Positions 1 through 32,000 of a stretch of DNA of 32,000 nucleotides are shown one piece after another. The notes below the pieces were generated by a model, which was given only the letters and a program-made list of their open reading frames with translations, ran no database searches and was not told the DNA's origin. How positions within the stretch are numbered: the stretch's first letter is position 1; the number at the start of each line of letters is the position of its first letter. The stretch lies in the NCBI RefSeq assembly GCF_018336915.1, contig NZ_CP064923.1, positions 1,890,001-1,922,000 on the forward strand. The letters are read 5' to 3'. Both the position numbers and the translations under genes were made by a program. The DNA is from Acaryochloris marina S15. Its GTDB lineage: Bacteria > Cyanobacteriota > Cyanobacteriia > Thermosynechococcales > Thermosynechococcaceae.

Positions 1-3000
1 GCGGAGTTTAGCCGGGACCGATTTTAGGGATTTGCCATTTTTTAGGACAGAAATCTGGGGTTTGCCCTTGGGGGTGATGCTTAAGCTGACGGCGACCGAA
101 TCAACATCTACGGAAACAGCACCAGCGGCCAAATCCTGAATCGCCATCCCTTCCATGGCCCATTCCAGTCGCTGCGGATCAGGATACCCAGCCGTGCGCG
201 CCAAGTTATCCATACTAATTCGAGCTGCTAGCTTCTCACTGGCTTGACGCTGGGAGCCAAATTTACGGCTCTGGCGCAGAAATTCTTGGATGAGTTGATA
301 GCGTTCTAGTAGGTCTGTTTCTCGCTTTTTCCCCCTGGCTAAAGGCAATAGGCCCAGGGCTCTAACACTATCTTGATGGCGCTTGGTTTGAATTCGCTGA
401 ATCAGGCCATCCTGATCCGTTGCTCCGGTCATGGCCTCGGCAAAGAGTTGTGCTCGCTTATGGCCCCCGCCCCCGGAGGTGTACTTGGCTGCTTCATTTA
501 AGGCTGTCCAGCGATCCGGCTTCATGCCTTTGCGAATGCGCTGAAACCAAGCCACATCTACAGCACCATCCAGCAAATCCTGGCTAGAGAGGGGCGTCCG
601 TTCCGCTATCTGAGCTGCCCATAGGTCACGAATATCAGCGTCAACCTGCCAAGCCTCATCTTTGGTATGGCCATGAAACCACCAAACCGCTTCGGCAAAT
701 CCTTTCCATCGCAAGGCATGTTCAATGTAATTCACCCATTGGGGTGCATACATGGCCAGCTCTACAAGCTGCTGGGAGGGGATTGAGGTGGCTTTAATGG
801 CCTTGGCAAAATCCTGGGGGGTTTCGTCTTCTCCTGGAAAAGAATTCCGACAAAGATGGCTAAATACCGCAGCTCGACTTTTGCTGTCAGACACCCAGCC
901 TCGGACAAATTTTTCATGATCAAACTTTTGGAGGAGGCTCACTAGAGTTGCAATGCCCTCGATTGAACTTAGATTCTTGACAACTTCAGTGGCTGCTGTG
1001 GGCAGTTCTCCTCGGGTTAGTTCGATGGTAAGGATGCGATCGCAACATTGATTCACGATCTGACCGATCTTTTGATTAGCCTGAATGTATCGATGCGGCT
1101 TCCGTTGGGTCAACTTTCGCAGTTCGTGAAACTGTAAAGACATGGGGCGCGCCCCGATTAAGTAATCCCAGAAATCTGCATCCGTGGCAGCTTCAGCACC
1201 ATAGGCTAGGGAAATTTCTCGCAACTCAGGTCGAAGGCGCTGAATAAATCCCTCTTCTTTAGTGGTTTCGAAGCGGTCATAACTATAGTGCGTTTCTCCA
1301 GATTTGACTTGCCAATGGGGGACACTATCATCCCTAGGTTCATCAATCCAGCGCAGGAGCTGCCATAGGTGTCGAATCTGGGCCACAGACCATTGCGTTG
1401 AATAATCATGGAAATGGGCTCTGGCTAAATTCAGCCATACCAACAATCGTGAATTACGCCACTCCTTCTGCTTGCCTGCCCTCTGTTGATGGATGATGGC
1501 GAGGGTATATTGAGCGGTATTTAACAGGGCATCAACTAAATTTTGAGGTGGCTCCAGATAAATGAGCCAAGATAGAAGATCGGATATCCACGGGTAGGTT
1601 AGATTAATCGGGGTAACCCAACGTTCAAAAAGTTTAAGTTGCCATTTGGGTGGTTCGTTGCATCCTTGATCCATCCAAAAGTTGTAGTGAAATGACATGC
1701 TGCCCGCACCATGGCAAGCCGCAATGGCCCGAATGATTTCCAACCCGTCTGGATCTCGTAGGGATTCTGGGCGGTTTTCTAGCCATGTTTGCCAAACCTC
1801 TGCCAGGGGAAATCTTTTCAGATTCTCCTCCTGAGATAGCTTTAAATCGGGTGATGGAAACCAGTGAATATTCCCCAATAATTCTTCCTCGGGGTAGCCG
1901 TGATCAAGCACAACCCCGTCAGTGCAATGCGCCTGGATCAGCGCATTTAAAGCGGTCAGTATTTCCTGGGCTGCCTCTGACACTAAGGGAATGGGATGTT
2001 CGGGTTGCTCGGGGTATTGGGGATGCGATCGCAACTCCCAGGCCGCCAAACCTAAGGCATCATCCAAGGTAGGAATATCCTGTTGATCCGCCATCAGCTG
2101 ATCAAGCAACTCTTGCTCACTCGCCGTCCGCTTAGACCGCTGGCTGGCATAGGCTTCAGCGACGGGTTTGACCTGGCCCCGCTCCGCTTGCTGGAGCTGA
2201 ACAAGCAGTTCTAACCCGGCTTTTCGCTGAGGGGCTTTAGACGTATTCAGAAGACGTTGGGCACTCTCAATAGCAGCATCATCTTCTTGTTTCAACAACA
2301 AGGACAGCACGCCTCTTCTCAGGTCTGCTGCTTTGCGATGCAGCATAGATTCTAGGGTTTGGGCCTCAGTGGAAGTCGGACAATAGCGGTGAGCGTTAAG
2401 AGCCTTCATGATTTGCTCCCGGACATAGCTACTGCGATCGCGAATCAGATCGAAAATAACATCCTGAGCCTGATCATCCCAGGTCTGTTTGGCAATCAGC
2501 AGTTTCCCCACTTGAATGCGGCCCCATTCCCCCATCATTGTGCGATAAGGCATTAACCGCTCAACGGGGCGATTGCCTAAACTGTGAAGCAGGTTAGCGG
2601 TAATCTCTTGGAGGGTAATGGTGTAACTCATCCATGACCATACCAAGGGTTCAATTGGCGTTTCCTTGGCAGAAAAACGACTGATAAATGCTTCCAAAGC
2701 TTCAAAATCAGCCTTGCTTCCCAACACCAGATAGGCCTGAACGGCAACTCGGATATCCGGGTCGGCAAGACTTTGAGTGATGGCCTCTCTGGCTTGACCA
2801 ATATCCAATTGACGAAGCAGGTAAGCCGCCACAAATCGCTGTTCGACGGTCCCCGTTTCTAAGAGTTCAACCGCAGGGGGAATCGCTAGATCGACATTCT
2901 CAAAAGCCAGAGACCAGAGGGCGATGTAAACCTGGTTGGGGTCGTCACTTTGGAGCAACTCAGTTCGTTGGTTGGGATGCTCCAACAGTTGGAGAAGGAG

Positions 3001-3843
3001 TTCTAAACTCTCTTGAACCCGACGCTGGTGCTCCACCTCCCAACCCAGGCCAAACCACACATCCACGGCCCGAACCGTGGCGCTAAAGCGCACAAGATTA
3101 TGGTCTAAGATAACGCGGACGATACGCTGAAAGGCTTGGGGATGGGCTTCATCAATGGTTTCTAAAATGGTTTGTCGTAGCCCTTCTTGGCGTTGGGCAG
3201 CCACTAGTAGATTTTTAATCAGCTCCCAGCCGTCGGGCCGATTGGCCACTAACAGGGCACGAGTTACATGCCGGCCCATGGCACCAATCTCATGGTCACC
3301 CCGAGCGGAGTCACAGAGAATCTCGAAAACCTGATCGCCTAAGGTATCGCCTTGGTTAATGGCTGCTGCGAACAGGTACCCGAGATCATTACCATAGCCA
3401 AGATAAGGTGCCCAAGCCGCATACCAGTCCAGGGACTGTTCAAAACCTCGGATAACTCCCAGTAACGACTGAATAAAATTTCGATGGGCAATCTTATAGT
3501 GCTCAGGATGGTCCGACCGAAAGCCTCTGCGAGTGTAACCCACCTGATAGAGAATCAGGTCGTAAGCCCGCAGTACATAGTCACTAATTTGAGGGAATAA
3601 CACCTCAAAAAGTTGGCTGCGCTCTACTTCTGCCAGCTCAACCGCGTCCTGAAACGGTTGCCAATACGGTTCTCGATCATAGGGATTGCTCGATTCGTTG
3701 GGGGAGATTTCCAGGTGGAGCATTCTTAGCCCAATATGATTCAAGTTCTCGGGTAATGCGGCAAGTTCTGTTCTGCGACGATCCAGCCAGGTTTCAACCC
3801 GGAATTTCTTGAGAGACTCCTGAGCAAGTTCACGTTTAAGCAT
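1..3843 (-). CDS. Giant (>1,281 aa; C-terminus outside the window) helical-repeat protein of unknown function, tentatively DUF4132 / MolR-YehI-like
   Basis: Manual reverse-strand translation from ATG (3843..3841) gives 1,281 sense codons to position 1 with no stop (MLKRELAQESLKKFRVETWLDRRRTEL ... VLKNGKSLKSVPAKLR). It is absent from the supplied track, presumably because its stop lies outside the window. The four short ORFs the track lists inside this span are on the other strand or, for the two minus-strand ones, in another frame. C-terminal motifs (AAKYTSGGGGHKRAQLFAEAM, RALGLLPL, SQRQASEKLAARISMDNLARTAGYPDPQRLEWAME) match my memory of large DUF4132-containing proteins. This is not verified. 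Confidence 0.85.
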   Translation of the reverse strand, partial: MLKRELAQESLKKFRVETWLDRRRTELAALPENLNHIGLRMLHLEISPNESSNPYDREPYWQPFQDAVELAEVERSQLFEVLFPQISDYVLRAYDLILYQVGYTRRGFRSDHPEHYKIAHRNFIQSLLGVIRGFEQSLDWYAAWAPYLGYGNDLGYLFAAAINQGDTLGDQVFEILCDSARGDHEIGAMGRHVTRALLVANRPDGWELIKNLLVAAQRQEGLRQTILETIDEAHPQAFQRIVRVILDHNLVRFSATVRAVDVWFGLGWEVEHQRRVQESLELLLQLLEHPNQRTELLQSDDPNQVYIALWSLAFENVDLAIPPAVELLETGTVEQRFVAAYLLRQLDIGQAREAITQSLADPDIRVAVQAYLVLGSKADFEALEAFISRFSAKETPIEPLVWSWMSYTITLQEITANLLHSLGNRPVERLMPYRTMMGEWGRIQVGKLLIAKQTWDDQAQDVIFDLIRDRSSYVREQIMKALNAHRYCPTSTEAQTLESMLHRKAADLRRGVLSLLLKQEDDAAIESAQRLLNTSKAPQRKAGLELLVQLQQAERGQVKPVAEAYASQRSKRTASEQELLDQLMADQQDIPTLDDALGLAAWELRSHPQYPEQPEHPIPLVSEAAQEILTALNALIQAHCTDGVVLDHGYPEEELLGNIHWFPSPDLKLSQEENLKRFPLAEVWQTWLENRPESLRDPDGLEIIRAIAACHGAGSMSFHYNFWMDQGCNEPPKWQLKLFERWVTPINLTYPWISDLLSWLIYLEPPQNLVDALLNTAQYTLAIIHQQRAGKQKEWRNSRLLVWLNLARAHFHDYSTQWSVAQIRHLWQLLRWIDEPRDDSVPHWQVKSGETHYSYDRFETTKEEGFIQRLRPELREISLAYGAEAATDADFWDYLIGARPMSLQFHELRKLTQRKPHRYIQANQKIGQIVNQCCDRILTIELTRGELPTAATEVVKNLSSIEGIATLVSLLQKFDHEKFVRGWVSDSKSRAAVFSHLCRNSFPGEDETPQDFAKAIKATSIPSQQLVELAMYAPQWVNYIEHALRWKGFAEAVWWFHGHTKDEAWQVDADIRDLWAAQIAERTPLSSQDLLDGAVDVAWFQRIRKGMKPDRWTALNEAAKYTSGGGGHKRAQLFAEAMTGATDQDGLIQRIQTKRHQDSVRALGLLPLARGKKRETDLLERYQLIQEFLRQSRKFGSQRQASEKLAARISMDNLARTAGYPDPQRLEWAMEGMAIQDLAAGAVSVDVDSVAVSLSITPKGKPQISVLKNGKSLKSVPAKLR

Positions 3844-3844
3844 G

Positions 3845-4351
3845 TTATCTACCCACCAGTGCAACGAGTCTAATAAACGTTAAGCGGCTATCGAGCTTGA
3901 GGTGCACAGTGGCATCTAACTCTTCCTGCTGTACATCATCGAGAAACACGTAGTACAACCCGTCGATAAAGCCCATAATGGCGGTCTCGATAGCCGCTTC
4001 TTGATCCACGACTTGCTCAAAGTCGCGATCACCCAGGGTTACTTTGCCCTCAACCAGGCCCTGATGGATCGCATCCTTACTCAGGAACTGCTGCAGCTTC
4101 TGCTCCGTTTGCCGCTGTTGGAATGCCTGTACTTCAGCTCTGACGACGCAGGTGATCAGATCACGTAAAGTGAAGGGCGAGTTTAGTTGAGACGGAGGTA
4201 TAGGAACGGACCAGTCTGAGAAGATGGGGCGCCGTTTCCCAATGACTTTGCCCTCAACGGTGATACAGAAGGTCATTGTGATCAGAAGGAGGATTAGTGA
4301 AACAAATGTACTATAGCTAACGCAAATTAAATTGTCATCAGTGGAAAACAC
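3845..4351 (-). CDS. Hypothetical protein (168 aa from GTG 4351, or about 143 aa from ATG 4276), translationally coupled to the giant ORF
   Basis: ORF in the track. Its TAA (3847..3845) lies 1 nt before the ATG of the giant ORF (TAAcATG). The longer form adds a hydrophobic stretch (FVSLILLLITMTFCITV) that could be a membrane anchor. I recognise no family. Confidence 0.6.
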   Translation of the reverse strand: MFSTDDNLICVSYSTFVSLILLLITMTFCITVEGKVIGKRRPIFSDWSVPIPPSQLNSPFTLRDLITCVVRAEVQAFQQRQTEQKLQQFLSKDAIHQGLVEGKVTLGDRDFEQVVDQEAAIETAIMGFIDGLYYVFLDDVQQEELDATVHLKLDSRLTFIRLVALVGR

Positions 4352-4377
4352 AGAATATTGCTAGGAAATGGAAGTGC

Positions 4378-4581
4378 TCAATCTACTTCCAAGGAATGTT
4401 CAACCAAGAACCGCCCCGCCCATAATGCTCCCAGATTGCTCTCATAGAATTCACCATCGGTATGGACCTGTCCTTCAGGGGTGATCACCCAACATTGATA
4501 TCCCCATTCCAATGCATAGGAGATACCCACCAGCCATCCACCCGGAAATCCAAATAAATCTGTTATGGAGTCTATTGCCAT
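4378..4581 (-). CDS. Small hypothetical protein (67 aa)
   Basis: ORF in the track. There is a strong Shine-Dalgarno sequence, AGGGAGGG, 4 nt upstream of the ATG on the minus strand. It is the first gene of the minus-strand module divergent from recA. No family recognised. Confidence 0.55.
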   Translation of the reverse strand: MAIDSITDLFGFPGGWLVGISYALEWGYQCWVITPEGQVHTDGEFYESNLGALWAGRFLVEHSLEVD

Positions 4582-4626
4582 TCAACCCTCCCTACGAGGA
4601 GGAAAAGAGAAACTTTTTTTGTTCTG

Positions 4627-4658
4627 TTGACACAGAATTAGTACAAGTATACTATACT
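4627..4658 (+). promoter_or_regulatory. Putative recA promoter (-35 TTGACA; -10 TACTAT/TATACT) overlapping a LexA-box-like palindrome
   Basis: TTGACA lies at 4627-4632. -10-like hexamers lie at 4648-4653, 4650-4655 (17-nt spacer) and 4653-4658. AGTAC-AAG-TATAC-T (4640-4653) matches the cyanobacterial LexA box RGTAC-N3-DGTWC-B with one mismatch. AGTATACT (4646-4653) is a perfect 8-bp palindrome. The site is about 45 nt upstream of the recA ATG. Confidence 0.35.
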
Positions 4659-4698
4659 AGTCGAACAACCTCAAATTATCCCTTTGGAGATCCCGATC

Positions 4699-5757
4699 AT
4701 GGCCACCCATACTGACGCTTCGGAAAAGCAAAAAGCCCTGGACTTGGTGATGAAAAATGTGGAACGCACCTTTGGCAAAGGGGCGATTATGCGTCTTGGG
4801 GATGCCACTCGGATGCAGATTGAAACCATCTCCTCAGGGGCTTTAACCCTAGATCTAGCCTTGGGTGGTGGACTGCCAAGAGGCCGGGTGATCGAGATAT
4901 ACGGCCCTGAGAGTTCTGGAAAAACTACCGTAGCGTTACATGCGATCGCACAGATCCAAAAAAACGGTGGAGTAGCCGCCTTCGTCGATGCCGAACATGC
5001 CCTTGATCCAGTCTATGCCGCTGCCTTAGGGGTAGATGTTTCTGAATTACTCGTTAGCCAGCCTGACTCTGGAGAGATGGCTCTAGAAATTGTCGATCAG
5101 CTGGTTCGCTCCAGTGCCGTGGATCTCGTTGTTATCGATTCCGTCGCCGCCCTGACGCCTCGCGCTGAAATTGAAGGCGATATGGGCGACTCCCACATGG
5201 GTCTGCAAGCTCGACTGATGAGTCAAGCCCTGCGCAAAATCACTAGCAATATTTCTAAGTCCGGCAGTACCGTTATCTTTTTGAATCAGCTGCGCCAAAA
5301 AATTGGCGTTACCTACGGTAATCCTGAAGTCACCACAGGCGGTAACGCCCTCAAATTCTACGCTTCCGTTCGTCTCGATATTCGTCGCATTCAAACCCTC
5401 AAGAAAGGCACAGATATGTTTGGCATTCGGGCCAAAGTGAAAGTCGCCAAGAACAAAGTTGCTCCTCCGTTTCGGATTGCTGAGTTTGACATTCTGTTCG
5501 GCCAGGGTATTTCCACTATTGGCTGCCTCGTTGATATGGCAGAAGAAACGGATGTGATTGTCCGCAAAGGAGCTTGGTATAGCTATGACGGCAACAACAT
5601 TGGCCAGGGCCGAGAAAATACGATTCAGTACTTTACCGATAACCCCGAATTTTCTGAAGATGTCGAGCGCCAAGTTCGCCAAAAGTTGGAATTGGGGGCT
5701 GAAGTATCCGCCAACTCGATTACAGCTGTGGATACAGAGGAAGAAGAAGAGGCATAA
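4699..5757 (+). CDS. recA: Recombinase RecA
   Basis: [35 protein letters not shown]..., with Walker [10 protein letters not shown] and the canonical RecA core throughout. I take ATG 4699 as the start rather than the TTG at 4684 used by the track. Confidence 0.98.
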
Positions 5758-5832
5758 TTTCTGCTTACTCTGCAGCAACTATTGTTGGGTGACCATTAAA
5801 CCCACTTTCATTCTTACATTGAGGAAAATTCA

Positions 5833-6207
5833 ATGATTGGATATGTGACTTTAGGTACAAACGATATCGCTAAAGCAGCCGAGTTTTATGATGCCCTACT
5901 CGCATTGCTCGGCGGCAAAAGGTTTATGGAATCCGACAGTTTTATTGCCTGGAGTGCAGGACCCGAGCAGGCTGGTGTTTGTATTGCCAAACCCTTCAAT
6001 GGCGAGCCTGCCACCGTCGGGAACGGCGTCATGATCGCCCTAATGGCTGAAAGTAATGACAAAGTGGATGAAATCTACAAAAAAGCCATTGAACTGGGTG
6101 CCCAAGACGAAGGTCCAGCAGGTCCGAGGGGAGACCTAGAGGGATTTTATGCGGGCTACTTCCGGGATCTAGATGGCAATAAACTCAATGTCTTTCATAT
6201 GCCTTAG
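5833..6207 (+). CDS. VOC family protein (glyoxalase / bleomycin-resistance / dioxygenase fold), 124 aa
   Basis: It has the single-domain VOC size and pattern (MIGYVTLGTNDIAKAAEFYDALL ... GYFRDLDGNKLNVF). GAGGAAAA SD precedes the ATG. No terminator is visible after recA. Confidence 0.8.
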   Translation: MIGYVTLGTNDIAKAAEFYDALLALLGGKRFMESDSFIAWSAGPEQAGVCIAKPFNGEPATVGNGVMIALMAESNDKVDEIYKKAIELGAQDEGPAGPRGDLEGFYAGYFRDLDGNKLNVFHMP

Positions 6208-6442
6208 CCCTATGGCCATCCATTAAGCGAAAGACGAGAAAACGAAATTGAGAAGACAATTCCGAATCTCCTAAGGATGTCGAGTTCTACCCGACACTGG
6301 AGAGCTGAAGTCAATATCAACGACGGCTGTGGAGATCAGAAAGGCAGCATCATACCCGCCGAATATACGGCACCTATCATTCGCAATCACACAAGCAAAC
6401 CACAGTATTTTCCCCTTACTAAAAAAGTAAAAGGAGACTTCC

Positions 6443-7219
6443 ATGGGTTTACAGGATCAAATCGGCAGTTTTTGCTGGTGGAGTTTAATGACGAAAGACG
6501 TATCAAAAGCGAATGATTTTTATCATCAGCTGTTTGATTGGCATTTGAGTGAAATGGAAATTCCAGGCCATGACAATGCCACGATTTATGCTGCGGGGAA
6601 TGGTGGATTTGCCAATCCTGTCCCCATCGAAAACGATTTTCCGTTCCCCAGTCACTGGATTGCCTATATCACCGTTGCTAATGTTGATGATGCCTGTCAG
6701 CAGGCTGAAAAATTGGGGGGCAAAGTCAGTGTCCCCACCTTTGAAATTCCATCCGTGGGCCACACAGCAGTGATCAACGATCCAGTCGGCGCTGCCTTTC
6801 ACGTTTTCACCCCTGCACAGGACAGTGACGATCTGAATATGATGGGTAAGGGGCCAGGAGAGATTTGCTGGATGGAGCTGCTAGTGGATGATCCGACTCC
6901 CGCTTTACCCTTCTACTCTGAGCTTTTTGGTTGGCAGTTTTCTGCGCCCATGTCCATGAATGGTGGCGACTATTACACCGTCAAGGTGAATGGCGAGGAT
7001 ATGGGCGGCATTATGAAGCGACCGCCGGATGTGCCCAAGATGCCTCCCCTCTGGATGAACTACTTCTCCGTCACCTCAGTGGAACAGTGGTCAGAAAAGG
7101 TCCAATCCTTGGGAGGAAAGATTGTGATGCCCAAAACAGCAATACCGGAGACGGGATTTTTTGCCTGCATAGAAGATCCGACCGGTGCCCATTCCTATTT
7201 ATTTGAGCTGACCCGTTAA
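6443..7219 (+). CDS. Two-domain VOC family protein (glyoxalase-like), 258 aa
   Basis: It contains two tandem VOC-like halves: FCWWSLMTKDVSKANDFYHQLFDW... and ICWMELLVDDPTPALPFYSELFGW..., each ending in the xDPxGAxF/Y pattern. AAAGGAG SD is present. Confidence 0.8.
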   Translation: MGLQDQIGSFCWWSLMTKDVSKANDFYHQLFDWHLSEMEIPGHDNATIYAAGNGGFANPVPIENDFPFPSHWIAYITVANVDDACQQAEKLGGKVSVPTFEIPSVGHTAVINDPVGAAFHVFTPAQDSDDLNMMGKGPGEICWMELLVDDPTPALPFYSELFGWQFSAPMSMNGGDYYTVKVNGEDMGGIMKRPPDVPKMPPLWMNYFSVTSVEQWSEKVQSLGGKIVMPKTAIPETGFFACIEDPTGAHSYLFELTR

Positions 7220-7247
7220 ACTTTTAGCACGTCAGCATGTTTGATTC

Positions 7248-9473
7248 ATGTCCTACGAGGCCACCCATCCGACCAATCTCCCGACTGAACAGCTGCAAGG
7301 GGTCGTAGAGCGGCTCACCTATCATTCCGACGAATCGGGATATACCGTGGCCCGCTTCAAAGCCCCTAGAACCCGCGAATTGATTACGATTGTGGGCAGC
7401 TTTGCCAATATCCAAGCGGGCCAAACCCTGAAAGTTCAGGGGATTTGGCGGGACCATCCTAAGTATGGCTCCCAATTTCAGGTCAAACAATATCAAGAAA
7501 CCAAACCAGCTACCCTTACGGGGATTGAAAAGTACCTGGGGAGTGGCTTAATCAAAGGCGTTGGTCCAGTGACCGCCAAGCGCATCGTGGCTCATTTTGG
7601 CCTAGAGACCCTGGATATTATCGAGAATCAGATTGAGCGCCTAGTTGAAGTCCCCGGCATTGCCAAGAAGCGAGTCAAACTGATTCAGACGGCTTGGGAT
7701 AGTCAGAAATCCATTAAAGAGGTGATGGTCTTTCTCCAGGGCCATGGCGTCTCCACCACCTATGCCGTCAAAATCTTTAAACAGTATGGGGACGAAGCCA
7801 TCGACATCGTTACCCAGAACCCCTACCGACTTGCAACCGATGTTTATGGTATTGGCTTTGTCACTGCCGATCAAATTGCCCGTAACCTGGGTATCTCTCC
7901 CCATTCAGAGTATCGCTATCGTAGTGGTCTGTTACATGTCCTGAGCGAATCCGCCGATGAAGGGCATTGCTATTTACCTCAACCCGACCTGATCGATCGA
8001 GCCGTGAAGCGGTTGACCCTTCCCGAATATCAACCCAAGCCTGATCAAGTGGCATACCTAATCCAGGTCATGATCGCGGATGCTGAGCTGATTGTTGAAC
8101 AGTTCGAACAGGATGATTCAGTAGAGCTACTTTGCTATGCACCTTCCTTCTTTCGAGCGGAGTTTCATCTTGCCCGACGATTACTCCAAATGCTGGCTCA
8201 TCCCCTTGAAGTAGATCAGGGGCGAGTTCGCAGTTGGCTCGATCGCTTTATGGCTCAAACAACTGTTTCTCTCTCGAAACAACAGCAGCAGGCAGTCGAA
8301 TTAGCTACTAGCCAGCGAGTCGTGATCCTCACCGGAGGACCAGGGACAGGGAAAACCTTCACCACTCGGACCATTGTGGCTCTCTGGAAGGCCATGGGAA
8401 AAGAAATTGTCTTGGCTTCTCCTACAGGCCGGGCCGCACAGCGACTGAGTGAAGTGACGGGCCATGAAGCGAAAACCATCCATCGTCTTCTGGAATTTGA
8501 CCCTAAAACAATGAAGTTTCAGCGGGATTCAGACTGCCCTATCCCTGCCGATGCAGTGGTGATTGATGAAGCTTCCATGCTGGATCTATTCCTCGCGAAT
8601 TCCTTAATTAAAGCGATTGATACCAACGCTCAACTGTTGCTGGTTGGTGATACGGATCAGCTACCCAGTGTGGGACCCGGAAATATTCTGCTGGATCTCA
8701 TTACGTCTCAGCGGATTCCCGTGTTGGAACTAAAGGAGGTTTTTCGCCAAGCCCAAGCCAGTCACATCATTCAAAATGCTCATCAGATTAACCAAGGCAA
8801 GTTCCCCCATCTAGAGTCCGTGAGTCTGACCCCAAAGACGGATTGTTTGTGGATTGGGACACCTGAACCAGAACATGGTCAGCAGGCCATCCAAGAACTG
8901 ATCAACGACCTGATGCCGCAATTGGGGTATGTGGCGGTGCAGGATGTGCAAGTCCTTTGTCCCATGACTAGAGGGGAGGTGGGAACTCGCAGACTCAACC
9001 AAGTTCTCCAATGCTTGATCAATCCCCCCAGTCCTAATAAAGCTGAAATATCGAGAGGGGGATTGACTCTCAGGGTGGGTGATCGGGTGCTTCAGCAGGT
9101 CAATGATTACAACCGCGAGGTCTTCAATGGCGATATGGGGGTGATCGAGGCGATTAATCTGGAAGAGGTAGCCGTGACGGTTCGGTATGGAGAGCGGTCT
9201 GTTGCCTACGATCTGGCGGACTTAAATGAAATCGGATTGGCTTGGGCCGTCACAATTCATAAAAGCCAGGGGTCGGAATATCCCGTGGTGATTTTGCCAA
9301 TGTATATGCAGCACTACATTATGTTAAGCCGCAATCTGCTCTACACGGGCTTGACGAGGGCTAAGAAACTGGCGATTCTAGTTGGCCCCAAGAATGCGAT
9401 CAGTATGGCGATTCGACAGGTCAAGGATAAGCAGCGATATACCTTGCTAGATCAACGGTTAAGCCTTAGGTAG
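7248..9473 (+). CDS. recD2: RecD2-like SF1B ATP-dependent DNA helicase
   Basis: 741 aa with Walker A GGPGTGKT, DEASM, VGDTDQLPSVGPG, and C-terminal TIHKSQGSEY / YTGLTRAK motifs. The N-terminal region is of the RecD2 type. The start lies 28 nt after the upstream VOC stop. Confidence 0.93.
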   Translation: MSYEATHPTNLPTEQLQGVVERLTYHSDESGYTVARFKAPRTRELITIVGSFANIQAGQTLKVQGIWRDHPKYGSQFQVKQYQETKPATLTGIEKYLGSGLIKGVGPVTAKRIVAHFGLETLDIIENQIERLVEVPGIAKKRVKLIQTAWDSQKSIKEVMVFLQGHGVSTTYAVKIFKQYGDEAIDIVTQNPYRLATDVYGIGFVTADQIARNLGISPHSEYRYRSGLLHVLSESADEGHCYLPQPDLIDRAVKRLTLPEYQPKPDQVAYLIQVMIADAELIVEQFEQDDSVELLCYAPSFFRAEFHLARRLLQMLAHPLEVDQGRVRSWLDRFMAQTTVSLSKQQQQAVELATSQRVVILTGGPGTGKTFTTRTIVALWKAMGKEIVLASPTGRAAQRLSEVTGHEAKTIHRLLEFDPKTMKFQRDSDCPIPADAVVIDEASMLDLFLANSLIKAIDTNAQLLLVGDTDQLPSVGPGNILLDLITSQRIPVLELKEVFRQAQASHIIQNAHQINQGKFPHLESVSLTPKTDCLWIGTPEPEHGQQAIQELINDLMPQLGYVAVQDVQVLCPMTRGEVGTRRLNQVLQCLINPPSPNKAEISRGGLTLRVGDRVLQQVNDYNREVFNGDMGVIEAINLEEVAVTVRYGERSVAYDLADLNEIGLAWAVTIHKSQGSEYPVVILPMYMQHYIMLSRNLLYTGLTRAKKLAILVGPKNAISMAIRQVKDKQRYTLLDQRLSLR

Positions 9474-9597
9474 TGCATCAGGTGTAACTGGAGAGAACAG
9501 CACGAGCTTTTACCAGTAAATTTTTTATCAGAGGAGGAATAATTGCTGAAGGTTGGTATCTCATCGGATTGATCCATTTGTAGTTGGAGGATTTTGT

Positions 9598-9984
9598 ATG
9601 CCAGGTCCATCAAAAGCCGGTCTGTTTGTATATGCCAAATATCTCAAGTGCCTGGCGAATTTCTATGAAACGGTCTTAAAAATATCTGCTGTCCATCAGT
9701 CAGATGAATATGTTGTTTTGCAGTCTTCTGATATTCAGCTGATTATTCATGCCATACCTCAGCATATTGCGAAGGGCATCACTATTTCTTCTCCTCCAGA
9801 ACCACGAGAACAAACAGCACTCAAGTTTTTCTTTACGGTTTCCAGTCTTTCTGATGCAAGGCAAGCCGCAGCAGAGTTAGGGGGTGAAGTCTTCACTGAG
9901 CAATGGAGTAGCCCAGCTTTTCATGTTTGTAATGCTTGTGATCCAGAAGGGAATATTTTTCAGGTGCGTGAGGAGATTCATTAA
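9598..9984 (+). CDS. Small VOC/glyoxalase-like protein (128 aa)
   Basis: ATG 9598 is preceded by GGAGGA (7-nt spacer). The C-terminal pattern ALKFFFTV...GGEVFTEQW...CDPEGNIFQV is typical of the VOC fold. The track start at 9553 is probably too long. Confidence 0.65.
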   Translation: MPGPSKAGLFVYAKYLKCLANFYETVLKISAVHQSDEYVVLQSSDIQLIIHAIPQHIAKGITISSPPEPREQTALKFFFTVSSLSDARQAAAELGGEVFTEQWSSPAFHVCNACDPEGNIFQVREEIH

Positions 9985-10923
9985 TCGTTGAAATAAGCTA
10001 ATCGTCCATCCATGGCAAAGCTTAAATCACTCATCACTTTATTAACCCCACGGATCGGGATTGTTGGCAGCGGCTTAGGAAGTTCATATAGAACTCCAGA
10101 CTCAGTATCGTCAGATTAAATTTCCTGATCTAAGGGTTAGGGATTGAAGACGCAGTAGATTCTTCACTAATAATACCTAGTCAGAATAAATTAAGCTTTC
10201 CAGACTAGGATTGACCCCAAATAACGATATGGCAAGTAGTTTGCTGATTCTAGTATGTAAATTTTTATATGAGTGAAAACTATTTTCAGTTTTTAATTTT
10301 GATAATTTATGAAAAATAATAGCCATGCCTTTGGTAGTATTCTTAAAAAGTTTATAGATTCCCCTTTTTACAGCACTTAAGAGAAAACAACTATAGTCAA
10401 ACCTTGGCTCTATCTAGGTTAATAGGCCCTATCCTCTAGAGAATAGATCTCATGGGCAATTGCTTATTCTATTTGAGGAAATGGCTTTGTTTCTCCATTA
10501 AGGATTCTCCCAAAATCCAGCAGCCATTTTAGTGCAAGCTTTGGGATTTAAACCTGATAGTCTAGGCCAATCATAATTACTCATAGGATTTCTGCCTGCC
10601 ATTGTTATATCCCCCTATAGCAATCAGGAAGTGCTGAACATAGTTTGCTTTCCTTAAGTAAGCGTTTGGGAATGTTGTATTTCTATGCAATATTCCCTAT
10701 TCATATCTGAATATTTTTCGGTTAATTATCACGAAAAAATATTCCATCCTAGACTATTCGAAGTTAGTGAAAATCTTGCTTCATCTATAGTCTTGCAGAC
10801 CTTCTACTGATCTTATTCAGTACCAAGACAGTTTAAATGCTCATATTTCCGAACATCTAGATTTTGAGTTGTTCAGTTTTGCTCGCTCGTTTACATCTGT
10901 TTAATAGGAAGGAATTTATTCAT

Positions 10924-11343
10924 ATGCGACTATTCATTCGCCGTTTTTCTGTATTGGCTTTAGTTTTAGCCAGTTGTTTGAGTTTGACGGGTTGGCTACA
11001 ACCTGCCAGTGCATTGGATATTAATTTAGCTACGACTTACCGAAATCCCGTTGATGCCAAACTGGAAACAGATTTTGGTCAAAAAATTGACTTGAATAAT
11101 ACCAACGTCATTGCTTTTAGCCAATATAAGGGGCTTTACCCTACCATCGCCGGTAAAGTGGTTCAGAACGCTCCCTACAGTAGTGTCGAAGAAGTTTTAA
11201 ATATTGATGGCTTAACGGATACTCAAAAGAAAATGCTGCAGCAGCACCTCGGTGACTTTACGATTACGGCCCCAGATCCAGCTTTAGTCGGCGGCCAAGA
11301 TCGTTATAACCCAGGAGCTTATTATCCTGTTCGTCGCTCCTAA
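10924..11343 (+). CDS. psbU: Photosystem II 12-kDa extrinsic protein PsbU (precursor with signal peptide)
   Basis: The core [55 protein letters not shown]...GGQDRYNPG matches the conserved PsbU core. ATG 10924 is preceded by AGGAAGGA, and the N-terminus is signal-like ([21 protein letters not shown]). Confidence 0.9.
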
Positions 11344-11347
11344 GTGT

Positions 11348-11389
11348 GAATGTACGGATGGGATTTAGGGGAGTTCCATCCGTGCATTC
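11348..11389 (+). terminator. Stem-loop downstream of psbU (14-bp stem)
   Basis: GAATGTACGGATGG (11348-11361) pairs with CCATCCGTGCATTC (11376-11389), with one G-U pair. It starts 5 nt after the psbU stop. No clear U-tract follows. Confidence 0.45.
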
Positions 11390-11472
11390 ATCCCTGAAAG
11401 TAACGCTTGAAACGGTTGAGCACGGGTAAGCCTTTATTGCCCGTTTGTTTCCAATAGTGGAGGCAATCCACC

Positions 11473-12660
11473 ATGCAAGTATTTTCTAGGCAAGGTTGGC
11501 AAGTCATCTGCCATCAACTGACGAGACTTGTAATCGGCATCATTTTGATTGGGACCGTTCTTTCTTTAGGCTGGCTGAATCATACTTCAGAATTTTGTTG
11601 GGCGGCTTTACCGACCGGAAATGCAACAACGAATCCCATGAGTATTCTGAGGCTGGCTTTACCTGTGGATAACGAGGCCATTCAAACCCTTCATCAATAC
11701 TTAGAAGAGATGCCTCAACAGCTTGATGATCCAGAAGCTCGATTACAACCCAAACAATGGTTTGAGATTGAGAATAAGGTCACAAAGGCGATTAAAACCT
11801 TTAATCAAGACGCATCCGATTTTCTTGCCGCGATTCCTACTCCCTTTCGGCCCCAGGCTTTGGTCCGCATGAATCAAATTAACGCAGCTCTAGCGGATCT
11901 AAAGATCCTGTCTGACCAACAAAATAAAGAACAATTTGTGGCTAAACGTACACAAGCCTGGAATTCGATAGATTTACTGGCAGCTTCTATGGAGTCACAA
12001 TTTCCTGTCAACATACCGAATGACTATCAAACTCTACCCCAGTTAAACGGCCGAGCCGTCGTGGTTCTCGACACTAGCAAGGGACCCATCACCATGATGG
12101 TGGATGGCTATAACGCCCCCATTACTGCAGGTAACTTTCTGGATCTCGTCCAGCGAGAGTTCTATGACGATCTAACGTTTACCCGTGAAGATGAGGCTTA
12201 TGTGGTGCAAGCTGGAAATCCAGAAGGACCACAAGCTGGATTTGTGGATCCGGAGACCAGTCAGTATCGCTCTATTCCTTTGGAGGTCATGGTCAAGGGA
12301 GTTTCTGAACCAGTCTATGGGTCTACTTTAGAAGAATTAGGGCTGTCTGATCCTGTGCTTCCTTTTTCTGCTTATGGGACGGTTGCTATGGGCCATCCTG
12401 CTGGTGACCCGAACGGTGGGTCATCTCAATTTTTCTTTCACTTATTTGAGCCCGATTTGACTCCTGCAGGATTAAATCTGCTGGATGGTCAATATGCCGT
12501 TTTTGGCTATGTGGTTGCTGGTCAAGACGTATTGGCTCAATTACAACATGGCGATCATCTGCGTTCCGCTAGGGTCGTTGATATTTCTCCACCCAATGGT
12601 TTCACTTTACGTTATCTGGATTGGATTCTAGTGCAAAACACCCCTATGTCCTTGGCTTAA
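11473..12660 (+). CDS. Cyclophilin-type peptidyl-prolyl cis-trans isomerase with a long N-terminal domain (thylakoid-lumen TLP40-like architecture)
   Basis: The C-terminal cyclophilin core reads GYNAPITAGNFLDLVQREFYDDLTFTR ... GTVAMGHPAGDPNGGSSQFFF ... LDGQYAVFGYVVAGQDVL. There is an N-terminal hydrophobic anchor or signal. GGAGG SD is present. Confidence 0.88.
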   Translation: MQVFSRQGWQVICHQLTRLVIGIILIGTVLSLGWLNHTSEFCWAALPTGNATTNPMSILRLALPVDNEAIQTLHQYLEEMPQQLDDPEARLQPKQWFEIENKVTKAIKTFNQDASDFLAAIPTPFRPQALVRMNQINAALADLKILSDQQNKEQFVAKRTQAWNSIDLLAASMESQFPVNIPNDYQTLPQLNGRAVVVLDTSKGPITMMVDGYNAPITAGNFLDLVQREFYDDLTFTREDEAYVVQAGNPEGPQAGFVDPETSQYRSIPLEVMVKGVSEPVYGSTLEELGLSDPVLPFSAYGTVAMGHPAGDPNGGSSQFFFHLFEPDLTPAGLNLLDGQYAVFGYVVAGQDVLAQLQHGDHLRSARVVDISPPNGFTLRYLDWILVQNTPMSLA

Positions 12661-12735
12661 TCCCTTTTGCCATTGCCAAGACCTGAATTGATTACATCAA
12701 AATTTATTCGTTATCCATAATCAATAACTTTAATC

Positions 12736-12945
12736 ATGAATAATCAACAATCAAACTTTTCAATCATTTATAGCGGTGATAATAGTTACTCTTCCGTTTT
12801 TACTGTTGTGAGTATCGTCGTTTTCTGGATTGTTTTGGTTTCAATAGTGATCACCATACTCGCCTATTCAGCTTCATCTTGTTCTTGTGAGACGACGGGA
12901 ACCTATTTTGATATTTGGCGTATAGCCTGTCGTCCCTGTGCATAA
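12736..12945 (+). CDS. Possible small membrane protein with Cys/Ser/Thr-rich C-terminus (69 aa)
   Basis: This is an ORF only. It has one hydrophobic helix (VFTVVSIVVFWIVLVSIVITILAY) and the tail SSCSCETTGTYFDIWRIACRPCA. No SD is present and the context is AT-rich. Confidence 0.25.
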   Translation: MNNQQSNFSIIYSGDNSYSSVFTVVSIVVFWIVLVSIVITILAYSASSCSCETTGTYFDIWRIACRPCA

Positions 12946-13149
12946 AGGATTCAAGCTATACCAAAGTTGCAAATCTACTTAGAAATGGCTTGAGCGGATA
13001 TTAGAATGCCAAGTGCTAAATACTAGCTAAGGGCAATCCCCAGGCAGGTCTACGAAAGAGCTGGCTGGGGAACTGTGGCTGGGCTATATGACTAGCGAAG
13101 GGTTGTAATTTTTCAGTAACCGTACCGGGCAAATAGCGGAGGAGAGCGT

Positions 13150-14250
13150 TCAAGCTGATGCTGCAGCCATACCTTGCTGAAGATGACGACGGATGGCTAC
13201 TTTTTCTAGCAAACCCATCAGCGCCCCACTTTCGTTAACCACCGCTATGGTTTGTAGTTTCTCCTTGTCCAGAAGAGCCACAATATCGAGCAGTGATTGA
13301 TTGGACTGCACGACTGGAGGGAGTACTGTCGGCTGTAAGATTTCTTGGACTGACACTTGGGGCCATTGCATAGTGGGAACAGTATTCAGATCTTCTAAGT
13401 TGACGGACCCCACGAGCTGTCCTTGCTCATCGACGACGAGAAACTTAGAAACCTTACCCTGATAAGGGATAGCCTGATTGGCAAGCTGTCGGAGGGAATC
13501 ATTGAGTTCAATAACAAACTCACCTTCGGTCACCACATCTGCTGCAGTGTATCGACTCAGCTCTTCCTGAAGCTTAGAAGATTGGAACGCTCGCCCTGCA
13601 TTTTGGTACAAGAACCAACCAATCAGTGCATTCCAGACACTGAGACTCAGGATACCGGATGCGATCGCAACACCCCCCACAACCTGTCCAGCGCGAGCTG
13701 CGATTCTGATGCCTCGATAACGATTGCCCGTAAACTTCCACACCGCTGCTTTCAGGACATTGCCACCATCTAGAGGAAGACCTGGAATCATATTGAACAA
13801 AGCAAGGAATAGGTTAATCGTGGCGAGAAACCCAACGATGGCAGCAATCGGGCCGCTAGGCAGCATCATGCCCCCATAGGAGAGTATCGCCCAAAGGAGA
13901 ACGCTGACGGCAGGACCGGCGATGGCAATGGCAAACGCCCCTGCAGGTGTTTTAGATTCTTCCTCAAGACTGGCTAGTCCTCCAAACAGAAAGAGTGAAA
14001 TGGACTTAACCTCAATCCCTTGCCGCATCGCCACCAGGCTATGACCGAGTTCATGGGCGAGTACCGAACTAAACAGCAGAAGTGCTGTTCCTAACCCTAG
14101 AAGCCAGGGTCCAATCCCGATTAACTCTGGAAACTGAGCAGCTAGACCATTGCCATAGGTCCAAGAAAAAAACGCTAACACCAGAAACCATGATGCATTG
14201 AGATAGAAAGGGATGCCAAAGAGGCTACCTAGTCTAAAGTTACTGTTCAT
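13150..14250 (-). CDS. Site-2 protease family (M50) zinc metalloprotease with C-terminal CBS pair
   Basis: It has an HELGH zinc motif inside a transmembrane segment, the LDG motif (GLPLDGGNV), multiple TM helices, and a C-terminal CBS-pair-like region. ATG 14250 is preceded by AGGAG (7-nt spacer). The track's upstream extension to 14388 looks like 5' UTR. Confidence 0.88.
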   Translation of the reverse strand: MNSNFRLGSLFGIPFYLNASWFLVLAFFSWTYGNGLAAQFPELIGIGPWLLGLGTALLLFSSVLAHELGHSLVAMRQGIEVKSISLFLFGGLASLEEESKTPAGAFAIAIAGPAVSVLLWAILSYGGMMLPSGPIAAIVGFLATINLFLALFNMIPGLPLDGGNVLKAAVWKFTGNRYRGIRIAARAGQVVGGVAIASGILSLSVWNALIGWFLYQNAGRAFQSSKLQEELSRYTAADVVTEGEFVIELNDSLRQLANQAIPYQGKVSKFLVVDEQGQLVGSVNLEDLNTVPTMQWPQVSVQEILQPTVLPPVVQSNQSLLDIVALLDKEKLQTIAVVNESGALMGLLEKVAIRRHLQQGMAAASA

Positions 14251-15073
14251 GAAAAAACTCCTAATTGCATTGATGAGCAACACCCATCGAAAGGTCAACG
14301 GTAGGAATTGCTCCGTACTGATAATTGTAACGAAATGTAAATGATGACCTTTCCGTACTAACCGCCCTAGAGAGTTCGGTTGTCCCATGGCGTTGGACGA
14401 TCAGGTGCTGTCTATCCCTGTCTAATCTCAAAGCTCTCAATGATGGTTTGCCAAAATTGCTGGAGCAATGAATGGAGTGAGCAGGTTGTAGAAAAGTCGA
14501 TTTGCCTTTTGGATCGCGATTCAATATACAGACGTCGGTATTTTAGAAGTTGAGCAAGCATAGAACTTTGAGTGATTCCAACAAGCCAAACAGAATCCCT
14601 CCGGTCATGGTCTAGGACTTCACATTTATGCTAGCCAGTGATTCAAGCTCATGGGGAGGATTGTTGGTGAGATCGCAACCTGGTCAAGGCAGCACCTTTA
14701 CGATGTTCTTGCCCCTATCTTCGGTGGGATAGTAATACGACTTGCGATCGCAGTTATCATCAAAAGCCCTAAATGGCATAGATATCAATGCTTCAGAGCC
14801 ATTTTTTCATTGAGAATTGCCATTGCCAAGGAGCGGTCCTCTCTTCGCGATCTCACTACTGAGTCGATACTCATTCAACGATCCAGATCGCAATCACTCA
14901 CCATTTTTCTTGCCCACCGCTCATTTGTTTCTAAGTCTTTAGATAGAGATATCTTCTCCATCAACTCCCTCTCGGGCCTGATGTAGAGCATAAGTAAAAC
15001 GCTTAGTCTTAAAGGGCAACAGTATGAATGGAGTTAAATCCAGGTGCAACTAGGAATCCAATATTCGATGGCA

Positions 15074-15277
15074 ATGACCCATATTCGGTGGAAGAGATTA
15101 TTGATCTCAATCATCGTTTGGGTTGTTTCAGAAATTGGATTGACCTGGATAGGTTTAGATGATCTGGCAGATTGTAGTGAATACATTTTTAAGCACCGAG
15201 AGGTTGCTATTGAAATTTCACCCGTGCTTCAGGAGCTACCCACGACTGCACTTGTCATTCCTCAAATTAACTCGTGA
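15074..15277 (+). CDS. Possible small membrane protein
   Basis: ORF reading MTHIRWKRLLISIIVWVVSEIGLTWIGLDDLADCSEYIF..., with one TM helix. The start is uncertain (GTG 15044, ATG 15068 or ATG 15074). Confidence 0.3.
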   Translation: MTHIRWKRLLISIIVWVVSEIGLTWIGLDDLADCSEYIFKHREVAIEISPVLQELPTTALVIPQINS

Positions 15278-15290
15278 TCATAAGCAACTG

Positions 15291-15695
15291 ATGATTGAAT
15301 TAGAGATAGAAATTTTCATGTTTTTTGAACAAATAACCTATCCATTTATGGGGATAGATCAGCGGATATCATCTTGTACCTTGACGATTTGTCGCAGGCC
15401 CGATTTTGATGTGGTCATCATCAAAAACTCTGATCAGGTAGATGAAACCTTACCCATTAAAAAATTGGAAGTGATCGCAGCAGGTGTAACGCAAGACTAT
15501 CAAATTGATCCAGATCGGACCTGTTGGTTAATACAAACCCCTGAACCGTTAAATTTACTGGGTGAATATCGCAAAATACCCATTCAAAACAAGCGAGAAG
15601 GAATGACGTTGGATACTTCTGAACAGCCTTGGTCTTACTTATCTAAGTCAGAAGTGGAAATCATGACTGGAGCTAGCTTAAGAGCGGCTGCATAG
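15291..15695 (+). CDS. Hypothetical protein
   Basis: The ORF in the track (15159..15695) overlaps the upstream ORF. The internal ATGs at 15291 or 15318 start just after that ORF's stop (15277). No family recognised. Confidence 0.4.
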   Translation: MIELEIEIFMFFEQITYPFMGIDQRISSCTLTICRRPDFDVVIIKNSDQVDETLPIKKLEVIAAGVTQDYQIDPDRTCWLIQTPEPLNLLGEYRKIPIQNKREGMTLDTSEQPWSYLSKSEVEIMTGASLRAAA

Positions 15696-15768
15696 TCACC
15701 CCCTTCAATCATTTAAAGTTTCCCAAGCTATCCCGCTGGGAGCATTGTCGTCCTCTAGGAGAAAATAT

Positions 15769-16023
15769 ATGGCAGCTTCATCACCGTTAACAGGCATTGA
15801 ACTCATTAACTGTGCCAAAGCCAATGCAAAGAAAGGGGCTAAACTTGCAGCTCAACGATGCGGTTACCCCGAGAAGACTGAAGAATTTATAGCAGCTGTA
15901 CAAGACGCCTGCCAAAGTATTGGTGTAGAAATTGATGAATTGCGTGATTTGATCGCAGATCAGCAGAAGGTCATGGTCCTACCTGGGATAGAGATTGCCC
16001 CAGAGAGCCTTTCTAGCTTGTAG
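15769..16023 (+). CDS. Hypothetical small soluble protein (84 aa)
   Basis: ATG 15769 is preceded by AGGAGA (7-nt spacer). Sequence: MAASSPLTGIELINCAKANAKKGAKLAAQRCGYPEKTEEFIAAVQDACQSIGVEIDEL... No family recognised. Confidence 0.5.
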   Translation: MAASSPLTGIELINCAKANAKKGAKLAAQRCGYPEKTEEFIAAVQDACQSIGVEIDELRDLIADQQKVMVLPGIEIAPESLSSL

Positions 16024-16087
16024 TCACGGTCACTCTTTGATGCAAACGATCTCTAAAAAGTACCGATAAATCCGTCCTTCTCAAATC

Positions 16088-16588
16088 ATGCAATTTTTCC
16101 CTCTGATGAATTTCCAGCGCTATACCCTAACCAAAACCTTCATCGCTCTAAGCTTAGGAGTGAGCATGGCAAGTGCTCAAGCTCTTCCTAGTCAATCAGT
16201 TCAGCCCAATCAGCCTATGGTCGAAACTAGCGATGAGTCTTATTTGTATGGGCAAGTCAAGCAACCTAATCAACTGCAACAAGGCTATGTGGTGTTCGAG
16301 CAGTTTGGAGATACGGTAGTAGGCGCTTCCTATTATCCTCGTTCTGAGTTCCGGTGCTTTATTGGTAACTTCAACTCCAAGTCAGAAGCGTTGTCTGGCG
16401 TTATGCTAGCGGCAATGCAGACGGAGCAAGCGACTGTTAATATCGATTTATCTTCTCTGCATCCAATTAATACCTTGAGCCAAAATGACCAGCGTCTATT
16501 GGCGACCTGTAAACAAGTTGCAGTGAATCGCCAAGACCAGCTCCCTGCCCAATGGCAGAGTGTCCCTTCTGCCTGGTTACAGCAGTAG
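16088..16588 (+). CDS. Hypothetical secreted protein
   Basis: The N-terminus is signal-peptide-like (…TLTKTFIALSLGVSMASAQA/LPSQ). The start is either 16088 or ATG 16106. No family recognised. Confidence 0.55.
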   Translation: MQFFPLMNFQRYTLTKTFIALSLGVSMASAQALPSQSVQPNQPMVETSDESYLYGQVKQPNQLQQGYVVFEQFGDTVVGASYYPRSEFRCFIGNFNSKSEALSGVMLAAMQTEQATVNIDLSSLHPINTLSQNDQRLLATCKQVAVNRQDQLPAQWQSVPSAWLQQ

Positions 16589-16593
16589 GACTT

Positions 16594-19416
16594 TTATTTG
16601 AACCCTCTGATGGCCAAAAAACCTGATAGGGCTGAAGTCATCCCAGAGGTTAAGGCAATGGCAAATAGCCACCAAGCTGCGATGGCAGCTGACTGACGCA
16701 CTTTATCGGCCTGACGTTGTGTTTCTCGCTTGAGTTCTGTGGCTTGTTGTTGCAGATCGGTTTGCAGTTGATCGACCTGCTCTAATAATTGATTCTGGAG
16801 GGCATCGGCTTGCTGAGAAAGCTGATGTTTGACCGTATCTTCTAGATCGTCACGGGTGTGGATGAGTTTGTGGTAGGTGGTTTGGGTGGTATGGGTGATG
16901 CGATCGCGAATCTGCTGCCAAGATGATTCTTCTAACAGTGCCACTGGCGCTTTTTGAACCCAAGATTGGAGACTCTCCCCTAATGGCCCTATCTCTACAT
17001 TGGGCAAGGATTGACTCAGTTTTTCTTGCAGCTTTTCTGGGTCAGGAGTTGAATCAGAAATCGAGTTCAATATCTCTTGGACTTTAGTCGCAACAGTATT
17101 CAGGGAAGATTGCGCTTGCTCCTGTAGAGGGTGAACTTCGTCGTCAACTGTCTTCCAGGTTGATGTTACTTGCCCCGCAATTTTCTTAATCTCGGCAACC
17201 GTCAAATCCTTTCGGTCTTCAAGAATGGCAACGATATCGGACTGTTTAGGGAGGTGGGGAAGCTGGGGCAATGTCCCGGAGGATTGTTCTTTCCTGTTAG
17301 AATCTGCAACCCCATCTTTAATCCCATCCAGAAGAGTCCGTAAGTTTTGTTCTAGGGATTCGATCTCCGTTAAAGCAGATCGATCTTGATATTTGAGATA
17401 TCGCTGCAGTTGGGTTTGCCAATCTTGGGCGGTATGTTGGGTGCGCCTAGCCCACCGACGGGGAACCTTCGCGAGTTGCTGCCACTCTTCCTGTAATCCA
17501 GTCAGGATCGAGTCAAGCTGCTGGGGATCGAGGGAATACTCCTGGCGCAGGTCTTGGGCTAAAGCCATCCAATCCAGTTGACCTAGATATTGATTGAGGG
17601 TCGTTAAACCCGATGCAGGCCGATCCATAAGTTCCACTAGATGAGGCTTTAGGTCTTCTAACGTCATAGATTCTGCCTCCGCTTTTTGCAATCGTTCTGC
17701 AATGATTGCCCCGATCTGCTTCTGTAATGAAGGCGTCAGAGAGGGAGATACCTCGGGGTCTGGCAGGAGCCGCTGCCAGGTCTCAGTCATTGCTGCCAAT
17801 AGTGCCTTTCTCTGGTTTGGCTTTAAGCCTTTACGTCGTTTTAGGATTGCCTGTAAGGGTTTGATGTCTAGTTCTGGCCTTTGCTGAGCTAGAACTGTAG
17901 CGGGAATCTGTATCTCTTCGATGAGGTCTGGCAACTTCTGTGCAATGCCTACTGGGCTCAGTTTGCTGATAGACGTATAACGGCAATAGGATTCCAGTTT
18001 TTGTTGAAGTTGATGCAACGTATCTGGACAGGCGTCATTCAGTTCTTGAGAGGGTTGCACCTGATCCAAAACACTTTGTCGGACTCGATCTAAAGCATCA
18101 GCAATTTCAGATTGTTGATCAGAGGATAGATCTTTTCGTTCCTGGAGAAACAACCGCATTTGATTAGGGTTGAGGAGCGTCAATTGCTGGTGAATCAGCA
18201 CTGGGTCAGCTTCAGGATCATAAATCACTTGTTTAAAGTCAACGTCAATCACCTCTGGTTTCAAATTCCAAACCGGAGTATGTAAGAGATAGTCTTCAAC
18301 ATCAAGCTGAATGATGTTCACGGGCTGCTCAGGCTGCGTAGACCCTGTCATCTTTTCCTGGGTAGATTGCAATAACTGCCAAATTCGCTGAACATCCCAA
18401 TCAGACAAATCGACCCGTCGGAGGGCTGTACGGAACAGTCCTTTGACGTCTACATTTTTCAGCCCACTCCAAGGCTGAGAAGAATCAGACGTTTCGATTT
18501 GGACGAGCTTGGTCTCTAGTGACTCTGGTTTTAGGTCGGATGGATCAGCAGTTGCCAGGAAGTGTTTCAAGTCAGCCAATGCATCGGGTTGCAGGGTGCG
18601 ATCGTTTAGATCCTGTTCTAGCGCTTGCATCTGGTGGCGCAGTTGCTTTAGATCAGTCTCGGGCAGCTCAATGTGCGCCTGCAGCGACTGGATGATCTGA
18701 TCGAGATCGATGCCATTGTTACGCTCAGACTGAGCGATAACCTCTTCTATCATCTGCGAGAGATGTGCTTGTTGTGAGGGGCTTTTGGGGTTTAGCTCTG
18801 CTAGGGCATTCTCCAAGATCAGGGTCACATCCATCTCTTCAATGGTTTGGAATAAGGCTTGCCTAGCCGTTTCGATTGAGGCTGAATCTGGCTGGCTGGA
18901 GCCGGATGTTTCAGGGGTGAATAGCTGACTCACCGCCCCAAACAACCGCCGCAATCCCGTCCGGGTATACCCCAATACGGCATCAGCGATGGTGCCTACT
19001 GCCGATGTACTCAGCCAAGTCAGCAAAATCAGGTAAACAGACCAAATTAATCCCCCTAACACGCTACCTAACCAGGGGTCAGTAATCTGACTGAGCTTGA
19101 CAGCCAGAAAACAGGCGGCAAACAATACCCCATCGATGGAGAGCATAATCCCTAAGCCTGCGGCTATACCGATAATGGCGATCACCTCAAAGCTAGATTC
19201 TCCAGTTCCTTCAGAAGACTTATCTGAGGGTTGGGAATTAGGGCGGAGGTTAAAGACAGATAATCCAATGGCAATGCCCAAGTTGGCCAGTAATAACTGG
19301 AAGGCCAGACCAAATAGAAGTCCTGCCAAGATCACAATGATGATCCGTCCACTGGAAAGTACAGTAACTGTTTCTATGGGTGAGATAGGCGAGACTATAT
19401 TTAATCTATTCATCAT
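16594..19416 (-). CDS. 940-aa membrane-anchored protein: N-terminal multi-TM block, about 740-aa Q/L/E/D-rich helical region, C-terminal TM helix; function unknown
   Basis: This is a long clean ORF starting ATGATG at 19416. Hydrophobic helices fall within about aa 25-150. The C-terminal helix is AAIAAWWLFAIALTSGMTSALSGFLAI. There are internal repeat-like modules (FLQERKDLSSDQQSEIADALDRV / ILEDRKDLTVAEIKKIAGQVTSTW / ILKRRKGLKPNQRKALLAAMTETW). Confidence 0.85.
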   Translation of the reverse strand: MMNRLNIVSPISPIETVTVLSSGRIIIVILAGLLFGLAFQLLLANLGIAIGLSVFNLRPNSQPSDKSSEGTGESSFEVIAIIGIAAGLGIMLSIDGVLFAACFLAVKLSQITDPWLGSVLGGLIWSVYLILLTWLSTSAVGTIADAVLGYTRTGLRRLFGAVSQLFTPETSGSSQPDSASIETARQALFQTIEEMDVTLILENALAELNPKSPSQQAHLSQMIEEVIAQSERNNGIDLDQIIQSLQAHIELPETDLKQLRHQMQALEQDLNDRTLQPDALADLKHFLATADPSDLKPESLETKLVQIETSDSSQPWSGLKNVDVKGLFRTALRRVDLSDWDVQRIWQLLQSTQEKMTGSTQPEQPVNIIQLDVEDYLLHTPVWNLKPEVIDVDFKQVIYDPEADPVLIHQQLTLLNPNQMRLFLQERKDLSSDQQSEIADALDRVRQSVLDQVQPSQELNDACPDTLHQLQQKLESYCRYTSISKLSPVGIAQKLPDLIEEIQIPATVLAQQRPELDIKPLQAILKRRKGLKPNQRKALLAAMTETWQRLLPDPEVSPSLTPSLQKQIGAIIAERLQKAEAESMTLEDLKPHLVELMDRPASGLTTLNQYLGQLDWMALAQDLRQEYSLDPQQLDSILTGLQEEWQQLAKVPRRWARRTQHTAQDWQTQLQRYLKYQDRSALTEIESLEQNLRTLLDGIKDGVADSNRKEQSSGTLPQLPHLPKQSDIVAILEDRKDLTVAEIKKIAGQVTSTWKTVDDEVHPLQEQAQSSLNTVATKVQEILNSISDSTPDPEKLQEKLSQSLPNVEIGPLGESLQSWVQKAPVALLEESSWQQIRDRITHTTQTTYHKLIHTRDDLEDTVKHQLSQQADALQNQLLEQVDQLQTDLQQQATELKRETQRQADKVRQSAAIAAWWLFAIALTSGMTSALSGFLAIRGFK

Positions 19417-19479
19417 GTCTGTCTCTAAGGTTCTTTAGTTACGCAGGCGATGCCAGGGGATTGTGTAAACGAGGGTTAA

Positions 19480-20613
19480 TCATCCGATGCCGTCTGAGGG
19501 ACATGCCGAGACTGAACTTGCAAAAGTTGCTTGGGTAAGCGTGTTGGATAGTTCTTCAAAGATTTCTATGGGGACCACCCGTACTTTCAATTGAATGGGT
19601 TGGCCCAACTGCTCGGTCAATAAGTTCCTCACCAGTGTGACTTGGTATTGGGAGATAGAATTCGCTTTGGCCGCCACCTCTAATTCCACATAGACGCCAT
19701 TGAGCTGAGGTTGCACATCCACTTTTCTAATCTCTGTATCTGCAAAGGTTAGGGTTTGGCGGCTAAGAATGAGAACAATTTGCCGATGTACCCGCTCCTC
19801 AATCAGAATGTTGCGCAGTGACCAGCCCAACGGGATACCCAGTATAAATAGGGTCAGAAAACCTGCCACTAACCCCTTTTTTGCCCGTTCAATGGAACCG
19901 TACTGTTGCCATAGAAAGATTAAAGCCCCACTAAAAATAATGCCCGTCAAATTGGTGGCAAAGAGAACGCTGGCTCCCAAGGCCACTCGGGGATTCCACC
20001 AAGCAATCCCAATGCCGATGACGCTGAGAGGTGGGACCAGCGCCACGGAAATGGCAACCCCAGACAGGGCATTTTCGACTTGACGGCGAGATATGGCAAA
20101 CGCGCCGGCGGCTCCGGCAGCGATCGCTACCCCTAGATCGATCAGTGTGGGTCTCACCCGAGCTAGGATCTCTGCATTAGATTGGGTGAGGCCAAACAAT
20201 AATGTGATCAAGACTGCGGCTAGAATTGACAGCAAAATCCCCTTGAAGGTTGTGAGAGCAGATCGCTTTAATAAACGACGATTCCCGACGACAATGGCAT
20301 AGGCAATGCCAAGGATAGATCCCATCAACGGGGCAATGATCATGGCTCCGATGATCACGGCGGCACTACCTGACAGTAGTCCAAGGGTGGCAATCACACT
20401 CGACAATCCCAACATGGCATAGAAGCTGAGGGAAGGTACGGAGGTTTTCCACAAACTCCGATTGACGGCTGCTATGGGTCTGGGTTTCTCGGCAGCCCAA
20501 CTCCAATCACCGCTATTTTGATTCCAAAATTCAAAGACTTCTTTTTTTGCTAAGACTAGTCCTCTACGACTTTTATAGAAATAGGTGCGTAGCTTTGATG
20601 GGAATTTAGTCAT
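19480..20613 (-). CDS. DUF389 domain-containing membrane protein
   Basis: It has the DUF389-type multi-TM core (GAMIIAPLMGSILGIAYAIVVGN ... GVAISVALVPPLSVIGIGIA) plus a C-terminal soluble tail. It lies 63 nt upstream of the 940-aa gene on the same strand. Confidence 0.8.
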   Translation of the reverse strand: MTKFPSKLRTYFYKSRRGLVLAKKEVFEFWNQNSGDWSWAAEKPRPIAAVNRSLWKTSVPSLSFYAMLGLSSVIATLGLLSGSAAVIIGAMIIAPLMGSILGIAYAIVVGNRRLLKRSALTTFKGILLSILAAVLITLLFGLTQSNAEILARVRPTLIDLGVAIAAGAAGAFAISRRQVENALSGVAISVALVPPLSVIGIGIAWWNPRVALGASVLFATNLTGIIFSGALIFLWQQYGSIERAKKGLVAGFLTLFILGIPLGWSLRNILIEERVHRQIVLILSRQTLTFADTEIRKVDVQPQLNGVYVELEVAAKANSISQYQVTLVRNLLTEQLGQPIQLKVRVVPIEIFEELSNTLTQATFASSVSACPSDGIG

Positions 20614-20674
20614 GGATCAAAGATCCTTAAGGGGGCTTAACCTTGAGCATATCTCTACTCGATCGACCGTGATG

Positions 20675-21694
20675 CTATCGATGAGTCTTTCGATTAAATA
20701 GTTTTTTAAAGAACGTCTTTCCCCATAGAGACAAATTGCGGATGGGTCCATGTTTAGAAGGTGATTGAGACTTCTGCCGTTTGGCCTGGGAGCGGCTTGA
20801 CTCTACCCAATCGGTTGGGGCTTGCAGGGCTGTGGCATAGCGTGCTGGACGAATCTGAGAGCCAAATCGGTTGGTGTACACTTGGGTCAGCTCGGCACCA
20901 AAAAAGAATATTTGCGCGGAGTAATTAACCCATAACAGGGTGACAGCCAAAGACCCTGCGGCTCCGTAGGTCGAACTGAGGCTATTTTTACTCAGATAAA
21001 GGCTGATTAAGAATTTGCCTAAAGCAAACAATAAAGAGGTCAGGGATGCCCCAATCCAAACGTCGCTCCATTGAATATTGACATCTGGCAAGATTTTATA
21101 GATTAAGGCCACGATCAAGGTAATGATGCTAAATGAAAAAACAGCATCTAACGCCCGCCCGATATAAACCCAATGACTGATATAAGTACTAGCGCTATTG
21201 CCAACAGCAGTCAGCCCCGTGCTTATCCCCAGGGTCAGAATCAAGATCAACCCTACCCCGAGAACCATCACAAATGCCAAGATGCGATCGCGAATAAATC
21301 CCTGCCAACCTCGATCCGGTTTGGGCTGAATTCGCCAAATGGTATTCAAGGCATCCTTGAGGTTGGTAAATAATCCCGTTGACCCCACAAATAGTAATGC
21401 CAGGCTACTCAGAGTGGCCCTAATTCCTGATCCTTGCATTTGGGTTCCCCGAATCATCACGCGAATGACGGCAGCCCCATCAGGTCCTAGCCAGTTGTTG
21501 AACTGTTCCATCACTTCTCCTTGGACCATGCGTTGGCCAAAGGCTAAACTTGCGATCGCAATCACGATCACTAAAACAGGGGCCAGTGAAAATGCCGTGT
21601 AGTAAGCCAAGGCTGCGGCTAATCTGGAGGCTTTATCCCGTTGCCACTCTAGCCCGGTCATCTTGAGTAGCCAAAATATGCTATCGACGGACAT
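20675..21694 (-). CDS. YihY/BrkB (virulence factor BrkB / 'ribonuclease BN-like') family membrane protein
   Basis: The N-terminal signature is RLAAALAYYTAFSLAPVLVIVIAIASLAFGQ, followed by six or more TM helices and ...YSAQIFFFGAELTQVY. The length is typical for the family. Confidence 0.88.
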   Translation of the reverse strand: MSVDSIFWLLKMTGLEWQRDKASRLAAALAYYTAFSLAPVLVIVIAIASLAFGQRMVQGEVMEQFNNWLGPDGAAVIRVMIRGTQMQGSGIRATLSSLALLFVGSTGLFTNLKDALNTIWRIQPKPDRGWQGFIRDRILAFVMVLGVGLILILTLGISTGLTAVGNSASTYISHWVYIGRALDAVFSFSIITLIVALIYKILPDVNIQWSDVWIGASLTSLLFALGKFLISLYLSKNSLSSTYGAAGSLAVTLLWVNYSAQIFFFGAELTQVYTNRFGSQIRPARYATALQAPTDWVESSRSQAKRQKSQSPSKHGPIRNLSLWGKTFFKKLFNRKTHR

Positions 21695-21793
21695 GCTTGA
21701 TTCCCTGATGTATAGAAGTTGGTACTGAGGATTACTACCTGTTTTTACCTAGGCCATAGGCCGAACCTGACAGTTCTAACAAGACTGAATCAA

Positions 21794-22792
21794 TTAGATC
21801 CTTTGCAAGAACGCACCCAAAATCGAAGAATGTTGCCAAGTCACCATACTCATAATCCCTAAAACGAACACCATACCAATCCCGATCACCCATTGGGTAT
21901 AATGCTGCGCCTGCCATCGCTGGGACTGGGGTTGAATATTTTGGGCCATCAAAGTTGTGGTTGCTGCCAGATTCAAGCCGATTACATTGGTCACCACTAA
22001 TAGGAGTGCGCCTGGGGCTAAGGTCCATTCACCGGACCCTAAGAGTAACCCCAAGACAACTAGCGGCGGTAGTAAAGCGACAGCCACCATCACCCCAACG
22101 ATGGCGTTTTGATTATCCGTTGTCAACGACAGGGCACTGGCGATACCGGCTGCGATCGCTAACCCCACATCCAAAGGACCAACACTCACCCGTGCCATGA
22201 TCTCTGGCAGATCGGTTGAGATGGGAAACACGATTCCCAGCAGTATCGATAGACCTAAAGCGAGACCGATGCTGATGCTGCCAATCTTGATCGACCGTTT
22301 GGCCAAGACAGAGTCCCCTAACACTGCGGCCACTGCCACCCCTAAGATCGGTTGGAGCAAAGGAGCTAAAACCATCGCCCCAATAATAATGGCTTCACTA
22401 CTTTTTAAAAGTCCAATGGCTGCAATCAGCGTTGACAAGGTCACCATACCCAACTGAGTCCAAGATAATTGGAGCGGTTGGGCAACATTGGCATAGATTT
22501 CCTCTCGACTGAGTCGTGCAGTCGCTTGGTTGCAAGGAGCATCTAAGTCTGGCATTGGCCACATTGTTTCGATAGGCAAAATCATTACTCTGGGGTTACC
22601 CAATTCAGGTAGATGCTCCCGTAATTGATTGAGAACCGCTTCCACTTGAGTCGTTGGCAATGTGACTCGGATACTGATTTGTTCAGATCCTGAACTTTGC
22701 CAAACGTCTAGGCAAGGGAACGCTTTTAACAAGGCCAAGACCTGATCCTGTTGCGTGTTCGAGGTATCAATTTCCAGTAATCGCAGGTTCAT
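21794..22792 (-). CDS. DUF389 / TIGR00341-type membrane protein (second paralog, with N-terminal soluble domain)
   Basis: IIIGAMVLAPLLQPILGVAVAAVLGD ... GVMVAVALLPPLVVLGLLLG parallels the motifs in the 19480..20613 product. Confidence 0.8.
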   Translation of the reverse strand: MNLRLLEIDTSNTQQDQVLALLKAFPCLDVWQSSGSEQISIRVTLPTTQVEAVLNQLREHLPELGNPRVMILPIETMWPMPDLDAPCNQATARLSREEIYANVAQPLQLSWTQLGMVTLSTLIAAIGLLKSSEAIIIGAMVLAPLLQPILGVAVAAVLGDSVLAKRSIKIGSISIGLALGLSILLGIVFPISTDLPEIMARVSVGPLDVGLAIAAGIASALSLTTDNQNAIVGVMVAVALLPPLVVLGLLLGSGEWTLAPGALLLVVTNVIGLNLAATTTLMAQNIQPQSQRWQAQHYTQWVIGIGMVFVLGIMSMVTWQHSSILGAFLQRI

Positions 22793-22886
22793 AAAAAAGC
22801 ACTTAAATTAATTTAGAAAAGTGTTGAGGACTCAAAAAGCTGCTCTATGTTGATGGGGTTTAGACCCCATAAGCAGATCGCCCCGA

Positions 22887-22920
22887 TATAAAAATTCTAG
22901 GTAGCATCGTGCTACCTAGA
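22887..22920 (-). terminator. Rho-independent terminator of the first csbD-like gene
   Basis: On the minus strand, TCTAGGTAGCA-cga-TGCTACCTAGA forms a perfect 11-bp stem (22896-22920). It is followed by ATTTTTAT and lies about 50 nt after the stop. Confidence 0.7.
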
Positions 22921-22968
22921 ATTGAGAGACACAGACATAAAACTGTCATCCAAAATCAGCCACATCTG

Positions 22969-23151
22969 CTAGTCGATGGCTTGCTTAATGTCATCTTTGA
23001 TATTTTCAACGGTATGTTGAACCGCAGCTTCAGACTGCTTGGCTCGTCCTTCCTCACGGTCTTGAGGATTGCCGGTGAGGTCACCCATGACTTCTTGGCC
23101 TTTACCTTCTAGATTCTTAACCGTGGCGTTTACTCTATCTTCAATACTCAT
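22969..23151 (-). CDS. CsbD family stress-response protein (60 aa)
   Basis: MSIEDRVNATVKNLEGKGQEVMGDLTGNPQDREEGRAKQSEAAVQHTVENIKDDIKQAID shows the CsbD pattern. AAGGAG SD is present. Confidence 0.9.
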   Translation of the reverse strand: MSIEDRVNATVKNLEGKGQEVMGDLTGNPQDREEGRAKQSEAAVQHTVENIKDDIKQAID

Positions 23152-23435
23152 TATGGAACTCCTTTATTGTCAGTGGTTTTGGCGATGTCATTAATCTATC
23201 AGTCGGTCCACTGGCTGGGACTCTACCCCAAGATGGGTTGATGAGTATTCCTAAAGGTAGATATCGATCCTGAGAGACTCTCACCCCTACTGGCTCCCTC
23301 TCCTCAACCCAAACTGATCGAAGATGCTACGGTTGTCTCTACAATTAAACTGGACATCATCTAGCAGCTTGAATTAATCCGTATCAGTGACTAGTAGCGT
23401 TCTAAGTCTCAACTTGCTTTGGAGATAAATCGGTA

Positions 23436-23810
23436 ATGGCATCAGACACACCCACGCGAGGACAACTAGAGCGCTCTCTTGCCCAAAAAGTCCAGGCGTT
23501 ATATCGCCATGAGTTAGGTCAGAAACCTAGCAAAGTCAGCTGCCAGCTTTGTGGGGAGAAATTTATCATTATTCTGGAAGATTCCTTGACCCAGCCTGAG
23601 CAAATCTTGGCCCAAGGTGGACAAGAGGATTTAGCTGAGAAGGTGCGGACTAATCTGGATGATTTCATGAAGCCACAACTGAAAAGTTTGGTAGAAGACG
23701 TTGCAGGGGTTAATGTCACAGACTTGCTCAGCGATGTGACCCTAGAGTCAGGACTAACAGGTATTATTGCGGTGCTAGAGGAAATGCCCACTCTCCGCAG
23801 TTCAAATTAA
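23436..23810 (+). CDS. DUF2294 domain-containing protein
   Basis: TRGQLERSLAQKVQALYRHELGQKPSKVSCQLCGEKFIIILEDSLTQPEQ... matches the DUF2294 pattern as I remember it. GGAGA lies upstream. Confidence 0.7.
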   Translation: MASDTPTRGQLERSLAQKVQALYRHELGQKPSKVSCQLCGEKFIIILEDSLTQPEQILAQGGQEDLAEKVRTNLDDFMKPQLKSLVEDVAGVNVTDLLSDVTLESGLTGIIAVLEEMPTLRSSN

Positions 23811-23868
23811 GATGGGCGGAGGTTAACCCTGATCTTCTTCCCACATACATTTTTCCCTCTGGTCAGAA

Positions 23869-24354
23869 TTAAGCTCTAATCGCTACATTGAATGGCTCAA
23901 TCAGTTGGGGCATGGTCTGAAACCCCAAGTGTCGGCAAATCAAGGATTGTAGATCATCAATAAGATAGGGTTTACAGAGATAGTCACAACATCCAGATTG
24001 CAACAGTTGATGTTTCTCTTCTGAACTCGCCAGACCCGTGACTGCAACAATGGAGACGGATTGAGCTTCAGGAAGCTGCCGCAGGTGCTGGAGAACTTCA
24101 AAGCCATTCATGTGAGGCATAACAATATCAAGAAGCACCAGATCTGGCCAAGTTTCTTGAATGATAGCCAGACCAGCCCGTCCCTCTTGGGCTAGCAACA
24201 CATTGCACCCCAAGCTTGTGACCAGATGATATAGCAGTAATAGATTATCCTGATCGTCTTCAACAACCAAAATTAAGGGGCGTCGCTTCCTAGAGAAACT
24301 GCTGCCAGTACTAGAGGCAATATCTTGATCAGGGATAGAAGAAAGAAAATCCAT
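23869..24354 (-). CDS. Single-domain response regulator (CheY-like receiver)
   Basis: It has the acidic pocket VVEDDQDN, the phospho-acceptor context LVLLDIVMP, and conserved T (VAVTG) and K (CKPY). There is no output domain. I favour ATG 24354; the track extension to 24435 has no support. Confidence 0.88.
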   Translation of the reverse strand: MDFLSSIPDQDIASSTGSSFSRKRRPLILVVEDDQDNLLLLYHLVTSLGCNVLLAQEGRAGLAIIQETWPDLVLLDIVMPHMNGFEVLQHLRQLPEAQSVSIVAVTGLASSEEKHQLLQSGCCDYLCKPYLIDDLQSLICRHLGFQTMPQLIEPFNVAIRA

Positions 24355-24934
24355 ATGCTCCACCGGGACAAGTACCGAGAATGACTGTCTCCTCAAATAG
24401 GAGAACGAAGCATTCCATGAGTGGCAGAAAGGCACTTAGGGTGGATTGGTCCGTTTTAGGCTTTACTGGGCGAAGGCTCTTTGCTCAAAAATATTCTGAC
24501 TGTAATGAGGAAAGAGAGAATCAAGCTAGCAAAGCCAAAGCCTGATTATCTGAATTATAAATTAATTATAAAATACTTGGTGAATATCTTTGTAGTATTT
24601 GCCACACTCCAACAAAAAAATAGAAGCTAAAACATTTGGAAGCCTTTATCTTCTGTGGTCTCGGTTGATACTTGGGCAATGAGGGAAAGGTTATTAGCTA
24701 TTGCTAGATTTCTCCACTTGCCATAACGATTCTTCTCCAGAAAACGATGCGATCTTCTTCTTGAATTAGAGAGCCTAGGCAATCTCTACATCCTTCTGAG
24801 GATATAGTGGATGGAGAAATCACGGAGAATGTTCTCTCCCACAGAGATATCTCAATCCACATATTCAACAGTCGCTTTTCTACTGAGATGAATTTTGTTC
24901 CTTTCCCCTTGATTGACAAACCAATCCATCCTTC

Positions 24935-25732
24935 ATGAAAGGTAAACCCGCTCGCTGGATTGAAAGGTGGATTCGCTTTGGCTTTCTGATGAAAGGGTTT
25001 GTCTATATTTTGTTAGGCATTCTGGCAGTTCAAGCTGCCTTAACCTATCGTCAACAAGCCCAGGATACCCAGGGAGTCCTACGTGCGATCGCACATCAAC
25101 CTTTAGGCAACCTTTTACTGATCATTGTTGCCGTTGGGCTAGCTGGATACTCTTTTGGGCGTTTGATCCAAGCCGTACTTTACCCAGAGTCTGACGGCAA
25201 GAGCCTCAAGCACTGGTTCAAGCGGGCGGGCTGTGGCATGAGTAGTCTGGCCTATGGTGCGTTGGCCTATACCGCCGTAGAGATTATTCAAGGGGTGAAG
25301 GAGGAGTCAGAACAGACCCAATTCTGGACCGCAAAAGTCTTATCCTGGCCCTTTGGTCAATGGCTGGTGGGGGGTGTCGGCATCGGTGTCCTGGGCATCG
25401 GTATCACCTTTTTCTATCGAACCTTGAAGGCTGATTTCCGCCAGCGACTCAAGCTGGGCACCATGAATACCCATCAGCGTACCGTTGTTGTAGCGATTGG
25501 TCGGGCAGGATACTTAGCAAGAGGGATCATCTTTGCCATTATTGGCGGGTATGTCATGCAAGCGGCCCATGCCTTTGATGCAGACAAAGTCAGATCATCA
25601 GAGGAGGCTTTGGTAACCATTAAACAACAACCCTACGGACCAGGGCTGTTGTCACTGGTGGCCGTAGGGTTGATAGCTTACGGGGTCCATATGGGACTCC
25701 AAGCCCGGTATCGTCAGATTGAACTACCTTGA
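24935..25732 (+). CDS. DUF1206 domain-containing membrane protein
   Basis: It contains three repeats of a two-TM unit with the pattern GFVYILLGILAVQAA / GYLARGIIFAIIGGYVMQAA ... LVAVGLIAYGV, which is typical of DUF1206. Confidence 0.78.
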   Translation: MKGKPARWIERWIRFGFLMKGFVYILLGILAVQAALTYRQQAQDTQGVLRAIAHQPLGNLLLIIVAVGLAGYSFGRLIQAVLYPESDGKSLKHWFKRAGCGMSSLAYGALAYTAVEIIQGVKEESEQTQFWTAKVLSWPFGQWLVGGVGIGVLGIGITFFYRTLKADFRQRLKLGTMNTHQRTVVVAIGRAGYLARGIIFAIIGGYVMQAAHAFDADKVRSSEEALVTIKQQPYGPGLLSLVAVGLIAYGVHMGLQARYRQIELP

Positions 25733-25741
25733 CCTCAATCA

Positions 25742-26347
25742 CTATGGAGCGGTGGTGGAGGATTCAGCAGGCGCAGGACTCGTGGGTTCATTACTGGTGG
25801 GTTCATTGGGGGCGGCGGAATTCGCTGGCTCTGGGGCAGTGGGTTCGGAGTTGGTTGCCGGAGCGACTTCACTAGTAGGCGGCGTTGATGGTAATGGCTG
25901 GGGAGGTGCGGGTTGGGTTTGGATAATGGTGGGCTGGGTCGGCGCAGTTTCCGTGGTGCTTTCCGCCGCAGGTGGGTTAGGTAAGGTGATATTGATATCA
26001 GGGGGTGTTGAGGGTTCAGAGGGTTGGGCCGGAACCACAACTGGCGTTACCTCAGTATTCTGGTTATTGGTAAACAGGTACCAGGCTAAAATGCCTAAAC
26101 CTAGGAAGGTTGTGGCAATGATGCCAACCAGAAGGCCCCGCGCCGCATTATCGTTATCTCGGATTTGGAGCTGGCGCTCCGTTTGTAATCGAGCCCGCTC
26201 GATACGCTCCTCTACTGCTGGATCATCACTGCGTAGTGTTTCTCGTCGACGACGCACGGTCCCATCAGCATGGCGAACTTCTTGATCAATGATGATTTCT
26301 TCATCGGTAGACGTTGTTCGAGGCTGGTTTAAATGGGTATTAGACAT
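25742..26347 (-). CDS. Single-pass membrane protein with long Pro/Thr/Ser-rich C-terminal tail (201 aa)
   Basis: It has a charged N-terminus, one TM helix (GLLVGIIATTFLGLGILAWYLF) and a P/T/S/E-rich tail. AAGGAAA lies upstream of the ATG. I judge the opposite-strand Gly-rich ORF to be its shadow. Confidence 0.6.
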   Translation of the reverse strand: MSNTHLNQPRTTSTDEEIIIDQEVRHADGTVRRRRETLRSDDPAVEERIERARLQTERQLQIRDNDNAARGLLVGIIATTFLGLGILAWYLFTNNQNTEVTPVVVPAQPSEPSTPPDINITLPNPPAAESTTETAPTQPTIIQTQPAPPQPLPSTPPTSEVAPATNSEPTAPEPANSAAPNEPTSNEPTSPAPAESSTTAP

Positions 26348-26429
26348 AGGGGTATTTCCTTAAAAAACAATCACTAAATCAATGAGGAACACAATTTAGA
26401 TTTGATCAAACTGATTTAGCTTGTTGGTT

Positions 26430-26729
26430 CTATTCAGACTTTTCATTGCTGGGGCTAGACACATCAATGTCTGGCTTGGGTAGGTTGATTTCGGGCTTAG
26501 GAACATCGATGTTAATTTCAGGTGCATCAGGCTTAGGTACGTTGATGATGTCGGTATCCCCACCTGATTTTTGACTCGTTTGGGCAAATACCATCCATCC
26601 ACCAATACCGAGCACCGCGACGGCAAAAACACCGATGAAAATTCCTGTGGCAGGATTGCTTCGACTCGCTCGACTTCCTGCTGCATAACCTTGCTCGTAT
26701 CGAGCTTCTTCTCTATCGAATTGACTCAT
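26430..26729 (-). CDS. Single-pass membrane protein with PKP(D/E) repeat tail (99 aa)
   Basis: ATG 26729 is preceded by GAGGAAG. It has a TM helix (GIFIGVFAVAVLGIGGWMVF) and the repeats INVPKPDAPEINIDVPKPEINLPKPDIDV. Confidence 0.6.
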   Translation of the reverse strand: MSQFDREEARYEQGYAAGSRASRSNPATGIFIGVFAVAVLGIGGWMVFAQTSQKSGGDTDIINVPKPDAPEINIDVPKPEINLPKPDIDVSSPSNEKSE

Positions 26730-26790
26730 TATTTCTTCCTCAAAGATATAACTCAACTGTAGGGGAGGGATGTTTGATGGGTATCTGCCT

Positions 26791-26835
26791 AAAGGGGGAG
26801 ATACTGTCCCCCTTTGTGGTCTGCCAAAAGGCAGA
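26791..26835 (-). terminator. Two adjacent stem-loops downstream of the DUF1328 gene
   Basis: In plus-strand notation these are AAAGGGGGA-N7-TCCCCCTTT (26791-26815, 9-bp stem) and TCTGCC-AAAA-GGCAGA (26820-26835). They lie 55-100 nt after the minus-strand stop at 26890. Confidence 0.4.
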
Positions 26836-26889
26836 GTTTAAACTGTCTTTAGATAACCCATTACGTCTAGAAACTTTGGCTGGAGTAGT

Positions 26890-27051
26890 CTAGACACGCC
26901 TTCTTCCAGTGATAAGAGAAAAGATAAATAAGGCTAGAAAAACAAAGAAAAGAACTTTAGCGATGGAAGCTGCACCCGCAGCAATGCCACCGAACCCCAA
27001 AAAGGCTGCAATTAAGGCAATGATTAAAAATGTCAGGCTCCAACTAAGCAT
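26890..27051 (-). CDS. DUF1328 / UPF0391 (YtjA-like) small membrane protein, 53 aa; not in the supplied ORF track
   Basis: Manual translation gives [53 protein letters not shown]. The FLGFGGIAG-type core and C-terminal GRR are characteristic of the family. AGGAGA SD is present. Confidence 0.85.
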
Positions 27052-27349
27052 GAAATGTTCTCCTGTCGTTAAATGTGAGTGAATTTAGGCCCATCTAGAT
27101 GAAGTCTGATACCAATGCATGACCCCATCCTGGACTCTCAACAATTCCCCCATAACTATCAGCATCGTGGTGTGCCAAAATAGCTTTTGTCCTTGCCCCC
27201 GTGTCTATGCAGCACAGCTCAACGGCTCTATTGTGATCGCTGATAGAATTGCTGCGAATAACTTGATTGGAGCCTCATGACGTTTTGTCGAAATGTAAGA
27301 CGTGAGGCAGATGTGTAATCAAGTAATATTTTGCGAGTGATAAACCGTT

Positions 27350-27390
27350 ATCAAATAAAGGTCCAGAGGCTGGTTTGGCACACTGGACCT
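27350..27390 (-). terminator. Rho-independent-type terminator of the second csbD-like gene
   Basis: On the minus strand, AGGTCCAG-N16-CTGGACCT (27359-27390) is followed by TTTATTTGAT. It lies about 40 nt after the stop. Confidence 0.55.
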
Positions 27391-27427
27391 AAATACCAGA
27401 AACTGAATAACTAAACGGAAGCAACCG

Positions 27428-27610
27428 TTAGTCAATGGCTTCTTTTACTTTGTCCTTAGCGTCTTCTGCTGTATGGCGGACGCCTGCTTCTGCTTGCTTA
27501 GCTTTACCCGCTGCTTGGTCTTCAGGATCGCCAGTTACGTTTCCCAGAGCTTCCTGGGCTTTTCCTTCAATGTTCTTAGCTGTAGCTTTAGCTCTATCTT
27601 CGGTACTCAT
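27428..27610 (-). CDS. CsbD family stress-response protein (60 aa)
   Basis: MSTEDRAKATAKNIEGKAQEALGNVTGDPEDQAAGKAKQAEAGVRHTAEDAKDKVKEAID. ATG 27610 is preceded by AGGAGG. It is a paralog of the 22969..23151 product. Confidence 0.9.
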   Translation of the reverse strand: MSTEDRAKATAKNIEGKAQEALGNVTGDPEDQAAGKAKQAEAGVRHTAEDAKDKVKEAID

Positions 27611-28007
27611 AATAGTTGTGCCTCCTAAAGGCTGTGTCGTTGTGGGTGTGAACACCTTCAATACTAGGGAAGCTCACTCCAAAACTCGTCTGCCTAAAGG
27701 ACGGTTGCTATAAGCAAGAACGTCTACCTATAGAGGGATTAATGGCGATTCAAGTTCTCTAGGATTTTCGCTTGAGTTCGTTTGTCTGAATACGTTACGG
27801 AAGGCCCCGTAAAGCTTTTATTTCGATACTCATGGTTAAACGTTTAGCCTGATCTCTGAAACTCTAATCACTTTTCACACATCCTAATCAATCGCTCTAT
27901 ACCTTTCGGTAGAGTAGCTAGAGAATCAATACCTTCCCTGTGAGAGAAGAATGATTCAGCCTTTCTTGATTTACTAGCTACTAGAGACAACAAAGGAAAA
28001 AATAAAT

Positions 28008-28544
28008 ATGCGTTCTTATAACATTGGTTTGACTACTGAACAGCGTCAAGGTGTTATTCAACTTTTAAATCAAGACTTAGCTGATTTATATCTACTCGTG
28101 ATCAAAACCAAGAAATATCACTGGGATGTAGTTGGCCCCCAATTCATGACTCTACATAAGCTTTGGGAAGAACATTATGAAATCCTTACCGCCAATGTTG
28201 ATGCTTGTGCTGAGCGGATTCGGGCGTTAGGAGGATACCCTCTAGGGACTGCCAAAGGATTTCTCGATAACTCAACTCTCAATGAACATCCTGGTGACCT
28301 ACCTACAGCAACGGATATGGTGGCTCGCCTGGTGAATGATCATGAGCAGGTTATTCGTAATTTAAGAGAGCATCTCGATCAGTGCTCTGAGCAGTTCCAT
28401 GATGAGGGAACGGCTGATTTCTTAACGGGTTTAATGGAAGAGCATGAAGAGATGGCTTGGATGCTGAGATCCTTTATTGAAGGAGAACAAGTCGATGCAA
28501 GCGGTTCTCGTTCTGGTTTGGATCTGCATGCTAGCGTCCAATAG
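28008..28544 (+). CDS. dps: Dps family DNA-protection/ferritin-like protein
   Basis: LNQDLADLYLLVIKTKKYHWDVVGPQFMTLHKLWEEHYE ... ADFLTGLMEEHEEMAWMLRSF carries the Dps ferroxidase-site residues and helices. Confidence 0.93.
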   Translation: MRSYNIGLTTEQRQGVIQLLNQDLADLYLLVIKTKKYHWDVVGPQFMTLHKLWEEHYEILTANVDACAERIRALGGYPLGTAKGFLDNSTLNEHPGDLPTATDMVARLVNDHEQVIRNLREHLDQCSEQFHDEGTADFLTGLMEEHEEMAWMLRSFIEGEQVDASGSRSGLDLHASVQ

Positions 28545-28550
28545 ATTGAT

Positions 28551-28586
28551 GTCCCTATGCTTGATTTGACGTTCAGGCATAGGGAC
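28551..28586 (+). terminator. Stem-loop downstream of dps
   Basis: GTCCCTATGC (28551-28560) pairs with GCATAGGGAC (28577-28586), a perfect 10-bp stem with a 16-nt loop. A T-run lies further downstream (gaagttttttgat). Confidence 0.45.
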
Positions 28587-28631
28587 AGTACTAAGCCTGC
28601 TGAAGTTTTTTGATATAGATACTCGAAACCC

Positions 28632-28919
28632 ATGGATACTGCACTCTTTGACACTATCTTCCGTGAGCAGAACGGTGAAATTGTGATTGCTCAGCTTCCA
28701 AATTTGACCCTCTCTGTCTGGATTGGAGCCAGCCTGCTGCAATTGGTATTGACGAGTGAGCCGATTAATCTGGGATTAGAGTTAGTGGCTTTCGTTGCAA
28801 TAGTGATTTGGGCCTTGCAAGAGTCCTTTGAAGGGGTTAACTATTTCCGTAGAGGGTTGGGACTCGTCGTATTTCTGGTTGCGATCGCACATCAGATCCA
28901 CTCTTTCCTGGTTGGCTAA
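28632..28919 (+). CDS. Small hypothetical membrane protein (95 aa, 2-3 TM)
   Basis: ORF with hydrophobic helices (LTLSVWIGASLLQLVL; LELVAFVAIVIWAL; LGLVVFLVAIAHQI). It sits between dps and the phosphoesterase gene on the same strand. Confidence 0.5.
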   Translation: MDTALFDTIFREQNGEIVIAQLPNLTLSVWIGASLLQLVLTSEPINLGLELVAFVAIVIWALQESFEGVNYFRRGLGLVVFLVAIAHQIHSFLVG

Positions 28920-29021
28920 GATGCTCCGAGTATTCCCCTCTCAGATTCGCAGGTGCTGGAATAGCCCAATATTAAAACCTGAATATTCTCCTTGATAGGA
29001 AAGGAACCCAAAAAATAACCG

Positions 29022-30569
29022 ATGCAGTTTGTTTCTGATCCACCGATTGAACTCAAAATTGATGAAATGAAGAAAAGGGTGTGCTGGCAACACCCTTTAA
29101 TTTCGAGCAAAAATATCGACCAAACCAAAGTGGTGTTGGAGAATGAGGAATCGGATCATCAAGATTTCTCGTTCTTGGTACTCGGAGATAGTGGCACAGG
29201 CCAATATCGCGGGGATAGTCCCCAACGACGAGTCATGGAACTGCTGTTGGATCAGGGGGAAGGGGCTAACTTTGCCCTGCATACAGGAGATGTTGTCTAT
29301 CTCGTGGGCTCCAACGAGCAGTATGCCGAGAATTTTATCGATCCTTATCGGGAGTGGTTAGTGGGGGGACATCAACCCGACACGATTGACTATGACCAGA
29401 TGGTGTTTAAATTCCCATTCTTCCCTGTACCAGGTAATCACGATTATTATGATTTGCCCTGGATATGGGGGTTGATGTCGAAGGTGACTTCGCCCCTGCG
29501 CAAGCTATTCCAGCGCCAATTTGATTTAGATGTGGGTTGGCATGGCTCACATAAGGGAGATGTGTATGCCAGAGCTTTTTTAGATTACCTGCAAGGATTG
29601 AGTGACTCGGACATACAACAACATCTGGACACCCACTACACGTCCTCCTCAGAGTCTGAGAAATGTCTGCGATATCGACCAGGCGAATTCACACGGCTCC
29701 CAAATCGGTACTATCAATTTCGCCAGGGTGGGATTGATTTTTTTGCCCTTGATTCCAATACGTTTAATGCTCCCCAATGTTTACCCAATACACCAGCGGG
29801 AAAGTTACTGAAGGAACAACTGCTGAAAACCCGCCAAGTCCTGATGCAGAAAAAGACAGAAGCATTGAGGTCGGCAGTTGAAGCAGCCCATTTAGATGTT
29901 GAGGAAGCTTATAGCAAGGTCGAACAAATTGAAGAGCAACTTCTAGATATTGATAAGCAGTTAACGAATGATACCGAGTCTGTTGTGGATATTGAACAAT
30001 TGACGTGGCTGAAGCGGCAGCTGATTCAATCCTGGCAGGATCCGAAGGTCCGGGGCCGAATTTTGTTTTTCCACCATCCCCCCTATGTGACCGAAGCCAC
30101 AAAGTGGTATCAGGGACAAACCTTAGCAGTGCGGCAAAATCTCCGGTGGGTTCTCAATGAAGTCCAAAGTGAGGTGACTGAACTTATAAAAGGTAGACCT
30201 CTAGTCGATTTGATTATCAATGGACATGCCCATTGCCTGGAGTACCTGAAGACGGAAAATACGGGGCATGCAGATTCACATCTCAATTGGGTGATTTGCG
30301 GTGGTAGCGGTTTTAGTCTGCGCCGTCAGCGGTCTGAAGGGCCTGAGTTAACGGAAAAACTAGATGGAGAAACAGAGCGTATTGTGGCGCGATCGCAATT
30401 CTACATCGGACGATATGGACATGGCTCTCAAAAACATCGACCCTATTCTGGCCTGCGGATTGATGTCAAAGCCGGAACACCTCCCAAAATCATCCTTCAA
30501 CCTCTAGTTGCTGAACGATTTCAGCATCAGTGGCAAAATCATGTCATGGATGCAATTGAAATCGGCTGA
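29022..30569 (+). CDS. Calcineurin-like metallophosphoesterase with a large internal coiled-coil-like insertion
   Basis: The metallophosphoesterase motifs appear in order: LGDSG(T)G, HTGDVVY, GNHDYYD, FFHHPPY, GHAHC. About 200 aa separate GNHD from HHPP. Confidence 0.88.
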   Translation: MQFVSDPPIELKIDEMKKRVCWQHPLISSKNIDQTKVVLENEESDHQDFSFLVLGDSGTGQYRGDSPQRRVMELLLDQGEGANFALHTGDVVYLVGSNEQYAENFIDPYREWLVGGHQPDTIDYDQMVFKFPFFPVPGNHDYYDLPWIWGLMSKVTSPLRKLFQRQFDLDVGWHGSHKGDVYARAFLDYLQGLSDSDIQQHLDTHYTSSSESEKCLRYRPGEFTRLPNRYYQFRQGGIDFFALDSNTFNAPQCLPNTPAGKLLKEQLLKTRQVLMQKKTEALRSAVEAAHLDVEEAYSKVEQIEEQLLDIDKQLTNDTESVVDIEQLTWLKRQLIQSWQDPKVRGRILFFHHPPYVTEATKWYQGQTLAVRQNLRWVLNEVQSEVTELIKGRPLVDLIINGHAHCLEYLKTENTGHADSHLNWVICGGSGFSLRRQRSEGPELTEKLDGETERIVARSQFYIGRYGHGSQKHRPYSGLRIDVKAGTPPKIILQPLVAERFQHQWQNHVMDAIEIG

Positions 30570-30585
30570 GATTAACTGCTAAACC

Positions 30586-30632
30586 AAGCCCCCAAAGGAA
30601 TAACCAATATTCGGCTATTTCTTTGGGGGCTT
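30586..30632. terminator. Bidirectional stem-loop between convergent genes
   Basis: AAGCCCCCAAAG (30586-30597) pairs with CTTTGGGGGCTT (30621-30632), a perfect 12-bp stem. It lies between the + stop at 30569 and the - stop at 30649. Confidence 0.55.
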
Positions 30633-30648
30633 ATTGCAACCGGCTGGG

Positions 30649-31302
30649 TTAGCGAATCGCTGCTGGATTAGTCTGGCAGTCGCAGATAAAACTACTCAAA
30701 ATATCTTTCGCCACAGCTAGAGGTCCGGTGCCATCCGATGCTTGTTCGGCAGTGCCGATGAGGCCATCAATGGTTCCAGCCACTTTAGCCACTCGAACAC
30801 CATCAACGGTGAGTTGGGAGGTGGGGTACTTCTGCAAAAACTCTAAAAAAGAAATTTGATTATCATCACTTAGAGAGAGCAGGATAGCTGACCGAAGGGC
30901 CTGCATATTGGCTTTGCGGCTGGGGGTATGAATGACTTGCCCTGCTTGAAAGAGGGCATATTCTCCAGGTAATATCGTCAAAATTTTATCAGCCGTACGC
31001 AAGTTGACCTTGAGACTTTTGGTCATAAATTGGCGGGCGGTTTCTGGATCTTGCCCTGATACATTCAGGAAGAATTTGAGTTTGGAAGATGCTTTGCCAG
31101 TCTCAGCAAAGGTTTCTAACTCATCAATACTCAGAGATTGACCAAACTGATTGTAAGTAAAGATAACTTTTTCTGCAGCCTGCACAGATGCAGTCGGCGC
31201 GATCAAACTAGTCGCCGAGATGGAGGCGACAGCAGAAAAAGTGAGACCTTTAACCATCCTCCAACGCCTAAATTTTTGAAATACCGAATGCCAAGTGGTC
31301 AT
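30649..31302 (-). CDS. Stand-alone DUF1400-like secreted protein
   Basis: AEKVIFTYNQFGQSLSIDELETFAETGKASSKLKFFLNVSG... resembles the N-terminal DUF1400 module of cyanobacterial alpha/beta hydrolases. The N-terminus is signal-like. ATG 31302 has GGAG 7 nt upstream; alternative starts are 31365 and 31257. Confidence 0.7.
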   Translation of the reverse strand: MTTWHSVFQKFRRWRMVKGLTFSAVASISATSLIAPTASVQAAEKVIFTYNQFGQSLSIDELETFAETGKASSKLKFFLNVSGQDPETARQFMTKSLKVNLRTADKILTILPGEYALFQAGQVIHTPSRKANMQALRSAILLSLSDDNQISFLEFLQKYPTSQLTVDGVRVAKVAGTIDGLIGTAEQASDGTGPLAVAKDILSSFICDCQTNPAAIR

Positions 31303-31400
31303 GAATCGACTCCGTAAACAGTAGTGAATCCTTTCAGCAACAAAACAGGGGAATAAGAAGAGCACTCATGGGGACGATGCTCAAATATTCCCTTCAAGAT

Positions 31401-32000
31401 CTATTGAGCTTGAGCTGAACTAGCAGGTGTTTGAGTTGTGGAGGTCGGAGCTTGAAGCATTGACGGAGTAGACTTGGCACTGGATTGCTCTTCTGGTGAA
31501 TTGCTGTTTACCGACACAGTCATTGTGGGTTTTTCTTCTGCACAATTATCAGACACCTTCTCGGCTTGATAGGTTGCTTGTGAATCTTTGCTGGAGGACG
31601 CTTGTGTTGTTTTACAATCGCAAACAAAGTCTGACAATACGTCTTTTGCAACCTCTAGAGCCGGTAATGTTTTTTCGACAAAGCCGCTGACTTGGGTGTA
31701 AGTGCCTTCTAAGTTGGTTACATCAACTCGAATGGTGTTCTGGGGATATTTATCGATAATTTCCATAAAGGAAATTCGCTCATCCTCAATGGAGTTAAGG
31801 ACCGCTGTTTTCAGGGATTCGAGCCCATCTTCTGTTCTGCCAGATGTGCTAGAAATAGTCTGATCAAGCTTGAAGAGTAGAAATTCTCCATTAGAGCCTT
31901 CCAGAAAACTTTGTAAAAAAGTAGGTACAGTGATTTGTTCAGAAAGTGCTTTACGGACAATTCCTGGGAGTTCTAGATCGGTTTCTAGTAGCTTTTTCAA
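31401..32000 (-). CDS. Second DUF1400-like protein (N-terminus outside the window) with Ser/Thr/Gln-rich C-terminal tail
   Basis: The ORF runs into the window edge, and the 'M' in the track is only the edge codon. It shares ...SFMEIIDKYPQNTIRVD... and the AKDVLSDFVCDCKT motif with the downstream paralog (AKDILSSFICDCQT). Confidence 0.7.
   Translation of the reverse strand: MKKLLETDLELPGIVRKALSEQITVPTFLQSFLEGSNGEFLLFKLDQTISSTSGRTEDGLESLKTAVLNSIEDERISFMEIIDKYPQNTIRVDVTNLEGTYTQVSGFVEKTLPALEVAKDVLSDFVCDCKTTQASSSKDSQATYQAEKVSDNCAEEKPTMTVSVNSNSPEEQSSAKSTPSMLQAPTSTTQTPASSAQAQ

Follow-up and report, generated by a model that had tools for sequence, protein, structure and literature searches.

The 32,000-nt stretch of the Acaryochloris marina S15 genome analyzed here (the window) begins with a giant gene, followed by genes for a 143-aa and a 67-aa protein and by recA. 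These genes probably form two neighboring SOS-type transcription units rather than one module, the second of which would be a coupled, damage-induced pair encoding a ubiquitin-like protein and the giant protein. The features on which this reading is based are collected in Table 1.

Table 1. Positions in the window of the genes, domain matches, and candidate control sites
Feature	Position	Strand	Basis
Giant gene, 5' 78%	1..3843	-	ORF translation, domain matches, database identity
DUF4132, first 12 residues	nt 1-36	-	Pfam match to full protein
DUF5724 match	aa 78-1230, nt 154-3612	-	Pfam
HEAT_2 match	aa 456-512, nt 2308-2478	-	Pfam
143-aa partner gene, predicted ubiquitin-like (beta-grasp, MoaD/Urm1-like)	3848..4276, TAA stop 3845-3847	-	Homologues, AF2/Foldseek
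LexA-like box AGTACATTTGTTTC	4299..4312	-	Second-best matrix match in the 32-kb window, score 13.4
Sigma-70-like promoter for the pair, ATGACA, 17-nt spacer, TATAGT	4310..4338	-	-10 box overlaps LexA-like box 4299-4312
67-aa gene	4378..4581	-	ORF, strong Shine-Dalgarno GGGAGGG
recA promoter-like site TTGACA/TACTAT	4627-4655	+	Promoter scan; overlaps divergent 67-aa site (overall 4627..4674)
LexA-like box AGTATACTTGTACT (minus-strand reading)	4640..4653		Best matrix match in the 32-kb window, score 15.8
67-aa gene promoter-like site TTGAGG/TATACT	4674-4646	-	Overlaps divergent recA site
recA	4699..5757	+	Context; divergent partner of 67-aa gene

Results

The giant gene and its product

The giant gene is genuine, and its product was already in the databases. 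An earlier note on this DNA had described a minus-strand reading frame running from the ATG at 3843 to base 1 and on past the window; as described, translation of positions 1 to 3843 gave 1,281 codons with zero stops (chance probability ~(61/64)^1281, roughly 1e-27), 100% identical over its full length to a 1,638-aa A. marina protein titled "DUF5724 domain-containing protein." Its absence from the ORF track is purely mechanical, since open frames extending past either end of the window are left out of that list. Extending the contig leftwards, a check that had been proposed, recovered the complete gene on a longer contig, encoding 1,638 aa, of which the window holds the first 78% (aa 1 to 1281).

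The full protein carries DUF5724, DUF4132 (proper, aa 1270 to 1446; E, 1e-50), and DUF7737, the remainder of DUF4132 and all of DUF7737 lying beyond the window. The DUF4132 likeness proposed earlier holds for the full protein, but the motifs quoted in its favor (aa ~1057 to 1265) sit in the C-terminal part of the DUF5724 model; only the first 12 DUF4132 residues are inside the window, and VLKNGKSLKSVPAKLR overlaps these. As had been supposed, the product is largely helical with HEAT-like repeats, judging from the HEAT_2 match, alphaRep matches at aa 296 to 391, and an AF2 model in which aa 1020 to 1240 are all helical. A motif scan of all 1,638 aa found no Walker A, HExxH, or CxxC motif, the first two in agreement with the note, and domain and motif searches of the proteins detected no nuclease, protease, NTPase, or other effector domain. 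The C-terminal 619 aa gave a confident AF2 model (pLDDT, 83) with no match among solved or viral folds, and no catalytic role can therefore be assigned to this module. The note's statement that the family has no established molecular function also stands. Sequence conservation is high across phyla; the C-terminal motifs of the giant protein are invariant, and its DUF4132 and DUF7737 module is rich in invariant His, Asp, and Glu.

A conserved pair with a predicted ubiquitin-like partner

The 143-aa and giant genes were shown to be one conserved unit across about ten phyla. In tblastn searches, the small protein was encoded immediately ahead of the giant gene, on its strand, at nearly every locus. 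Of the 69 related loci with upstream DNA, 67 carry the small gene, and when all flanking ORFs of 66 loci were clustered, the giant and the small protein were the only two real conserved families, with no other conserved neighbor. The three-gene module that had been proposed is thus reduced to two, the 143-aa gene alone traveling with the giant gene. Intergenic gaps were mostly -4 to +4 nt, and pairwise identities within one protein family correlate with those within the other (r = 0.66).

In the window, the reading frame upstream of the giant gene (within 3845 to 4351) can be read as 168 aa from a GTG or as 143 aa from the ATG at 4276. This 143- to 168-aa ORF, reported previously, does exist, and the shorter form is favored because homologue alignments start at its residues 1 to 7 and because the GTG is upstream of the predicted promoter and operator. 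Its TAA stop ends one base ahead of the giant gene's ATG, a spacing that suggests translational coupling.

The AF2 model of the 143-aa protein (pLDDT, 74; pTM, 0.69) has the order strand-strand-helix-strand-strand-strand plus a helical insert. Its Foldseek matches, with weak E-values of 0.07 to 0.7, were mostly ubiquitin-like folds: Urm1 (5zmb and 1wgk), MoaD (6jbz, 1fm0, and 3rpf), SAMP1 (2l52), ubiquitin, ISG15, and the PI3K Ras-binding domain, with MOCS2A also among the best structural neighbors. For the Deinococcus orthologue, others have independently predicted the same neighbors (PMC9650054). The protein thus looks like a relative of MoaD, Urm1, SAMP, and ubiquitin, an assignment resting on fold prediction; the family gave no profile match to ubiquitin, and the protein gave no Pfam match to ThiS, MoaD, or ubiquitin and no PDB sequence match. 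An exact C-terminal Gly-Gly was found in 120/120 database homologues. Among the 66 loci, 46 end in GG and 13 in GA; in a few, two aromatic residues extend the chain. Unless the free terminal carboxylate has some role, such a strict chain end is difficult to account for. In the window itself, the protein ends in Gly-Arg rather than the family's Gly-Gly, which would block chemistry at a terminal glycine.

Candidate operators of the two units

The 67-aa ORF with its very strong Shine-Dalgarno sequence and the 117-bp intergenic region (4582 to 4698, the recA ATG being at 4699) were found as previously described. The 67-aa gene belongs to a small family of 62- to 79-aa proteins linked to recA rather than to the pair, and its relatives recur divergent from recA on unrelated contigs lacking the pair.

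A LexA matrix was built from the 48 cyanobacterial boxes in Table 1 of PMC3091678, and its two best matches in the window score within the range of the published boxes. The better one lies in the intergenic region shared by recA and the 67-aa gene, where it overlaps the -10 boxes of both divergent promoter-like sites. The other lies 36 nt ahead of the ATG of the 143-aa gene and is conserved in A. marina MBIC11017; the same arrangement of -10 box and palindrome is present in loci L003, L005, L050, and L096. With a promoter-like site and LexA-like box of its own (4299 to 4338), the pair is not, as had been claimed, governed from the recA intergenic region. The box of A. marina's own lexA, AGTACAGGTGTTTT (PMC3091678), also has the unusual GTTT half-site.

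A matrix site was located within 150 bp upstream of the small gene in 11 of 13 cyanobacterial loci (empirical p <= 0.044), mostly at -29 to -36. The consensus RGTACNNNDGTWCB, at <=1 mismatch, occurred in 8 of the 13, versus 0.03 expected per region; binomial P values for this enrichment ignore relatedness, the number of independent lineages being about six or seven. A box is lacking in two to four of the loci (L004, L008, and L100, together with L098, which has a 13-bp variant only). Putative LexA patterns for other phyla gave no upstream enrichment in Chloroflexota, Planctomycetota, Armatimonadota, or Gemmatimonadota, and a one-mismatch match in one of two verrucomicrobial loci (P = 0.014; two loci only). 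The cyanobacterial LexA regulon likewise features a 14-bp pseudo-palindrome of this consensus overlapping the promoters of recA, lexA, and others (Mazon 2004; Li et al. 2010, PMC3091678), although the pair is not named among its members in the accessible part of PMC3091678, which also states that cyanobacterial LexA is not always a classical SOS repressor. LexA binding and damage induction of the pair in cyanobacteria are predictions from sequence.

The orthologous pair of Deinococcus radiodurans

The Acaryochloris pair was shown by profile match and by the domains of the next gene to be orthologous to drA0165-drA0166. The D. radiodurans small protein (134 aa, ending LAGG) matches the small-protein family profile with an hhalign probability of 99.9% (E, 2e-34), and its gene lies 2 nt upstream of one encoding a 1,626-aa protein with DUF5724, DUF4132, and DUF7737. 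This DNA damage-inducible operon, a member of the RDR regulon, is DdrO/IrrE controlled, repressed by DdrO, and induced by mitomycin C, gamma rays, and H2O2; mitomycin C induces the DRA0166 protein in an IrrE-dependent manner (PMC8533742). Its control runs through an RDRM palindrome, whereas a LexA-type box is predicted for the Acaryochloris pair, and recA is not its neighbor. Upstream of the operon lies GGTTATGCTATTTACATAAC, identical to the RDRM that PMC8533742 gives for DRA0165, and the palindrome is retained in D. psychrotolerans and D. ficus. The small protein, published as "SEP068184," rises after gamma rays and H2O2, and deletion of its gene raised H2O2 survival (PMC9650054). The authors of that study proposed that it binds thioredoxin, not DRA0166; DR_A0166 does not appear in the accessible part of their supplementary tables. 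With expression and knockout data already published for this orthologue (PMC8533742 and PMC9650054), the "undescribed system" of the earlier note is not wholly so.

Two published statements are contradicted by these observations: the view of the small protein as Deinococcus specific, by homologues across phyla, and one paper's claim that the small gene has no RDRM, by the RDRM listed for DRA0165 together with the conserved palindrome.

Discussion

In the explanation that we favor, recA and the divergent 67-aa gene, with their overlapping -10 boxes, would share one LexA-like operator (unit A). Unit B, with a promoter of its own whose -10 box abuts the second operator, would be a bicistronic, translationally coupled operon encoding the 143-aa beta-grasp protein and then the 1,638-aa protein, in which a HEAT-like helical solenoid (DUF5724) precedes an alpha/beta C-terminal module (DUF4132 and DUF7737). 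LexA may hold both units off in Acaryochloris until DNA damage, through RecA-stimulated LexA cleavage, turns both on. The small and giant proteins would then be made together and act as a complex in a damage or oxidative-stress response. The working part of the small protein may be its exposed C-terminal Gly-Gly, whose carboxylate could undergo ubiquitin-type chemistry (adenylation, then thiocarboxylate or isopeptide formation) catalyzed by the invariant C-terminal module of the giant protein or by a MoeB/ThiF-type housekeeping enzyme; the solenoid would serve as scaffold, receptor, or target. Such covalent chemistry is quite possible, though we stop short of calling it probable; it is only slightly less likely that the tail docks into the giant protein without any covalent bond.

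The small protein is somewhat unlikely to be no more than a structural subunit of the giant protein or a chaperone for its assembly, with an incidental beta-grasp fold and Gly-Gly. An obligate complex would fit the translational coupling and the strict co-occurrence; no E1, E2, or JAB gene is a conserved neighbor in the 66 loci, the window's copy ends in GR beside an intact giant gene, and in some lineages the glycines are followed by two aromatic residues. Against this reading stand the chain end, exactly GG or GA in 120/120 database homologues and 59/66 loci, and the occurrence of the small gene away from any giant gene in at least one genome (L096/L097). A conserved three-gene system tied functionally to recA through the 117-bp region is scarcely credible: the three genes do share one strand divergent from recA here and in MBIC11017, with a LexA-like box inside that region, but Acaryochloris is alone among the 81 related loci in having the 67-aa gene and recA beside the giant gene, which removes the conserved small-small-giant arrangement next to recA envisaged earlier. 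The separate promoter-like site and operator of the pair and the 67-aa relatives found beside recA without it point the same way, and synteny thus already contradicts this alternative.

In many defense systems a small protein accompanies a very large one rich in repeats, and bacterial ubiquitin-like systems (Bil and CBASS Cap2/3) act in phage defense. An SOS-induced anti-phage or abortive-infection system, with the giant protein as sensor-effector and the small protein as partner, would also suit the variable flanking genes and the several copies on megaplasmids or secondary replicons. It is nevertheless very improbable, given that PADLOC matched none of the three proteins, that no effector domain was detected, that an unsystematic look noticed no clustering with known defense genes, and that the conservation across phyla, with invariant C-terminal motifs, is unlike that of fast-evolving defense genes. 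A sulfur-carrier or molybdenum-cofactor role, the small protein being a MoaD/ThiS-type thiocarboxylate carrier and the giant protein a MolR-like "molybdate metabolism regulator" partner, is improbable as well, even though DUF4132 was first named from E. coli MolR. The GG terminus, the structural neighbors MoaD, MOCS2A, SAMP1, and Urm1 (also in PMC9650054), and the YeeE/YedE, trxC, and modA genes near the D. radiodurans pair agree with it. However, no MoaE, MoeB, ThiF, ThiG, or any sulfur-transfer gene is a conserved neighbor in the 66 loci, the small protein has no Pfam ThiS/MoaD match, Deinococcus moeA and moeB are not co-regulated (PMC8533742), and LexA or DdrO control suits a damage response better than cofactor synthesis.

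The 143-aa family resembles the MoaD/ThiS/Urm1/SAMP/TtuB carriers in its predicted beta-grasp fold and in the Gly-Gly exactly at the chain end. It differs in a ~45-residue helical insert, the lack of sequence-profile similarity, and the lack of an adjacent E1-like, MoaE, or ThiG gene, its partner being a 180-kDa solenoid protein. E1-E2-JAB operons (such as Bil/Bub and CBASS Cap2/Cap3) are bacterial ubiquitin-like conjugation operons that share with the pair a small beta-grasp protein, a terminal glycine, and a compact operon with a presumed partner. In contrast, no E1, E2, or JAB domain was detectable in or near the pair, which is widespread, appears chromosomal, and has damage-type regulation, whereas those operons lie in defense islands.

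The assignment of the giant protein to the type of E. coli MolR (YehH, a pseudogene in K-12) and YehI is correct as regards the ~180-aa DUF4132 domain in common. It fails otherwise: in YehI, which has neither DUF5724 nor DUF7737, DUF4132 alone aligns (23% identity over ~280 aa), YehK is unrelated to the 143-aa protein, and of the WGR, MoxR, DUF5682, VWA, and SWIM neighbors of the E. coli genes, WGR, MoxR, VWA, and SWIM are absent around the pair. MolR has been reported as a LexA-regulon member (cited in PMC8533742), and damage-linked regulation thus recurs among DUF4132 proteins.

The giant gene and its domains

The giant gene at the left edge of the window is real, intact, and already catalogued. 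Translation of window positions 1 to 3843 on the minus strand gave 1,281 sense codons from the ATG at 3843, and the product was 100% identical to residues 1 to 1,281 of P0001, the full 1,638-aa protein listed at NCBI as "DUF5724 domain-containing protein [Acaryochloris marina]." The complete gene was found on the Logan contig L001, where a convergent cyclopropane-fatty-acid-type methyltransferase gene comes next. These results confirmed the earlier note's claim of a giant open reading frame (ORF) that is missing from the supplied track and continues beyond the window; it is absent because the track omits ORFs running off the source.

Pfam assigned most of the window product to DUF5724, a family with a gathering cut-off of 25 bits and a model of 1,214 positions, and the full protein gave the same result. 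In the full protein, DUF4132 and DUF7737 follow. The part of the giant encoded in the window gave no Pfam match to DUF4132 at E <= 1, with just 12 residues of the domain inside. The earlier proposal of a DUF4132 protein was right for the full product, which carries PF13569; however, the motifs quoted for it lie at aa ~1057 to 1265 and DUF4132 starts at aa 1270, and the motifs therefore fall in the conserved C-terminal part of DUF5724. Walker A, HExxH, and CxxC motifs were not found in P0001, in line with the previous reading for the first two. Designed HEAT-like alphaRep proteins were the sole PDB sequence matches of the giant. A PADLOC search with the giant, 143-aa, and 67-aa proteins returned no match at E <= 1, NCBIfam returned no useful match, Rfam returned nothing on the whole 32-kb window, and no mention of DUF5724 was found in the literature.

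The C-terminal module (aa 1020 to 1638) was modeled with AF2 from 21 sequences (pLDDT, 83; pTM, 0.75) and is helical to ~aa 1240 and alpha/beta beyond. A fold search with these 619 residues against PDB and BFVD gave no match below E 0.02; the best PDB fold match, the Knl1 RWD domain (E 0.29), was too weak to use, and a PDB sequence profile search with the module found nothing. Two DUF7737 motifs, FSEVMRDLDLVVSVAHxGGVDPEASxST and VPVHSQHRGRLFLPFADDDPKTAE, are almost unchanged across lineages from cyanobacteria to Bacteroidota; the second was modeled with low confidence and may take on order only when a partner binds. No part of the whole protein is more invariant than HSQHRGRLFLPFADDDP (P0001 aa 1593 to 1608, beyond the window; model residues 574 to 589), which is also the single long segment with a pLDDT below 50, the model being confident elsewhere. 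As modeled, this stretch may be a loop that becomes ordered only upon binding of a ligand or partner.

Features of the window, of the giant protein P0001, and of the compared loci
Feature	Position	Context	Evidence
Giant gene	window 1-3843 (-)	runs past window edge	translation
Small gene (143 aa)	window 3845-4276 (-)	upstream of giant gene	
67-aa gene	window 4378-4581 (-)	divergent from recA	
recA	window 4699-5757 (+)		
LexA-like box	4640-4653	between recA and 67-aa gene	matrix score 15.8
LexA-like box	4299-4312	36 nt before ATG 4276	matrix score 13.4
Promoter-like site of the pair	4338-4310 (-)	ATGACA-17-TATAGT; -10 overlaps LexA-like box	promoter scan
recA and 67-aa promoter-like sites	4627-4674, (+) vs (-)	face to face, overlapping; both -10 boxes on LexA-like box 4640-4653	
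DUF5724 (PF18991)	aa 78-1230 of giant		Pfam, E 7e-231, 770 bits
HEAT_2 repeat	aa 456-512 of giant	inside window	Pfam
DUF4132 (PF13569)	aa 1270-1446 of P0001	full protein	Pfam, E 1.4e-50
DUF7737	aa 1536-1637 of P0001	full protein	Pfam, E 9e-37
RDRM-type palindrome, Deinococcus	L083 3311-3330; L093 819-835; L094 841-857	upstream of the pair	
67-aa family member divergent from recA	L084 1641-3225; L086 1-845	LexA-like box between	
13-bp box	L098 ~1150-1165	upstream of small gene	
Small-family gene without giant	L096 1201-1653; L097 443-895	150 aa	
Giant followed by small gene	L078 696-6649		

A conserved two-gene unit

When one genome per GTDB species was scanned, relatives of the giant were found at 583 loci or more, of which 80 were kept, from Cyanobacteria, Planctomycetota, Chloroflexota, Verrucomicrobiota, Armatimonadota, Gemmatimonadota, Deinococcota, Bacteroidota, and a few proteobacterial bins. 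With the 143-aa protein as the tblastn query, nearly every locus having upstream sequence gave a match immediately before the giant gene and in its orientation (E values down to 1e-81). Once the remaining loci had been searched with a profile, the small gene was present in 67 of the 69 loci with upstream DNA, L015 and L042 being the exceptions. Clustering of ORFs from 81 loci yielded two genuine conserved families alone, the giant and a ~145-aa protein; the remaining large clusters were shadow ORFs within the giant gene. The two genes are separated mainly by -4 to +4 nt, and in the window the TAA of the small gene (3845 to 3847) lies one base from the giant ATG. Pairwise identities of the small and giant proteins correlate (r = 0.66).

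The 67-aa protein and recA were found near a giant gene solely in two Acaryochloris loci. Since only the giant and the small gene are conserved among the loci, the conserved unit consists of two genes rather than three, and the conserved small-small-giant system beside recA that had been proposed before did not hold. The window thus contains the Acaryochloris member of a widespread two-gene unit, comprised of a predicted ubiquitin-like protein and a DUF5724/DUF4132/DUF7737 giant. In the gene neighborhoods of the loci, neither MoaE, ThiG, JAB, nor a cognate E1-like adenylating enzyme was found as a conserved neighbor; the giant alone was conserved. Such an enzyme could be encoded at another place in the genome.

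The unit differs from the E. coli yeh region. YehI has the DUF4132 domain alone in common with the giant, at 23% identity, and the neighbors of yehI (WGR YehF, MoxR YehL, DUF5682 YehM, VWA YehP, and SWIM YehQ) have no conserved counterpart in the 81 loci. YehK was considered as a counterpart of the small protein and rejected, as no similarity was found.

The small protein is probably ubiquitin-like

The upstream ORF had been described as 143 to 168 aa long. The ORF itself is real, but the 168-aa form with a GTG start was rejected in favor of the 143-aa form, because homologues align from residues 1 to 7 of the latter and the predicted promoter and operator lie downstream of the GTG. The 143-aa protein has no match in Pfam, NCBIfam, or PADLOC, and its database homologues are all annotated "hypothetical." An alignment of 52 members revealed a conserved C-terminal strand and tail, ...SRLTFLRLVALAGG, and Gly-Gly stands at the exact end of all 120 retrieved homologues. 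Across the loci, 46 small proteins end in GG and 13 in GA, while a few loci add two aromatic residues to the tail (GGYF, GSIW, GSYW, GGIF, and GSFW). No covariation was seen between tail type (GG, GA, or extended) and the C-terminal motifs of the giant.

The window copy does not have this Gly-Gly and ends in Val-Gly-Arg (GTG GGT AGA TAA; window 3845 to 3853, minus strand). The copy of MBIC11017, a second A. marina strain, ends in Gly-Gly (GTA GGG GGA TAA). The window copy has lost the family's most conserved feature through a single G-to-A change, and the giant gene stays intact.

The AF2 model of the small protein (pLDDT, 74; pTM, 0.69) begins with two strands and a long helix, continues with a helical insert, and closes with three further strands. 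Foldseek against the PDB returned mostly ubiquitin-like beta-grasp folds (Urm1, MoaD, SAMP1, ubiquitin, ISG15, and the PI3K Ras-binding domain) as weak matches, with E values of 0.07 to 0.7 and a TM score of ~0.5 when normalized to the target. An independent, published structure prediction of the Deinococcus orthologue gives the same structural neighbors, 5MPO, 3PO0, 1WGK, 6JBZ, and 2L52 (PMC9650054). At the sequence level, none of the 52 family members matched any Pfam model at E <= 1, ThiS, MoaD, and ubiquitin included, hhalign of the family against ubiquitin gave a probability of 0.1%, and the family profile had no match among PDB sequences. Judged by the modeled fold, the 143-aa protein is probably ubiquitin-like, with an inserted helical segment.

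The pair is damage-inducible in Deinococcus

A tblastn search of PLSDB with P0001 matched four Deinococcus secondary replicons, including chromosome II of D. radiodurans, at ~39% identity over aa 74 to 1637. In D. radiodurans, a 134-aa "hypothetical protein" ending in LAGG is encoded 2 nt upstream of a 1,626-aa DUF5724, DUF4132, and DUF7737 protein on the same strand, and this pair directly follows trxC. The 134-aa protein matched the family profile in hhalign with a probability of 99.9% (E 2e-34). Orthology and shared gene order with drA0165-drA0166 were found for both genes. A search from the small protein of Trueperaceae toward Deinococcus gave no named match; the tblastn search against plasmids and secondary replicons revealed the orthology instead.

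Previous work has shown that drA0165-drA0166 is strongly up-regulated upon DdrO depletion and that induction of the DRA0166 protein by mitomycin C depends on IrrE (PMC8533742). Upstream of the D. radiodurans pair, GGTTATGCTATTTACATAAC is the exact RDRM, the palindrome of the DdrO/IrrE-controlled RDR regulon, that is listed for DRA0165 in PMC8533742. A palindrome of this type is kept upstream of the pair in three Deinococcus species; D. psychrotolerans keeps it, and D. ficus has symmetric changes (TTCTG...CAGAA vs TTATG...CATAA) that preserve it. In the Trueperaceae locus, no RDRM was found near the gene.

The small Deinococcus protein, "SEP068184," rises after gamma rays and H2O2, its deletion leads to higher H2O2 survival, and it pulls down thioredoxin (PMC9650054). 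Two statements of that study, that the protein occurs in Deinococcus alone and that an RDRM is missing, are corrected here, being contradicted by the homologues elsewhere, the conserved palindrome, and PMC8533742.

Predicted LexA operators in cyanobacteria

The 48 LexA boxes tabulated by Li et al. 2010 (PMC3091678, Table 1) were used to build a weight matrix. Its top two sites in the 32-kb window are the two LexA-like boxes of the table, both of which are conserved between two Acaryochloris strains, with variable flanks. A matrix site within 150 bp upstream of the small gene was found in 11 of 13 cyanobacterial loci at an empirical p of <= 0.044 and in 10 at p <= 0.012, mostly at -29 to -36. 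When one mismatch at most was allowed, 8 of the 13 loci contained the Mazon consensus RGTACNNNDGTWCB, the expectation being 0.03 per region (binomial P ~8e-10, relatedness ignored). Three further loci comprised one with a clear site, one with a 13-bp variant, and one without a site. Collectively, the sites predict LexA control of the pair in cyanobacteria.

Outside cyanobacteria, the patterns GAAC-N4-GTTC and TGTTC-N4-GAACA, which we take to be LexA-type motifs of other phyla, showed no enrichment upstream of the pair in Chloroflexota, Planctomycetota, Armatimonadota, or Gemmatimonadota. One of the two Verrucomicrobia loci had a LexA-type match (P 0.014), two loci being too few to judge. Other LexA-type patterns gave one isolated match only.

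The published lexA box of A. marina, AGTACAGGTGTTTT, has a GTTT half-site in common with AGTACATTTGTTTC; lexA (AM1_3948) is reported for strain MBIC11017 (PMC3091678). Upstream of the small gene in L098, AGTACGTAGTTCT is a 13-bp box with a 3-nt spacer that the 14-bp matrix missed, and it resembles the one-base-deleted hoxE site of Synechocystis in the same source.

The 67-aa gene belongs with recA

A homologue search covering 1.84 billion representative proteins returned 19 relatives of the 67-aa protein, mostly 62 to 79 aa long; it is thus not an orphan. The family has W16, C30-W31, P35, A52, and G56-R57 in common. Comparison of the two Acaryochloris strains showed 11 synonymous and 6 nonsynonymous codon differences, which fits purifying selection. 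On two unrelated contigs, L084 and L086, recA again has a divergently oriented family member as its neighbor, and a LexA-like box lies in between (AGTGCTATTGTACT and AGTACACTTGTTCC); other members have unrelated contexts and no LexA-like box. In the window, the -10 boxes of both recA and the 67-aa gene lie on one LexA-like box, and one operator could therefore shut both genes. Judged by its sequence context, the 67-aa gene belongs with recA and not with the small-giant pair, and its product may be a small recA-associated protein under LexA control. In L086, SRAP and NucS-like genes follow.

Possible function of the pair

DUF4132 proteins had been tied to damage regulons before, through E. coli MolR, described as a LexA-regulon member (PMC8533742), and DRA0166 of the RDR regulon, with a function never assigned. 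The present results turn a single-species curiosity into a testable system, in that the DUF5724 branch travels with a small, probably ubiquitin-like Gly-Gly protein as one unit from Deinococcus to cyanobacteria, Planctomycetota, and Bacteroidota. The unit is damage-inducible by experiment in Deinococcus, and LexA-type operators are predicted for it in cyanobacteria; two unrelated repressors, DdrO and putatively LexA, appear to control it. With the pair placed beside recA and its associated small gene, SOS-type units seem to be clustered locally here.

The mechanism of the pair at the biochemical level is inferred. In a more novel reading, which we consider rather unlikely, the pair would form a widespread, previously unrecognized ubiquitin-like pathway, in which a MoaD/Urm1-like modifier with a terminal Gly-Gly works with a single ~180-kDa HEAT/DUF4132/DUF7737 giant that replaces E1, E2, E3, and JAB, and which is wired to the DNA-damage response via the repressor of each lineage (LexA in cyanobacteria, DdrO in Deinococcus). 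The giant would be the activator, the ligase, the receptor, or the main target. If the terminal-glycine chemistry were true, this would be a ubiquitin-like pathway without recognizable E1, E2, or JAB enzymes, linked to genome damage or oxidative stress.

Atypical loci

No WGR domain was found in P0001. An extra WGR occurs in rare giants, C-terminally in L063 (alignment at the 3' end of the giant, read by eye) and as PF05406 in P0103, another giant relative. WGR is also present in E. coli YehF/MolR and in the co-regulated Deinococcus DR2173, and its presence in some giants may point to a connection with nucleic acids or DNA breaks. WGR, MolR, and YehI all go unmentioned in an eLife 2020 survey of conflict systems.

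L015 and L042 are the only loci with 10 kb of upstream DNA yet without a small-family gene; L042 and L045 come from the same Alcaligenaceae MAG, which has two giant genes on separate contigs. In L078, the small gene (ending in GGIF) comes after, not before, the giant, in a bin labeled Candidatus Methanorudis, a methanogen archaeon, and this arrangement reflects either horizontal transfer into an archaeon or a binning error. In L096 and L097, a small-family gene whose product ends in VGG is followed by genes for a 171-aa unknown protein and a MAPEG protein, without a giant; the small gene therefore need not accompany its usual partner. A TATAGT -10 box precedes it there, as does the palindrome AGTTCGCATGAACT at -32.
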